Assembly (NCBI GenBank): GCA_964430355.1
Contig: CAYSFW010000089.1
Span: 81,750-145,749 of the forward strand
From: an uncultured Thiotrichales bacterium
Lineage (GTDB): Bacteria > Pseudomonadota > Gammaproteobacteria > UWMA-0217
Length of the DNA: 64,000 bases
Reading direction: 5' to 3'
Each line of letters starts with the position of its first letter. Within the stretch, counting starts at the first letter, position 1. The notes beneath the pieces were generated by a model. It worked only from the letters and a program-made list of their open reading frames with translations. It was not told the DNA's origin and did no database searches. A program made the translations under genes and the position numbers. Below are positions 1 to 64,000 of the stretch, piece by piece.

Positions 1-55
1 GTTCGACGATCCTGCCATCCTCAAGCAGTTGCGGGAGCTGATCGCGCAGCCCTAG
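1..55 (+). CDS. 3' end of an upstream CDS (partial, product unknown); frame 2 reads ...FDDPAILKQLRELIAQP*
   Basis: Open frame running off the window start and ending at TAG 53-55; too short to assign. Confidence 0.3.
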   Translation, partial: FDDPAILKQLRELIAQP

Positions 56-281
56 GGGGGCGCTAATTCAATGGCTGCGCGGGCGGATCGTCGCATGGTG
101 TGGTGCTCGCTCCTCGCCCATCTGCTTGATATGTCTTGTCGCTGTGCTCCGTGCGCCCTGCGATCCATCCCACTCGCTCATTGAACCAGGGTTTCCGTGG
201 CAGAGGCAGCTTGGTGCAGGGAGCCGCTTTGCTCGTCCCTGCCGTTGCCGCCGTGTGCGCCACAATGGAGCGTCGGAGCCC

Positions 282-1031
282 TCAGTTCGGGTGACTGTGC
301 ACTGTATTCGGCCTGAAGGCCATCGCCTCGCCGAGCGCCGCGCGCAGCCGGTCGATCCACTTCGCATACCCTTGGGTGCTCAGATGCACGCCGTCGAGGA
401 AGTCCCCGGCGACCATCCTGCCCTCGGCGTCGGTGAACAGGGCAAAGGTGTCGACGAACACGCAGTTCGGCCGCGTGCGGCACAGCGCCCGAATGACCGC
501 GTTGACGGGCACGATGTCAGCCGGCACGAGTCGGCGGCCACGGGTGCGGTCGGCCGGCATGATCGCGTTCCACACCAGCGGCGTGTCGGCGGGCAGCCGC
601 GCAAGCAGCTCGCGCAGGCTCGCCTCGGTGTAGGCGAGATCCTCGGTAGGCAGATTGTTCACGCCGATCTGCAGCACGATTGCCCCCGCGCGGTGGAGTG
701 ATTGGTAGGTCGTTACCTGGTCGGCGAGTTGTTCGATGAGCTGGCCGCCGATGCCGAGGTTCACGGAATTCGGCGCCACGGCGGCGGTCGCAAGCCCCTG
801 CGTGATGCTGTCGCCTAGAAACACCACCGCGCCTGCGGGGACGTGGTCGTCCATCCAGCGGTGATAGCGCAGCATGTTGGTGAAGTGCGGCAGCACCTTG
901 GGGCTGTTGTCGATGCCGACCCGGGCGACCAGGTCATTGAACCGCTCGGGGCTTACCACGGCCAATCCAACCAGGGCGTGGAGCAGTAGGATGTAGAGCG
1001 CGGCGAGCGTCAGGCGGATGCGGCGTGTCAT
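282..1031 (-). CDS. SGNH/GDSL-family lipase/acylhydrolase, membrane-anchored or secreted
   Basis: FLGDSIT block (GDSL catalytic Ser motif) plus an SGNH-like C-terminal region. Start placed at MTRRIRLTLAALYILLLHALVGL (N-terminal TM/signal) rather than the longer ORF. Confidence 0.75.
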   Translation of the reverse strand: MTRRIRLTLAALYILLLHALVGLAVVSPERFNDLVARVGIDNSPKVLPHFTNMLRYHRWMDDHVPAGAVVFLGDSITQGLATAAVAPNSVNLGIGGQLIEQLADQVTTYQSLHRAGAIVLQIGVNNLPTEDLAYTEASLRELLARLPADTPLVWNAIMPADRTRGRRLVPADIVPVNAVIRALCRTRPNCVFVDTFALFTDAEGRMVAGDFLDGVHLSTQGYAKWIDRLRAALGEAMAFRPNTVHSHPN

Positions 1032-1120
1032 GGGCCGTTCGGGTAGATCGATGACTGTCCGACCCTTTGCCACATCGCGGGCCATTTGGCAAGGTCGGGC
1101 GGCGTGTTTTGCCAACGCCT

Positions 1121-1555
1121 TCACGCGCGGAGCGGCGCGCCGAGCCCGGTGGTGAGGTAACGCAGGTAGTCTTCGAGGATCAGCGCGTGGTCGAAGGCGA
1201 GCACCCGGCCGGGCGCGGCGGGGTCGACGATCGCCACGGCGCGCGCATCGTCTGCGGCCTGCGGCTCACCCGTCGCGCTCGCGACGTAGACCGCGCTGAT
1301 GGTGTGCCCCCGCGGGTCGCGCGCGGGGTTCGAGTAGCACCCAAGCAATGCCTCCAGGGTAACGTTTAGCCCGGTTTCTTCGTGGGCCTCGCGCACGGCC
1401 GCACGCTCCAGTGTCTCCCCGACATCGACGAAGCCGCCCGGCAGCGCCCAGCTGGGCGGGGGGTTGCGCCGCTCGATGAGCACGATGCGATGGCCCCGGT
1501 GCGCTAGGCGGATGACGAGGTCGACGGCCACGAGCGGCGTGACGGGGCGTGGCAC
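1121..1555 (-). CDS. NUDIX hydrolase
   Basis: Nudix box [24 protein letters not shown]. Likely GTG start whose codon overlaps the hslR TGA stop (tgaccgtg). Confidence 0.75.
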
Positions 1556-1557
1556 GG

Positions 1558-1953
1558 TCAGTCCTTGCCGGTAAGTTGGCGGATCTTCTGACGGTCGCGC
1601 CCCGACGGGCGGTGCTCGCTTGGCACCATGCCCATGCGCTCGAGCCGGCACTGTTCGGCCGCGGCCTCGCGGCGCAGTCGGCTCGCCTCGGTCTCGGTGT
1701 AGAGCGTCTGGGCGACCTTGGCAGGCCCGCGCTGCTCGGCGAGCGCCTGCACGATGACCACCATCGTCTCGAAGCCGCGCCGCACCTCGAGCACGTCCCC
1801 GACACGCACGGCGCGCGCCGGCTTCACGCGCTGGTCGTTGACGTGCACCTTGCCGCCCTCGATCGCCTCCGTGGCGAGCGCCCGGGTCTTGAAGAAGCGC
1901 GCAGCCCACAGCCATTTGTCGAGGCGCACGCGCCCGGCGTCGGATTCACTCAT
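1558..1953 (-). CDS. hslR: Ribosome-associated heat shock protein Hsp15 (S4 RNA-binding domain)
   Basis: 131 aa starting [27 protein letters not shown]..., typical HslR/S4 domain. 4-bp overlap with the fumC stop. Confidence 0.85.
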
Positions 1954-3335
1954 CGCTCCACGGCCCCCGTCAGACGCAGCGGATCGAGGAGCCGCTCGAG
2001 CTCTGCCCGGGGCAGGGCCGTCAGTTCCTCGGCGACGTCGATCACCGGCCGGTCCTCGGCCAACGCACGTTTCACGATGCGCGCGCCTTGCTCGTAGCCG
2101 ATGAGGTTGTTCAGCGCGGTCGCCACGACGGGGTTGCGCGCCAGGGCCGCCTGGAGGGTCGCGGCGTTGATCTGAAAACCGGCGATGGCCTTGTCGGCGA
2201 GGTGCTCGAGCGCGTTCGAGAGCCACTCGACACTGGTGAGCAGGTTCCGCGCCACCACCGGCAGCATCACGTTCAGCTCGAAGTTGCCCGATTGACCGGC
2301 GAGGGTGACGGTGGCGTCGTTGCCGATGACCTGCGCGGCGACCATGCACACCGCCTCAGGGATCACCGGGTTGACCTTGCCCGGCATGATGCTGCTGCCC
2401 GGCTGCAGTGCGGGCAGGGTGATCTCGCCGAGACCGGCCAGGGGGCCCGAGTTCATCCAGCGCAGGTCATTGGCGATCTTCATCACGGCGCAGGCGAGCG
2501 TCTTGAGCCGCCCCGACAGCGCGACGGCGGCATCGAGGCTTGCGATGCCCGCGAACTTGTTCGGCAGGGGGCGGAAGGCGAGCCCCGTGAGGCGCTCGAG
2601 TTCGCGGCAGACGCGTGCATCGAAGCCCGGCGGTGCATTCATGCCGGTGCCGATGGCCGTGCCGCCGATCGGCAACAGCCGCAGGCGCTGCAGGGACTGC
2701 GCGAGTTCGACGCCGACCGCCTCGAGCTGCGCCGACCAGCCAGACAGCGCCTGGCCGAAGGTGATCGGCAGTGCATCCATCAAGTGCGTGCGCCCCGTCT
2801 TCGCGACCCCCGCGAGCTCAACGGCGCGTTGATCGATCACCGCACGCAGGTGCGCGAGCGCCGGCAGCAGCCGTTGGTCCACGCCGAGCGCGGCGGCGAC
2901 GTGCAGAGCGGTGGGCATCACATCGTTGGAACTCTGCCCGCGGTTGACGTCGTCGTTGGGGTGGATGCGTTCGCCCAGGGCGCGGCTGGCCAGCGCGGCG
3001 ATCACCTCGTTGGCGTTCATGTTCGTCGAGGTGCCCGAGCCGGTCTGGAACACATCGACGGGGAACTGCTCGTCGTGCACACCCGCGGCGACCTCGAGCG
3101 CAGCGTCGCGGATGGCCGCGCCCCGTGCTGCCGGTAGGTCTGCAGTGGCAACCAGGGCAGTCGCACAGGCGGCCTTCACCAGTCCGAGCGCGTGGATCAG
3201 CGCCCTCGGCATGGGCTCTCCGCTGATGCGAAAGTTCTCGATGGCCCGCTGCGTCTGCGCGCCATAGAGCGCATCGATCGGCACGGCAACCTCGCCGAGG
3301 CTGTCGTGTTCAATACGAAATTGCGAGGTACTCAT
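1950..3335 (-). CDS. fumC: Class II fumarate hydratase
   Basis: GSSIMPGKVNP signature and full-length FumC similarity. ATG at 3335 follows GGAGG; the track's longer ORF begins at an upstream GTG. Confidence 0.95.
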   Translation of the reverse strand: MSTSQFRIEHDSLGEVAVPIDALYGAQTQRAIENFRISGEPMPRALIHALGLVKAACATALVATADLPAARGAAIRDAALEVAAGVHDEQFPVDVFQTGSGTSTNMNANEVIAALASRALGERIHPNDDVNRGQSSNDVMPTALHVAAALGVDQRLLPALAHLRAVIDQRAVELAGVAKTGRTHLMDALPITFGQALSGWSAQLEAVGVELAQSLQRLRLLPIGGTAIGTGMNAPPGFDARVCRELERLTGLAFRPLPNKFAGIASLDAAVALSGRLKTLACAVMKIANDLRWMNSGPLAGLGEITLPALQPGSSIMPGKVNPVIPEAVCMVAAQVIGNDATVTLAGQSGNFELNVMLPVVARNLLTSVEWLSNALEHLADKAIAGFQINAATLQAALARNPVVATALNNLIGYEQGARIVKRALAEDRPVIDVAEELTALPRAELERLLDPLRLTGAVER

Positions 3336-3370
3336 CAAAACCTCCACCGCAAGAACGCCCTCTTGTATAG

Positions 3371-4771
<1,401 letters not shown>

Positions 4772-4775
4772 CGCC

Positions 4776-5966
4776 GTGGATGACCGCCCGCTACGCTTGC
4801 TCGGGGGCCTGACGGCCTCGGAGTTTCTGCGCGACTACTGGCAGAAAAGACCCTTGTTCGTCCGCGGCGCGTGGCCGGATCTCGCTTGCCCGATCAGCGC
4901 CGAGGAGCTGGCCGGGCTCGCCTGCGAGGAAGAGGTGACCGCCCGGCTCGTGCAGGAGCGCCACCGCAAGCAGCCCTGGCTCGTGAGCTACGGCCCATTC
5001 GACGAAAAGGTATTCGCACGCCTACCGAAGACGCACTGGACGTTTCTGGTCAACGACTGCGAGAAGCACGTCCCCGAGCTGCAGGCGCTGGTCGAGCCGT
5101 TCCGCTTCATCCCGGACTGGCGCATCGACGACCTGCAGATCAGCTATGCGGCCGATCAAGGCAGCGTGGGACCCCACTACGATGACTACGACGTGTTCCT
5201 GCTCCAGCTCGAGGGCCGCCGCGAGTGGCGCTTCGGTGCCGCGCCGCTCACCGACCTGAGTTGTGTGGACGGGCTCGATCTGCGCCTGTTGCGGCATTTC
5301 GACGCGGATACGGTGGTCGTCGTGGAGCCGGGCGATCTACTGTACCTGCCGCCGCGTGTCGGTCACCACGGCATTGCGCAGGGGCCGTGCATGACCGCCT
5401 CGGTAGGCTTTCGCGCGCCGGCGCATCGTGACCTCCTGCATGCATTCGCCGAGGCACTGGTGGCGCGCACGCCGGAGGACCACCGCTATGCCGATCCCGA
5501 CCTCGCACCGCGGGCCAGCAGCGCGGAAATCACGCCAACGGCCGTGCACAAATTCCGGCAGACGATCTCCGCCCTGACAGCGATGACCGATCGCGAGTTT
5601 CGCGACTGGCTGGGCTGTTACCTGACCGAGCCCAAACTCGAGGTCGAGCGGCCCGAACAACCCCTCGATGCGCAGCGATTCACGCAGTGGCTCGGTGAGG
5701 CCGACGCCGCACTCGCCCGTAACCCACGCACGCGCATGGCCTTTTGCGCCGATGAGGAGGCCGTGGTGCTTTACGTCAACGGCGAATGCCACGCGCTGCC
5801 CGCCGCGTTCAGGCAGGACGTCGAGGTGCTGAGCACAGCGGGCACGCTGCGCCCGTGGCAGCTCGTGCACCGCGACGCCCCGGAGCTGCAGGCTGTGATT
5901 TATACTCTCGTGTGTGCGGGTGCCCTGGAATTCGGTGATGGCGGGGGCGGATTGGTCGGTTCGTGA
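4776..5966 (+). CDS. roxA: Cupin/JmjC-domain 2-oxoglutarate oxygenase, ribosomal protein L16 arginine hydroxylase RoxA/YcfD-like
   Basis: Colinear with E. coli YcfD: WQKRPLF, PDWRIDDLQISY, GPHYDDYDVFLLQ, LLYLPP..HHG, SVGFRAP. Confidence 0.8.
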   Translation: MDDRPLRLLGGLTASEFLRDYWQKRPLFVRGAWPDLACPISAEELAGLACEEEVTARLVQERHRKQPWLVSYGPFDEKVFARLPKTHWTFLVNDCEKHVPELQALVEPFRFIPDWRIDDLQISYAADQGSVGPHYDDYDVFLLQLEGRREWRFGAAPLTDLSCVDGLDLRLLRHFDADTVVVVEPGDLLYLPPRVGHHGIAQGPCMTASVGFRAPAHRDLLHAFAEALVARTPEDHRYADPDLAPRASSAEITPTAVHKFRQTISALTAMTDREFRDWLGCYLTEPKLEVERPEQPLDAQRFTQWLGEADAALARNPRTRMAFCADEEAVVLYVNGECHALPAAFRQDVEVLSTAGTLRPWQLVHRDAPELQAVIYTLVCAGALEFGDGGGGLVGS

Positions 5967-6372
5967 CGCGGTCTGGTCGAGCGACGCGGAGGCGTTGTTG
6001 CGCGTGAGGCTGGCCGTGTTCGTGAACGAGCAAGGCGTGCCCTTCGAGCTGGAGCAGGATGGAGACGACGAGCACGCCATTCACGTGCTGGCCGAGACCC
6101 TGCGTGGCGAGCCCATCGGCACGGGGCGTCTCCTCAGCAATGGCCACATCGGGCGCATGGCCGTGCTGCGAGACTACCGCGGGCAGGGCGTAGGCTCGGC
6201 CATGCTGCAGTGGCTGATGGCGCAGGCCAGATCCCGGCTTGGGTTGCAGCAGGTGTTTCTGAACGCCCAGGTTCATGCCTTGCCCTTCTACGCCCCGCAC
6301 GGTTTTACGGCCGAGGGCGAGGTCTTCGACGACGCCGGTTTACCGCACCGGAAAATGCAATGTTCTATTTGA
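5938..6372 (+). CDS. GNAT family N-acetyltransferase
   Basis: Acetyl-CoA binding block RDYRGQGVGSAMLQW. The start is ambiguous (ATG 5914 or 5938) and overlaps the roxA 3' end. Confidence 0.7.
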   Translation: MAGADWSVRDAVWSSDAEALLRVRLAVFVNEQGVPFELEQDGDDEHAIHVLAETLRGEPIGTGRLLSNGHIGRMAVLRDYRGQGVGSAMLQWLMAQARSRLGLQQVFLNAQVHALPFYAPHGFTAEGEVFDDAGLPHRKMQCSI

Positions 6373-6476
6373 CAGGGTGTTGAGAAAGAGACTGCGGGAT
6401 GCGGCGACCTGTGTCGTGCCTGAGCAGTCCTCGCTACGTTTTTCAACGCCCTGATGGCCACCCGGAGGTGGCGGAC

Positions 6477-7010
6477 ATGGATAAGTCTCACCACGAACCT
6501 GACCACCCGAACGCCGACGCTTTCGAAGACCTTGGCGAGCGGACCCTGACCCTCGATTCGACGGACCGCGCCCGCGAGGCCGTGGCGTATTTGCTGCGCA
6601 ACGCAGCCAGTGAGGTCGTCATCCTGAGTCACAACCTTGATCGCAGGCTGTTCGATGACCCTGACATCCTGGATGCCGCGCGCCGTTTTCTGGTGCCGCA
6701 ACATCACACGCTGCGAGTGCTGGTACGCAGCAGCCGGGATCTGGTGAGCCGCTCCCATCGCCTCATGATGCTAGTACCGCGGTTCCCAGAGCGGTTCCTG
6801 ATTCGGCAATTGCACGCCCGCGACCGAACGGTCAGCCAGGTATACGTCGTTAGCGACGGCGTCGGTGTCCTGCACAAGCCAGTCGCCAGTCAGCGTCAAG
6901 CCCGCTTCGGTGCGCACAACCCATGGTTTGCGAAGCGTCTGCAAGCGGAGTTCGAGACCCTGTGGAACCGGGCGGAGGCCGTCACGGAAGCGCACAAGCT
7001 GGGGCTGTAG
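6477..7010 (+). CDS. Hypothetical protein (no recognisable domain)
   Basis: 177-aa ORF with typical GC3 codon usage; the ATG is preceded by GGAGGTG. The track's longer ORF starts 78 nt upstream. Confidence 0.5.
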   Translation: MDKSHHEPDHPNADAFEDLGERTLTLDSTDRAREAVAYLLRNAASEVVILSHNLDRRLFDDPDILDAARRFLVPQHHTLRVLVRSSRDLVSRSHRLMMLVPRFPERFLIRQLHARDRTVSQVYVVSDGVGVLHKPVASQRQARFGAHNPWFAKRLQAEFETLWNRAEAVTEAHKLGL

Positions 7011-7025
7011 CACCGCCCTCGTCCA

Positions 7026-7703
7026 TCACAACCCGAGGGCGTCGTCGTTGACCGCCAGCACCAGACGGACGGGTTTGCGCTCGCCTGAGTCATCGCGCAC
7101 CAGTTCTGCCACGGTTTGATGCACACGGATGACGTATTCACGGGTCTGGCGTGGCACATGCCGCTGGACATCCTCCCAATTGTCACGCGGGTTGCCCGCC
7201 TTGGCGAGCGCAGTGGCGATCCGGGCGTAGCCGGCGTTGTAGCTGGCCAGCATCAGCAGAAAGCGCTTTTCGTCGGAGAGGCCGCGTTGCTTTCGCCAGC
7301 GGTCGTAGAGATACCGGTTGTAGTAGATGCCGGCGGCGATGTTCCATTCCGGATGGGAAAGGTCCTTGTCCCTGAAGAAGGGATTCTGTTTCTGGATCTC
7401 CTCGAATGTCGTCCGGCGTATCTGCATCACGCCGACCGCGCCGCGCTCACTTTGTGAGTCGTGTTCGAGCCGGGATTCGACGATGGCTTGAGATTTGAAG
7501 ATCCGCCAGTCGACTGCGTCGCCAAAAAATTTTTGCGTGTATTTTCGGAAAAGCCGGTCGTACTTGATCGCATCGAAATCCACGGGCGCCGCAGGCTCGA
7601 CCGCCGGTGGCGGCGTGACCGGCTCAGCGACGGGCTTGGCGTCGGCGGCGACCAGTCCAGCACACAACAGCGCTAGCGCGCCGCTCAGGACTATGCTCTG
7701 CAT
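7026..7703 (-). CDS. Lytic transglycosylase domain protein (SLT domain), secreted
   Basis: Signal peptide MQSIVLSGALALLCAGLVAA and SLT catalytic block ESRLEHDSQSERGAVGVMQI..YNAGYARI. Confidence 0.8.
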   Translation of the reverse strand: MQSIVLSGALALLCAGLVAADAKPVAEPVTPPPAVEPAAPVDFDAIKYDRLFRKYTQKFFGDAVDWRIFKSQAIVESRLEHDSQSERGAVGVMQIRRTTFEEIQKQNPFFRDKDLSHPEWNIAAGIYYNRYLYDRWRKQRGLSDEKRFLLMLASYNAGYARIATALAKAGNPRDNWEDVQRHVPRQTREYVIRVHQTVAELVRDDSGERKPVRLVLAVNDDALGL

Positions 7704-8158
7704 GAATAACCTGCCTCTTCGTGTTCATTCTTATGGCCCCTCCTCCCGAGGCCAGGCAAAAAATGCGACCTTGGCTCTGGCGGCCAGGTCCGCGCGTTTC
7801 ATCAAGACTCGATGGCCCTGTGTCCCAGACCTCTTGCGCCGTCCTGGACGATCCCCAAGGCGGTGTGCGACAGTACTCTTCGACACGGCTGCCGAGTCTA
7901 ACCCCAAGTCCCCGCGCAAGATACGCGTGCGTCAATAAATTGACACGTTTCCCAGATCTTCTGTCGTCGCAGGACGGCGCCTTCGTGCGGGGCGTACACT
8001 AGGGACCCAGGAAAACCCCTATATACTGATTTACTAATATACGGTTTTCTGTCAGAGTCAGGCAATTGCGCCAGGCGAATAATCGGCAAAATTTCGGGCG
8101 AGCGCCCGTTTTGACCGTGATGCTCTGGCCAGCGAGAGGATTTTGAGGTAAGCGAACC

Positions 8159-9592
8159 ATGTCCAGCCCAGTTAGCGAAGTTCATCGAGAGGCTACCGAC
8201 AGCCGCACCAAGATCGCAGGCCTCAGTGCCTTGCTGGGCGCGGGGATTCTGTTTCTGGTGGCGGCCAATGGGTTTTTCACCTACTCAGGCGCGCTGCTCT
8301 ACGTGCAGGAGACGGAGTACGCCATCCTTTTCGCGATTGCGGTGCAGTTTGCGATTGGCGCGAGCCTGCTTGCGTTACCATTCGTCCGCGGTCTCGGCAA
8401 GCTCGCGATGTTGGTCGTCTACGTCGCCGCACTGACACTCTCGACGCTGTCAGCGTTTACCTACGTCTACAACGCCTCATTGCCCGAAAAGCGCGATGTT
8501 CACGCCCTCGGCACGGAGGCCAAGGCTTTGATCTCGAATAAACTCAGTGATGCGCTCCAGCAAGAGCGTACGCGTATCGATGAGGAGCGTCAGAAGCTCG
8601 AGCGTTTGTCCCGGGGCGTCGAGGAGGAGGTCCGGCTGGGGCTGAGCTCGGGGCTTGGGCCGGGCAAGGGGCCGGAATACTACCGTAAGCTCGAGGAGTT
8701 CCAGACGCACAAGACGCTCATGGAGGGCGAAGAAAAGCGGTTCAAGAATGCCCAGGCGATCGTGGCCGAAATCAAGGGCAAACTTGCGCAGGCCGAAACC
8801 CCCGCGCTGCGCGACGAGCTGATCGTGCTGTTTTCCAGCCTGCGGGTGGAACTCGGTGATCCACAGGCCAAGGAGGCCATTTTGCGCACCACCCAGGAAC
8901 ACCTCGGTGTGCTGAAAACGCCGGTCGAACGGGCCTACGATGCTGTTGTGAACCCCGACCAGTTCTCCATCGGCGTGGTCGTGAGCGCGGTGTGGGCGGC
9001 CATGTTCGACCTGATCGCCCTGTTTCTGGGCGTGATCCGCTACTACCTGCTGCGCCCCAGCCGCTCGATCTTCCACGCGCTCTACGAGGGACTCGCCGGG
9101 TTCTACACCTTCCTGCTGAAGCTCGCGCACCTGCGCAGCGACGCGCGCGGACGCTTCCAGCGGGCCGCGGCGATCAACGGGCCTGCGCTCAATTCCACCG
9201 AAATGCATGCATTTGCTACGTACCTGCTCGCAGGCAGCCAGCTCTCGCAGGATGAGTCGAGCAATGACCCGGTCGAGCCTTTGCGCACGCTGCTGAGTCA
9301 TGTCGAGCCGCTCGCGCTGGAGAAGTCGAAGAACAGCGTGGGTATCCGCTTCGAGCAGCTCGAGGACAAGCCCCGGCTCAATCCGCTGCTGGCGATGCTC
9401 ATCCAGAGCGGGGTGCTGATCAACGACCGCGAGAACCGCTGCTACGTGCTCAATCCGGCGACGGACATGGCGCAGAAGGTGCTCGTGTTCATCCGCATCG
9501 GAATGAAGAACCAGCCGGAGCAGATCGACAGCATGCGTTTCTTGCTGCAGGGGCGGGGTCCAGTAGCCGTCGGGGCACCGGCGGCGTTGTGA
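8159..9592 (+). CDS. Hypothetical polytopic membrane protein with long coiled-coil region
   Basis: 477 aa with three N-terminal hydrophobic helices, a ~180-aa charged coiled-coil segment, another hydrophobic helix and a ~150-aa C-terminal domain. GAGGTAA lies 8 nt upstream of the ATG. No recognisable family. Confidence 0.6.
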   Translation: MSSPVSEVHREATDSRTKIAGLSALLGAGILFLVAANGFFTYSGALLYVQETEYAILFAIAVQFAIGASLLALPFVRGLGKLAMLVVYVAALTLSTLSAFTYVYNASLPEKRDVHALGTEAKALISNKLSDALQQERTRIDEERQKLERLSRGVEEEVRLGLSSGLGPGKGPEYYRKLEEFQTHKTLMEGEEKRFKNAQAIVAEIKGKLAQAETPALRDELIVLFSSLRVELGDPQAKEAILRTTQEHLGVLKTPVERAYDAVVNPDQFSIGVVVSAVWAAMFDLIALFLGVIRYYLLRPSRSIFHALYEGLAGFYTFLLKLAHLRSDARGRFQRAAAINGPALNSTEMHAFATYLLAGSQLSQDESSNDPVEPLRTLLSHVEPLALEKSKNSVGIRFEQLEDKPRLNPLLAMLIQSGVLINDRENRCYVLNPATDMAQKVLVFIRIGMKNQPEQIDSMRFLLQGRGPVAVGAPAAL

Positions 9593-9621
9593 TTGCCCGC
9601 GCAGTCGGTGGAGTTGTCCCC

Positions 9622-10716
9622 TCACGGGACCGGTGACGACGCGACGGGCGGCTTGATGAAGTTTTGTAGGTCCGCGAAGTTGCGCACCCAGGGGCGTACG
9701 GCACGCAGCGCGGGGGGGAGTGCCTCCAGCGCCGCCGTCGCCTGGGCGATGTCGGCGTAGTCCCCGACGATCAGGTTGTAGCGTGTCTCGTTGTTGCGCC
9801 GCTGTGTGAAGTAGGCGGCTGGGTCGCGGCGCGGGAGCTTGCCGACGTGGGACTGGAAGGTGCCCAGATCGGCGGCGGAGAGGATCTGGATGGTGTAGTG
9901 CCGCGGGGCCCGGCCCATGATCCACTGCTCGTCGAGCAGGCCCTCCCGCTCAGGGTCGAAAATGCCGGGGGCGGCAGGTTGCAGGAGGCGCTGAGCGCGC
10001 TTGGCCTCGGCCGAGTTCGGGTAGGCACTTTCGAGCTTGGCGACGTAGTCCTGCAGCCCGGCCGTACGGCGGTTGCGGTGTTCGATCTCGGCGCCGAGCA
10101 GCAGGGTCTGCGCGTTGTGCGTGGCGACCTGGAGATAGCGGTTGAGGTAGCTCTCCGCGAGCCCGACCTGGCCCTGGTCGAAATACAGCCGGGCGAGCTG
10201 AAACAGCGCGACGGACTGGTTCGGCTTTTGCTGGATGGCTTGCTCGAGAAAGCCCCGCGCACTGTCAGGCTGACCGGCGCGAAGGGCGCACAACCCCGCG
10301 TTCACGTAGGCCACGTCAGGGTTGCGGTTGCCTGGGGCCTGGGCCGCGAGCAGGAACTGGGTCTGCGCATCCTTGAATTCCCGGCGTTCGCAGAGGAATG
10401 TGCCGTAGTTGTTGAGGATCAGCGCGTCCTGTGGTGCAAGTTGGAGCGCGCGGCGGAAGTGCTCACGGGCAGCCTCTGGCCGATCCAGGCGTTGGCTGGT
10501 CAATCCTAGCAGGTTCTGAAACTGGGCATTCTCCGCGTCCTCCCGCGCACCCTGCGTTGCGGCCTGATGCGCTTCGACGATCTTGCCCTGCCGGTAGGCA
10601 GCTACCGCACGTTGCAACAGGGGTTCCGTGCCGGCGTCCGAGTCCAGCGGGCCGCGCGGCCCCGCGCAGCCTGCGAGCGCGGCTACCAGAACCAGTAACG
10701 AGTAACGCATCATCAT
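9622..10716 (-). CDS. TPR-repeat lipoprotein with C-terminal SPOR (septal peptidoglycan-binding) domain
   Basis: Lipobox LAGCAG after MMMRYSLLVLVAA, several TPR units, and a C-terminal SPOR-like segment YTIQILSAADLGTFQSH...RYNLIVGDYADIAQATAALEALP. Confidence 0.7.
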   Translation of the reverse strand: MMMRYSLLVLVAALAGCAGPRGPLDSDAGTEPLLQRAVAAYRQGKIVEAHQAATQGAREDAENAQFQNLLGLTSQRLDRPEAAREHFRRALQLAPQDALILNNYGTFLCERREFKDAQTQFLLAAQAPGNRNPDVAYVNAGLCALRAGQPDSARGFLEQAIQQKPNQSVALFQLARLYFDQGQVGLAESYLNRYLQVATHNAQTLLLGAEIEHRNRRTAGLQDYVAKLESAYPNSAEAKRAQRLLQPAAPGIFDPEREGLLDEQWIMGRAPRHYTIQILSAADLGTFQSHVGKLPRRDPAAYFTQRRNNETRYNLIVGDYADIAQATAALEALPPALRAVRPWVRNFADLQNFIKPPVASSPVP

Positions 10717-10835
10717 CCTGTTTCGCGATTGCACGGAGCGGCCAACTATACCCGATTTTCCTGGCCGCAAGGTTTCAATTCATTACAGCCAGTGGCTACA
10801 CTTCGCAGGCTTGAGTTCAGGATCGCGCCGCGCAC

Positions 10836-11042
10836 ATGTTCACCGACGAAGAGGAAAGGATCCGTCAAAAGCTCTACGAGCTGGAGCGGGAGCACCGTGA
10901 TCTCGACGACATGATCGGCCGTCTCAACGAGGCCATCTACGTCGATCAATTGCAGATGCGGCGGCTAAAAAAGCGCAAGCTGATGCTGAAGGACGCCATC
11001 GAGCGCTTGCGCAGTCAGCTCATCCCCGATCTGGACGCGTAA
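10836..11042 (+). CDS. DUF465 (YdcH-like) small protein
   Basis: 68 aa with coiled-coil text LYELEREHRDLDDMIGRL...QLQMRRLKKRKLMLKDAI, typical of the YdcH family. Confidence 0.75.
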   Translation: MFTDEEERIRQKLYELEREHRDLDDMIGRLNEAIYVDQLQMRRLKKRKLMLKDAIERLRSQLIPDLDA

Positions 11043-11066
11043 GCGTCCGCGCGACCCACCCCGCCC

Positions 11067-12143
11067 ATGCCGCATATCTGGCTTGCGCTGTCAGCGCACG
11101 GATACGGACATCTCGCGCAGGTCGCGCCGGTGGTGAATGCCTTGCGAGACCATATTCCCGAGCTGCGCCTCACCGTCCAGACCGAACTGCCCGAAACCCT
11201 GCTGGCTGACCGCCTGGCCGGACCGCTCCGCCGGGTGGTGCTCGCGGGCGATGTGTCCCTGCCCATGCGTGGGCCGACCGCTGTCGCCTGGGACGAGGTG
11301 ATTGCGGCCGTCCTGGCATTCCACGAGGACTGGCCACAGCGGCTCGACGCGCAGGCGGCGCTGTTGCGAGCGGACCTGCCCGACTGTGTCCTCGCCGATG
11401 TGCCTTACCTGCCGCTGGTAGTGGCGGCGCATCTCGGTGTGCCGGCGGTTGCGTTCTGTTCCTTGAACTGGGCGGACATCCTGCATGCTCATCGGCAGGC
11501 CGCCCTGGCGCTCGGCGCGCCCATCGCCGTCATGCGGGAGGCTTACCAAGGGGTTAGCTGTTTCATCCAGCCCGCCCCATCGATGCCGATGCCGTGGATC
11601 GATCGTCGCCATGGCGTGGGTCCGGTCGCCCAGGTGGGCGGAAGCCGCCGGACTGAGCTCTTGCGCGAATTCGGGCTGCCACCTTCTGTCCGGTTTGGCG
11701 TCGTTAGTCTTGGGGGCATCGCCGATACCGGCGTCGCGCACTGGCCAGAACTCGAGGGCGTGCATTGGATCGTGCCGGACGGCTGGAGTCTGCGCCGGGC
11801 GGACCTGCATCCCGTCGGCAGCCTGCCATACCCCTTCCGCGACGTCCTGGCCTCGGCGGACCTGCTCGTGACCAAGCCGGGCTATGGCAGCTACGTCGAG
11901 GCGGCTTGCCTCGGCCTGCCGGTGATTTCGGTGGCGCGGGATGACTGGGCGGAAACCCCGTATCTGGATGCTTGGCTGCAGTGTCACGTGCCGCTGCGCA
12001 GCATTTCGCTCGCGGACTTTCGCGCCGGGCGACTCGCGGCCGAGGTCGCCGAGCTGCTGGCCGCGCCGCGAGCACGTGCCATCGAGCCGACCGGGATCGG
12101 CGAAACCGTGAACCTGCTCCTGCCCTATCTCGCGCGGCAATAA
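11067..12143 (+). CDS. Putative GT-B fold glycosyltransferase (MurG/GT28-like C-terminal domain)
   Basis: N-terminal SAHGYGH motif and a C-terminal [22 protein letters not shown] nucleotide-sugar binding block. Confidence 0.55.
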
Positions 12144-12228
12144 CCCCGGCTGTGGCGTCAGTACGCCAGGTTTGGCGGTTGGCGTCGCTATACTTGCGGC
12201 TCTCCGCAGTATCCCTAACGGCACGCCC

Positions 12229-12618
12229 ATGACCCAGACGCCCGAAGACCCCTGGCGCGCAAAGCTCACGCCCGAGCAGTACCGCATCACCCGCGAGTGT
12301 GGCACCGAACCCCCGTTCACCGGCAAGTTTTACCGGCATAAGGCATCGGGTACCTACCACTGCGTCTGCTGTGATGCGCCCCTGTTTCGCTCGACCGAAA
12401 AATATGACTCCGGCTCCGGCTGGCCGAGCTACTGGGCTCCGGTCGCACCCGAGGCGATCCGCGAACTCAAGGACACCAGTCACGGGATGATCCGTGTCGA
12501 AGTGCGGTGCGCGCGCTGCGATGCCCACCTCGGGCACGTCTTCCCCGATGGTCCGCAGCCGACTGGCCTGCGCTACTGCATCAACTCTGCCGCGCTGGAC
12601 TTCCACGCGCAGCCGTGA
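12229..12618 (+). CDS. msrB: Peptide-methionine (R)-S-oxide reductase
   Basis: YHCVCC and [13 protein letters not shown] zinc/catalytic motifs; internal ATG (MTQTPEDP) chosen. Confidence 0.9.
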
Positions 12619-12846
12619 GGTGTCGTTTGGGGCGAGTGGCTTTGGTTCATCCTCGGCACATGCTGGCGATGCCGGGCGCTGTAGCCATCGACGCGATCGG
12701 GCGGCTGACAACGCAATGCCGCGGCGCTTGCGCGTGGCTCGGGTGTTGTGCGCGGCCCAGCCTGCGCGGACACGCGCCGATCGCTCGGGTGGTTCGGGTA
12801 AACTAACGTGCCTCCTCGAGACCGAATCTGGACCCCCACTGTGGAC

Positions 12847-14649
12847 ATGCCCCTGCGCCGCACCGAGGCGCCGCACACCGAGCGCAACGACCGCGAGAAC
12901 ATCCGGCGCATGCTGCCGTATGTGTGGGATTACCGCGGGCGGGTGTTGCTGGCGCTCGCCGCACTCATGATCTCCAAGCTCGCGATGGTGGCAGTGCCCA
13001 TCGTCCTGAAACACATCGTGGACAGCCTGAGTGTGCAGAACGCGGGCGCGATGGTGTTGCCGCTCGCGCTGGTGCTGGGCTACGGGGCGTTGCGCCTGGT
13101 GAACAACGCCTTCGGCGAACTGCGCGACGTGATCTTCGCGCGCGTGCGCTATCACGCGATGCACCGCCTCTCGCGCGAGGTGCTCGCGCACCTGCACCGC
13201 CTGTCGCTGCGCTTTCACCTCGAGCGCAAGACCGGCAACATCACCGCCGACCTGACGCGCGGCGCGCAGAGCGTCAGCTCCATCCTCAACTACCTGGTGT
13301 TCAACATCCTGCCGTCGATCGCCGAGTTCGCGCTGGTGGCGATCTATCTGTTTTCGGCTTACGCCGTGGAGTTCGCGGCGGTGACCTTCGCGACGGTCGC
13401 CATTTACGTGGCCTTTACCTTCACCATCACCAACTGGCGCATGCACTTCCGCCACGAAATGAACCAGCTCGAGTCGGAAGCCAATGGCCTCGCGGTAGAT
13501 AGCCTGCTCAACTACGAGACGGTGAAGTATTTCGGCAATGAGCGCTACGAGCTCGAGCGCTACGACCGCACGCTCGATCGCTGGGAGCAAGCCGCCGACA
13601 AGAGCCAGAGCACGATGTCGCTGCTCAACTTTGGGCAGGGCGCGATCATCGCGATCGGGGTCACGCTCATCATGCTACTGGCTGCGCGCGGCGTGACACA
13701 GGGCACCCTCACCATTGGCGACCTCGTGCTGGTCAACACGATGATGCTGCAATTGTTCCTGCCGCTCGGCTTCCTCGGCATCATCTACCGCTCGCTACGC
13801 TACGCGCTCGCGGACATGGATCAGGTGTTCAAGCTGCTCGCGCGCGAGCCGGAAATCGTCGATGCGCCCGACGCCAAGCCGCTCGAAGTCCGTGCCGCCG
13901 AGGTGCGCTTCGACCACGTGGACTTTGCCTACCAGCCGGATCGCCCGATCCTGCACGACGTGAGCTTCGTCATCCCGAGCGGCAAGAAGGTCGCCGTGGT
14001 GGGCCCTTCCGGTGCCGGCAAATCCACGCTGGCGCGGCTGCTCTACCGCTTCTACGACGTGAGCGGCGGGCGGGTGCTCATCGACGGACAGGATGTGCGT
14101 GCGGTGACACAGGAGAGCCTGCACGCGGCGATCGGCATCGTCCCGCAGGACACGGTGCTGTTCAACGACACCCTGCTCCACAACCTCCAGTACGCCAACC
14201 ACAACGCGAGCCGCGAGGACATCATCGAGGCTGCGCGGATGGCCGACATCCACGACTTCATCGTGGCGTTGCCCCAGGGTTACGACACACTCGTCGGCGA
14301 GCGTGGCCTGAAGCTCTCCGGCGGCGAGAAGCAGCGTGTGGCGATCGCACGGGTGATCCTCAAACGCCCGCGCATCATGATCTTCGACGAGGCCACCTCG
14401 AGTCTCGACACGCATTCCGAGCAGAACATCCTGACCGCGCTCGCGCGCGTCTCGCGCGACACCACGACGCTGGTCATTGCGCACCGCCTGTCGACTATCG
14501 TCGATGCCGACGAGATCCTAGTCATGGACAAAGGGCGCATCGTGGAGCGCGGCACGCACGCCGCCCTGCTCGCGCACGATGGGCTCTACGCCCATCTCTG
14601 GCAGTTGCAGCAAGCCGAGCGCGAGGCGGAGGATGCCGCCGACGCCTGA
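12847..14649 (+). CDS. ABC transporter ATP-binding/permease fusion (Atm1/heavy-metal-exporter type)
   Basis: Six-TM exporter domain followed by Walker A GPSGAGKST, LSGGEKQR signature and Walker B IMIFDEATS. Start is ATG 12847; a GTG at 12808 is an alternative. Confidence 0.85.
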   Translation: MPLRRTEAPHTERNDRENIRRMLPYVWDYRGRVLLALAALMISKLAMVAVPIVLKHIVDSLSVQNAGAMVLPLALVLGYGALRLVNNAFGELRDVIFARVRYHAMHRLSREVLAHLHRLSLRFHLERKTGNITADLTRGAQSVSSILNYLVFNILPSIAEFALVAIYLFSAYAVEFAAVTFATVAIYVAFTFTITNWRMHFRHEMNQLESEANGLAVDSLLNYETVKYFGNERYELERYDRTLDRWEQAADKSQSTMSLLNFGQGAIIAIGVTLIMLLAARGVTQGTLTIGDLVLVNTMMLQLFLPLGFLGIIYRSLRYALADMDQVFKLLAREPEIVDAPDAKPLEVRAAEVRFDHVDFAYQPDRPILHDVSFVIPSGKKVAVVGPSGAGKSTLARLLYRFYDVSGGRVLIDGQDVRAVTQESLHAAIGIVPQDTVLFNDTLLHNLQYANHNASREDIIEAARMADIHDFIVALPQGYDTLVGERGLKLSGGEKQRVAIARVILKRPRIMIFDEATSSLDTHSEQNILTALARVSRDTTTLVIAHRLSTIVDADEILVMDKGRIVERGTHAALLAHDGLYAHLWQLQQAEREAEDAADA

Positions 14650-14827
14650 TCGGCGCACCTGGGGGCATCGCGCCCTTCGTTTCGGCGGTCGATTGCGCTA
14701 GCCTAGCCAGTGCTGCGTTTGGGGAAAGCGCACCAAATTTGTTGGCTGCAGCCCGTGAGTGTCTCTAGATTGGCCGGGTTGCAATCTATACTTCATGTTA
14801 ATTCGCGCGATTTAGGGAGGGCTGGCC

Positions 14828-16825
14828 ATGCGAATCCATCCACTGCGTACCGCGGCGATGGTCACTGCCATCTGGCTCGGGGCCTCGGCAGGGGCGTTGG
14901 CCCTGACCACCGAGCAGGAACTCTACCGGCAGGCCGTGCAAGCCCAGGAGCGAAAGGACTACGCCACGTTCAATGAGCTCAAGTCGCGCCTGCAGGACTA
15001 CGTGCTCCTGCCCTACCTCGAGTATGCCGAACTGGCTGGCCAGCTCGACGACACGCCACGTGTCGAGGCGTTCATCCGCAAGCATGCCGACAGTTACCTC
15101 GGCGATCGCTTGCGGCGGGCTTGGCTCGCGCGCGTCGCCACCCAGGGCCGCACGGACCTCGTGCTGCGCTACTACAAACCGGAACGGGACAAGGACAACA
15201 CCGGCCTGAGGTGCCATTACCTTCACGCCAAGGTGCTGGGCGGGGCTGGGGCGGCAGTGCTCGACGAGGTGCAATCGCTGTGGATGACCGAGAAGGCGCT
15301 GCCCGAGGCCTGTGATGCGCTCACCGACGACCTGGATCGCGCCGGGCGGCTCACGCCGGAGCTGCTCTGGGAGCGCATCCGGCTCGTCATGAAGCGCGGG
15401 AATCTCAGCGTGGCGCGCGCGCTAGCCGTCCGACTGCCGGAGGACCAGGCCGACCTCATCAAGCTGTGGGCCAAGGCGCAGGGTCAGCCGGACAAGACGC
15501 TCAGCGAAGCGCTGGCCTGGCCGGACACCGCGCGTCACCGCGACATCATCGTGCACGCCGTGCGCCGCATGGCGAAGAGCGACTATCGCGCGGCGCGCGA
15601 GCGCTGGGACGGCCAGATCAAGCCCAATTTCAAATTTACGAGCCGCCAGGCCGGGGAGGTCGAACGGGAACTCGCGCTGCGCGCAGCCTGGCGCCACCAG
15701 CCCGAGGCCAACGAACTCTACGCCCGCATCGTCGACGACGCGCTGGACGAAGAAGGGCGTGCCTGGCGCATCCGTGCGGCGTTGCGCTCGCAGGACTGGA
15801 AAGCCGTTGCCCGTTACGTGGATGCCCTGCCCGAAAACGAACGTCGGGACGAACAGTGGCGTTACTGGCGCGCGCGCGCTGCGGAGGCCCTCGGCCAAGG
15901 CGAGAAGGCGAATGCCCTGTACGGCGAACTGGCGCGGGAGACCAGCTACTACGGTTTCCTCGCCGCCGAGAAGCTCGACAGGCCCTACACGATCAACAAC
16001 CTGCCTATCGTTAAACCGGAGGAGGAAAAGCGCGTTGCCGAACTTGCCCGCCAGCCGGTGTATCAGCGCATCCGTGAGCTCTACGCGCTGGGCATGGAAA
16101 ACGAGGCTTACCAAGAATGGAATCACGAGCTTGCCAACAATCTCGACGATCTCGGCAAGCGCGCCGCGGCGCGGCTCGCGCACGACTGGGGCTGGCACTT
16201 CACCGCCATCATCAGCGCCGGCAAGGCCAAGCACTTCGGCGATCTCGCCCTGCGCTTCCCGCTGCTTTACGAGGAACAGGTCACCCGGGCTGCACAGAGC
16301 CAGGCGCTGCCCACGAGCTGGGTATACGGCGTGATCCGGCGCGAAAGTGCGTTCCGTGAAACCGCGCGTTCATCCGCCGGAGCGCTCGGCCTCATGCAGC
16401 TCATGCCCGCGACCGCCGCCATGGTCGGAAAGAAGATCGGCTACCCGAAGCTGCGCCGCGAAGACATCACTGAGCCTGAGACCAATCTGGCGCTGGGCAC
16501 GACCTACCTGCGCGGCGTCTATGATCGCTTCAACCACGAAGCGCTCGCCACCGCCAGCTACAACGCAGGCCCCGGACGCGTGAACCAATGGCTGCCCGCG
16601 ACCGGCGAACTCCCTGCCGACATCTGGATCGACACCATCGTCTTTACCGAGACGCGCGACTACGTCAAGGCCGTACTCTTCTACAGCACCATCTTCGATT
16701 GGAAACTCAACGACGGCGTCGTTCGCTCCCTGGGCAGCCGATTGCAGCCCGTTCGCGCGGTCGGCACGGTAGAAATCGCCGCGGCCGACGACGAACGCGA
16801 AGAGGCGGAAAAGACGGAAAACTAG
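14828..16825 (+). CDS. slt: Soluble lytic murein transglycosylase (Slt70-like)
   Basis: Signal peptide, long superhelical N-terminal region and a C-terminal SLT domain (GVIRRESAFRETARSSAGALGLMQLMP...SYNAGPGRV). Confidence 0.85.
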   Translation: MRIHPLRTAAMVTAIWLGASAGALALTTEQELYRQAVQAQERKDYATFNELKSRLQDYVLLPYLEYAELAGQLDDTPRVEAFIRKHADSYLGDRLRRAWLARVATQGRTDLVLRYYKPERDKDNTGLRCHYLHAKVLGGAGAAVLDEVQSLWMTEKALPEACDALTDDLDRAGRLTPELLWERIRLVMKRGNLSVARALAVRLPEDQADLIKLWAKAQGQPDKTLSEALAWPDTARHRDIIVHAVRRMAKSDYRAARERWDGQIKPNFKFTSRQAGEVERELALRAAWRHQPEANELYARIVDDALDEEGRAWRIRAALRSQDWKAVARYVDALPENERRDEQWRYWRARAAEALGQGEKANALYGELARETSYYGFLAAEKLDRPYTINNLPIVKPEEEKRVAELARQPVYQRIRELYALGMENEAYQEWNHELANNLDDLGKRAAARLAHDWGWHFTAIISAGKAKHFGDLALRFPLLYEEQVTRAAQSQALPTSWVYGVIRRESAFRETARSSAGALGLMQLMPATAAMVGKKIGYPKLRREDITEPETNLALGTTYLRGVYDRFNHEALATASYNAGPGRVNQWLPATGELPADIWIDTIVFTETRDYVKAVLFYSTIFDWKLNDGVVRSLGSRLQPVRAVGTVEIAAADDEREEAEKTEN

Positions 16826-17127
16826 GGCGCACCCGATCAGCAAACGATGCCGGGCTGGATGCCGGCATCGGGCGGACCTCGCCGCTCACTGCTCGGTTTC
16901 TGACCGCCCTCGTCGCTGCGAGCCCTGTGCGAGGGGTTCGCCAGTTCTACCTAAGCTGCGTCCTGTGGGCCATCGCATCGAGGTCTCGATCCTCTGCCTG
17001 CCGGTTTGTGCGCTCGATACGCATCGGCGACGCCATCAGCGTGCCGATGATCCAACGTGTGCCGCCAACACGACGGCAGCGGCTTGGCCGCCTATGGATT
17101 GGTAGAAACGAACCGCGCTATCCGGCC

Positions 17128-18783
17128 CTACTCCCTGAGCGCTGCCACCCAGCAACCGGCCCCGGCGATGGCGAGTGCCCAAGAGAGCCATGGCAGGCCG
17201 AGCCATTCGGGTTGTAGGGTGGACTCAAGGGTGAACAGGCCGCCGACGAACAAGGTGGCGCCGATAATGAGCAGATTGTTGCGGCGCAGGCTGCGCCGCA
17301 GCGTGTGCTCGAGTCGGCGCAGCTCCGGTGAGCGGTACTCGCCAGACCATTGGTTGCGTGCGGCCTTGTGCATCACGTCCTGGAGCAGCACCGGGGTCTC
17401 GGGGAGTCGTTCGAGAAAGCGCGGCAGGTGGGTCTTGAGTCCCTTGACCAGCGAGCGCAGGCCCACCTGCTCGTGCATCCAGCGCTCGATGAACGGCTTC
17501 GCAGTGGCCCACAGGTCCAGATCGGGGTAGAGGTCGCGGCCTAGCCCCTCGATGTTGAGCAACGTCTTTTGCAGCAGCACGAGCTGCGGCTGCACCTCCA
17601 TGTGGAAACGGCGCGCGGTCTGGAACAGCCGCACCAGGAAGTGGCCGAAGGAGATTTCCTTCAGTGGACGCTCGAAGATCGGCTCGCAGACGGTGCGGAT
17701 GGCGGACTCGAAGTCGTTGACGCGCGTCTGCGGCGGGACCCAGCCGGATTCAACGTGCAGCTCCGCGACGCGCTTGTAGTCGCGCCGGAAGAAGGCGTAG
17801 AAGTTTTCCGCCAGGTAGCGTTGGTCGCTGGGCGTGAGCGAGCCGACGATCCCGAAGTCCACAGCGATATAGCGCGGCGCCTCGGGACGTGTGATGTCGA
17901 CGAAGATGTTGCCCGGGTGCATGTCGGCATGGAAGAAGTTGTGCCGAAACACCTGGGTGAAGAAGATCTCCACGCCGCGCTCGGCGAGCATCTTCCTGTC
18001 GACCTGCGTTTCGCTCAGCGAACTGATGTTGCTGATCGGCACGCCGTAGATGCGCTCCATGACCATCACGCGCTCGGAGGTCAGATCCCACTCCACACTT
18101 GGCACGTACAGCAGTTCCGAGCCCTCGAAGTTGCGCCTGAGCTGCGAAGCGTTCGCGGCCTCGCGCATCAGGTCGAGCTCGTCGGTGATGGTCTTTTCGT
18201 ACTCCTCGACGAGCTCAATGGGTCGCAGCCGACGGCCTTCCGGCCAGTACTTTTGCGCGAGCCGGGCGATGATGTAGAGCAGTTCGATGTCGCGCCGGAT
18301 GATCTTCTCGATGCCGGGCCGCACCACCTTGACCACCACCTGCCGGCCGTCCTTGAGCACCGCGGCGTGGACCTGGGCGATGGACGCCGACGCCATCGGT
18401 TCGGTCTCGAAGGCTGCGAACACCTCGCCGACCGGCTTGCCCATCGCCTTTTCGATGATGCGCCGCGAGAGCTCGCTCGGAAACGGCGGCACGCGGTCCT
18501 GCAGTTTGGCCAGTTCCTGGGCGAGGTCCGGCGGGATGAGGTCGCGGCGGGTCGAGAGCATCTGGCCGAACTTGATGAAGATCGGCCCGAGGTCCTCCAG
18601 CGCGCGGCGCAACCGCACGGCGCGCCCAACCTCGCGGGAGCGAAACCAGTTCCACGGCGCGAGGTGATAGAACACGCGCAGCGGCCGGAACAGGTGGATG
18701 GCGAAAATGAACTCATCCAGCCCGTGACGCAGGAAAACCCAGTTGATGGTCATCAGGCGCAGCAGGCGCCTGAGGCTTTTCAT
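17128..18783 (-). CDS. ubiB: Ubiquinone biosynthesis protein kinase UbiB
   Basis: ABC1/UbiB kinase motifs (FHADMHPGNIF, AVDFG) and a C-terminal TM anchor. Sits in the ubiE-ubiJ-ubiB operon. Confidence 0.9.
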   Translation of the reverse strand: MKSLRRLLRLMTINWVFLRHGLDEFIFAIHLFRPLRVFYHLAPWNWFRSREVGRAVRLRRALEDLGPIFIKFGQMLSTRRDLIPPDLAQELAKLQDRVPPFPSELSRRIIEKAMGKPVGEVFAAFETEPMASASIAQVHAAVLKDGRQVVVKVVRPGIEKIIRRDIELLYIIARLAQKYWPEGRRLRPIELVEEYEKTITDELDLMREAANASQLRRNFEGSELLYVPSVEWDLTSERVMVMERIYGVPISNISSLSETQVDRKMLAERGVEIFFTQVFRHNFFHADMHPGNIFVDITRPEAPRYIAVDFGIVGSLTPSDQRYLAENFYAFFRRDYKRVAELHVESGWVPPQTRVNDFESAIRTVCEPIFERPLKEISFGHFLVRLFQTARRFHMEVQPQLVLLQKTLLNIEGLGRDLYPDLDLWATAKPFIERWMHEQVGLRSLVKGLKTHLPRFLERLPETPVLLQDVMHKAARNQWSGEYRSPELRRLEHTLRRSLRRNNLLIIGATLFVGGLFTLESTLQPEWLGLPWLSWALAIAGAGCWVAALRE

Positions 18784-19406
18784 GGCGAGGCGTCCTTCGT
18801 TGCCAGTACACGCTCGAGCCGTTTGATGCGCGCCTCGAGCCGGTCCGCGGCGAGCCGCAGCTCATCGACGTTGGCGATGAATGACTCGATCTCCGATGGC
18901 GCGGGCAGTACGCCGGATTCCTCTTGCAGGTACTCCGTGGTGTCGCGCCGCAGACTCTCCCCCGCTCCCGCAGCCCAGCGCTGGAAGGCGCGCACCGCGT
19001 TGCCCAGGCGGTGCGCGGCAAAGTCGCCGAGCACGCGGCTCGCTTGCTCCTCCCAGTCCACCTCGAGCTGCTTGAGCACGTCGGCGAAGCGCTGCACCAG
19101 CCGGCTGTCGCCCTCGATCGTCACCTCACCGCTGGCGAGCAGGGGTGTTGGCTGGTCGGTGCGGGCGAGCCTGGCCAGCGCGAAGGCGCTACCGCTCACG
19201 CGGCAATCCGGCTCGCGCTCGCAATGGGAGGCAAGCGTCATCGCGCCGGCGCGTGGCAGGCAGTTCAGCGAGAGCGGCGGCAGCGTGCAGTCGAAGTGCA
19301 GGCATTTCCCCTCGAATTCGCCCAGGCGGGCGGCGATCTCCGGGTCCAGTGCGAGGTAACGGTTGACGAAGCGCTCCAGCGCCGCGGTGAGCAGGTCGTC
19401 GGCCAT
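18780..19406 (-). CDS. ubiJ: Ubiquinone biosynthesis accessory factor UbiJ (SCP2 domain)
   Basis: Position between ubiE and ubiB, SCP2-like N-terminal region and C-terminal coiled coil. 4-bp overlap with ubiB. Confidence 0.75.
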   Translation of the reverse strand: MADDLLTAALERFVNRYLALDPEIAARLGEFEGKCLHFDCTLPPLSLNCLPRAGAMTLASHCEREPDCRVSGSAFALARLARTDQPTPLLASGEVTIEGDSRLVQRFADVLKQLEVDWEEQASRVLGDFAAHRLGNAVRAFQRWAAGAGESLRRDTTEYLQEESGVLPAPSEIESFIANVDELRLAADRLEARIKRLERVLATKDASP

Positions 19407-19409
19407 CGG

Positions 19410-20165
19410 TCAATCCAGCGCGTAGCCCCGGTGCAGCGCCACCACGCCGCCTGTCAGGTTGAAGTAGTCGCAGCGTTCGAAGCCCGCCTGCTCCATCATG
19501 GCCTTGAGGGTTTCCTGATCCGGGTGCATGCGGATCGACTCGGCCAGGTAGCGATAGCTCGCGCTGTCATTGGCGAGCAGCTTGCCGAGCAGCGGCAGCG
19601 CGGTGAAGGAGTAGGCATCGTAGACGCGGGCGAACATGGGACTGATCGGCTTGGAGAACTCGAGCACCAAGAGTTTGCCGCCGGGCTTCAGCACGCGGCG
19701 CATCGACACGAGCGCGGCATCCTTGTCGGTGACGTTGCGCAGGCCGAAGGCGATGGTGACCACATCGAAATGATCGTCGGGGAACGGCAGGCACTCGGCG
19801 TTGACCTGCGCAAAGCGCAGATTGCCGACGATGCCGGCGTCCACCATCCGCCGGCGTCCCTCGGCGAGCATGGAGCTGTTGATGTCGGCGAGCACCACCT
19901 CGCCGCTGGGGCCGACCTGCGTGGCGAACTGGCGGGCGAGATCGCCCGTGCCGCCGGCGAGATCGAGCACGCGCATCCCCGGCCGCACACCCGCCTGAAG
20001 CACCGTGTAATGCTTCCAGAGCCGGTGGATGCCGAACGACATGGCGTCGTTCATCAGGTCGTACTTGCGGGCGACGGAGTGGAAGACGTCCGCGACCTTG
20101 CGCGCCTTCTCCTCGATGGGGACTTGCTGGTAGCCGAAATGGGTGGTGCGCGGGGGTTCCTGCAT
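19410..20165 (-). CDS. ubiE: Ubiquinone/menaquinone C-methyltransferase UbiE
   Basis: SAM motif [11 protein letters not shown] and full-length UbiE similarity ([14 protein letters not shown]). Confidence 0.95.
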
Positions 20166-20242
20166 CGGTCGGTCCGGTCAGTGGGTCTGTGAGAGAGTCT
20201 ACCGCAGGCGGAGATCGCGGCGGCATTTCGGGACCGCAACGG

Positions 20243-20271
20243 GACGAGGCGCCGATTCACGGCGCCTCGTC
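20243..20271. repeat. Perfect 12-bp stem / 5-nt loop hairpin (GACGAGGCGCCG-attca-CGGCGCCTCGTC) between the DUF971 gene and ubiE
   Basis: Palindrome read directly from the sequence. No downstream U-tract on either strand. Confidence 0.6.
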
Positions 20272-20334
20272 GCGCCTAACCCGCGGCCCAGGCGCAAGGC
20301 CCGTCACGCAGACGGGGTCTCGCCCCGGCGCCGA

Positions 20335-20712
20335 TCAATGGCCGAGCGCGCTGTACGAGTCCTGGACTTTACGCGTGTACCCCGCGTCTTTCAAACGCTC
20401 GAGATAGCGCTTCCAGTTCTGCTCCTGGTTGATGGCGAGGTCATACAGGTACTCCCAGCTGTACATGCCGGTGTTGTGACCGTCGTCGAAGACGAGCTTC
20501 ACGGCGTAGTTGCCGACCGGCTCGATGGCCTCGATGGTGACGTTCTCCTTGCCGAGCTGGAGCTTTTCCTCGCCGGGCCCGTGGCCCCGGACCTCGGCCG
20601 ATGGCGAGTAGACACGCAAGTATTCGCACGAGAGCTTATGGCGCGAACCATCCTCAAACTCGATTTCGAGGATGCGGGACTTCTGGTGCAGATTGATTTC
20701 GGTCGGTCTCAT
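20335..20712 (-). CDS. DUF971 (gamma-butyrobetaine hydroxylase-like N-terminal domain) protein
   Basis: 125 aa starting MRPTEINLHQKSRILEIEFEDGS...YSWEYLY. The longer ORF start is unlikely. Confidence 0.7.
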   Translation of the reverse strand: MRPTEINLHQKSRILEIEFEDGSRHKLSCEYLRVYSPSAEVRGHGPGEEKLQLGKENVTIEAIEPVGNYAVKLVFDDGHNTGMYSWEYLYDLAINQEQNWKRYLERLKDAGYTRKVQDSYSALGH

Positions 20713-20919
20713 GAGCGGATTCCTTGGCGTCTTGCGAAATGATGCAACATCTTTGTAGCCGGTGGGTGCAGCGTCAAGAATCGCTCGGGCGCGCTGGGCC
20801 AACTCCGCGCCTCGGTGAAACGCGGGGGACGCCGAAGCAGACGCTGCACACTCGCGACCGGAGGTGTCGAGCACGTATCCAGCCCCGGCCAGTCTCCCAC
20901 CGCGGGGGCGCGGCCCCAC

Positions 20920-22977
20920 TCAGTCCCGAACGCCCAGCGCGGTGCGGATCGCTGCGTCGCCCACGATCGGCGCGCGGCAGGTCATCCCGGTGCAGAGGTA
21001 GGCCACCCCGCCCGGTTGGGGACGTTTCTCGGCGAGCGACGGCGGTAGTGCGGCGTCGTCTTCCGGGATCGCGAACACGAGCCACGAGGGGTCGTAGCTT
21101 GCCCCGGCGCCGACTAGCCAGCCGCGCAGTGTGGCCTCGTCGCCGCGCAGGATGCAGAGCGTGGGCGGTTCGAGCTGTTCCTCGACGGCATCAAGGGCCG
21201 CGCAGTGCAGCGACGGCGCCTCGCCGATCCAGGGTGCGGCCGCCTCGACTGTGCGCCGGGCCGCGTCGAGGTAACGCTGTTCGCCGACCAGCCAGCCCAG
21301 ACGGGCGAGCGCAAGCGCGGCAAGGGCGTTGCCATTCGGCAGCGCCTCGTCGGCGAAGCCCTTGGGGCGCTGGAGCAGGGTCTCGTGGTCATGGGCGGTG
21401 AAGAAGAACCCGCCTTGCTGCACATCCTCGAAACGGCCGAGCAGCACGTCTGCGAGCTGGACGGCGAAGGCGAGGTCTACGCTGCGCCAGCGGGCCTGCA
21501 AAAGCTCCAGGATCGCGTCGATGAGCATCGCGTGGTCATCGAGGTAGGCGGCCAGATGCGCGCGCCCGTCCTTGTACGTGGCCAGCAGGCGCCCGTCGCG
21601 CCAGAGCTGCATGCGGATGAAGTCGAGCGCGCGGGTAGCCGACTCGGCGAGCTCGGGTCGGCCGAGCCGCCGCGCGGCAATCGCCATACCGCGGATCATC
21701 AGCGCGTTCCAGGCGGTGAGGATTTTCTCGTCGCGGCCGGGCCACACGCGCTGTGTCCGGGCTGCGAGCAGCGTGCTGCGGGCGCGGTCGAGCGTGGCGC
21801 GTACCTCAGCGGGTGAGAGGCCCGTTTCGCGGGCGAGCGCATCGACATCGACGCGAACATATAGGTGCCACAGCCCTTCGAAGTTCGGTGGCTGGTCGAG
21901 CCCGAAGTGGCGGCTGACGAGCGCGAAAGCCTCGGGCGCGAGCAGCTGCCTCGGTTCCACTGGGTCCCAAACGTAGAACTTCCCCTCGACGTGCTCAGCG
22001 TCGGCGTCCATGCTGGAGTAATAACCCCCCTCGGGCGACTGCATCTCGCGCAGCGTCCAGTCGGCCGTCTCCGAGGCAATGCGCGCAAACAGCGCCTCAC
22101 CCGTCGCGGCGTAGGCCTCGGCGTAGAGCGCGAGCAGCGGGCCGTTGTCATAGAGCATCTTTTCGAAGTGCGGAATCATCCACCGGTCATCGACCGAGTA
22201 GCGGCAGAAACCGCCGCCGAGCTGGTCGTAGACGCCGCCGAGCGCCATCTTGCGCAGCGTGAAGGTGGCCATGTGCAGGGCCTGCTCGTCAGGGTGCCCG
22301 CCGCGCGCCGTCTTCGACCAGTGCCGCAGCAGCCGCCCGAGGTGGGTGGGGTGCGGGAACTTGGGCGCACGCCCAAAGCCGCCGTGGGTCCGGTCGAAGC
22401 TTTGCGCAAGCTCGCCCCGCGCCATGTCGAACAGCGACGCGTCGAGACGGACCGGCCCGGCCGGTGCCACCGACAGGCTGTCGAAGGCATCGAGCACAGC
22501 CGCGCTTTGCCCGGCGATTTCGTCAGCGTGCGCGTGGAAGTACGCCGCGACCCGCTCGAGCAGGTCGCGAAAGGCGGGCAGGCCATGGCGCGGTGCGTCG
22601 GGAAAGTAGGTGCCGCCGAAGAACGGGACCTGCCGGTCCGGCGTCAGGAACATCGTCAGCGGCCAGCCGCCGGGGCGGCGCGCGAGCATCTGATGCGCGA
22701 GCTGATAGATCTTGTCGAGATCGGGGCGTTCCTCGCGGTCGACCTTGATGTTGACGAACAGACGGTTCATCACCGCGGCGGTCGCCGAGTCTTCAAAGGA
22801 CTCGTGGGCCATGACGTGGCACCAGTGGCATGCGGAGTACCCGATCGAGAGCAGGATGGGCTTGTGCTCGGCGCGGGCTCGGGCGAGGGCCTCCTCGCCC
22901 CAGGGATACCAATCGACCGGGTTGTCGGCGTGCTGCTGGAGGTATGGGCTGGTTTCTTGTGCGAGGCGGTTGGGCAT
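20920..22977 (-). CDS. Thioredoxin-domain protein YyaL (DUF255 / N-acylglucosamine 2-epimerase-like fold)
   Basis: N-terminal [43 protein letters not shown] typical of DUF255; 685 aa. Confidence 0.85.
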
Positions 22978-23098
22978 GGCGGAGTCCGGTGCGGTGTGTT
23001 GCCCGGACTATATGCGTTGGAATCCGCGAGGGCTGTGAACCCGAACCATCCCGGGGGTTATACTGCCAGCCCGATCACGCGCACGCACCGCCCCGACC

Positions 23099-24304
23099 AT
23101 GACCGAATCCCAGACCCTGTTTGCTCCGCTCCGGCTGAAAAAGAACGAGGACCGTCGCCTGCGCCAGGGGCATGTCTGGGTCTACAGCAATGAGGTTGAT
23201 GTCGAGAAGACGCCACTCAAGCCGCTCGCCCAAGGTCAGGTGGTCGAGATTCTGGACCATCAGGGGCGCGCCCTCGGCACCGGTTACGTCAACCCGCACT
23301 CGCTGATCTGCGCCCGGCTGGTCAGCCGCGATGCGCGGCACCCGTTCTCCCCGTCGCTCATCGTGCACCGGCTGAAGGTTGCATTGTCGCTGCGCGAACG
23401 GCTCTACCCGACACCGCACTACCGCCTCGTGCATGGCGAAGGCGACGGCCTGCCGGGGCTTGTTGTCGATCGCTACGGGCCGGTGCTGGTCGTGCAAGTG
23501 ACCACCGCAGGCATGGAGGCGCAGCTCGATGCGATTCTCGAGGGTTTGCAAAAGGTGCTGCGCCCCGAGGTCATCGTCCTGCGCAACGATGGCCCGATGC
23601 GCGCGCTGGAGGGGCTGGAATCCTACACCCGCACCGCGCTGGGCGAGGCCCCGGAGGAGCTCACGGTCGAGGAACACGGCGCGCAGTTCAGCGTCTCGCT
23701 GCAGGCGGGCCAGAAGACGGGCTGGTTTTACGATCAGCGCGACAATCGCCGCGACCTCGGACGCCTGGTGCGCGGGGCGCGCGTGCTCGACGTGTTCAGC
23801 TACGTGGGCGGTTGGGGCATCCAGGCTGCGCGCGCCGGCGCCCGCGAGGTGCTGTGCGTGGATGAATCGACGCGCGCGGGCGAGTACGTGCTGCGCAACG
23901 CCGAGCGCAACGGGACGCCGCAAGTCGCCTTCCGCGCCGGCGAGGCCTTCGCCACCCTGCGTCAGCTGCGCGAGGCTGGCGCGGAGTACGATGTCGTGAT
24001 CGTCGATCCGCCGGCCTTCATCAAGCGCAAGAAGGACTACGACGCGGGCCTGGAGGCTTACCACCGCCTGAACCAGCACGCCCTGCAGGTGCTAGCGCGC
24101 GACGGGTTCCTGATCTCGTGCTCCTGCTCCTACCACCTGTCGCGGGAGGTGCTGGTGCAGCAGATCCAGGCCGCCGCGCGGCACCTGAACCGAACCGTTC
24201 AGGTCATCGCCCACGGTTACCAGTCCGCCGACCATCCCATGCACCCGATGATTCCCGAGACGGGTTACCTGAAGGTGGTTTACCTGCGCGTCACGCGCGA
24301 CTGA
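23099..24304 (+). CDS. rlmI: 23S rRNA m5C1962 methyltransferase RlmI-like (PUA + class I SAM MTase)
   Basis: N-terminal PUA-like region, SAM motif VLDVFSYVGGWG and DPPAF. Confidence 0.8.
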   Translation: MTESQTLFAPLRLKKNEDRRLRQGHVWVYSNEVDVEKTPLKPLAQGQVVEILDHQGRALGTGYVNPHSLICARLVSRDARHPFSPSLIVHRLKVALSLRERLYPTPHYRLVHGEGDGLPGLVVDRYGPVLVVQVTTAGMEAQLDAILEGLQKVLRPEVIVLRNDGPMRALEGLESYTRTALGEAPEELTVEEHGAQFSVSLQAGQKTGWFYDQRDNRRDLGRLVRGARVLDVFSYVGGWGIQAARAGAREVLCVDESTRAGEYVLRNAERNGTPQVAFRAGEAFATLRQLREAGAEYDVVIVDPPAFIKRKKDYDAGLEAYHRLNQHALQVLARDGFLISCSCSYHLSREVLVQQIQAAARHLNRTVQVIAHGYQSADHPMHPMIPETGYLKVVYLRVTRD

Positions 24305-24317
24305 TAAGATACGCCCC

Positions 24318-25115
24318 ATGCTGACTCATCCGCACATCGACCCCGTCGCCCTGGCTATCGGGCCGTTCAAGATCCACTGGTACGGCCTGATGTATCTGCT
24401 CGGCTTTCTCGCCTTCTGGTGGCTCGGCAAGCGCCGCGCGCGCCGCGACGACTCCCCCATCGCACCCGATCAGGTCGGTGACCTGCTGTTTTACGGAGCG
24501 CTTGGTGTGATCCTCGGCGGGCGCATCGGCTACGTGCTGTTCTACAACTTCGGGCAGTTCCTCAACGACCCGGCGATGATCTTCCGCATCTGGGAAGGGG
24601 GCATGAGCTTTCACGGCGGGCTGCTCGGGGTGTTGCTCGTCATCCTGCTCTACGCCCGGAAGCTCGGCACCGGCTTTTTCAACCTTGCCGACTTCGTGGC
24701 ACCGATGGTCCCGATCGGGCTCGGTACGGGGCGCATCGGTAACTTCATCAACGGCGAGCTGTGGGGCCGAGCCACGGACTTGCCCTGGGGCATGGTCTTT
24801 GCGCACGCCGACGATCTGCCGCGTCACCCCTCGCAGCTGTATCAGGCGTTCCTCGAGGGCCTCGTCCTGTTTCTCGTGCTGTGGATCTATTCGTCGAAGC
24901 CCCGCCCAACCATGGCGGTGTCCGGCCTGTTCCTCATCGGCTACGGTCTGTTCCGCTTTCTGGTCGAATTCGTCCGTGAGCCCGACGCGCACATCGGCTT
25001 CGTGGCGCTGAACTGGATGTCCATGGGGCAGCTTCTCAGCCTGCCGATGATCGTCTTCGGCATCCTGCTCATGTTCCTTGCCCACCGGGCCAGGCCGGCC
25101 CGGCAGACGGCATGA
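24318..25115 (+). CDS. lgt: Prolipoprotein diacylglyceryl transferase
   Basis: [11 protein letters not shown] and the Lgt signature [15 protein letters not shown]. Confidence 0.95.
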
Positions 25116-25906
25116 AACAGTATATCGACCTAATGCGCCACGTGCGCGACCACGGCGTGCGCAAGCAGGACCGCACCGGCACCGGCACGCTGTCGGTGTT
25201 CGGCTACCAGATGCGCTTCAATCTGGCCGATGGCTTTCCGCTCGTCACCACCAAGAAGCTGCACCTGCGCTCGATCATCCACGAGCTGCTGTGGTTCCTG
25301 CAGGGTTCGACCAACGTCCGCTACCTGCGCGAAAACGGTGTGACGATCTGGGACGAGTGGGCGGACGCCGAAGGCGAGCTGGGGCCGATCTACGGCTACC
25401 AGTGGCGATCCTGGCCCGACGGAAAGGGCGGGCACATCGACCAGATCGCGCAGGTCGTCGATCAGATCCGCCGCAACCCGGACTCGCGCCGCCTCATCGT
25501 CAGCGCCTGGAACGTGGCGCAGATCGACGCGATGGCCTTGCCTCCCTGCCACGCCTTCTTCCAGTTTTACGTGGCCGAGGGCCGCCTGTCCTGCCAGCTC
25601 TACCAGCGCAGCGCCGATATTTTTCTCGGCGTGCCGTTCAACATAGCCTCCTACGCCCTGCTCACCCACATGGTGGCGCATGTCACCGGGCTCAAGGCCG
25701 GGGAGTTCGTACACACGCTGGGGGACGCGCACCTGTACCTGAACCATCTCGAGCAGGCGGAGCTGCAACTGTCGCGCGAGCCGCTGCCCTTGCCGACGCT
25801 GCGCCTCAATCCGGCGGTGCGCGACCTCTTGGCCTTCCGCTTCGAAGACATCGAGCTCTTGAATTACCAAGCGCACCCGCACATCAAGGCGCCCGTGGCC
25901 GTCTGA
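25112..25906 (+). CDS. thyA: Thymidylate synthase
   Basis: Classical ThyA sequence ([34 protein letters not shown]). 4-bp overlap with lgt. Confidence 0.97.
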
Positions 25907-25915
25907 CTGCCGCCG

Positions 25916-26410
25916 ATGTTGATCTCCCTCGTCGCTGCCATGGACCGTAACCGCGTCATCGGCGCGGGCAACCGCATGCCCTGGCACCTGCCTGCCGACC
26001 TCAAGCACTTCCGGGCGCTTACGATGGGTAAGCCGATCGTCATGGGCCGCAAGACCTTCGAATCGATCGGCGGCAAGCCGCTGCCTGGGCGCCTCAATAT
26101 CGTCCTGACACGCGCCCCCGGATTGAAGGCCGAGGGCGTCAGCGTGGTCACGAGCATCGCCGAGGCACTGAGCGCCGCAGGCGGTGCCGAGGAGCTCATG
26201 GTCATCGGTGGCGCGGAGGTCTACCGCCAGTTTCTCGCGCTGGCGCAGCGCGTCCACCTCACCGAAATCGATGCCACCTTCGAAGGCGATGCGTACTTCC
26301 CGCAGCTGCCGGCGGACCAGTGGCGTGAGGCCGACCGCCAGACCGTGCCCGCTGACGAGCGCAATGCGTATACGATGGACTTTGTCGTCTACGAGCGACT
26401 CCCAAGCTGA
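25916..26410 (+). CDS. folA: Dihydrofolate reductase
   Basis: MLISLVAAMDRNRVIGAGNRMPWHLPADLKHFRALTMGKPIVMGRKTFESIG. Confidence 0.95.
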   Translation: MLISLVAAMDRNRVIGAGNRMPWHLPADLKHFRALTMGKPIVMGRKTFESIGGKPLPGRLNIVLTRAPGLKAEGVSVVTSIAEALSAAGGAEELMVIGGAEVYRQFLALAQRVHLTEIDATFEGDAYFPQLPADQWREADRQTVPADERNAYTMDFVVYERLPS

Positions 26411-26777
26411 CAGGGTGTAAAAATACGCCCGCTGAGTGCCTGTGCGGTGGCGCAGATCGCGTCAAACTGTGCGTTGACGCCGTGTAAGCTGCGACTTTCA
26501 CTCGGGGCATCCACCGCCGATCCCCTCGGCCCCAACCTTCGACGGTTCCCGTTCACGCCTGGCCAACGGCTCGGCGATGTGCGCCTCGCCTGAGCCCCCC
26601 TTGGGTCGTTCTTAAGCACCCGGTTAACAACGTTTGTCACGCCGCCAGGGTGCCAGCGGTCATTTGAGCCGCCTGAGCGGCACACCCGGCGACAGCCCTG
26701 GAGTGAAGCAGTTACCCGACGGGCCTGAGGTGCTCGGATAACGTGTATGCGACGTTCGCACAACATGTCGCGCGCCC

Positions 26778-27275
26778 ATGGAAAAGAACGAAAACAAGGG
26801 TTTCAACATCATCGAGCTACTTGTCACGCTGGCCGTCGCCGCGACGCTCGCCTCTTTGGCTATCCCAAGCTTCCGCTGGATGGTGCAGAACAACCGCGTG
26901 GTCACGACCACGAACTCGCTGGTCTCTGCGCTGCAGATCGCGCGCAGCGAGGCGATCAAACAGGGGGTCGAAATCGACGTGGTGTCCCGAACCGGTGACT
27001 GGCAGGCGGGGTGGCGAGTCGGGCTGGACCTTAACGACGACGGTGATTTCGACGACGCCGATGAAGCAGTACTGCAAAGCTGGGATGCGCTGGCCGAAGG
27101 CGTCACGGTGAGCATGGCCGATCCGGCGGTTCACTATCGCCCGAACGGGCGGGCCGACAGCGCTGCCGTGTTCGTCGTGTCACCCCAGGATTGTCCGAGC
27201 GGCCAACTGCTGCAACGGCAGGTGGGCGTGGCGCTGACGGGTCAGGTCAACTCCGTGCCGGTGGCCTGCCCATGA
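26778..27275 (+). CDS. fimT: Type IV pilus minor pilin FimT/FimU (GspH-like)
   Basis: Prepilin leader MEKNENKG|FNIIELLVTLAVAA; first gene of the minor-pilin operon. Confidence 0.8.
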   Translation: MEKNENKGFNIIELLVTLAVAATLASLAIPSFRWMVQNNRVVTTTNSLVSALQIARSEAIKQGVEIDVVSRTGDWQAGWRVGLDLNDDGDFDDADEAVLQSWDALAEGVTVSMADPAVHYRPNGRADSAAVFVVSPQDCPSGQLLQRQVGVALTGQVNSVPVACP

Positions 27276-27724
27276 ACGGCCGACGCGCGATCCGAGGCGC
27301 TCTGACCTCTTCGCACGTCCAGCGCGGGGTCACGCTCATGGAGGTTCTGGTCACCATCCTGATCCTCGGTATTGGCCTGATGGGGATGGCGAACCTGCAG
27401 ATCATGAGCCTGCGCAACACGATGACCGCTGACCGCTTCAACCTGGTCAACGGTCACCTCGCCAGCATCGTCGAGCGGATGCGGGCGAACGCCGTCCAGG
27501 CGCGGGCCGGCAACTACAACATCGCGCTCGAGCAAGTGCCGGCCGGTTCCGGTCAGGTCCTCGCCGACCTCGTCGCGTGGAAGGGCGAGCTGGCCGAAAA
27601 CCTCCCTTCTGGCGATGGCGCGATCGACTGCGCGGCCAACGGGGTGTGCACCATCACCATCCGCTGGATCGGCAACACCGAGACCGAAACGGCCGTGCAG
27701 TACACGACGCAGACACTGCTATGA
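27272..27724 (+). CDS. pilV: Type IV pilus minor pilin PilV
   Basis: Class III signal ...VQRG|VTLMEVLVTILILG. ATGA overlaps with fimT and pilW. Confidence 0.8.
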   Translation: MNGRRAIRGALTSSHVQRGVTLMEVLVTILILGIGLMGMANLQIMSLRNTMTADRFNLVNGHLASIVERMRANAVQARAGNYNIALEQVPAGSGQVLADLVAWKGELAENLPSGDGAIDCAANGVCTITIRWIGNTETETAVQYTTQTLL

Positions 27725-28674
27725 ATCTCCCTTCGCTTCGTCCGCGCGACCAGGCGGGTTTCACGCTCGCCGAACTGATGATCTCGATGCTCCTTGGCCT
27801 GCTGTCGATTGGGGCGGTGCTCAAGATGTATCAGGTCAACGGGCAGACCTACCGCACGCAGACCGCGGTTTCCGCCCTGCAGCAGAGTGCCCGGTACGCC
27901 TTCGACTTGCTCTCCTATGAGCTGCGCATGGCCGGGTTCACGGGTTGCAGCAACCTCGACGTCGTCACCCCCAACGTGCTGGCCACGAGCGCCCCGGCGT
28001 GGCCGGCCAACGAGGTCGGGCAGAGGATTGCAGGATCCGAAGGCGCTTCCGGCGCCACCGATACCCTGTCGATCGCCCGGGGCAGCGGCTGCGGCGCACA
28101 GCTGACGACGGCCATGTCGAGCGCCAGTGACATCCTGCGGGCGGAGGATGCGAGTCTCTGCAACTGGTCGGCGGGTGCGCTCCTCATGGTCACGGATTGC
28201 GAGGCCGTGGACGTGTTCGAGGCGACCTCGATCAGTACGGCATCCGGCTCGACCCACATCAGTCATGCCGCCTCGGCCAATACCTCGGCAAGCTTTTCCA
28301 AGGCATTCGGCACCGAGGCGCAGGTGATGTCCCTGGAACTCAACAACTTCAGCATCGCGACGGCGCCGAGCGGTGAGCCGGCCCTGTTCCGCAACGGCGA
28401 GCCGGTGGTCGAGGGCATCGAAAACCTGCAAATCCGTTACGGCATCGACACGAACGCCGATCGCGCCGTGGACCAGTACGTCGCGGCCAACGCCGTCACG
28501 GACTGGAGCAGCGTGCTCAGCGTCGAGATCAACCTGCTGCTGCGCACGGCGCAGGACAACCTCGCGCCGGAACCGCAGACCTACGTCTTCGCCGGCACCG
28601 AGACCACCGCAACTGACCGACGTCTACGGCGTGCTTACACCCACGTCGTGACCCTGCGCAACCGGGTGATTTGA
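27721..28674 (+). CDS. pilW: Type IV pilus minor pilin PilW
   Basis: Leader MNLPSLRPRDQAG|FTLAELMISML; size and operon position. Confidence 0.8.
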   Translation: MNLPSLRPRDQAGFTLAELMISMLLGLLSIGAVLKMYQVNGQTYRTQTAVSALQQSARYAFDLLSYELRMAGFTGCSNLDVVTPNVLATSAPAWPANEVGQRIAGSEGASGATDTLSIARGSGCGAQLTTAMSSASDILRAEDASLCNWSAGALLMVTDCEAVDVFEATSISTASGSTHISHAASANTSASFSKAFGTEAQVMSLELNNFSIATAPSGEPALFRNGEPVVEGIENLQIRYGIDTNADRAVDQYVAANAVTDWSSVLSVEINLLLRTAQDNLAPEPQTYVFAGTETTATDRRLRRAYTHVVTLRNRVI

Positions 28675-28684
28675 GGAGACGCGG

Positions 28685-29251
28685 ATGACCCCTGACTTGC
28701 AACGACCCATCGTCCCGCGGTCCCTGCCGCAGCGGCAACGCGGCATCACGTTGGTCATCGGGCTGATCATCCTGCTCGTGATGACCATGACGGGACTAGC
28801 TGCCGTGCGCGCCGTCACGCTCGAAGAGCGCATCGTCGCCAATGAGCGGGACCGCGCACTGGCCTTCCAGGCGGCCGAGGCGGCCGTGCGCGACGCCATC
28901 GAGTGGCTGGAAATACAGGCCGGGCCGCCTACGCCCAGCGTCAACGGTAACACGGGTGTGTGGGAGACCGGGGTCATTACCATGGCCCGCCTCTTTGAGC
29001 CTGACTTCTGGGACGACACGGCGACGCTCGTCAGCTATCCGGAAACAGCGGGCCTGGCGCCCGTTGCGGGTGTGGCTGAGCAGCCGAAGTTCATGATCGA
29101 GCAACTGGCCTTCGTGCCGGACGACAACGACCCGGCCACCATCGCGGCACGCCGCGGCGTTTTCTTCTATCGCATCACTTCCCGCGGCATCGGGGGCACG
29201 GTCACGGCGCGCTCCCTCGTGCAGGCCTTCCACCGCATCCGCTACTTCTAG
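28685..29251 (+). CDS. pilX: Type IV pilus assembly protein PilX
   Basis: ...QRQRG|ITLVIGLIILLVMT N-terminus characteristic of PilX; lies between pilW and pilY1. Confidence 0.8.
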   Translation: MTPDLQRPIVPRSLPQRQRGITLVIGLIILLVMTMTGLAAVRAVTLEERIVANERDRALAFQAAEAAVRDAIEWLEIQAGPPTPSVNGNTGVWETGVITMARLFEPDFWDDTATLVSYPETAGLAPVAGVAEQPKFMIEQLAFVPDDNDPATIAARRGVFFYRITSRGIGGTVTARSLVQAFHRIRYF

Positions 29252-29263
29252 ACGGACACAGCC

Positions 29264-32200
29264 ATGAGCCAACCAACACTCCACCGCATGCTCCTCCGCG
29301 CCTTGTGGTTTGCAACGGTCGCGACGCTGATTCCCGGAACCGGTGTCGCCGCTCTCAATATCAGTCACACGCCGCTCTTCCTCGGCGGGCAGCAGGCGCC
29401 CCTGACGCTGCTCGTGATGGGGCGCGACCACAAGCTCTACTACGAGGCCTATAACGACGCCTCGGATCTGGACGGCGACGGGGATCTCGAAGTCCGCTTC
29501 AAGCCGTCGATCGACTACTACGGCTATTTCAACAGCTACGCCTGCTACGACTACAATGCTGCTTCGAAGCGGTTCGTTCCAGCAGCGGCGACACCCGACA
29601 AGACCTGCTCCGGCAAATGGAGCGGCAACTTCCTGAATTACCTGACCATGTCCCGGATGGATCTGCTGCGCAAGGTGCTCTACGGCGGCTACCGCAGCGT
29701 GGACACCGCGACCGAGACCGTGCTTGAGCGGGTCTACATCCCGCAGGACGCGCACAGCTGGGGCAAGGAGTACACGAGCAAGGCGGTCGACGGCTTTGAC
29801 ATCGCCAAATATACGCCGCTCAGCGAGCCAACGGCGGGCAGGCGCCATTTGTTCGCCAACACCACGCGCTTCCACGATACCAGTCAGCTCCCTCTGCTGC
29901 GTGTGGTCCAAAACACCCAAGCGCGGGTCATGGAGTGGGTTAGCAAAGAACGTTTGGTTGCCGAGTCGTCGACCTCAACCGGGCTGACGTTGGCGCCCAC
30001 GGACTACGTCGTGAGGGTCCAGGTCTGCAGCACCACCGCTACAGAAACCGACTGTAAACGCTACCCAGCCGGAAATTTCAAACCCGTGGGCCTGCTCCAC
30101 CAGTACGGTGAGAACGACAGCATGTACTTCGGGCTGTTGACCGGTTCCTACCAGAAGAACACCTCGGGCGGCGTGCTGCGCAAGGCGATGTCCTCGTTCA
30201 AGGATGAGGTTGATGCCAACAACGGGCGCTTCACGAGCACCATTGGCATCGTAAAGACCCTCGACAGGTTACGAATCACCGGTTTCGGCAGTGGATACGC
30301 TTACAACGACAACTGCGGCTGGATTACCACGAAACCGATATCAGAAGGCGAGTGCCGCATGTGGGGCAATCCGATTGCCGAGATGATGTACGAAGGCCTG
30401 CGTTATTTCGCGGGCAAGGCCAAGCCGTCGAACGAGTTCAAGATCAATGCCACGGGCAATGACGACGCAGCGCTCGGCCTGCCGCTTGCAACCTGGAACG
30501 ATCCGTACGACACGACCAAAGGCGGCTTCAAGGAGTGCGCCAAGCCCTTCGAGCTGGTCATCAGCGACATCAACCCCTCCTTCGACACGGACCAACTGCC
30601 GGGATCGGTGTTCAACAGCATTTCGACGGACCTTTCCGGCATGAACGTGGCCACTGCTGCGGCGACGATCACGGTGGGCGAGCCCGATGCGCTGGGCCTG
30701 CATTTCATTGGCCAGTCCGGCACGCACTACGACGGTGCGCCTTCCGCGAAGATCGTCGCCGGCTTGTCATCAATCCGAGGGCTGGCCCCCGAGGAGCCAA
30801 CCAAGCAGGGCGGCTACTATTCGGCCAGTGTGGCCTTTCACGGTAAAACCAAGGATCTGCACTCCGCACCAGGCGATCAGAAGGTGGAGACGCTCGCCGT
30901 CACCCTCGCTTCGCCTTTGCCGAAGATCGAGATCCCCGTCGCCGGTCGCAAAGTCACGCTGGTGCCGTTCGCAAAATCTGTCGCGGGTTTTGGCATCAGT
31001 CCCGACGCGAGCAAATTCCAGCCGACCAATCAGATCGTCGACTTCAATGTGACGCAGGTCAGCAATACGAACGCTGGCAACAAGGACACCAGCGTCAACG
31101 GCGGACGCCCGTACTACCGCTTCTCGATCAATTTCGAAGACGTCGAACAAGGTGCTGACCATGACATGGACGCCATCGTCGAATACACGATCGCAGTTAC
31201 CGAGGATGGCAAAATCCGGGTCGCGCTCAATTCCACCTATGCCGCTGGCAGCATCGTCCAGCATATGGGTTACGTGATTTCGGGTACGTCCGCGGACGGA
31301 ACCTATCTCGAAGTGCGCGACAAGGACACGTCGGCCGCTGCTGACCCCGACTACTTTCTTGACACACCGCCCGGCGTAACGCCAGGCTCAGCAGTGGCTT
31401 GGCAAGACCGCCAGGCGCTTCCGCTGCAAACCGAGCGCGTGTTCACCCCGAGTGACACGCCGGCAGCCACATTGCTCAAAGACCCGCTCTGGTACGCCGC
31501 GAAATGGGGCGGCTTCAAGGATCTAAACGGCAACGGCCTGCCTGATAAGGGTGAGTGGGACTCGCGCGTCGCGGGTTCGCCGGACAACTACTTCCTGGTT
31601 ACGAACCCGGGTGAACTCAATAACCAGCTCGCCAAAGCGTTCTCCACCCTGGCGGACAAGGCCACATCGGGTTCCGCCGCTGCGGTCAACGGCCTGTCCA
31701 CGCGCACGGCGACCACGGCCTTCCAGGCGATTTTTGATGCCAAGGACTGGTCGGGCGACCTGCGTGCGTTCAAGCTCAACAACAACGGCACGCTCGGGGA
31801 CATCAAATGGAAGGCGAGTGACCAGCTCAAGAATGTGAATCCGGACAGCCGGGTCATCTTGACCTATGACCCCAAAAAGGGCGAGGGGGCGCCGTTTCGC
31901 TGGGTGAAGCTCGCGCCCGAGCAAAAGCGTGCCATCCGGGAAGGCGACGGTGCCGATGATCCAGGCGTGAAGCGTGTTGCCTACCTGCGTGGTGACCGGA
32001 CGGATGAGGGTTCCACCTACCGCAAGCGCAGTTCGCTGTTGGGAGATGTGGTCAACTCCGCGCCCCTATACGTCGCCGCTCCATCACCGTACAACCGGGT
32101 CGAAGCCGCGGAGATGTCGGCATACAACTCCTTCGCGAGCGGCTTTGCGGGACGCACGCCAATGGTATTCGTCGGGGCCAACGATGGTATGTTGCACGGC

Positions 32201-33607
32201 TTCAACGCCAACACGGGAGCCGAGATCCTGGCCTTTGTCCCGAATGCAGTGTTCGACAATCTGCCCAAACTGACCAAGCCGGCCTACGATCACGAGGCCT
32301 TCGTTGACGGGCAGTTGACGAGCGCCGAGGTCAAGCTGGCCAAAGGCGGATGGAGCACCGTGCTCGTCGGCGGCCTCGGAGTTGGCGGCAAGTCCGTGTT
32401 TGCGCTCAACATCACAAACCCGGCAGAGTTCAAGGAAAGCAATGCCAAAGACCTCGTGCTTTGGGAGTTCACGGATGCCAACCTGGGGCATGTTTTTGGC
32501 AAGCCGGTCGTCACGCGCCTGCGCGGGGGCAAGAATGCCGTGCTGTTTGGTAGCGGGTACAACGCCGGGGATGGTAGCGAGCCCGCCCTGTATATCGTTG
32601 ATATCGACACCGGCTCCCTCATTCGGCGCATCCCGGTGTCCAACGAGTTTTCCGACAATGCGATTGGCCAGATCCGCGCGGTCGATCTCGACGACGACAA
32701 TGTCACCGACATCGTGTTTGGCGGTGACCTTTACGGCAACCTGTGGGAGTTCGATTTGACAGGTTCGACATCGGCAGACTGGAGAGTGACCCGCGCAGTG
32801 GATGGCAAGCCGGCTCCCGTGTTCGTTGCGAGAAATGCCGCGAGCCAGCGCCAGCCGATCACCGCGGCACCCATGGTGCGCAAGCACCCGCTCGGGCGCG
32901 GCCTGCTGGTGTTCTTCGGCACCGGCAAGTACCTCGAGCAGGGCGACCTGAACGACACCCAGGTCCAGTCACTCTACGCCGTCTGGCTCAATGACAACCT
33001 CAAGGATGGGGCGCTCGAGGCGGAAGGCGTCGAAGTGCTGCGCAGCCAACTGCTGGCTCAGGACATCCTGTTGACTGCGACAGACGCTTTCAAAGGCAAG
33101 CATGCCCGCGTCACGACCAAACACAAGATAGACTGGTCTACGCACAAGGGGTGGTATATCGACCTCGACACCGAAGCCGGTGAGCGCGCGCATCAGTCGC
33201 CCTTCCTGCGCGGCGGGCGGGTAATCTTCGCTACCCTGACACCCTCGGCCGACACGTGCGCCGGCGGCGGCAGCAGCTGGTTGTATGAGTTGGATTTCGC
33301 CTCGGGCAGCCGCCTTAAGACCACGCCGTTCGACTACAATGACGACCGCTCGTTCAACACATCCGACCATGTGACAGTAAACTGGGACGAGAACGGTGAC
33401 GACAAGGTCGATTCCAAGGATCGTGTCGTTGGCAGCGCAATCCGCCTTGACGATACGGGCATTGCCTTTTTGGACGGCGGCTCCGTCCTGATGCACCAGG
33501 ATCACGAGCTCAAGTTGCTGGGCACCTCGGTGGGCGGTGTTCAACCGGTCGGTGAGTCGGGCGCCGTCACGCCGCCGACGACCTGGCGTCAGCTCCAGGA
33601 GCCCTGA
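29264..33607 (+). CDS. pilY1: Type IV pilus tip adhesin / biogenesis factor PilY1 (unusually long, 1447 aa)
   Basis: Signal peptide, and a C-terminal PilY1 beta-propeller with Ca-binding loop region (DIDTGSLIRRIPV, VDLDDDNVTDIVFGGDLYGNLWEFDL). Operon context. Confidence 0.85.
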   Translation: MSQPTLHRMLLRALWFATVATLIPGTGVAALNISHTPLFLGGQQAPLTLLVMGRDHKLYYEAYNDASDLDGDGDLEVRFKPSIDYYGYFNSYACYDYNAASKRFVPAAATPDKTCSGKWSGNFLNYLTMSRMDLLRKVLYGGYRSVDTATETVLERVYIPQDAHSWGKEYTSKAVDGFDIAKYTPLSEPTAGRRHLFANTTRFHDTSQLPLLRVVQNTQARVMEWVSKERLVAESSTSTGLTLAPTDYVVRVQVCSTTATETDCKRYPAGNFKPVGLLHQYGENDSMYFGLLTGSYQKNTSGGVLRKAMSSFKDEVDANNGRFTSTIGIVKTLDRLRITGFGSGYAYNDNCGWITTKPISEGECRMWGNPIAEMMYEGLRYFAGKAKPSNEFKINATGNDDAALGLPLATWNDPYDTTKGGFKECAKPFELVISDINPSFDTDQLPGSVFNSISTDLSGMNVATAAATITVGEPDALGLHFIGQSGTHYDGAPSAKIVAGLSSIRGLAPEEPTKQGGYYSASVAFHGKTKDLHSAPGDQKVETLAVTLASPLPKIEIPVAGRKVTLVPFAKSVAGFGISPDASKFQPTNQIVDFNVTQVSNTNAGNKDTSVNGGRPYYRFSINFEDVEQGADHDMDAIVEYTIAVTEDGKIRVALNSTYAAGSIVQHMGYVISGTSADGTYLEVRDKDTSAAADPDYFLDTPPGVTPGSAVAWQDRQALPLQTERVFTPSDTPAATLLKDPLWYAAKWGGFKDLNGNGLPDKGEWDSRVAGSPDNYFLVTNPGELNNQLAKAFSTLADKATSGSAAAVNGLSTRTATTAFQAIFDAKDWSGDLRAFKLNNNGTLGDIKWKASDQLKNVNPDSRVILTYDPKKGEGAPFRWVKLAPEQKRAIREGDGADDPGVKRVAYLRGDRTDEGSTYRKRSSLLGDVVNSAPLYVAAPSPYNRVEAAEMSAYNSFASGFAGRTPMVFVGANDGMLHGFNANTGAEILAFVPNAVFDNLPKLTKPAYDHEAFVDGQLTSAEVKLAKGGWSTVLVGGLGVGGKSVFALNITNPAEFKESNAKDLVLWEFTDANLGHVFGKPVVTRLRGGKNAVLFGSGYNAGDGSEPALYIVDIDTGSLIRRIPVSNEFSDNAIGQIRAVDLDDDNVTDIVFGGDLYGNLWEFDLTGSTSADWRVTRAVDGKPAPVFVARNAASQRQPITAAPMVRKHPLGRGLLVFFGTGKYLEQGDLNDTQVQSLYAVWLNDNLKDGALEAEGVEVLRSQLLAQDILLTATDAFKGKHARVTTKHKIDWSTHKGWYIDLDTEAGERAHQSPFLRGGRVIFATLTPSADTCAGGGSSWLYELDFASGSRLKTTPFDYNDDRSFNTSDHVTVNWDENGDDKVDSKDRVVGSAIRLDDTGIAFLDGGSVLMHQDHELKLLGTSVGGVQPVGESGAVTPPTTWRQLQEP

Positions 33608-33609
33608 CC

Positions 33610-34098
33610 ATGCAAATCACTTTACCGGAATCGACGCCAATGGACGCGCACGCGATGCAACGCGGTTTCACCCTGATCGAGCTGATGTTGACCCTGGTCA
33701 TCATCGGTATCCTGGCCTCGCTCGCCTACCCCTCCTACCAGGAGCAGGTGCGCAAGGGACGGCGCACCGATGCGGTGGTGTCGCTCAACCGGGCCGCGCA
33801 TACGCTGGAGCGGTGTTTCGCAACGAATCTGACCTACGACGACTGCCTCGTCGGCACCGACAGCAGCGGCAACGAAGTCCGCACGGCCGTCGGTGCCGGG
33901 GCGGCCGTCTCGGTGCCGTCAGGTGAGGGTCTGTACACCGTATCGATCCGGTTGCCAACCGCGACCACCTATCAGCTCAGTGCCGCACCAGCGCCCTCGG
34001 GCGTCATGGTGGGTGATGCGCGCTGCGGCACCTATTCGCTCGATCAGACCGGCACGAAAACCGTCAGCGGGTCGGGCAAGGTCAGCGACTGCTGGTAG
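33610..34098 (+). CDS. pilE: Type IV pilus minor pilin PilE
   Basis: Prepilin motif ...MQRG|FTLIELMLTLVIIGILA. AGGAG lies 9 nt before the first ATG; internal ATGs at 33640 and 33655 are alternative starts. Confidence 0.8.
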   Translation: MQITLPESTPMDAHAMQRGFTLIELMLTLVIIGILASLAYPSYQEQVRKGRRTDAVVSLNRAAHTLERCFATNLTYDDCLVGTDSSGNEVRTAVGAGAAVSVPSGEGLYTVSIRLPTATTYQLSAAPAPSGVMVGDARCGTYSLDQTGTKTVSGSGKVSDCW

Positions 34099-34148
34099 CG
34101 CTGCTCGCGCCAGGGACGCGCTGATGGGTTCGGTCCCGCCCACCTTAG

Positions 34149-34237
34149 CGGGGAGCGGATCAGGGTTAGTGGGTAACTGACTGATTCAGAAATTCTTTTC
34201 CCTTGCCCCTCGGCCTCTCCCAGAGGGTGCGGCGATT
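34149..34237. repeat. REP/MITE-like hairpin element, copy 1 (G-rich arm GGGGAGCGG..GGGTTAGTGGG, loop, C-rich arm TCCCTTGCCCCTCGGCCTCTCCCAGAGGG)
   Basis: Copy 1 sits in the convergent pilE/trmO gap. It matches the elements at 49258-49352 and 50666-50765. Confidence 0.7.
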
Positions 34238-34971
34238 CAATCAGCGCTTCCCGACGACGCTACTGCAATCTCCACAACCTGGGCCATATGCCCGGTGATG
34301 ACCGCCCTGACGTCATATCGATCCAGCCGAAAGCCGTAGCGGCGCCCATCCTCGGATCCGCCCCGATAGGCGGGGCGGGGGTCTGTGCAGAGCAGTGCCG
34401 TGATGAGTGCGTGGAAGTCCAGGCCGCTCGCGGCGCTTGCGGCCGCGCACTGCGCAAGCGCGGCGTCGGACCATACCACTTCGAGCCGCGTAGGGGGCGC
34501 CTCGTCCGCGAAGCCGCAGACGGCGTCGGGAATCGCGTCCGTGTAGGCCACGTAAGGCTTGATGTCGAGCACCGGCGTGCCGTTGAGGAGATCATGGCCC
34601 CGGATTTCGAGCTGCACGCCGGCGTCGGTGGCGTTGACACCAACCAGGCGCACCGCCGACAGGCCGATGCGGTTTGGCCGGTAAGTCGCTCGGGTGGCAA
34701 ACACGCCAACGCGCGCATTGCCGCCGAGCCGCGGCGGCCGCACGGTGAGCGAGGTGGATTCCGCTGTGATGGCGTGTAGATGGAATATCACCCAGAGGTG
34801 GGAGTAGGCATCCAGGCCCCGCACGGCCTCTGCGCGATCGTAGGGCGGGAGCAGTTCGATGATTCCGGGGACGTCCACGAGCCCGGGTTGGCGCGGGATC
34901 GCAAATTTCTCACGAAAAGGCGAGCGCACGATCCCAATGGGGCGGATGTCGCTGTCGCTGAACGTTGGCAT
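34237..34971 (-). CDS. trmO: tRNA (N6-threonylcarbamoyladenosine) methyltransferase TrmO/TsaA (YaeB family)
   Basis: MPTFSDSDIRPIGIVRSPFREKFAIPRQPG and LLNGTPVLDIKPY blocks typical of YaeB. Confidence 0.85.
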   Translation of the reverse strand: MPTFSDSDIRPIGIVRSPFREKFAIPRQPGLVDVPGIIELLPPYDRAEAVRGLDAYSHLWVIFHLHAITAESTSLTVRPPRLGGNARVGVFATRATYRPNRIGLSAVRLVGVNATDAGVQLEIRGHDLLNGTPVLDIKPYVAYTDAIPDAVCGFADEAPPTRLEVVWSDAALAQCAAASAASGLDFHALITALLCTDPRPAYRGGSEDGRRYGFRLDRYDVRAVITGHMAQVVEIAVASSGSAD

Positions 34972-35089
34972 GTGCGCGATCCTGTCGCACGGCGGCGTGC
35001 AATGCAATGCTGCCACGGCAGGCGTGTCTTGGACTAAACAGAAGTTTTCTGGGTGTTTCTGGATTTCCTCTGAAGAAATTCCATTTCCT

Positions 35090-35245
35090 CGCAATATTTG
35101 GTCATTAAGCCATTTATATTCATATAGTTAAAATTTCTAATATACGCTGTCTATCTTGACCTGAAGGTGCCCCGATGAAACTATGAATGGCCCCATGCCT
35201 GCGATTTCCTGGACTGGATTCATCATAGGTTAATAAATTCACATT
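35090..35245 (+). promoter_or_regulatory. AT-rich (~30% GC) promoter island upstream of the moxR-bat operon; contains TTGACC and several TATA-like hexamers
   Basis: A 150-bp AT-rich tract immediately upstream of the operon, in an otherwise ~67% GC sequence. The -35/-10 assignment is tentative. Confidence 0.45.
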
Positions 35246-36202
35246 ATGGGCGTCTCGCAACTCCAGCCGATCCGCGACCACCTGCACAAATGTATCGTTG
35301 GACAGGAGGCGCTCATCAACAGCATGCTCGTCTGCCTGCTGAGCGATGGCCACATGCTGCTCGAAGGCATGCCCGGGTTGGCGAAGACCACCGCGGTGAA
35401 GGCGTTGGCCGATGCCATCGAGGCGGATTTCCACCGCATCCAGTTCACGCCGGACCTCTTGCCTTCGGACTTGATCGGCACCGACATCTTTCTGCAGGAC
35501 AAGGGGGCGTTCGAGTTTCGCCCCGGACCGATCTTCCACAATGTGCTGCTCGCTGACGAGGTGAACCGCGCACCGGCCAAGGTGCAGTCGGCGTTGCTCG
35601 AGGCGATGGCGGAACACCAGGTCACGGTCGGGCAGCGCACCTACCCGCTCCCGGCGTTCTTCATGGTGCTGGCGACGCAAAACCCGATCGAGCAGGAGGG
35701 CACCTTCAATCTGCCCGAGGCGCAGCTCGACCGGTTTCTCATGCATGTCTGGGTCGATTATCCGGACCGCGAGCAGGAGTTGCGCATCCTCGCGCTGGAT
35801 GCGCGACGCCAGCGCGAACCGGTCCCGCCGCCGGCCGAGAAGCTGCCGCTGGAAACGCTGTTCCGCCTGCGCGAAGAGGTGGCCGGGGTCTATCTCGACC
35901 CCAAACTCAACGAGTACATCGTCGATCTGGTGATCGCGAGCCGCCAGCCCCGGCTCTACGATGTGGATCTCGCGCGCTGGCTGCGCTTCGGCGCCTCGCC
36001 GCGCGCCTCGATCGCCTTGGCCCGCTGTGCGCGTGCCCAGGCCTGGCTGGATGGCGATGCCTACGTCGCGCCCCACCATATCCAGCAGGTCGCGCCGGAG
36101 GTGCTGTGCCACCGCATCCTGCTCACCTTCGAAGGGGAGGCCGATGGCATCACGGCCAACGACGCGGTGCGGCGGTTGCTGGAGATCGTGGCGATTCCGT
36201 AA
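35246..36202 (+). CDS. moxR: MoxR-family AAA+ ATPase
   Basis: Walker A GMPGLAKT, Walker B LLADEVNRAP and full-length MoxR similarity. Confidence 0.95.
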   Translation: MGVSQLQPIRDHLHKCIVGQEALINSMLVCLLSDGHMLLEGMPGLAKTTAVKALADAIEADFHRIQFTPDLLPSDLIGTDIFLQDKGAFEFRPGPIFHNVLLADEVNRAPAKVQSALLEAMAEHQVTVGQRTYPLPAFFMVLATQNPIEQEGTFNLPEAQLDRFLMHVWVDYPDREQELRILALDARRQREPVPPPAEKLPLETLFRLREEVAGVYLDPKLNEYIVDLVIASRQPRLYDVDLARWLRFGASPRASIALARCARAQAWLDGDAYVAPHHIQQVAPEVLCHRILLTFEGEADGITANDAVRRLLEIVAIP

Positions 36203-36222
36203 TCCTCCACGCAGCAGATTCC

Positions 36223-37146
36223 ATGCCCTCGCTTCGCCCCCAGCTCGACGACCTCCTCGAGATCCGACACCAGGCCCGCACGCTGGGGCTTGAGTCGCAC
36301 CACCTCGTCAATTCGGCGCTCGTCGGGTTGTACGCATCGGCCTTCAAGGGCAGCGGCCTCAATTTCGACGAGACCCGCGAATACCGCGAGGGGGACGACA
36401 TCCGCAACATGGACTGGCGGGTGACGGCGCGCACCGGCCGTCCACACCTCAAGGTGTTCCGCGAGGAGCGCGAGCGCAGTGTCATGTTCTGCGTCGATCA
36501 GGGCCCGCACATGCATTTCGGCACGCGCGGGACGTTCAAATCCATCCAGGCCGCGCGTGCGACGGCGCTGCTCGGCTGGTCCGCGAGCATGGCCCACGAG
36601 CGCGTGGGCGCCCTGCTCTTCGGTGATCCGACCCACGAGTACCGGCACTTCCGGTCGACGCGCAGCCGCCGGGCCCTGTGGCGCACGCTGCATGCCCTCA
36701 CTGAGGTCACCGCGCGCGGAGCGGCTGACCCGGCCTATCTGGGCCACGCCCTGCAGCGTCTGGAGCGCGGCCTGCACGCCGGGTCCGTCGTCTTCGTGAT
36801 CGGTGCGTTCGATGTCGAGCCGGGTTCGATCGAGCGCGTGCTCGGCGGCCTGCGTCAGAAGCACACGCTGGTGCTGCTGCCGGTCGACGACCCGGCGGAT
36901 TTCGAGCTGCCGGCGATGGGCAAGGTCGTCTTCAGCGGTCCCGATGGCCGTCTGCTGGAGGTCGACACCAGCGACGAGGAAGGCCGCCGCCGCTACCGGG
37001 AGGACTGGGAGCGCCGCCGCGGCGACCTGCGTCGGCTTGCGGGGCGGCTCGGCATCCCGCTGCTGCCGATTCGCACGGATGTCGATGTGCACCGCGCGCT
37101 CACCGCCGGACTGCGCGAACGGATCTCGCGACGCAGGCTCAATTGA
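36223..37146 (+). CDS. DUF58 protein (vWA-like, MoxR-associated)
   Basis: Conserved DUF58 block YREGDDIRNMDWRVTARTGRPHLKVFREERERSV; second gene of the Bat operon. Confidence 0.85.
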   Translation: MPSLRPQLDDLLEIRHQARTLGLESHHLVNSALVGLYASAFKGSGLNFDETREYREGDDIRNMDWRVTARTGRPHLKVFREERERSVMFCVDQGPHMHFGTRGTFKSIQAARATALLGWSASMAHERVGALLFGDPTHEYRHFRSTRSRRALWRTLHALTEVTARGAADPAYLGHALQRLERGLHAGSVVFVIGAFDVEPGSIERVLGGLRQKHTLVLLPVDDPADFELPAMGKVVFSGPDGRLLEVDTSDEEGRRRYREDWERRRGDLRRLAGRLGIPLLPIRTDVDVHRALTAGLRERISRRRLN

Positions 37147-37727
37147 TGGACGCCGTCTCCCGCCTCAGTGACATTCGCGACCTCGACCCCGTGAGCTGGT
37201 GGCCGCCCGCGCCCGGCTGGTGGCTGGTGCTCGCCGGTGTGCTCCTGCTCGCCTTCGCTGGCTATGCGGCGTGGCGGCGGTGGCGCGATCGGCGGCATCG
37301 GTGGCGGCGGGATGCACGCCTGCAGCTCGTGGCGCTGCGCCGATCGTTGCGCGCGGGCGATCCCAAGGCCGTTGCCGGCGAACTCTCGCAGCTCATCCGC
37401 CGCATTGCCATGGCCCGCTGTGGGCGCGCAGCGTGTGCGGGCCTGACCGGATCGGCCTGGCTCGCCTGGCTCGGCGCCCACGATCCCCAGGGCTTCGACT
37501 GGCCGCGCGAGGGGCGCGTCCTGCTCACGCTTCCCTATGCCCCGCAGGGCAGCGAGGCGGACCGGAGGTCGCTGCGTCGCTTGCTCGCCGCCTTGCGCCC
37601 CTGGGTCGAGGTCGAGTCCAGCGCGGGTACGGCACTCCCCGCGCGTGGGCCGTTCTGGCGCCTGCGCACGGGCACCCTCGCCCAGACGCCGCCATCGGGC
37701 TCTCCAGCCAAGGTGAGACAGGTTTGA
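37143..37727 (+). CDS. DUF4381 membrane protein of the Bat operon
   Basis: N-terminal TM (WWPPAPGWWLVLAGVLLLAFAGYAAW) followed by WRRWRDRR; position between DUF58 and batA. Confidence 0.7.
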   Translation: MMDAVSRLSDIRDLDPVSWWPPAPGWWLVLAGVLLLAFAGYAAWRRWRDRRHRWRRDARLQLVALRRSLRAGDPKAVAGELSQLIRRIAMARCGRAACAGLTGSAWLAWLGAHDPQGFDWPREGRVLLTLPYAPQGSEADRRSLRRLLAALRPWVEVESSAGTALPARGPFWRLRTGTLAQTPPSGSPAKVRQV

Positions 37728-37838
37728 AGATGAGGACCCGCCGCGCACTCAACCGCTCACCGAGCCCTGCCGCAGGCCGGACACGCCCAGCCCGGCCCGC
37801 ATCAGGAAGCTCGATCGCGAGGCGATCCGTCTGAAGGC

Positions 37839-38873
37839 ATGTTCAGTTTCGCCTCCCCTTGGTTTGCCCTGCTTTTGCCGCTGCCCTGGCTGGTGCGCCG
37901 TTTCTGGCGGGCACGGGCCCGCGAGGCGGTCATCGACGAGGCGGCGCGCACGACGCTCAGGCATCCGGCGCTGCGTCACCTGGAGCGGGCGTTCCACACG
38001 GTGGAGGCGCGCGCCTCATCGGCCGACCGTCGGCGCGAGGCCCTGCTGTGGCTGGTGTGGATCTGCGGCGTGCTGGCGCTGATGAACCCGCAGTGGCTCG
38101 AATCACGCACCGAGACGCGCACCGCGGGCTACGACCTGATGCTCGCGATTGACGGATCGCGCTCGATGGAGGCGCTCGACTTCAGTTCTGGCAACCGCCA
38201 AGTGACCCGCATGGCGGTGGTCAAGGGCGTGATGGACCGCTTCATCGAGGCACGCAAGGACGACCGCATCGGGCTCATCCTGTTTGGCGACCTTGCCTAC
38301 GTCCTCTCGCCGCTGACCGCGGACACAGCGGCGGTGCGCCATCTGCTCAGCACCGCCGAGACGCGCATGGCGGGCGACGGCACCGCGATCGGGGATGCGA
38401 TCGCGCTCGGCACGAAGAAACTCCGCGAACGCCCCGAGGGGTCGCGCGTGCTGGTGTTGATCACCGACGGCGAAAACACGGGCGGGCTGCTGCCACCCGA
38501 TGCCGCGGTCGAGCTTGCCCGGCAGTTCAAGGTGCGCATCTACACCATCGGCGTAGGCAGCGTCGGCCTGGTGCCGATCCGGGAGAACGGCCAGCTCGTC
38601 ATGGAGCGCATGGGCATCGACGAGCCGTTGTTGCAGCGCATCGCCGCGCAGACCGGGGGTGCGTACTTCCGGGCCACCGACGAACGGGCGTTGAACGAGA
38701 TTTATCAACGCATCGACAGCCTGCAGAAAACCACGGTCGAGACGCGCACGCTGTGGATCCCGACGACCCTCTACCGCTGGCCGCTCGCGCTGGGCCTGTT
38801 GGCGCTCGCCTGGCTGGGCGCTCACCCGGATGGCAACCGGCGGCGCTGGCGGCGCGGGAGGGCAGCGGCGTGA
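37839..38873 (+). CDS. batA: vWA-domain aerotolerance protein BatA
   Basis: Two N-terminal TMs, then the vWA MIDAS motif DLMLAIDGSRSM. Confidence 0.85.
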   Translation: MFSFASPWFALLLPLPWLVRRFWRARAREAVIDEAARTTLRHPALRHLERAFHTVEARASSADRRREALLWLVWICGVLALMNPQWLESRTETRTAGYDLMLAIDGSRSMEALDFSSGNRQVTRMAVVKGVMDRFIEARKDDRIGLILFGDLAYVLSPLTADTAAVRHLLSTAETRMAGDGTAIGDAIALGTKKLRERPEGSRVLVLITDGENTGGLLPPDAAVELARQFKVRIYTIGVGSVGLVPIRENGQLVMERMGIDEPLLQRIAAQTGGAYFRATDERALNEIYQRIDSLQKTTVETRTLWIPTTLYRWPLALGLLALAWLGAHPDGNRRRWRRGRAAA

Positions 38874-39892
38874 CCCCGGGCTTCGCCTTCGCCGAACCTG
38901 CCTGGCTGCTTGGGTTGTTGCTGCCGGTCGCGGTGTGGTTCTGGCTCCGCAGCTCCGCCCCGGCGCCCCGCCAGACTGAAATCGCGCGCTACGCCGATGC
39001 CCATCTGCTGCCGCACCTGAGTGGGCAGACGCGCGCGGAGGGGCCCGCGCACCAGCGTTGGTTCGTGTTCTGGGCGCTGGCCTGGACACTCGGGGTGGTC
39101 GCGCTCGCCGGGCCGCGCTGGGATTTCCGCGAGGAGCGCCTCTACCGCCCGGCCAATGATCTCGTCGTCGTGCTTGACATATCCCGCTCGATGCTCGTCG
39201 ACGACGTGAAACCCTCGCGTCAGCAGCGCGCCCGGCAGGAGATCGAGGACCTGATCAACCTGCGCCCGGAAGTGCGACTCGGGCTGATCGCCTTTGCCTC
39301 CACCGCGCACGTGATCGCGCCGCTGACCGAAGACTACGCGGGCATCCTGCATACCCTGCCCTCGATCACGCCGGAGCTGGTGAGCCTCCCCGGCAGCCGC
39401 CTGACGGTCGCGCTGCGCCAGGCGGAGTTTCTGATCGCCGCCGACCCTGACAGCCGCGGGCGGTCGATCCTCGTGGTGAGCGATGGCGACATCGCCGACT
39501 CCAACCTGTTTGCCACCGTCGGGGCGCTGCGGCAGAAAGGCATCACGGTGCACGCCCTCGGCATCGGCACGCCGGCGGGGGGCAGCGTGCCGGGCGCGGA
39601 AGGCCAGCCCCTGCTCGATGCACGGCGGGAGCCGATACGGTCCGCGTTGAACGAGGCGGTGTTGCGGGCGATCGCCCGCGAAGGCGGCGGGCTGTACGTG
39701 GTCGCGAACTACCAGGACGACGACATGCGCAAGCTGCTCGCCGCCGTCGCCAGCGCGGGCGCGGGCGCGGGCATCCAGCAGGACGAGGGGCGCGTGCTCA
39801 TCTGGAACGAGCGCTACGGACTGCCGCTTGCCCTTAGTCTGATGTTGCTCCTGCCCTGGTTTCGCAAGGTCCAGCGCCGGGGTGCGCGATGA
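38870..39892 (+). CDS. batB: vWA-domain protein BatB
   Basis: GTG start overlapping the batA stop (GTGA), TM region, then vWA DLVVVLDISRSM. Confidence 0.8.
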   Translation: MTPGFAFAEPAWLLGLLLPVAVWFWLRSSAPAPRQTEIARYADAHLLPHLSGQTRAEGPAHQRWFVFWALAWTLGVVALAGPRWDFREERLYRPANDLVVVLDISRSMLVDDVKPSRQQRARQEIEDLINLRPEVRLGLIAFASTAHVIAPLTEDYAGILHTLPSITPELVSLPGSRLTVALRQAEFLIAADPDSRGRSILVVSDGDIADSNLFATVGALRQKGITVHALGIGTPAGGSVPGAEGQPLLDARREPIRSALNEAVLRAIAREGGGLYVVANYQDDDMRKLLAAVASAGAGAGIQQDEGRVLIWNERYGLPLALSLMLLLPWFRKVQRRGAR

Positions 39893-41340
39893 GGTGGGCG
39901 GCAAGCCTCGTGTTGGCCTTGCTGCTCGCCGTCACCGGCGTGGTGTGGGGCGACTGGTTTCAGCGCCAGGACGACCTTGCGCGGGAGGCGTACCGGTCGG
40001 GCGACTACGCGACCGCGGCGAGCACGTTCGAAGACCCCTATCGGCGGGGGGTGGCGCTGTATCGCGCCGGCCAGTACGAGGAGGCAGCGCATGCGTTTGC
40101 CAGCGTGACGCGCGAGGCGGTCAAGCTCGATGCGAAATACAACTTCGGCAACGCGCAGTTCCAGTTGCAGCGCTTCGATGCGGCGATCCAGGCCTACGAG
40201 GAGGTGCTGAAGGCCGATCCCAGCCGCGAGGACGCGGGACGCAACCTCGCGCTCGCGAGATCACTGACCGGCGTGAAGGAGACCGAGAAAGACGCGCCAC
40301 CGCCGAAGCCCGAAACGAAGCAGCCCGCGCCAGAGCAGGACCCTGAGACGCAGACGATGCAAGCGCCTGAGAGCCACTCGTCCGAACAGCGCGAGCAACA
40401 GGCCCAACAGCCGCAATCCCAGCAGCAACAGTCCCAGCAGCAGGGCGGGGCGCAGCCGTCGGCGGAGTCGGCGCAGGCGCAGTCATCTGCTGGGCAGAAC
40501 ACCTCATCGACGGGGGATTCGTCGGATGCGGCGTCGGATCGGTCCGATTCGAAGGCGGGAGAGCGCTCCCGGGCGGCTGACGCTGACGACACGGCGCAGA
40601 CCGAAAAGGCCGGCGATCAGCAGGACAAAGCCGGGGGACAGTCCTCCGGAAAACCCGAATCCAGTGACGCCTCGCGTCAGCGAACCGAGAGCGCGGAGCA
40701 GCGCGGCCAGGCACGCGAGCGGCAGTCGCGGGAGGCCGAGTCAGCGAAGTTCAGCCACGACGAGCGGGCGGGGGAAAGCCAAGCCGAGCCGCAGCGCAAG
40801 GCCGGCGCCTCTGAGTCCGAGCCCCGTCGGCAGGATGGTACGGCAGCGCACGAGGCCGCCGAGCCCCGGCCAGATGCGCCACTCCGGAAGCCGGAGGGCA
40901 CCGAAGGACGGGCTTCAGGCGGCGAGCGGGACCGCCAGCAGTCCGGTGCCGGCCGTGAAATGCCGCGCGAGGTGCTGGAGGCGGCAGGCCGGCACCAAGC
41001 GGAGCGCGAGTCGGGCCAGCACGCAGGCGAAGCGAGGCAGGCCAGTCCGTCATCGCCGCCACGGTCGGCCGCCGCTTCGCCGGAGGCGCCGGGCACCTCC
41101 TCCGCTGCGGTGAAAGAATTCACGCAGATACCGGGTGAGAAAGGCGGCGGAGCGGACCGGTCCGAGGCGACTTCAGCGGGCGAGCAGCCGTTGCCTGCAT
41201 CGAACCCTGCCTTGATCGAACTGCAGTTGTCGCAAGTCGAGGCCAACCCGACAGCCCTGCTCAAGCGCCAGTTCCAGTGGGAGGAACAGCGCCTGCTGCG
41301 GGAACAGGGCGGGTACTTTTTCGAGTCGCGGCCTTGGTGA
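39889..41340 (+). CDS. batC: TPR-repeat protein BatC with long Q/S/E-rich low-complexity linker
   Basis: ATGA overlap with batB. A TM, TPR units and a ~250-aa low-complexity acidic/Gln-rich region. Confidence 0.75.
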   Translation: MRWAASLVLALLLAVTGVVWGDWFQRQDDLAREAYRSGDYATAASTFEDPYRRGVALYRAGQYEEAAHAFASVTREAVKLDAKYNFGNAQFQLQRFDAAIQAYEEVLKADPSREDAGRNLALARSLTGVKETEKDAPPPKPETKQPAPEQDPETQTMQAPESHSSEQREQQAQQPQSQQQQSQQQGGAQPSAESAQAQSSAGQNTSSTGDSSDAASDRSDSKAGERSRAADADDTAQTEKAGDQQDKAGGQSSGKPESSDASRQRTESAEQRGQARERQSREAESAKFSHDERAGESQAEPQRKAGASESEPRRQDGTAAHEAAEPRPDAPLRKPEGTEGRASGGERDRQQSGAGREMPREVLEAAGRHQAERESGQHAGEARQASPSSPPRSAAASPEAPGTSSAAVKEFTQIPGEKGGGADRSEATSAGEQPLPASNPALIELQLSQVEANPTALLKRQFQWEEQRLLREQGGYFFESRPW

Positions 41341-41457
41341 TCCGCCGGGGCACCGTGCGACTGCGGACTGCACTTGTAACGTGGATCGGCCCATCGTGGG
41401 ACTTGAGGACATGAACTTGGGAGGTGGCACCAGTTGAAACGCAGGAATCGTTGCCGG

Positions 41458-43158
41458 ATGCGTGCCTTTGTCTGGGCGGGCATCCTCCTCGTGTACGGTG
41501 CGGGATCGGCCTGGGGATTCGGCTTTGGCGGGAGCAGTCAGGGTGGCTCGGTGTCGTCCGGCACGCCGGCCGGACTGGACGGGCGCGAGGAGGGGCGGCG
41601 GGGTGATGCCGCCTCGGCCCTCGGCATCGGCAGTGGTGCTGCGCCGGTGCCGGGTGGCGCGGTGCGGGACCGGCTACCACCCCTCGGACCTGCTACCGCT
41701 CCCGGTGCTGCACCCCTGCAGTACCGCAACCCGGGCGTCCAGCAGCCCGCGCTGAGCCAACAGCCGCCGCGCGTCGAAGCGAGCTTGAGCGCGAGCCGCC
41801 GCCACGTGCAGCAGGCCGTCGTCTACACCGTGCGTGTATTTAGTGCCGGCAACCTCCGCACGGTGCGCTTCGCGCTCCCGAAACTGCCCGAGTTTCAGGT
41901 GGATACCCTGGTCTTTGGCAAGACCAGCGAGCACTGGGAAGGCGCGCGCAAGGGCTACGTGACAGAGTATGTCTACGCCCTGACGCCCCTCAAGGCGGGG
42001 CAGATCCGCGTCCCGCCTGGGAGCGTTTTCGGTGAGTTCTCGGATGCGGGGGGTGCCGCCCGGCACTTCGAGATCGCTGCGGGTGAAGCGCTGACGATCG
42101 ACGTGCAGCCACCCGAGGCGGGTGTCAACCCGTGGCTTGTCGTCGACTTCCTGCGCACCCGGGTCGAGTTCAGCAAGGCCGAAGCCATCGCGGTGGGTGA
42201 GCCAGTGACACTGACCATCACGCTAGAGGGCGAAGGGGTGAGCGCGGCGCAACTGCCGTCGATCGCCAGCAGTCTCAAGCTCGAGGGCGCCAAGGTCTAC
42301 CAGGAGTCCAGCGACCTGAGCACGACCCTGGCGCCGGGGCAGCGGATGGTAACCGGCAAGCGCGTCGAGCGCTTCACCGTGATCCCGGTCCAGGCGGGCT
42401 TCTTCGCGACGGATGACATCGTGGTCCCCTGGTGGCATGCGGGCCGGCAGAAGCCGGACCGGAGCATCCTGCGCTTCCCTGCCCTGCAGGTCAGCGCAGC
42501 GGCGGTCCAGAGCGAGGCCGACGTTGCCCCAGCGCCCGCCGTCGCCGCGCCCGCAGGCGGTGGCGCGAAGCTCATCGGCCTGCTCATCATCGCCACCCTC
42601 ATCGCCGTACCCTACGCCACGTACTGGCTGCTCAGCATCACGGGCTGGTCGGTGCCCGTCCGTCGCGTGGGGCGCAACCTCTACAACGCGCTCGGCCTCG
42701 CCGGGCAGCAGGGTAACGCGCCGGCGCGCCCCGCCGTCGTGCTCTCGCCCGCCTACTACGCGCGCAGTGCCTTGCAGCGCTTCGTGCAATGGCTGCCCAC
42801 GCCCTACAAGATCTGGTACTGCGTGCGCCGCCTCGAGATCGAGGACGACCCGAGCGACTGGTGCCAGCTGTTCCAGCTCTACTCGACTAAGTACCTGGAC
42901 CTCCCGGTCAATTCGCCCATCCTCCAGATCGCCGACAAGCTCATCGAGGTCAATCCCCGCATCCGGGAGGCGCGCATGATGCAGCTTGTCGACGAGATCG
43001 AAGGCTGCAAGTACGGCGGCACGCCGATCGAGTTTGAATCCTGGAAGCGGCGCTTCCGCGAGGAGACGCGCCCACCGTGGCTGCCGTGGCGCCGGACACG
43101 CCGCGAGTCGCGCAACGCCCTGCCCGAACTCAATCCCAGACGGTTGTCGAATCGCTGA
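41458..43158 (+). CDS. batD: BatD-family protein (oxygen-tolerance operon membrane protein)
   Basis: Signal peptide MRAFVWAGILLVYGAGSAWG, a BatD N-terminal beta-rich domain, a C-terminal TM (LIGLLIIATLIAVPYATYWLL) and a cytoplasmic tail. Confidence 0.75.
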   Translation: MRAFVWAGILLVYGAGSAWGFGFGGSSQGGSVSSGTPAGLDGREEGRRGDAASALGIGSGAAPVPGGAVRDRLPPLGPATAPGAAPLQYRNPGVQQPALSQQPPRVEASLSASRRHVQQAVVYTVRVFSAGNLRTVRFALPKLPEFQVDTLVFGKTSEHWEGARKGYVTEYVYALTPLKAGQIRVPPGSVFGEFSDAGGAARHFEIAAGEALTIDVQPPEAGVNPWLVVDFLRTRVEFSKAEAIAVGEPVTLTITLEGEGVSAAQLPSIASSLKLEGAKVYQESSDLSTTLAPGQRMVTGKRVERFTVIPVQAGFFATDDIVVPWWHAGRQKPDRSILRFPALQVSAAAVQSEADVAPAPAVAAPAGGGAKLIGLLIIATLIAVPYATYWLLSITGWSVPVRRVGRNLYNALGLAGQQGNAPARPAVVLSPAYYARSALQRFVQWLPTPYKIWYCVRRLEIEDDPSDWCQLFQLYSTKYLDLPVNSPILQIADKLIEVNPRIREARMMQLVDEIEGCKYGGTPIEFESWKRRFREETRPPWLPWRRTRRESRNALPELNPRRLSNR

Positions 43159-43178
43159 GCGTGCCCGTCCGGTCGGGC

Positions 43179-43925
43179 TCAGCGCAGGGCGTAGTTCAGC
43201 GGTAACGTGAAGGTCCACTCGGAGCGGGCGATCTCCTGGGGGAACGGCAGCTTGCCGTCGATGCTGCGCACGGCCTCCAGCGCGGCGTGGTCGAGGATGT
43301 CGCTGCCGGACCCGGAGACGATACGCACGTCGCGGATGTCGCCGTTGCGGCGCAGCGTGAACTCGACCTCCACCTGCCCCTCCTGCCGCAGACGGCGTGC
43401 CTGGCCGGGGTAGTGCTTGTTGGCCTCGATGGCGCTGCGCAGCGCGGACTTGTACTCGAGCTCCGCATTGCGCACGCGGTCGGGGTCCACCGTGGGTGCC
43501 AGCTCGCGCGGCGGTGGCTCCGGCTCGCTGCGCGCTGGAACGGGCGGGCTGTGTTCGGGCTCCGCGAGGCGCGGCGCGGCTTGCTGCGCCGCGGCGAAAT
43601 CGGTCATCTGCGGCGGGGTGCGGAGCTTGGGTGGAGGTGCCTCCCGGCGCGGGGTGACCGGTTTCGGCTGGGGCCTGGGGGCTGGCTTCGCCAGCGGGGG
43701 CGACTGAGGGACGGTGGCGGGCGCAGATGCTACCGGCGGTGGAGCGGGTTGGACCGCGGGTGCTGGCGGCTGTGGGGCAAACATCGCCAGATTCAGCGGC
43801 AGCGCCTGCGCGGGCGGCGTCATCAGCTTCGGCACGTAGGCACCGATCGCCAGCGCGAACGCGAGGGCGCCGAGATGTACGAGCGCCGAGATGCCGAGGG
43901 CCGGGCCGTGTGTGCCCAGTCTCAT
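43179..43925 (-). CDS. tonB: Energy transducer TonB
   Basis: N-terminal TM anchor, a Pro-rich spacer (PxP repeats) and a C-terminal TonB domain (EGQVEVEFTLRRNGDIRDVRIVSGSGSDILD). Confidence 0.9.
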   Translation of the reverse strand: MRLGTHGPALGISALVHLGALAFALAIGAYVPKLMTPPAQALPLNLAMFAPQPPAPAVQPAPPPVASAPATVPQSPPLAKPAPRPQPKPVTPRREAPPPKLRTPPQMTDFAAAQQAAPRLAEPEHSPPVPARSEPEPPPRELAPTVDPDRVRNAELEYKSALRSAIEANKHYPGQARRLRQEGQVEVEFTLRRNGDIRDVRIVSGSGSDILDHAALEAVRSIDGKLPFPQEIARSEWTFTLPLNYALR

Positions 43926-44299
43926 GATCCGCCCTTGACCATGATCGAGAGCCGGTCGAGCCCGCGCGCTTTGAGCAGGTCGATCACGGTCACGAAACGC
44001 TCGAAGCGGGCTGCGCGATCGACGTAGAGCAAGATTTCCGTGCTGCGCTCCAGTGCGCTCAGGCGGGTGGCGAGCCCTTGGGGCTCGACGGCTTCACCCC
44101 GGTAGGTGTACTTGCCTTCCCCATCGATGGTGATCTCCACCGGGTCGCGCAGTTCGGTGCGCTCGGTGCTGTCGGCCTCCGGCAGATCCAGCGTGATCTT
44201 CTCCTGGGAGATGAACGTCGCCGTGGTCAGCACGATGGCCAGCAACACCAGCATGATGTCGATGAACGGGATGACGTTGACCTGGTCGAAGCGCTTCAT
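43922..44299 (-). CDS. exbD: Biopolymer transporter ExbD/TolR
   Basis: MKRFDQVNVIPFIDIMLVLLAIVL; operon with exbB and tonB. Confidence 0.9.
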   Translation of the reverse strand: MKRFDQVNVIPFIDIMLVLLAIVLTTATFISQEKITLDLPEADSTERTELRDPVEITIDGEGKYTYRGEAVEPQGLATRLSALERSTEILLYVDRAARFERFVTVIDLLKARGLDRLSIMVKGGS

Positions 44300-44727
44300 G
44301 CCGCGCGCCGCTCCCGCCAGCGTGCCGTGAGGACCTCGACGCGGCGCAACAGTGCGTTGTAGAACAGGATCGACGGTATCGCGACCACCAGCCCCATCGC
44401 CGTGGCCTTCAGCGCAAGCGCAAGGCCGAGCATGATCGCCGCCGGATCGATCCGGCCACCCTGCCCCAGATCGTAAAAGGTGATGAGGATGCCCAACACC
44501 GTGCCGAGCAGGCCGATGTAGGGCGCGTTGGCGCCGATCGAGGCGATGGTCGTCAAATGCGCGGTCAGGGCCACGTTGAGCGTGTCGGGGTGGGTGAACT
44601 CGTCGATGCGCACACGCGCGTAGAACAGATAGCGCTCGACGACGAGCCAGAGCATGACGAAGCTCATCAGCCCGAGAGTGCCGAAAACCGCGTAATCCAG
44701 GTATTGCTTCAACAGCTCCACGATCAA
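44296..44727 (-). CDS. exbB: MotA/TolQ/ExbB proton channel
   Basis: Three-TM ExbB-like protein with a GNAPYIGLLGTVLGI block. Confidence 0.9.
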   Translation of the reverse strand: MIVELLKQYLDYAVFGTLGLMSFVMLWLVVERYLFYARVRIDEFTHPDTLNVALTAHLTTIASIGANAPYIGLLGTVLGILITFYDLGQGGRIDPAAIMLGLALALKATAMGLVVAIPSILFYNALLRRVEVLTARWRERRAA

Positions 44728-44986
44728 TCCTCCGGTGGCCCAGGAAGCGGGGGCTTGCTCCGCGTCATTGTGGCCCGAGGCGTACGGGGTGCCACAACCG
44801 CATCGTCATTGTATCGACACAGCCCTTACACGGAAGTGGTGGCAGCGTCCTCGTCGCGAGGATGACATACCGGTACCATTCGCTGCGCCGGCGTTCATTT
44901 CATTCACAAGCATTCGGACGGAATGAAACGCGTGGTTGTGTTGCCCACTTTTCTCGTCACTGCGCCTCAAAAGGGAGTCGTCCGCC

Positions 44987-47224
44987 GTGTTTTCAGCGTT
45001 CCGGAAAGGAAGGGAGGAGGCTGAACGTCTCGCCCGTGCGCACGAGGCCGCCGTGGCCGAGCTTCGCGAGTTGAAGGCCAAGGTCGCAGCCATCGACCGC
45101 GCGACCGTGCGGGTGGAGTTCGACCTCGAAGGCCGGATCGTCGCGGCCAACGCGAATTTCCTTCAACTCTTCGGCTACGGCCGGGAGGCGCTGCGCAAGC
45201 TGCGTCACGCGGACCTCGCCCCTGCCGAGCACACTGCGGGTGCGGCGTACCGCGATTTCTGGAGCCGCCTGCGCCGCGGCGCGGTCGAAGCCGGCGAGTT
45301 TCCCCGCCTCGCGAGCGGCGGACGGGAACTCTGGTTGCGCGAAACCTACAGCCCCATCGTCGATGCGAGTGGCAAGCCCAGTCGGGTCCTCCTGCTGGCC
45401 TCCGACATCACAGACCAGAAGCTCGCCGCGCACTATGCCGAGGCGCAGGTCCGCGCAATCTCCAACGCACTGGCCGTGGTCGAGTTTTCGCTCGAAGGCG
45501 TCGTCGTGGATGCCAACCCCAATTTCCTCGCGATGTTCGGCTATACCCGCGAGGAGGTTTGTGGCCGGCATCATTCGATGTTCGTCGAGCCTGCTTTGCG
45601 CGAAAGCCTGGACTACAAGCAATTCTGGCACCAGCTCACGCGCGGGCGCCCCCAGGCCGGTGAGTTCAAGCGCATCGGCCAGGCGGGGCGCGAAATCTGG
45701 ATTCACGCGAGCTACAGCGCCGTGCTCGACATGCACGGGCACCCTTGCCGGATCGTCGAGCACGCCTCGGATATCACTGCGCAGAAACTCGAGGCGGCGA
45801 ATTTCCGCGGTCAGATCGCGGCGATCGACAAGTCGCAGGCCATCGTCGAGTTCGACCTGAGCGGACACGTCATCGCGGCGAATGAAAATTTCCTAGGAAC
45901 GCTCGGTTATTCGCTCGACGAGGTCCGTGGGCGGCATCACCGCATGTTTGTCGATGCGGCGTACGGCGATAGCGAGGCCTATCGAGAGTTCTGGGCGCGA
46001 CTGGCGCGTGGCGAGTTCGTGGCCGGCGAGTTTCGGCGGGTGGCGAAGGGCGGCCGTGAGGTCTGGATCCAGGCGAGCTACAACGCCATTCACGACCTCA
46101 ACGGGCGGCCTTTCAAGGTCGTTAAGTACGCCACGGACATCACACCGCAAAAGCGCTATCAGACCGTCGTGGAAGGTGCGCTGGCCGAGACCTCGCGGGT
46201 GCTGTCGAGCCTGGCAAACGGCAACCTGGACGAGCGGTGGCAGGGTGACGTCGAGCCCGCCTTCGCCGAGTTGCAGGCCAACCTCAACGCCTGCGCCCGT
46301 AACCTCGGCAAAGTGGTGAGCACCGTCAAAGTCGGCGCGGATCACATCGAGCACGCCGCCGATGAGATCGCGCACAGTATCCGGGAGCTCAGCGAGCGCA
46401 CCGAGCAGCAGGCGTCGTCCCTGCGTGAGTCCGCCGGACGGATGGATCAGCTAACCGACACGATCCGCCGTAACGCCGACAGCGCCGCGCGAGCCAGCGA
46501 AATCGCGCGCGAAGCCCGCGAGCAGGCCGTGCGCGGCGGGACCGTCGCCGGTACGACGATCGCCGCGGTGGCCGGCATCGCGGAGTCCAGCAAGAAGATC
46601 GCCGAGATCATCGGCGTGATCGACGGCATTGCTTTCCAGACCAACCTGCTCGCACTGAACGCCTCGGTGGAGGCGGCCCGGGCGGGCGTTCATGGTCGCG
46701 GCTTCGCGGTGGTCGCCGCTGAGGTGCGCCACTTGGCGCAGAGCAGCGCGGCTGCCGCACTCGAGATCAAGGCGCTGATCGAACAAAGTGGGCAGCGGGT
46801 GAACGAGGGGTCGCGGCTGGTCGAGGAGTCGGTCTCTACGCTGTCGAGCATCGTGAAGGCAATCTCCGACGTGAGCGAGCTCGTGGAGGACATCGCCGAT
46901 GCGAGCCGCGAGCAGTCGGTCGGTGTGCTGACGGTCAACAGTGCGATTGCCGCGCTCGACCAGGTGAACCAGCGCAATGTCGCCCTCGTTCACGAGTCCT
47001 CCCGCGCCAGCGCGGCCATGGCTGAGCAATCCCGAGAACTTACACGATTGATGACGTTTTTCGCCCGACGGGAGACCGATGCGGCGATGCCGAGCGTGGA
47101 GGCGGCCCCGCGGCTCGAACGGCGGTCCGCCTCACGCCCATGGAGCGGCGTGTCACAAGGCCAGCGTGCGGTGAATGATGGCGACGGTAGTGCTGCGTCG
47201 TGGGTTGGTCAGCGCGGGGGCTGA
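44987..47224 (+). CDS. Soluble methyl-accepting chemotaxis protein with four tandem PAS domains
   Basis: Four PAS repeats (…[16 protein letters not shown]…, …[18 protein letters not shown]…, …[18 protein letters not shown]…) followed by an MCP signalling domain. No TM segments. GTG start with AAGGGAG 9 nt upstream. Confidence 0.85.
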
Positions 47225-47258
47225 GCGGCGGGTCTCGTGTCTCACCCGCAAACCCACC

Positions 47259-47807
47259 TCACGGCCTATCGTGCGACGCCGCCGAAGGTACCAAGGCCTT
47301 CTGAATCTGCATCATCCCGGGCAGATGGCGGGCCACGACGATAGTCCAGGCGCCAGGTGCGGGGGCGGTCTCGAGGGGTGTGCCCTGAACCAGCGCGTTC
47401 AACACCGGGCGCGGGTCGCATGGCCACGCGACGCGGTACTCGGCTTCATCGCCCAGCTTTGCGCGCAGCATCGCGTCCTCGAAGCGGGCGACGGCTGCCA
47501 CCAGTGGGTCCGGGTGGTCGTGCATCGCTGCGAGAAACCGGGAGCCGGTGATCTCAATAAAGTGCGCCGGGCCGGAGCGGCGCAGGTCCGCCGCCACGGT
47601 GGCTTCGAACAGGTCGAGGCGCTTAAGGAGCGCGGAGGTCAGCGGACAGTAGCGCTCGATGCGCCAGGCATGCCACCACGCGACGACCTCCCGCGCTACC
47701 TCGGCTTGCGCGGAGCGCGCGACCTCGCGAACGTGCGCATCGGCACTGCGTGGCTGCTCTCCTCTGAGCAGGGCCTTCATGCTCGCTTGGTACGCCGCAA
47801 GGTCCAT
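47259..47807 (-). CDS. DUF2063-like partner protein of the MNIO enzyme (putative substrate-recognition/accessory subunit)
   Basis: 182 aa; the ATG follows the DUF692 TGA by 2 nt (TGACCATG). A weak VAAVARFEDA block resembles the conserved ..VARLEWA.. of DUF2063/MbnC-like partners. The assignment is by context and weak motif only. Confidence 0.5.
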   Translation of the reverse strand: MDLAAYQASMKALLRGEQPRSADAHVREVARSAQAEVAREVVAWWHAWRIERYCPLTSALLKRLDLFEATVAADLRRSGPAHFIEITGSRFLAAMHDHPDPLVAAVARFEDAMLRAKLGDEAEYRVAWPCDPRPVLNALVQGTPLETAPAPGAWTIVVARHLPGMMQIQKALVPSAASHDRP

Positions 47808-47809
47808 GG

Positions 47810-48643
47810 TCAACCGAGCCGCTTGGCCAAGTCGGCGAGCTGCCCGGCGATGGCCTCCGCGCCGACGAACGGCACCGCCTCGGGCATGATTTCATAAGTG
47901 ACGGCCCGCAGGTCGGGGCAGCGCGGCCGGACGCGATCAAGCCATTCCAGCGTGGATGGCCGCAGCAGACGCGAGTGCACATCCAGCCAGTAGCCGTGGT
48001 GCTCCACGCCGCAGGCGACATGGATCTCGACGACGGATTGCAGGTCCAGCTCATCGAGAAAGGCATCGATGTCGAGACCCAGATTCGCCTGGTCGCATTC
48101 CAGGTTGAACAGATCCAGCAGCAGCCCGCAGCCGGTGCGCTCTGTCAGCGCGTTCAGGAACGCAGCCGGGGCGAGCGTGTTGGGAGGGTCTGGCAGCAAC
48201 GCCGCGACGTTCTCGATGAGAAACGGCCTCGGGAAGCGGCGCTGGATGCGCTCGATGCGCTCCGCCACCAAGGCGAGTGTTCCGGCATCGCGCGGCAGCG
48301 TGAGCATCGCCCCGAGAAACTCCCCGCCGACGGTCGTGTAGCCGAGGTGCTCGCTATGCCAGGTGACGTCGAGGTGCGTGAACAGGTGGTCGAGCAGCCG
48401 GAGGTAGTCTTCCGACAGGCCATCGTGCGAGCCGATCGACAACCCCACGCCATGCGCGATCAGTGGCCGCTCGGCTTGCAGCTCGCGCAGCTCCGCGACC
48501 ACGTCCGGATCCAGCCGGACGCCATCGGCGTCCCGCCGCGCGAAAATGTCAGGAGTGATCTCGATGTAATCGATGTGAGGAAGGACGCGGTGCAGCAGCG
48601 CCGCATCGCGTCCCGAGTAGGTGAACGCCAAACCCGCCGACAC
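47810..48643 (-). CDS. DUF692 / MNIO-family (MbnB/TglH-like multinuclear non-heme iron oxidative) enzyme
   Basis: TIM-barrel DUF692 hallmarks: IAHGVGLSIGS, WHSEHLGYTTVGG, FLIENVAALL, RTGCGLLLDLFNLE. GTG start. Confidence 0.8.
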   Translation of the reverse strand: MSAGLAFTYSGRDAALLHRVLPHIDYIEITPDIFARRDADGVRLDPDVVAELRELQAERPLIAHGVGLSIGSHDGLSEDYLRLLDHLFTHLDVTWHSEHLGYTTVGGEFLGAMLTLPRDAGTLALVAERIERIQRRFPRPFLIENVAALLPDPPNTLAPAAFLNALTERTGCGLLLDLFNLECDQANLGLDIDAFLDELDLQSVVEIHVACGVEHHGYWLDVHSRLLRPSTLEWLDRVRPRCPDLRAVTYEIMPEAVPFVGAEAIAGQLADLAKRLG

Positions 48644-48670
48644 GGGCCCAGCCCCGCCAGGCGGGCGCGA

Positions 48671-48934
48671 TCAGCGAATCACGGCGACGTCGGCAACGCC
48701 GGGAATATCCTTGAAACGCTCGAAGATGAGCCGGTCGCGCACGCGGAACCGCAGGTCGATGCCGCTCAGTCCGCAGGTCGTGCAGCCGTGCAGACCGATC
48801 ACGCGGTCCAGCAATTCGTGCAGGCTCTTCGCTGCGATACCCTCATCGACCGTCACAGCCACCGTCCCCGGACGCAGCTGCCCCAGACCCAGACTCGCCA
48901 CGGCGCGTGACTCCAGCGCTTTCTCGTCTGACAT
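48671..48934 (-). CDS. Small (87 aa) cytoplasmic CxxC protein, weakly NifU/Nfu-C-terminal-like; first gene of the MNIO operon (candidate substrate or Fe-delivery partner)
   Basis: Strong RBS (AAGGAG, 9 nt spacer) before the ATG at 48934. Contains HGCTTCGLSGIDLRFRVRDRLIFERFKDIPGVADV, reminiscent of the Nfu GxCxxC..TLK..GIE..L....PEV pattern. Stop lies 27 bp from the DUF692 start. Confidence 0.6.
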   Translation of the reverse strand: MSDEKALESRAVASLGLGQLRPGTVAVTVDEGIAAKSLHELLDRVIGLHGCTTCGLSGIDLRFRVRDRLIFERFKDIPGVADVAVIR

Positions 48935-49029
48935 AACCTTGCTCCTTGACGCTCGAAACCAAGTTGATTGGGCAAACCCCGCGCGGTCCGGCAGGCTGAA
49001 CGGGCCCACCGGCCCCTGCGCGTCTGGGT

Positions 49030-49063
49030 GGTATAGCAGAGGATTGTTAAATATCAATAACAA
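49030..49063 (-). promoter_or_regulatory. Putative sigma-70 promoter of the MNIO operon (-35 TTGATA, 16-nt spacer, -10 TATACC) embedded in a palindrome TTGTTA-N8-TAACAA
   Basis: Minus strand reads tcctcaaTTGTTATTGATATTTAACAAtcctctgcTATACC, ~95 nt upstream of the small-protein ATG. Confidence 0.4.
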
Positions 49064-49257
49064 TTGAGGACGCGGGCAGCGACCCCGACCCTACGCGAGG
49101 TGCAGTCTGGGCCCGATTGCCCCGACGCCTTGTCCTGGCGCTTTCGCGTCTCCTGTGCGGTTACGCCATCTGGCCCGGCGAACAGCTCGGCGAGTTGCGT
49201 CTTGGCCGAGCACCCCTCGCAATGCTTAGGGACCTGCTGATTAGTCCGTTCCCTCTC

Positions 49258-49352
49258 TGTCCCGCTTGCGGGGAAAGGGTTAGGGTGCGGGGTAATTTGC
49301 TGAATCATCGGTAGTTCTCCCTCACCCCCGCCCCTCTCCCAAAGGGATAAGG
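49258..49352. repeat. REP/MITE-like hairpin element, copy 2 (GGGGAAAGGGTTAGGGTGCGGGG ... CTCCCTCACCCCCGCCCCTCTCCCAAAGGG)
   Basis: Near-identical arms to the elements at 34149-34237 and 50666-50765. The G-rich and C-rich arms can pair. Confidence 0.7.
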
Positions 49353-49570
49353 AACTAAATCTGTGCTTCCGTAGCAAACACCCTGCTCGCTGCCCTGGAT
49401 TCGGGCCTGGCCCAACAGCCGTTGCGCGGAAACGTTGCATCAGCGGCTCGGCGGATTTGAAAGGCTAAGCGGTTGGGCGCGGCCAGCGGTGGGATGGACA
49501 GTCGAACCACGGCCGCGAGGCGATGGGATGGCCTCACCGCCCCGCGCGTGCCATCACGGATGAAGGGGTG

Positions 49571-50323
49571 TTAGCTTGACCGCCTGTTCCGCGGCCCGCT
49601 GCCTTCGACGTTGCCGCGTTCAAATCCGGAAGCGGCAATCCCGTCCACCTCCTGCTGGGGCAGAAGCTGCGCCTGATACGCCGTCCCCCGGCTTTCGATC
49701 TGTCCGACGAACGCACGCAGGTGATTGCGCGAACCTTTCAGCAAGTTCGCATACGCCATGGCCAACTGAGGTTGTCCGCCGGCCCCGTCGATAGACTGTT
49801 GCAGCCCCCGCATATCCAGTTCTTCAATGAAAGCGCCCACTTGCAACGCCTCCTGCGGAGACTGGGAACCGCGCTCCACCAGTTGCTGGTACAAGTCGGC
49901 CAGCTCCGGATTCGAGAATGCGCCTACGCTGTCATCCGTAACCGGGTCCGCAAGGCCGTACATCGCGAGTTGCCGGGCCATCGTATCCATGTGCTGCTGC
50001 TCCGACCTGGCGATATTGTCGAAAGATCGGATCCCCCATTGCTCACCCAGCGTCTTGTACACGTCGCGCGCCAGTTTCTCTTCCTCGCGGTTATATCTCA
50101 GGGTTTCCGCCTGCTCGGCGGTGAGTGGTGAAACGGCGTTGGAAGTGGGCGGATTGCCTTGCGTTGACTGGCTGCGAGCGGGGGTCGTACTACCGGTCTG
50201 CCATTGTTGGAGCAGCTTGTTGACGAGCGGCGCCAACTGCTGGAAACGCGGGCTGCTGGATAGGGTCTGCTGGAACCTGCACTGGCTGCCTTGTCGCGCT
50301 GCCCGGTGCGCATCCGCCGCCAT
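49571..50323 (-). CDS. DUF2202 ferritin-like domain protein
   Basis: Core LTAEQAETLRYNREEEKLARDVYKTLGEQWGIRSFDNIARSEQQHMDTMARQL...YANLLKGSRNHLRAF matches the DUF2202 family. The N-terminal ~65 aa are Q-rich with no signal peptide, so the start is uncertain. Confidence 0.65.
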   Translation of the reverse strand: MAADAHRAARQGSQCRFQQTLSSSPRFQQLAPLVNKLLQQWQTGSTTPARSQSTQGNPPTSNAVSPLTAEQAETLRYNREEEKLARDVYKTLGEQWGIRSFDNIARSEQQHMDTMARQLAMYGLADPVTDDSVGAFSNPELADLYQQLVERGSQSPQEALQVGAFIEELDMRGLQQSIDGAGGQPQLAMAYANLLKGSRNHLRAFVGQIESRGTAYQAQLLPQQEVDGIAASGFERGNVEGSGPRNRRSS

Positions 50324-50665
50324 TGCACTGGAGTCATACCCGTTGCAGGTAGGGCGAGAGATCGTGTTCGTAATGTACTCACTCCTGGGTCTAGTCGTTC
50401 GCGCTGTAGCGTCGCGCGAAAGTAGCCTAGCCCCCGCCCACGTGCGGCTGCAATGTTTTTACCCCGCTTCGAACAAAACGGCGCGACGGCGTTCCGCGCG
50501 TGTATTGGGGTGTCGCGCCCGGAAGTGTGCTGCCGCAGTCCGGGATTCGTGTCGGCGTGCACCTGCGCGTCGATCATCGCCGATTTGATAGGTTGCTCCG
50601 ATGTTGTTACGAATTCTGCAACGATCGACTTGGGAACTGCTGATGCATTCGTTCCCTCGTCGCTG

Positions 50666-50765
50666 CAAGCGGGGAGAGCGTTACGGTGAGGACGTAACTC
50701 GCTGACTCAATTTCGCTTCTCCCTCACCTCTGCACCTCTCTCGAAAGGAGGCGGGATTCGATCAG
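50666..50765. repeat. REP/MITE-like hairpin element, copy 3 (GCGGGGAGAGCGTTACGGTGAGGACG ... TTCTCCCTCACCTCTGCACCTCTCTCGAAAGGAGGCGGG)
   Basis: Copy 3, immediately downstream of the pyrE stop; same family as copies 1 and 2. Confidence 0.65.
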
Positions 50766-50773
50766 TGGTTCCG

Positions 50774-51427
50774 TTACGAGTCGGCGTGCACGCCGTAGCG
50801 CGCCCGGTACTCGCGCATCCGGGCGAGCAGATCGCCCTGGTCGCCCTGCGCGTCGAGGTAGGCGATCAGCTCGTCGAGGGTCACGATATGGATGACGCGC
50901 AGCCCGAACTCCCGTTCGACTTCCTGCACCGCGGAGCGCTCGCCGTGGCCCCGTTCCTGACGGTCCAGCGCGAGCGCAACGCCCACCGGCTGCGCGCCCG
51001 CCGAGCGGATCAGCTCGATCGACTCGCGGATGGCCGTGCCAGCGGTGATCACGTCATCGACGATCAGCACCCGGCCCTTGAGCGGTGCGCCGACGATCTG
51101 GCCGCCCTCGCCGTGTGCCTTGGCCTCCTTGCGGTTGAAGGCCCAGGGGAGGTCGCGGCCGTAGTGCTCATGCAGCGCGCAGGCCGTGGCGCTCACCAGC
51201 GGGATGCCCTTGTAGGCGGGGCCAAACAACACGTCGAATGGGAGGCCGGACTCGATGATGGCCTCGGCGTAAAACCGCCCGAGGCGCGCCAGCGCCGCGC
51301 CGGTGTTGAACAGCCCGGCATTGAAGAAATAGGGGCTTACGCGCCCGGACTTGAGGGTGAACTCGCCGAAGCGCAGCACCTCGCGTTGCAGGGCGAGCTC
51401 GATGAATTGCGCGCGAAAATCGCTCAT
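50774..51427 (-). CDS. pyrE: Orotate phosphoribosyltransferase
   Basis: [30 protein letters not shown] and PRPP-binding [14 protein letters not shown]. Confidence 0.95.
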
Positions 51428-51488
51428 GGGGGGTAAAACCGGGTTGGGGTGGCAAAGCGCCCGGCACGGTGCCGGGGGGGTGCGCATT

Positions 51489-51936
51489 TTATCCCGGTTC
51501 GAGGGCGATGAACTCGATCTCGGTGATCGCGTTGACTTCGCGCTCGAGGTCGTCGAGCGCGTGGATCAGGGTGTCGGAGGCCTTCTGCAGGTCGGCGAGG
51601 GCGCGGTGCGCCTCGGCCCGGCGGTCGCCTCTCCAGCGCAGCGACAGGCCGAGGTGGCGGATCAGTGCGTTGTCGTCGGCTCGCCCAAGGTTTGCCAGGC
51701 GATGGCTGATGTCGTCGAGTGCGCCGAGCTGCCGCTCGAGGGCGCGGAAGGCCGGGAGGCTGCCGAGCGTCGATCGTGCATCGGCGTACCACGGGCCGAG
51801 GCGGTAGGTCGCGAGATTGATCGGGGCGAGAGGAGGGTTTGCAGCTATGGACTCGATCTGCGCCTGTGCATCAGCCTGCCATGCGAAGTGTGCTGCGCGG
51901 GCGCTGCGGATCTGTTCGAGGATTTGTCGGCGGTGC
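51489..51936 (-). CDS. Hypothetical protein, possibly degenerate CZB-like (chemoreceptor zinc-binding-like) domain
   Basis: [11 protein letters not shown] (an H-x3-W-like motif) and YRLGPWY, where a CZB domain has C-x-L-G-x-W (Tyr replaces the Cys ligand). The match is weak. Confidence 0.4.
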
Positions 51937-52136
51937 ATCGGCTGAGACCTCCCATCCCTGTGGCGCTGGTTTTCGCCACCAGTGTAGCGCCTCGCGGGCG
52001 TGGCAAATTTGATACAAATCTCGATTTCCAAGGCGGGGTTGGCGGCGGCTCGAAAACGCCGGCGGGGCCGCAGAATCGCGTGCATGAAAAAGGGCGCCAC
52101 GCGGGCGCCCCAAGGGTTGATTGACGGGAGAGACGA

Positions 52137-53510
52137 TCAGGCGCTGTAGGCGCGTTCGCCGTGGGTTGTCGTGTCGAGGCCCTCGCGCTCCTCTTCCTGC
52201 GTGACGCGCAGGCCGATGGTGTACTTGAGGATCATGAACAGCACGAAGCTAGCCAAGCCCGACCAGACCACCGCGACGCCCACGCCCCAGAGCTGGCTCA
52301 CGATCTGCGCGGAGCTGTATTCGGCGACCGCGTTGGTGGCGTAGTCGAACACGCCCGTGCCACCGAGCGCCGGGTTGACGACGATGCCGGTACCGATCGC
52401 GCCGACGATGCCGCCGATGCCGTGCACGCCGAAGACATCGAGCGAGTCGTCATAGCCCAGCATCTTCTTCAGGCTCGTCACGCCCCACAGGCCGGCCACG
52501 CCCGCAACCGCGCCGAGTACGATGGCGCCCATCGGACCGGCGAAGCCCGCGGCCGGGGTGACGGCCACGAGCCCGGCGACCGCGCCGGAGGTGACACCCA
52601 GCAGGCTCGGCTTACCCTTGATCATCCACTCCACGAACATCCATGCGAGCGCTGCGGCCGCGGTGGCGACGATGGTGTTGACCATGGCGAGCACGGCGGT
52701 GCCGGTGGCCTCAAGGTTGGAACCGGCGTTGAAGCCGAACCAGCCGACCCACAGCAGGGAGGCGCCGATCATGGTCATCGTCAGGCTGTGCGGGGTCATC
52801 GCCTCGCGGCCGTAGCCGATGCGCTTGCCGACCACGATCGCACCCATCAGCGCGGCCATGCCGGCGTTGATGTGCACGACGGTGCCGCCCGCGAAGTCCA
52901 GCGCGCCCTTGGAGAACAGGAAGCCGGCCGGGGCGTCATACGCGCTCGGGCCACCCCAGTACCAGACCATGTGGGCCATCGGCAGATAGACGATGGTGAA
53001 GAACAGCACGGAGAAGACGAGTAGCGCCGAGAACTTGATGCGCTCGGCAAAGCCACCCACGATCAGCGCGGTGGTGATGGCCGCAAAGGTGAGCTGGAAC
53101 GCCATGAACACCATCTCGGGGATGACCACGCCCTTGCTGAAGGTTTCGACGGTCGTGGACGGATCGACGCCCGCCAGGAAGGCCTTGCTGAAGCCCCCGA
53201 TGAAGCTGTTAAGGCTCCCGCCGTCGGTGAAGGCCAGGCTGTAGCCGTAAACGACCCACAGGATCGCGATCACGCAGAAGATCACGAACACCTGTGTGAG
53301 CACCGAGAGCATGTTCTTGGCGCGGACCAGACCGCCGTAGAACAGGGCGAGTCCCGGCAGGGTCATCAGGATCACGAGCAGGGTGGCCACCAGCATCCAG
53401 GTGGTGTCCCCCTTGTCGGGCACGGGGACCGCGGCGGCGGCTTCGTCGGCCCAGACGGACTCGGTCAGGCCCAGCAGGGCCAGCACTGCGAAAAACAATC
53501 TCAATCGCAT
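52137..53510 (-). CDS. amtB: Ammonium transporter AmtB
   Basis: Signal peptide, 11 TM helices and Amt signature regions; immediately downstream of glnK. Confidence 0.95.
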   Translation of the reverse strand: MRLRLFFAVLALLGLTESVWADEAAAAVPVPDKGDTTWMLVATLLVILMTLPGLALFYGGLVRAKNMLSVLTQVFVIFCVIAILWVVYGYSLAFTDGGSLNSFIGGFSKAFLAGVDPSTTVETFSKGVVIPEMVFMAFQLTFAAITTALIVGGFAERIKFSALLVFSVLFFTIVYLPMAHMVWYWGGPSAYDAPAGFLFSKGALDFAGGTVVHINAGMAALMGAIVVGKRIGYGREAMTPHSLTMTMIGASLLWVGWFGFNAGSNLEATGTAVLAMVNTIVATAAAALAWMFVEWMIKGKPSLLGVTSGAVAGLVAVTPAAGFAGPMGAIVLGAVAGVAGLWGVTSLKKMLGYDDSLDVFGVHGIGGIVGAIGTGIVVNPALGGTGVFDYATNAVAEYSSAQIVSQLWGVGVAVVWSGLASFVLFMILKYTIGLRVTQEEEREGLDTTTHGERAYSA

Positions 53511-53523
53511 GGTCGGGTTCTCC

Positions 53524-53871
<348 letters not shown>

Positions 53872-53879
53872 TCACAGGC

Positions 53880-54593
53880 TCAGAACGAGCGGGAAACTTT
53901 CAGCGTGACTGCGCCGTCGCAGTCGGTGCCCACACCCGCGGACGGACACACCGCTTCGTCGAGATCATTGCCCACGTAGGCCAGTTCGAAGCCGAATTTC
54001 GCGTACGTGGCGCTCAGCGCGATCTTGTAGTCCACGTACTCATCGCCCAGCAGCAGCTTCACGCCGTCACCCATGTTCCAGCCAACATGGAGCCCGAGGC
54101 TCAAATCCATGGGCAGCGCGATCGTGGCGCTCAGGTCGGGGTAGGACGCACTCTTGTCCGTGCCGAAGAAGTCGTTGGTGTAGGAGTACTTGAAGCCGAA
54201 CATGCCATAGGTCGCGCCCACGTAGACCTCGGTGGTGTCGAGCGCCGGGTCGTAGCTGGAGTTCGGGTAGGCGTAGCGCAGCAAGCCGACGTCGAGGCTC
54301 AAGTCCTTGACGGGCGAAAACTTGTAGCCGCCGTAGATGTCGAGCTCCAGGCTCGCATCGGAGGCCCAATCCGTGACGCTGGACGCCCAGGTGCCGACAT
54401 AGGCGCCGCTTTCGTGCGCGTAATCGAAACCGCCCTGGATCGCCGGCGCGCCGGCCGTCTGCGTGATGCCGCGGAAGAAATAGTCGGTGACAAGTGCGAC
54501 GTTGCCGGTCACTTCGGCCGCTGCGGGGTTAGCGGCGAGCAGACCGCCAATGACGCCAAGGGAACCAGCCAGTGTGGTGAGACGAGATTTCAT
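53880..54593 (-). CDS. TorF-family putative outer-membrane porin
   Basis: Signal peptide MKSRLTTLAGSLGVIGGLLAANPAAA and the TorF-family hallmark VTDYFFRG. Beta-strand-rich, and adjacent to glnK-amtB. Confidence 0.75.
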   Translation of the reverse strand: MKSRLTTLAGSLGVIGGLLAANPAAAEVTGNVALVTDYFFRGITQTAGAPAIQGGFDYAHESGAYVGTWASSVTDWASDASLELDIYGGYKFSPVKDLSLDVGLLRYAYPNSSYDPALDTTEVYVGATYGMFGFKYSYTNDFFGTDKSASYPDLSATIALPMDLSLGLHVGWNMGDGVKLLLGDEYVDYKIALSATYAKFGFELAYVGNDLDEAVCPSAGVGTDCDGAVTLKVSRSF

Positions 54594-54641
54594 GAGATTT
54601 GGACTCCCGATGTGTTGCAAATAGGTCACATCTCGGGATTA

Positions 54642-54657
54642 GCAATCGTCGTGCCAC
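54642..54657 (-). promoter_or_regulatory. Sigma-54 promoter (TGGCAC-N5-TTGCT) for the torF-glnK-amtB operon
   Basis: Minus strand reads TGGCACgacgaTTGCT, ~49 nt upstream of the porin ATG. An upstream inverted repeat TGGTGCG-N14-CGCACCA at ~54736-54763 is a possible enhancer (NtrC-like) site. Confidence 0.6.
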
Positions 54658-54878
54658 TAATTAAATGCATGATATAATTGAATAAAATTAATTTGAGAGG
54701 CTCTCTGGTCGGCACCACTCGCGGATCTGCGCCCTGTTTTGGTGCGCCCCGTTTTCGCTCACGCACCATCATCGGGCCTGAGCGAATGCCCGCACAATTG
54801 CCTAAGCCGCATCAACAGAATCCGCTGTTGGTGGGATAATTCTCGGCTCTCCCGAAACACCAGCGGCAAGCCCAATCC

Positions 54879-55136
54879 ATGATCGACCCGAAAGCCATCG
54901 ACGACTTTGCCCGGAAACTCACCGGGCTCATGCCCGCCTCGGTCACGCAGTTCCAGGCGGAGATCGAAAAGAATCTCAAGGCGGGGCTGCAAGGCGTGTT
55001 ACAGAAAATGGAGCTCGTCACCCGTGAGGAGTACGAAATCCAGGCGGCGCTGCTCGAGCGCACCCGTGAGCGCCTCGCCTCACTCGAAGCCCGCGTCCGG
55101 GCGATGGAAGAGAAGGTCCTGGACCGCCCGGCTTGA
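54879..55136 (+). CDS. ubiK: Ubiquinone biosynthesis accessory factor UbiK (YqiC/BMFP family)
   Basis: 85-aa coiled-coil protein with MIDPKAIDDFARKLTGLMP..VTREEYEIQAALLERTRERL. Confidence 0.8.
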   Translation: MIDPKAIDDFARKLTGLMPASVTQFQAEIEKNLKAGLQGVLQKMELVTREEYEIQAALLERTRERLASLEARVRAMEEKVLDRPA

Positions 55137-56650
55137 CCTCGCTCGCTGCCGCCTTCAGCCGCGCCCAGCACGGCGTGGCGGCGCCGTTGGTGCGCGTCGA
55201 GGCGCACCTCGGTAACGGGCTGCCGGCGATTTCCGTGGTGGGTTTACCCGAGGCCGCCGTACGCGAGAGCAAGGACCGCGTCCGGGCTGCGATCGTGAAT
55301 GCGGGATTCGAATTTCCGCAGCGCCGCATCACCATCAACCTCGCGCCCGCGGACTTGCCGAAGGAGGGCGGGCGCTATGACTTGCCGATCGCGCTCGGCA
55401 TCCTGGCCGCCTCGGGACAGATCCCGGCGGCGCGGCTCGCGGAGTACGAGTTTCTTGGTGAGCTCTCGCTCGCGGGCGAGCTGCGCACGGTGCGCGGCGT
55501 GCTGCCGGCGGCGATCGCCTGCCGCGATGCGGGCCGCGGGTTAATACTGGCGCGGGATAACGCGGCGGAGGCGGCACTCATCGAGCGGCTCTCGGTGCTG
55601 CCTGCGCAACACCTGCTCGAGGTGTGCCGCTTTCTCACCCAAGGCGAAGGGCTCAGCCCGTACGCCGAGGCGCCGCCCCCGAGCACGGCGCGCTACGACG
55701 TGGATCTCGCCGATGTGCGCGGTCAGGCGCACGCGCGGCGCGCGCTGGAGATCGCCGCGGCTGGTCGCCACCACCTGCTCATGATCGGTCCGCCCGGCAC
55801 GGGCAAGACCATGCTCGCCACCCGGCTCGCGACCATCCTGCCCGACATGAGCGAGGCCGAGGCCTTGCAGAGCGCGGCCATCGCCTCGATCAGCCACCAG
55901 GGCTTCCGCCTCGAGGCCTGGCGACGCCGGCCGGCGCGGGCCCCGCACCACACCGCCTCCGGTGTGGCGCTGGTCGGCGGTGGCGCGGTGCCGATGCCGG
56001 GCGAGATCTCGCTCGCCCATGAAGGCGTGTTGTTCCTGGACGAACTGACCGAGTTCGATCGTCGCGTGCTGGAGGTCCTGCGCGAGCCGCTCGAAACCGG
56101 CCACATCACCATCTCGCGGGCGAGCCGGCAGGCCGAGTTCCCGGCGCGCTTCCAGCTCGTGGCGGCCATGAACCCCTGCCCGCAGGGCTACGACTGCGAC
56201 CTGCGCAACAACTGCCGGTGCACGCCAGAGCAACAGCGCCGGCACAGCTCACGGATTTCCGCCCCCCTGCTCGACCGCATCGACCTGCAGATCGAAGTGC
56301 CCAAGCTGCCGAAGGAGGCGCTGCGTGCCGACGTGCCGGCGGAGTCCAGCGCCACCGTGCGCGAGCGCGTCGTGGCCAGCCGGGCGCGCCAGCTCGCGCG
56401 GCTCGGCAAACCGAATGCCGACATGACCAACCGCGAGGTCGAGACGCATTGCCGGCTCGCCGAGCGAGATCAGGCCCTGCTCGATCAGGTGATGACCCGA
56501 TTCCGTCTATCGGCCCGCGCCTATCACCGCATCCTCAAGGTCGCCCGCACCATCGCGGACCTCGCCGGTGCCGCGCAGATCGAGACGCCCCACCTCACCG
56601 AGGCGCTCAACTACCGCGCCATGGATCGCTGGCTGTCGACCAGTTCGTAG
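55133..56650 (+). CDS. comM: YifB/ComM-family Mg-chelatase-like AAA+ ATPase
   Basis: Lon-like N-terminal domain, Walker A GPPGTGKTM and a C-terminal Mg-chelatase helix domain. Confidence 0.9.
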   Translation: MTSLAAAFSRAQHGVAAPLVRVEAHLGNGLPAISVVGLPEAAVRESKDRVRAAIVNAGFEFPQRRITINLAPADLPKEGGRYDLPIALGILAASGQIPAARLAEYEFLGELSLAGELRTVRGVLPAAIACRDAGRGLILARDNAAEAALIERLSVLPAQHLLEVCRFLTQGEGLSPYAEAPPPSTARYDVDLADVRGQAHARRALEIAAAGRHHLLMIGPPGTGKTMLATRLATILPDMSEAEALQSAAIASISHQGFRLEAWRRRPARAPHHTASGVALVGGGAVPMPGEISLAHEGVLFLDELTEFDRRVLEVLREPLETGHITISRASRQAEFPARFQLVAAMNPCPQGYDCDLRNNCRCTPEQQRRHSSRISAPLLDRIDLQIEVPKLPKEALRADVPAESSATVRERVVASRARQLARLGKPNADMTNREVETHCRLAERDQALLDQVMTRFRLSARAYHRILKVARTIADLAGAAQIETPHLTEALNYRAMDRWLSTSS

Positions 56651-56679
56651 CGGTTGCTCGCAGGCAGCGTCTGCGGGGC

Positions 56680-57108
56680 TCAGGCGGAGATGTACTCGCG
56701 CAGGTGGCGGGCCTCGGTCTCGATCTCGTCGATGCGGTGCTTGACGAGGTCGCCGATGCTGATGACGCCCAAGAGCTCCTCGCCGTTGAACACCGTGATG
56801 TGACGCACGCGGCGGTTGGTCATCAACGACATGGCGGCGAGCACGTCGTCGTGGGGGTGGCAGCGGATGAGGTCCGCGTTCATCACGTCGCGCACGTGCA
56901 GGGCGTGCAGGTCGCTGCCGTGCGTGGCCAGGCCGTAGACCAGATCGCGCTCCGCGACGATGCCGAGCACCGTGCCCCCCGGGCCCAGCACGAGCGCCGA
57001 GCCGACGTTGTTATCGACCAGGGTCTTCGCCGCCGTGGCGATGCTGTCGTCATCGCGCACGGTCACCACGTTGTTGCCTTTCTTGCGGATCAGATCGATC
57101 AAATGCAT
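56680..57108 (-). CDS. CBS-pair domain protein
   Basis: Two CBS motifs (VVTVRDDDSIATAAKTLVDNNVGSALVL, HITVFNGEELLGVISIGDLV). Confidence 0.8.
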   Translation of the reverse strand: MHLIDLIRKKGNNVVTVRDDDSIATAAKTLVDNNVGSALVLGPGGTVLGIVAERDLVYGLATHGSDLHALHVRDVMNADLIRCHPHDDVLAAMSLMTNRRVRHITVFNGEELLGVISIGDLVKHRIDEIETEARHLREYISA

Positions 57109-57171
57109 GTCGGCACCTCGCGCTCGCGGTTGGGTGGGTCCGTCTCGCGCCGGCTTGTCCGGGCGTTTTGG

Positions 57172-58545
57172 TCAAGTATAGTCCGCGCCCGGTGGGGCGA
57201 TGAGCGGCGCCAGTCCGAGCTGTGCCTCGCTCCAGTGGGCGACTTCGAGCAGCGCGTTGTCGTGCAGGAACGGCCCGACGATCTGCACCCCCAGGGGCAG
57301 ACCGTGCGGCCCGAATCCGCTGGGAATCGTAATGGCCGGCACGCCAATCAGCGTCCAGAGTGTGCAGAACGCTGGGTCGCCGGTCTGCGTGAGCGTTGCG
57401 GGCGCCTCGCCAGTGGCGGGTGGGGTGAGCAGGGCATCGACTCGCGAGAAGACCTCCAGCAGCCTCTGGCTCAGCTGCAGGCGGCGGGCGTAGGCGTGAT
57501 CGAGCGCTGCCTGCGAGATCGCCGAGCCCTCGTCGATCAACGCGTTGAGTGGTTGGCTGAGCCGCTCGCGGTGCACCGCCTGGAGGCTGCGCAAGTGGCG
57601 CGCGCCCTCGCCGAACATGATCGTGCGGTGCAGCGCGTGGGCCTCGGCAAAGTCGGGCGGAAGCTCGAGCGTCTCCACCCGCGCCCCGGCTTGGGCAAGG
57701 CGCAGCGCGACCTGTTCGAGGTTGTCGCGTTGACCGGGTTCGGCCCTTTCCCACACCGGCGAGCGCACCACCGCGAGCCGGGGCGGTGAGTGCAACGGCG
57801 ACAACGGTTGATCGGGGTTGCACCGAACCAGCGCGGCGACGGCGAAGGCGGTGTCATCGGCGTCGGAGCCGGCGAGGCAGTGGGCGGCCATCGCCACATC
57901 TTGCACGCTGCGCGCAAAGATGCCCACGTGGTCCAGCGCCGTACTGAACGGCAGGATGCCCTTGCGCTGGATCAGCCCCGCCGACGGCTTGAAGCCCACC
58001 ACACCGCAGAACGCCGCCGGGCGGATCACCGAGCCGTTGGTCTGCGTGCCGAGCGCGAGCGGCACAAAGCCCGCGGCGACCGCCGCCGCCGACCCACTCG
58101 AGGAGCCGCCAGGCGTGTGCGCTGGGTTCCAGGGATTGGCCGTCGCGCCGGGTGTCAAGTACGCAAGTTCGGCCGTCACCGTCTTGCCGAAGACGAAGCC
58201 GCCAGCGGCCTCCAGCCGCTGCACCACGGCGGCCGAGCGGTCGGGCACGCGCCCGCGAAACACGGCCGACCCGTGCTCGGTCGGGATGCCGGCCGTGTCG
58301 ATGATGTCCTTGACGGCGAAGGGCACGCCGTGGAGGTGGCCGCCGTGGCGATCGCGTGTGCGATCGGCCTGCCGCGCGCGTTCCAGTGCGGCATCGGCGT
58401 CGAACCAGGCCGAGGCGTGAATGTGCGGCTCGAGCGCCCGGGTACGCGCGAGGCACGACCGCACGTACGCCTCACTCGTCACCGCGCCCTCGCGCAAGCC
58501 CCTGACCAACTCGCCCAGCCCCAAGCGGTACAACGCTTCTTGCAT
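57172..58545 (-). CDS. Amidase-signature family amidase
   Basis: GGSSSGSAAAVAAGFVPLALGTQTNGSVIRPAAFCG amidase signature and catalytic Lys (AVKDIID). Confidence 0.85.
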   Translation of the reverse strand: MQEALYRLGLGELVRGLREGAVTSEAYVRSCLARTRALEPHIHASAWFDADAALERARQADRTRDRHGGHLHGVPFAVKDIIDTAGIPTEHGSAVFRGRVPDRSAAVVQRLEAAGGFVFGKTVTAELAYLTPGATANPWNPAHTPGGSSSGSAAAVAAGFVPLALGTQTNGSVIRPAAFCGVVGFKPSAGLIQRKGILPFSTALDHVGIFARSVQDVAMAAHCLAGSDADDTAFAVAALVRCNPDQPLSPLHSPPRLAVVRSPVWERAEPGQRDNLEQVALRLAQAGARVETLELPPDFAEAHALHRTIMFGEGARHLRSLQAVHRERLSQPLNALIDEGSAISQAALDHAYARRLQLSQRLLEVFSRVDALLTPPATGEAPATLTQTGDPAFCTLWTLIGVPAITIPSGFGPHGLPLGVQIVGPFLHDNALLEVAHWSEAQLGLAPLIAPPGADYT

Positions 58546-58574
58546 GGCTGCACCTCCTGGCGCTCAACCTCGAG

Positions 58575-60791
58575 TTACTTGTATAGCACCGTCGGCAGCC
58601 ACAGGCCGATCTGCGGCCAGATGTAGAGCAACGCCATCGCGATGACCTGAATCACCATGAACGGCATCATGCCGGCAAAGATCTGGCTCAGTGTCACATG
58701 CGGCGGCGACACGCCCTTCAGGTAGAACGCCGCCATCGCCACCGGCGGCGAGAGGAAGGCGGTTTGCAGGTTGAGCGCGACCAGCAGGCCGAAGAACAGC
58801 GGGTCGATGTTGAAGTGCTCCAGCAGTGGAATGAAGATCGGCATGAAGATCACGATGATCTCGGTCCACTCGAGCGGCCAGCCGAGGATGAAGATGATCA
58901 CCTGCGAGAGCAGCAGGAACTCGACCGGCGTGAGGTTGAGCGACAGCACCCAGCGTTCGATGATCTCCTGCCCGCCGAGCAGGGCGAAGGCCGCGGAGAA
59001 GATGCTCGACCCGACGAACAGCCAGCACACCATCGCCGAGGTGCGGGCGGTGAGGTAGGCCGACTCGCGCAGGGTCGGCAACAGGTTCATCTGGATGACC
59101 GCGAGCACGCTCCAGATGCCAAAGGCCGCCATCGAGACCATGCCCAGCCACACCGGCGGTCCCGCGGCGCGCACCTCGAAGCGGTACAGTGCGAACCAGG
59201 CAATCGAGGCACCAAACAGCAGCCACAGCGGAAGCCACAGGGCGAGCACCCGCGCGCGCGTGCCGCCCGGTCTGCCCAGCAGCACGTAGAACGCGGCCAG
59301 CACGAAACCGCCCAGCGCGCCGACCGCCGCGGCCTCTGTTGGCGTGGCAAGCCCGAAGACGATGGTCCCCAGCACCGCGAGAATCATCAGCGCCAGCGGG
59401 AAGAACGATCCGAGCAGCATGCGGAAGATTTCGAGGCGCGGGAAGGTCATCCAGCCGTACACCAGCCCGATCAACGCCAGACCCAGCGCGAGCACGACCC
59501 AGTAGGCCGTGGGTGTCGTCAGGCGCGCGGGCGCGGCCGGCGACGGGGTGGCAGCGCCGCTCGCGGGGCTGGCCAGTGGTTCTGCGGGGGCCGCGCCGGG
59601 CGGTTCCTGAACCCCGACGGCGCCCGGTGGTTCCTGCAGGCCAGAGGCATTAGGGGGCTCGCGGAGCGCAGCCTCGGCCGACGGTTCGGTGACGCCCGCG
59701 GCATCGGGCGGTTCCTGGATGCCGGGTGCAGCAGGCGGCTCCTGCACCCCGGGTGCCAGCGCGAGGCCGCTGCTCGAACCTCGCGCCTGTGGCCCGTCTA
59801 CTGCGCCCATCTCCTGCAGGCCGGAAAAATCGCCCTCGATGTCGGGTTTCGTCAGCGAGTGCCAGACGAGCCCCATGAGCAGAACAAACGTCAGCGCGGG
59901 CAGCAGCGTGGTGAACAGTTCGCCGGCGATCAGGCGGTGCGAAACGCCCGTGTGGCTGTGGTTACCTAGCGCCCGCAACAGGGCCGGCAGGACCCGCCGC
60001 CCGTGCGCCGCTTCGATCCGGCGGTTGTAGGCCGGCACCTCGACGGCGCGCTCGGCTGCGGGCAGCGGCGGCGCCGACTCGGGCTTGAGCTTCGCCACGA
60101 GCATCACGTAGAGCACGTAGAGCAAGGCGAGCAGGAGACCCGGGAAAAACGCCCCGGCGTAGAGCTTGACCACCGACACACCGGCCGTCGCGCCATACAC
60201 GATCAGCATGACCGACGGGGGAATGAGGATGCCGAGGCAGCCCCCGGCGGTGATCGCGCCAGCGGAGAGCTTCACGCTGTAGCCCGCGCGCAGCATAGCC
60301 GGCAGCGCGAGCAGGCCCATCAAGGTCACCACCGCGCCGACGATGCCGGTGGCGGTGGCGAAGATCGCGCAGGTGACCAGCGTCGCCACCGCAAGCGACC
60401 CCGGCAGGAAGGCGAGCGCGAGGTGCAGGCTGCGGAACAGCTTTTCGATGAGGTTGGCGCGCTCGACCAGATACCCCATGAACACGAACAGCGGAATGGC
60501 GATCAGCACGTCGTTGGTCATCACGCCGTAGGTGCGCTGCACCATCAGGTCCAGCGTCTGGCGCGCGGCAATGTCGGAGTGCGTGCCGCCATAGGCGATC
60601 CAGGCGAAGAGCACGCCCATGCCCATCAGCGTGAAGGCGGTCGGGAAGCCGAGCATGATCGCCACCACCACCAGCGCGAGCATGAGCAGGCCGTAGTGGC
60701 CGTTGGTCATTTGGCCCCAGGGCATGATCCAGGCGACGGCGATGAGGATGATCGCCATCAGCGCAAAGCCGAAGCGCAGTTCCTTCTTCAC
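58575..60791 (-). CDS. dctM: TRAP transporter large permease (DctM family) with ~190-aa low-complexity insertion
   Basis: DctM-like TM core before and after residues ~250-440. The insert carries six 9-aa proline-rich repeats (PGVQEPPAA / PGIQEPPDA / SGLQEPPGA ...). Confidence 0.85.
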   Translation of the reverse strand: MKKELRFGFALMAIILIAVAWIMPWGQMTNGHYGLLMLALVVVAIMLGFPTAFTLMGMGVLFAWIAYGGTHSDIAARQTLDLMVQRTYGVMTNDVLIAIPLFVFMGYLVERANLIEKLFRSLHLALAFLPGSLAVATLVTCAIFATATGIVGAVVTLMGLLALPAMLRAGYSVKLSAGAITAGGCLGILIPPSVMLIVYGATAGVSVVKLYAGAFFPGLLLALLYVLYVMLVAKLKPESAPPLPAAERAVEVPAYNRRIEAAHGRRVLPALLRALGNHSHTGVSHRLIAGELFTTLLPALTFVLLMGLVWHSLTKPDIEGDFSGLQEMGAVDGPQARGSSSGLALAPGVQEPPAAPGIQEPPDAAGVTEPSAEAALREPPNASGLQEPPGAVGVQEPPGAAPAEPLASPASGAATPSPAAPARLTTPTAYWVVLALGLALIGLVYGWMTFPRLEIFRMLLGSFFPLALMILAVLGTIVFGLATPTEAAAVGALGGFVLAAFYVLLGRPGGTRARVLALWLPLWLLFGASIAWFALYRFEVRAAGPPVWLGMVSMAAFGIWSVLAVIQMNLLPTLRESAYLTARTSAMVCWLFVGSSIFSAAFALLGGQEIIERWVLSLNLTPVEFLLLSQVIIFILGWPLEWTEIIVIFMPIFIPLLEHFNIDPLFFGLLVALNLQTAFLSPPVAMAAFYLKGVSPPHVTLSQIFAGMMPFMVIQVIAMALLYIWPQIGLWLPTVLYK
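59580..59770 (-). repeat. In-frame 27-nt tandem repeats (GGYGGTTCCTG core) encoding the G-x-QEPP-x-A-x nonapeptide repeats of DctM
   Basis: Core recurs at ~59600, 59627, 59709 and 59736 with 27-nt periodicity. Confidence 0.65.
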
Positions 60792-61408
60792 GGGCGGTTC
60801 TCCTGCCGGACCACGTACTGGTCGAGCCGCGCGATGTCCTCGTCCTTGACGTGGACCATCTCCTTGAGCTTGTCGACGTCGACCTCCTCGACATCGGCGA
60901 CCCGCGAGGGCCAGCGGCCATCGCGCAGGCAGATCACGCAGCGCACGATCTCCACGAGCCCCTGCAGCAGCAGGAAGAAGGCCGCCGCCGGGATCATGAA
61001 CTTAAACGGGTAGAGCGGCAGCGGCTCTGGGCTGAAGGTCTGCTCACGGATCGCCAGCGACTCGCCGGCGTAGATCCACCCCGCGTAGGTCAAGGCAAAG
61101 ACACCGGGCAGGAAAAACACGAGATACAGGATCAGGTCGATCGTTGCCTGCGTGCGCGGCGCAAAGAAGCCATACAGCACGTCCCCGCGCACATGCCCGC
61201 CCTGTGCCAACGTGTAGGCGCCGGCCATCATGAACAGCACGCCATAGAGCATGATCTGGCCATCCAGCACCCAGGCGTGCGGCGTGTTGAGGACGTAGCG
61301 GGAGAACACCTCCCAGGAGATCAGTAGGGTCAAGGCCACGATCAGCCACGCGAAGAAGTGACCCACCAGCGCGCTGACCTTATCGATGAACAGCAAGAGT
61401 TTTTGCAT
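60788..61408 (-). CDS. dctQ: TRAP transporter small permease (DctQ family)
   Basis: Four-TM protein; 4-bp overlap with dctM. Carries a C-terminal acidic extension. Confidence 0.8.
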   Translation of the reverse strand: MQKLLLFIDKVSALVGHFFAWLIVALTLLISWEVFSRYVLNTPHAWVLDGQIMLYGVLFMMAGAYTLAQGGHVRGDVLYGFFAPRTQATIDLILYLVFFLPGVFALTYAGWIYAGESLAIREQTFSPEPLPLYPFKFMIPAAAFFLLLQGLVEIVRCVICLRDGRWPSRVADVEEVDVDKLKEMVHVKDEDIARLDQYVVRQENRP

Positions 61409-61488
61409 GACCGGGACTCAGGCGGCGAAACACAAAAAAGGCCGTCCAGTCCGTGACCAGACGGCCCGCCTTGGACCGATGGGTGCGC

Positions 61489-62637
61489 TTACCCCTTCGC
61501 GAAGAAGTGGTTGTAGGCCATCTTGTAATCGACGAGGGTGTCGTTCTGCCAGCGCGCCGCGCGTGCGGCGAAGGCACGCATGGAGTCCAACACCTTCTTG
61601 AACGACGGGTTCTCCGCACTCTTGGCCGCAGTGACCTTGTCCCAGATCTCGAGCTGCTTTTTCAGGATCGCGTCCGGGGTCTTGTAGAACTTCACGCCCT
61701 GCTGCTCGGCCATTTCCTTGTAGTCCTTGGAGTAGCGTTCGATCGCCTTCCAGGACATGTTGGCCGATGCCGCCTCCACGGCGTGCGCGATGATCGCCTT
61801 CTGGTCGGCGGTCAGCGCATCGTACTTTTTCTTGTTGAAGAGGATCTCGAACTGCTCGCTGCACTGGTGGAAGCTCTGCAGCATGCAGACCTTCGCAACA
61901 TCCGGGAAGCCGAGCACGCGGTCGGACGAGGCATTGTTGAACTCGGCAGCGTCGATCAGGCCGCGGTCGAGCGCCGGGACGATCTCGCCGCCCGGCAGCG
62001 GGTTCACGGCCACGCCCATCTCCTTGAAGATGTCCACGGCGAGGCCGACCGTGCGGAACTTCAGGCCATTGAGGTCCTCAACCTTGCTGACCGGCTTCTT
62101 GAACCAGCCGAGGGGTTGCGTCGGCATGGGGCCGTACAGGAACGACACCACATCGAGGTTCAGGCCGGCGTAGATTTCCTCCAGCAGCTGCTTGCCACCG
62201 CCGAAGTAGTGCCAGGCGAGCACCATGTTCGGGTCCATGCCAAAGGCCGGGCCCGACCCCCACAGGGCGACGGCGGAATTCTTGCCGTACCAATACGCGA
62301 CCACGCCATGGCCGCCATCGAGCGTGCCCTTGCTCACCGCGTCCAGGAGCTCGAACGCCTTGACGACAGAGCCGGCAGGCAGCACCTCGATGACCAGCTT
62401 GCCGTCGGCCATGTCGTTGACCCGCTGGGCGAAGTCGAGCGCGTATTCGTGGAAGATATCCTTTGCCGGCCAGGTGCTCTGGAAGCGCAGCTTCACTGGC
62501 TCCTCGGCCTTGACGATCATGGGAAAGCCCGCGGTCGCGCCGGCCACGGTCGCTGCTGCGGCGGCACCCAAGAACCTGCGTCTGGAGGGGTTCTCCGCGC
62601 GGGCTTCCGGGGTCGGGTTGGGGGTTTGGTCGGTCAT
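61489..62637 (-). CDS. dctP: TRAP transporter substrate-binding protein (DctP-type) with Tat signal
   Basis: SRRRFLGAAAAATVAGATAG twin-arginine signal. Internal ATG chosen over the track's long ORF. Confidence 0.85.
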   Translation of the reverse strand: MTDQTPNPTPEARAENPSRRRFLGAAAAATVAGATAGFPMIVKAEEPVKLRFQSTWPAKDIFHEYALDFAQRVNDMADGKLVIEVLPAGSVVKAFELLDAVSKGTLDGGHGVVAYWYGKNSAVALWGSGPAFGMDPNMVLAWHYFGGGKQLLEEIYAGLNLDVVSFLYGPMPTQPLGWFKKPVSKVEDLNGLKFRTVGLAVDIFKEMGVAVNPLPGGEIVPALDRGLIDAAEFNNASSDRVLGFPDVAKVCMLQSFHQCSEQFEILFNKKKYDALTADQKAIIAHAVEAASANMSWKAIERYSKDYKEMAEQQGVKFYKTPDAILKKQLEIWDKVTAAKSAENPSFKKVLDSMRAFAARAARWQNDTLVDYKMAYNHFFAKG

Positions 62638-62918
62638 GGTCCATCTCCTCGTTGTTGGTGGTGTTCGGTCGCGGGGAACCGGCCCCGCTGGCGGGACATC
62701 ACGGGGGTATAGGAGGCGTTTACTGGCTTTCAACCGCGCCCAGGCAATCGGCATCGCTATACTCCGAGGGTCGCTTCCGCTGCGTCTCTCCGTCATGGTC
62801 ACACCGTTCTGCCTCCCTCTCTCCTGGCCCTGTCTCGGGTGTTTGCGCCGTCGCCGGGGTGGGGGCCCGATCGGCGCCGCTCGCGACCGCAGGCGTAGCC
62901 TCGCACCGGACTGAACGC

Positions 62919-63674
62919 ATGAGCCTTGGCAACGCGCTGGCCGAAAGGCTTGGACTGCTCCGCTCGCTCGCGATCTATCGCGGCATCCCGGGCCGTGCGC
63001 GGCGTTTGTGGCGTTTCTACACGCCCTGGGTCAAGCCGGGCGACCTCTGCTTCGACATCGGCGCGCATGTCGGCAACCATGCGTCGTGCTGGCGCACCCT
63101 CGGCGCGCACGTCGTTGCGCTGGAGCCGCAGCCGCGGTTCGCGCGCTACCTACGCCATCGCTTCGCCGGCGACCCGCAGGTGACGGTGCTCGAGGCTGCC
63201 GTGGGCGCGGTGCCGGGGCGCGCCCAGCTCCAGTTGAGCCCGCTCACGCCGACGGTCAGCACCCTTGCCGCCGACTGGGCGCAGCGCGTCGCACAGGCCG
63301 AGAGTTTTCGCCGCGTGCGCTGGGAGCCCGGCCCCGAGGTCGAGGTCACGACGGTCGATGCGCTCGTCGCGCGCTATGGTGTCCCTGCCTACGTCAAGAT
63401 CGACGTCGAGGGCCACGAGGCCGAGGTGCTGCGTGGCCTCTCGCAGCCGCTTGCCGCGCTGTCCTTTGAGTTCATCCCTGCGACGATCGAAGCGGCCTGC
63501 GGATGTGTCGAGCGGCTCGCGAGCCTGGGCGAGTACCGCTTCAATTGGTCGATCGGCGAGCGCTACCAGCTGGAGGAGCCTGCGTGGCTGGGTGCCGCTG
63601 CGATGCGGGACCAGTTGGTGGGGATGGGGCGCGATGCGCCGTCGGGGGATGTCTACGCCCGCCTCGTGGACTGA
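62919..63674 (+). CDS. FkbM-family SAM-dependent methyltransferase
   Basis: DIGAHVGNHAS (FkbM glycine-rich motif) and VDALVARYGVPAYVKIDVEGHEAEVL. Confidence 0.75.
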   Translation: MSLGNALAERLGLLRSLAIYRGIPGRARRLWRFYTPWVKPGDLCFDIGAHVGNHASCWRTLGAHVVALEPQPRFARYLRHRFAGDPQVTVLEAAVGAVPGRAQLQLSPLTPTVSTLAADWAQRVAQAESFRRVRWEPGPEVEVTTVDALVARYGVPAYVKIDVEGHEAEVLRGLSQPLAALSFEFIPATIEAACGCVERLASLGEYRFNWSIGERYQLEEPAWLGAAAMRDQLVGMGRDAPSGDVYARLVD

Positions 63675-63682
63675 GCGGCCTT

Positions 63683-64000
63683 ATAGCGCGTCGAGCACGC
63701 GCACACTCACCTCGTGCATGGGGCCCAAGGCCTCGGCGGGGAGCTCGAGGCCCGGCTGAAATCCGGCTTGCTGCAAGGCCTCCAACAACGCGGCGTTGCG
63801 CGCGATGACGTGCACCGGCACCGTCCACGGCACGCCTTCCCCGGCGACGAGCGCGGGCGGCTGGTGGTCGCCGAGCAGGATGATGACCTGCGCGCGGTCG
63901 CGGGGCTGGCGGAGGTAGTCGGCAAGGAAGCGCAGCGTGTAGCCGATGGCTTCGACATAGGCCGGGCCAAGGTCGGTGAGCTCGGCTTCGCCAGCGAGCG
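63683..64000 (-). CDS. 3'-terminal part of a CDS (partial). Possibly alkaline-phosphatase-superfamily (sulfatase/phosphotransferase-like) C-terminus.
   Basis: Reverse-strand frame reads ...FLADYLRQPRDRAQVIILLGDHQPPALV...; the GDH block is reminiscent of sulfatase-family proteins. Runs off the window. Confidence 0.35.

What the first reader, a model, noticed from the sequence alone, without database searches (positions are those of the whole stretch)
47259..49065. MNIO (DUF692) enzyme + DUF2063-like partner operon headed by a cytoplasmic NifU-like CxxC mini-protein instead of a canonical RiPP precursor
The DUF692 protein carries the conserved blocks of MbnB/TglH-type multinuclear non-heme iron oxidases. 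It is translationally coupled (TGACCATG) to a 182-aa DUF2063-like partner. That pairing installs thiooxazole/thioamide-type chemistry on Cys-containing peptides in methanobactin, 3-thiaglutamate and bufferin-type systems. Here the only gene upstream in the operon (27-bp gap, strong AAGGAG RBS, own promoter) is an 87-aa protein with no signal peptide, a single HGCTTCG CxxC motif and an Nfu/NifU-C-like tail. No MbnA/TglA/DUF2282-like precursor, exporter or DoxX gene is present. So either this is an MNIO system with a new kind of substrate (the CxxC pair would be the modified residues), or an Fe-S-scaffold-like protein is dedicated to loading the MNIO metal site. I do not recognise either arrangement as described.
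Basis: partly seen in the sequence, partly recalled or inferred. Interest (0 to 1): 0.85.

Follow-up and report, generated by a model that had tools for sequence, protein, structure and literature searches.

The report
MNIO enzyme cassette modifying CxxC protein
This is a real three-gene operon in which an iron-dependent oxidase (MNIO) and its helper protein most likely modify the cysteines of a small folded 87-residue protein. The arrangement is widespread in soil bacteria and was catalogued by computer in 2025, but its chemistry and function have never been tested.

Summary
On the minus strand lie an 87-aa gene (48671-48934), a 277-aa MNIO (47810-48643; Pfam PF05114, E 1.6e-49) and a 182-aa partner (47259-47807). 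The AAGGAG site, the 27-nt gap and the TGAccATG junction are all as described.

The interpretation needs correction in three places:
- The small protein is not NifU-like. It has no Pfam, NCBIfam or fold match.
- The partner fails the Pfam DUF2063 model. Its predicted fold matches only TglI, so it is a "PME-type 2" partner.
- The arrangement is not undescribed. It is homologous to the "adjamnio-1" putative-precursor family of Antoine et al. 2025, whose representative genome (Massilia sp. CF038) was recovered here.

The triad is conserved across about ten phyla with no other conserved neighbour. The small family has an invariant G-C-x(1-2)-C-G loop. CxxC and CxC subtypes exist, and the MNIO tree separates them exactly. 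Small-gene copies are duplicated in one genome. Some relatives carry twin-arginine signals and tandem domains.

Most likely the small protein is the MNIO substrate, modified at Cys51 and Cys54, probably to thiooxazole-type metal ligands, and stays in the cytoplasm. It is a new member of a catalogued but biochemically uncharacterised kind.

The parts
48671..48934 (-). Gene for the 87-aa small protein (MSDEKALESR...VAVIR), the putative MNIO substrate. It belongs to the CxxC subtype of the adjamnio-1-like family.
   Evidence: ORF and sequence. The same 87-aa call appears on two other assemblies. 101 family representatives at E<=1e-3, 99 of them carrying C-x2-C-G. AF2 model pLDDT 84: beta-alpha-[GCxxCG loop]-beta-alpha.
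48770..48787 (-). Codons for G50-C51-T52-T53-C54-G55, the invariant G-C-x-x-C-G loop and proposed modification site.
   Evidence: G50, C51, C54 and G55 are the only invariant columns in 56 relatives. The Cys-Gly dyad is kept in all 78 genome homologues, including the one with a single Cys.
48942..48947 (-). Shine-Dalgarno AAGGAG, 7 nt upstream of the small gene's ATG.
   Evidence: Read directly from the sequence.
47810..48643 (-). Gene for the 277-aa MNIO (DUF692) enzyme, GTG start, 27 nt after the small gene's stop.
   Evidence: Pfam PF05114 E 1.6e-49. Best NCBIfam matches are BufB (148 bits) and HvfB (108 bits), both below their equivalog cutoffs. PDB relatives: 3BWW, TglH, MbnB. H64, H99, E144, D177, N180, H208, D221, H223 and E251 are invariant in 30 relatives.
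47259..47807 (-). Gene for the 182-aa partner protein (PME-type 2, TglI-like). Its ATG lies 2 nt after the MNIO stop (TGAccATG).
   Evidence: No Pfam or NCBIfam hit. AF2 model pLDDT 90.6: seven helices followed by a small beta-alpha-beta-beta unit. The only real Foldseek PDB hit is 8hci_A, TglI (prob 1.00, TMq 0.54). A homologue lies downstream of the MNIO in 78 of 78 genomes.
49043..49064 (-). AT-rich island with a 7-bp inverted repeat (ATTGTTA-N8-TAACAAT), about 110-130 nt upstream of the small gene's ATG. It overlaps a weak TTGATA-N16-TATACC promoter-like pair. It is a possible promoter or operator, unverified.
   Evidence: Read from the sequence. The consensus promoter scan reported no site. 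No similar element was seen by eye upstream of the closest homologous operon, L003.

Best explanation
This is a minimal, self-contained protein-modification cassette. The 87-aa protein is the substrate. The MNIO (277 aa) forms a complex with its TglI-like partner (182 aa), which recruits the small protein. The multi-iron site then uses O2 to oxidise the thiol-bearing residues of the invariant G-C-x-x-C-G loop: certainly the Cys54-Gly55 dyad and probably Cys51 as well.

The most likely product is a Cys-derived 5-thiooxazole-type heterocycle (a 4-electron oxidation, -4 Da per Cys). This would create a soft-metal (copper-type) N,S binding site displayed on a small beta-alpha-beta domain. There is no signal peptide, leader-protease or exporter, so the modified protein stays intact in the cytoplasm. 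Relatives with twin-arginine signals are exported already folded.

Shown: gene content, homology, conservation, linkage and co-diversification. Inferred: complex formation, substrate role, chemistry and metal-binding function.
For: 1. Obligate linkage in both directions. The small-family homologue sits immediately upstream, same strand, in 72 of 78 species genomes, and the partner sits downstream in 78 of 78. Searching metagenomes with patterns from the sister CxC small protein alone found the MNIO immediately downstream in 74 of 74 evaluable loci.
2. The gene order small-MNIO-partner matches bufABC, where the first gene is the substrate (PMC12452194).
3. No other gene is conserved around the triad across about ten phyla, so no other linked substrate exists.
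4. The only invariant residues of the small family are G-C...C-G.
5. Cys spacing changes (43 CxxC, 34 CxC, 1 single Cys that keeps the Cys-Gly). This fits individually modified cysteines better than a redox or metal CxxC knuckle.
6. Co-diversification: all 34 MNIOs paired with CxC proteins form one pure clade.
7. One genome carries two full copies plus a fragment of the small gene before a single MNIO (L044), as is common for RiPP precursors.
8. The partner has the fold of TglI, the substrate-recruiting subunit of TglHI.
9. The nearest named MNIO models are BufB and HvfB. Both install 5-thiooxazoles, and FonB prefers a small residue after Cys (PMC13097082). Here Cys54 is always followed by Gly.
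10. All nine Fe-ligand positions are intact.
11. 7 of 101 family representatives carry twin-arginine signals, consistent with folding or modification before export. Of the four whose contigs were examined, the two tandem-domain ones are followed by the same MNIO.
Against: - There is no experimental evidence for any member. The family is only catalogued as 'putative precursors'.
- The small protein is predicted to be well folded (pLDDT 84), whereas known MNIO substrates are mostly flexible peptides. How the loop reaches the buried iron site is unexplained.
- BufB and HvfB scores are far below their equivalog cutoffs (148 vs 310; 108 vs 360), and the C-terminal ~35 residues do not align to BufB. 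The chemistry could therefore differ.
- Two MNIO loci lack a detectable small gene (L068, L079) and two have it after the partner (L083, L084).
- Two single-domain Tat-signal homologues are not next to an MNIO on their short contigs.
- Nothing in the neighbourhood points to copper or any specific metal.
Confidence: 0.55

Rival explanations
1. The small protein is the substrate, but the chemistry is not thiooxazole formation. Alternatives include oxazolone/thioamide as in MbnBC, beta-carbon excision as in TglHI, a Cys-Cys or Cys-backbone cross-link, or a new protein-derived redox cofactor.
For: The MNIO lies well outside the BufB and HvfB equivalog cutoffs and is only distantly related to every solved MNIO (E 3.5e-16 at best). 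Small outlying MNIO groups have repeatedly shown new chemistry (PMC12452194 discussion). The partner resembles TglI rather than the DUF2063 partner of thiooxazole-forming enzymes. Two cysteines 1-2 residues apart could react together.
Against: The best-scoring named models are still the thiooxazole-forming BufB and HvfB, not MbnB, ChrH or ApyH. The invariant Cys-Gly dyad fits the reported preference of 5TO-forming FonB. One homologue has a single Cys, which argues against an obligatory Cys-Cys link.
Confidence: 0.22
2. The small protein is an accessory factor, not the substrate. It could be a dithiol reductant, an iron or sulfur donor, or a chaperone. The true substrate would then be encoded elsewhere or be a non-peptide molecule.
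Against: There is no NifU, Nfu or thioredoxin signal in sequence or fold, for it or for 56 relatives. Cys spacing is not conserved and one member has a single Cys. Other MNIO systems need no such factor. The gene occupies the substrate slot and is duplicated in L044. Tat-exported tandem versions make no sense for a cytoplasmic loader. No other conserved gene could supply a substrate.
Confidence: 0.12
3. It is a classical RiPP precursor. An N-terminal leader is recognised, the Cys-containing core is modified, and a peptide is then cleaved off and exported by unlinked housekeeping functions.
For: The variable, lower-confidence N-terminal ~22 residues could act as a leader. RiPP logic applies to most known MNIO systems.
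Against: The cysteines sit in the middle of a confidently folded domain, and conserved structure continues for 30 residues after them. No protease or transporter is conserved near the triad in any phylum. Tandem-domain and Tat-signal versions imply that the whole domain is the product.
Confidence: 0.06

Closest known systems
adjamnio-1 (and possibly adjamnio-7) putative precursors with MNIO and PME-type 2 partner (Antoine et al., Microb Genom 2025, PMC12452194)
   Same: A signal-peptide-less, structured small protein with a Cys motif is encoded immediately before an outlying MNIO and followed by a non-DUF2063, TglI/NGO1945-like partner. The representative genome for adjamnio-1, Massilia sp. 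CF038, was recovered with an MNIO 52% identical to this one (L014). Its upstream small protein is homologous to this family (HMM E 1.4e-12; profile-profile probability 99.2%, E 3e-19).
   Different: The Massilia-type proteins carry GGCNCGLTGFD (CxC); this one carries HGCTTCGLSGID (CxxC). The two MNIO groups are separate clades. A CxxC motif is what the paper reports for adjamnio-7 (Novilysobacter spongiicola). I could not obtain that sequence, the authors' HMMs or their SSN cluster lists, so assignment to cluster 1 or cluster 7 is open. The paper gives no chemistry or function.
Bufferins/captophorins: BufABC, FonABC, HvfABC (PMC11626156, PMC13097082)
   Same: The gene order is substrate-MNIO-partner. 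The nearest named MNIO models are BufB and HvfB. Cys is the conserved target, with a small residue after it. Some substrates are protein-sized.
   Different: Those substrates have Sec signal peptides and are periplasmic. Their partners are bona fide DUF2063-RRE proteins (PME-type 1), and DoxX, sigma and anti-sigma genes are common. Here there is no signal peptide, the partner fails DUF2063, no DoxX is present, and the BufB score is less than half the equivalog cutoff.
TglHI acting on TglA-Cys (3-thiaglutamate/pearlin pathway; PDB 8HCI/8HI7)
   Same: The partner's predicted fold matches TglI and nothing else in the PDB. TglH is the second-closest solved MNIO (E 1.2e-12). The substrate is cytoplasmic and lacks a signal peptide.
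   Different: There is no PEARL (TglB) enzyme. The target Cys residues are internal rather than a C-terminally appended Cys. The partner is 182 aa versus 268 aa, with a truncated C-terminal domain.
MbnABC (methanobactin)
   Same: An MNIO plus partner modifies Cys. All nine MbnB-type metal-ligand positions align (ligand identities from my knowledge of the MbnB structures).
   Different: The similarity is very distant (E 6.6e-5; 42 bits against a 325-bit cutoff). There is no MbnC, no short MbnA-type peptide and no export or uptake genes.
NifU/Nfu C-terminal domain
   Same: Only a CxxC pair in a small alpha/beta protein.
   Different: No HMM or fold match. The best is a 13-bit, E 0.067 hit of one relative to NfuA.

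Membership tests
MNIO / DUF692 (Pfam PF05114 MbnB_TglH_ChrH) | Sequence matches the family HMM above the gathering score | tested here: met
   168.9 bits against a cutoff of 25, E 1.6e-49, residues 19-242.
MNIO / DUF692 (Pfam PF05114 MbnB_TglH_ChrH) | Conserved His/Glu/Asp/Asn ligands of the di- or tri-iron site | tested here: met
   H64, H99, E144, D177, N180, H208, D221, H223 and E251 are invariant in 30 relatives. H99, E144, D177, N180, H208, D221, H223 and E251 align residue-for-residue with MbnB in the 7TCR alignment, which starts at residue 94. H64 is matched only by spacing from recalled MbnB numbering (ligand identities from memory of the MbnB structures).
MNIO / DUF692 (Pfam PF05114 MbnB_TglH_ChrH) | Iron- and O2-dependent oxidation of a peptide or protein substrate | not testable with these tools
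   Requires biochemistry.
PME-type 1 partner (Pfam DUF2063, PF09836) | Matches the DUF2063 HMM | tested here: not met
   No hit at E<=1 for this protein. Only 2 of 28 family members hit, best E 6.6e-5. A profile search of the PDB does not find 3DEE.
PME-type 2 partner (Antoine et al. 2025) | Encoded directly after the MNIO gene and lacking the DUF2063 signature | tested here: met
   TGAccATG junction. No DUF2063 hit. The downstream position is conserved in 78 of 78 genomes.
PME-type 2 partner (Antoine et al. 2025) | Structural relation to TglI (8HI7/8HCI) or NGO1945 (3DEE): helical N-domain with or without a truncated RRE-like domain | tested here: met
   AF2 model pLDDT 90.6. Foldseek top hit 8hci_A (TglI): prob 1.00, E 6.6e-3, TMq 0.54; the next hit has E 2. 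3DEE was not recovered.
adjamnio-1 putative precursor family (Antoine et al. 2025) | Homology to the small protein encoded before the cluster-1 MNIO of Massilia sp. CF038 (WP_073215760) | tested here: met
   In locus L014 of Massilia sp. CF038, the upstream ORF hits the small-family HMM at E 1.4e-12. Profile-profile probability is 99.2%. That this ORF is WP_073215760 is inferred, because the accession could not be looked up.
adjamnio-1 putative precursor family (Antoine et al. 2025) | No Sec signal peptide, a conserved Cys motif, and a PME-type 2 partner | tested here: met
   The N-terminus MSDEKALESR... has no n-region or h-region (by inspection; no predictor was run). The GCxxCG loop is invariant. 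The partner is as described above.
adjamnio-1 putative precursor family (Antoine et al. 2025) | The associated MNIO belongs to SSN cluster 1 of that study, or the protein matches the authors' HMM | not testable with these tools
   The SSN lists, the Fig. S3 alignments and the HMMs are not in the held supplements. Here the CxC and CxxC MNIOs form separate clades, so this one may fall in cluster 7 (adjamnio-7, CxxC) instead.
Bufferin/captophorin system (BufABC) | MNIO reaches the BufB (NF050167) or HvfB (NF003818) equivalog cutoff | tested here: not met
   148 bits against 310; 108 bits against 360.
Bufferin/captophorin system (BufABC) | Sec-signal, Cys-rich precursor (DUF2282, Buf_6/12Cys or EGKCG repeats) | tested here: not met
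   No Pfam or NCBIfam hit. There are two Cys only, and no signal peptide by inspection.
NifU/Nfu Fe-S scaffold domain | Matches the NifU or NfuA HMMs, or has the Nfu fold | tested here: not met

The most novel reading that the evidence does not exclude
The family could be a new class of MNIO products: not secreted peptides, but intact, folded beta-alpha-beta proteins carrying a Cys-derived heterocycle as a protein-derived cofactor. They would work inside the cytoplasm, for example as a copper or soft-metal buffer or a redox cofactor carrier. Tat-exported, tandem-domain versions would do the same job outside the cell. The CxxC-to-CxC switch, mirrored exactly in the enzyme tree, would then be a natural experiment in how MNIOs read their substrate.
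Probability: 0.3. Interest if true: 0.75.

Novelty: new member of a known kind. Interest (0 to 1): 0.45.

Why it matters
MNIOs are among the largest enzyme families in peptide natural-product biosynthesis, but nearly all characterised substrates are short or secreted peptides. This cassette is a clean three-gene system whose substrate appears to be a folded cytoplasmic protein with just two cysteines. That makes it an unusually tractable case for three questions: whether MNIOs modify folded proteins, what chemistry an outlying MNIO clade with a TglI-like partner performs, and what a cytoplasmic thiooxazole-type protein would be for.

The comparative data gathered here give concrete mutational and phylogenetic handles that the 2025 catalogue does not report:
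- the invariant Cys-Gly dyad;
- CxxC and CxC subtypes that co-diversify with the enzyme;
- duplicated substrate genes;
- Tat-signal and tandem-domain relatives.

Tried and rejected
- **Word-index search with the small protein.** It found only the protein itself. The exhaustive phmmer search was needed.
- **The search for related loci with small-protein alignments A1 and A2.** Both failed because no stretch was conserved enough. I switched to the MNIO alignment A3 and, for the converse test, to the CxC-subtype alignment A6. The converse linkage is therefore shown systematically only for the sister subtype.
- **Profile search of the PDB with the partner family.** It gave only spurious protein-A repeat hits.
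- **afdb50 fold library.** It was not available.
- **Supplements of PMC12452194.** They hold neither the adjamnio sequences nor the accessions. Membership in cluster 1 versus cluster 7 stays open, and Novilysobacter spongiicola was not among the 80 loci kept.
- **Promoter scan.** It found no sigma-70 consensus site, and the one terminator-like site lies inside the partner gene, at chance level.
- **Rfam and tRNA scans of the window.** Nothing was found.
- **Other checks.** There is no second MNIO, small-protein or partner copy in the window. Base composition gives no sign of foreign origin: operon 67% GC versus window 66%.
- **A pearlin-type scaffold was considered and rejected.** There is no PEARL enzyme and the cysteines are internal.
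Full report
**1. What is in the sequence**

The region holds three co-directional genes on the minus strand.
- The first gene (48671..48934) encodes an 87-aa protein, MSDEKALESRAVASLGLGQLRPGTVAVTVDEGIAAKSLHELLDRVIGLHGCTTCGLSGIDLRFRVRDRLIFERFKDIPGVADVAVIR. An AAGGAG site lies 7 nt before its ATG.
- After a 27-nt gap comes a 277-aa ORF with a GTG start (47810..48643).
- Its TGA stop is followed by CC and then the ATG of a 182-aa ORF (47259..47807). An alternative TTG start overlaps the stop.

Two independent assemblies carry the identical locus with the same 87/277/182-aa gene calls. Downstream, a PAS-domain chemoreceptor gene converges on the operon. Upstream on the same strand lie a REP-like palindrome and a DUF2202 gene. 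The window holds no second copy of any of the three genes. Operon GC (67%) equals window GC (66%). Only the "own promoter" is unverified: the consensus scan found none.

**2. The enzyme**

The 277-aa protein is an unambiguous MNIO (Pfam PF05114, 168.9 bits against a cutoff of 25). It is not an equivalog of any named subfamily:

| NCBIfam model | Score (bits) | Cutoff (bits) |
|---|---|---|
| BufB | 148 | 310 |
| HvfB | 108 | 360 |
| ApyH | 85 | 400 |
| ChrH | 47 | 600 |
| MbnB | 42 | 325 |

Against solved structures it is closest to 3BWW (E 3.5e-16), then TglH (1.2e-12), then MbnB (6.6e-5). In an alignment of 30 relatives, H64, H99, E144, D177, N180, H208, D221, H223 and E251 are invariant. 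From H99 onward these positions align with the iron ligands of MbnB in the 7TCR alignment. H64 lies N-terminal of that alignment and is matched only by its spacing. The ligand identities come from my knowledge of the MbnB structures.

**3. The partner**

The 182-aa protein has no Pfam or NCBIfam hit. The protein does belong to a well-conserved family found after the MNIO in 78 of 78 evaluable genomes. Two of 28 members hit DUF2063 weakly, best E 6.6e-5. An AlphaFold2 model built on 19 homologues is confident (pLDDT 90.6). It shows seven helices followed by a small beta-alpha-beta-beta unit. Its only meaningful PDB neighbour is chain A of 8HCI, the TglI subunit of the TglHI holoenzyme (prob 1.00, E 6.6e-3, TMq 0.54); the next hit has E 2. 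This is exactly how Antoine et al. define "PME-type 2" partners.

**4. The small protein**

It has no Pfam or NCBIfam match. A word-index search found only the protein itself. An exhaustive phmmer search of 1.84 billion representatives found 101 relatives (E<=1e-3). Most are 72-90 aa, and 99 carry C-x2-C-G. In 56 aligned relatives the only invariant columns are G50, C51, C54 and G55, with G58 and D60 nearly invariant.

**5. Conservation of the cassette**

I scanned one genome per species (GTDB) with patterns from the MNIO alignment. This gave 154 relatives, of which the best 80 were kept (41-56% identity). They come from:
- Acidobacteriota;
- Actinomycetota, including Streptomyces and Kitasatospora;
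- Oxalobacteraceae (Massilia, Duganella, Pseudoduganella), Ramlibacter and Caulobacterales;
- Bacteroidota, Ignavibacteria and Verrucomicrobiota;
- Eremiobacterota, Chloroflexota, Gemmatimonadota and Binatia.

An HMM of the small family finds a homologue immediately upstream on the same strand in 72 of 78 evaluable loci. Of the other six, two are weak or truncated, two lie after the partner and two show no homologue. No other gene family is conserved around the triad outside the closely related Oxalobacteraceae. In one Eremiobacterota genome (L044), two near-identical small genes plus a fragment precede a single MNIO.

**6. Two subtypes that track the enzyme**

Of 78 small proteins, 43 are C-x-x-C and 34 are C-x-C, the latter always GGCNCGLTGFD. 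One has lost the first Cys but keeps the Cys-Gly. The two subtypes are homologous (hhalign probability 99.2%, E 3e-19 over 71 columns). In a neighbour-joining tree of the MNIOs, all 34 enzymes paired with CxC proteins form one pure clade.

For the converse test I searched metagenomes with patterns taken only from the CxC small protein. This gave 80 loci. In all 74 with enough downstream sequence the MNIO follows immediately. For the CxxC subtype I could check only a handful of loci, and all were linked.

**7. Exported relatives**

Seven of the 101 representatives have N-terminal extensions with canonical twin-arginine motifs, such as DRRSFLKGAAAG and KRREFLKATGAA. Three representatives contain two copies of the domain. 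Two tandem Tat-signal proteins are followed by an MNIO of this family. Two single-domain ones are not, on contigs of about 2 kb. Tat exports folded proteins, which fits modification of a folded domain before export. The protein in this window has no signal of either kind (by inspection).

**8. Relation to what is known**

Antoine et al. (Microb Genom 2025, PMC12452194) surveyed MNIO neighbourhoods. They named "adjamnio-1", "-2" and "-7": signal-peptide-less proteins with Cys motifs, encoded before outlying MNIO clusters whose partners are PME-type 2. The representatives are Massilia sp. CF038 for adjamnio-1 and Novilysobacter spongiicola for adjamnio-7, which is described as having a CxxC motif.

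Massilia sp. CF038 is locus L014 in my scan. Its MNIO is 52% identical to this one, and its upstream ORF is a CxC-type member of the same family. The arrangement is therefore already catalogued, though only in silico. A search for "adjamnio" returns that paper alone, and recent MNIO papers characterise other subfamilies. The authors' alignments and HMMs are not in the held supplements, so I could not tell whether this CxxC protein falls in their cluster 1 or cluster 7.

**9. Most likely mechanism**

The small protein is the substrate. The arguments are these:
- Linkage is obligate in both directions.
- The gene occupies the substrate slot of the bufABC-type order.
- No other conserved neighbour exists.
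- Invariance is confined to the G-C...C-G loop.
- The Cys spacing changes together with the enzyme clade.
- The small gene is duplicated before a single enzyme in one genome.
- The partner has the fold of a substrate-recruiting subunit.

The chemistry is inferred. The nearest named MNIOs (BufB, HvfB) make 5-thiooxazoles, and FonB prefers a small residue after Cys. Here Cys54 is always followed by Gly. I therefore favour thiooxazole-type modification giving a soft-metal site on an intact cytoplasmic protein. Overall confidence is about 0.55 for the substrate model and lower for the specific chemistry.

The rivals are different Cys chemistry on the same substrate (0.22), an accessory redox or metal-donor role (0.12) and a cleaved, exported classical RiPP (0.06). 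Nothing nearby indicates which metal or stress is involved.

**10. Verdict**

The finding is real, conserved and correctly described anatomically. It is wrong on the NifU likeness, on the DUF2063 HMM membership and on the claim that the arrangement is undescribed. It is a new member (CxxC subtype) of a catalogued but biochemically uncharacterised kind. Interest is moderate. A specialist would not be surprised that it exists, but the chemistry, the folded-protein substrate and the cytoplasmic function are open and directly testable with three genes.

Noticed in passing
window 49250-49345 (minus strand) and 50721-50740: A G-rich imperfect palindrome (…GGGAGAGGGGCGGGGGTGAGGG…CCCGCACCCTAACCC…) lies between the DUF2202 gene and the operon. 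A second, 3-mismatch copy of its 20-mer lies about 1.4 kb away. As RNA it folds better than shuffles (z = -2.9). It looks like a REP-type intergenic repeat. The 84-aa gene called over it in other assemblies (and the 128-aa ORF 49054-49440) is probably spurious.
   Followed up: partly
window 49043-49064 (minus strand): A 23-nt AT-rich island in a 66% GC genome carries a 7-bp inverted repeat, ATTGTTA-N8-TAACAAT. It overlaps a weak TTGATA-N16-TATACC pair about 100 nt upstream of the small gene. It may be an operator or promoter. It was not picked up by the consensus scan, and no similar element was seen by eye upstream of the closest homologous operon (L003).
   Followed up: partly
L044 3109-3938 (Candidatus Tumulicola MAG): Two near-identical 84-aa copies of the small gene plus a 47-aa fragment lie in tandem before a single MNIO.
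   Followed up: partly
P0145 (L088), P0179 (L091), P0213; P0176, P0202, P0203, P0211, P0218: Some relatives of the small protein carry twin-arginine signal peptides, two tandem copies of the domain, or both. The two tandem ones examined are followed by the same MNIO family. Two single-domain ones are not, on short contigs.
   Followed up: partly
L083 and L084 (Bacteroidota / Ignavibacteria MAGs): In these two loci the small-protein homologue lies after the partner gene rather than before the MNIO. It has a divergent YACTGCGF / YGCLACGF loop.
   Followed up: no
P0127 (260 aa, metagenome): A predicted protein joins the C-terminal two-thirds of a small-protein homologue directly to the middle of an MNIO (…QDVAWHSEHLGF…). 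It is probably an assembly or deletion artefact rather than a natural fusion.
   Followed up: no
window 49571-50323 (minus strand): A 250-aa DUF2202 (ferritin-like) protein gene lies upstream on the same strand as the operon. It is not conserved next to the triad in other genomes, so it is probably unrelated.
   Followed up: partly
window 43922-47224: ExbB-ExbD(-TonB) genes and a 745-762-aa chemoreceptor with several PAS domains flank the operon on its 3' side. The chemoreceptor converges on the partner gene with a 34-nt intergenic gap.
   Followed up: no
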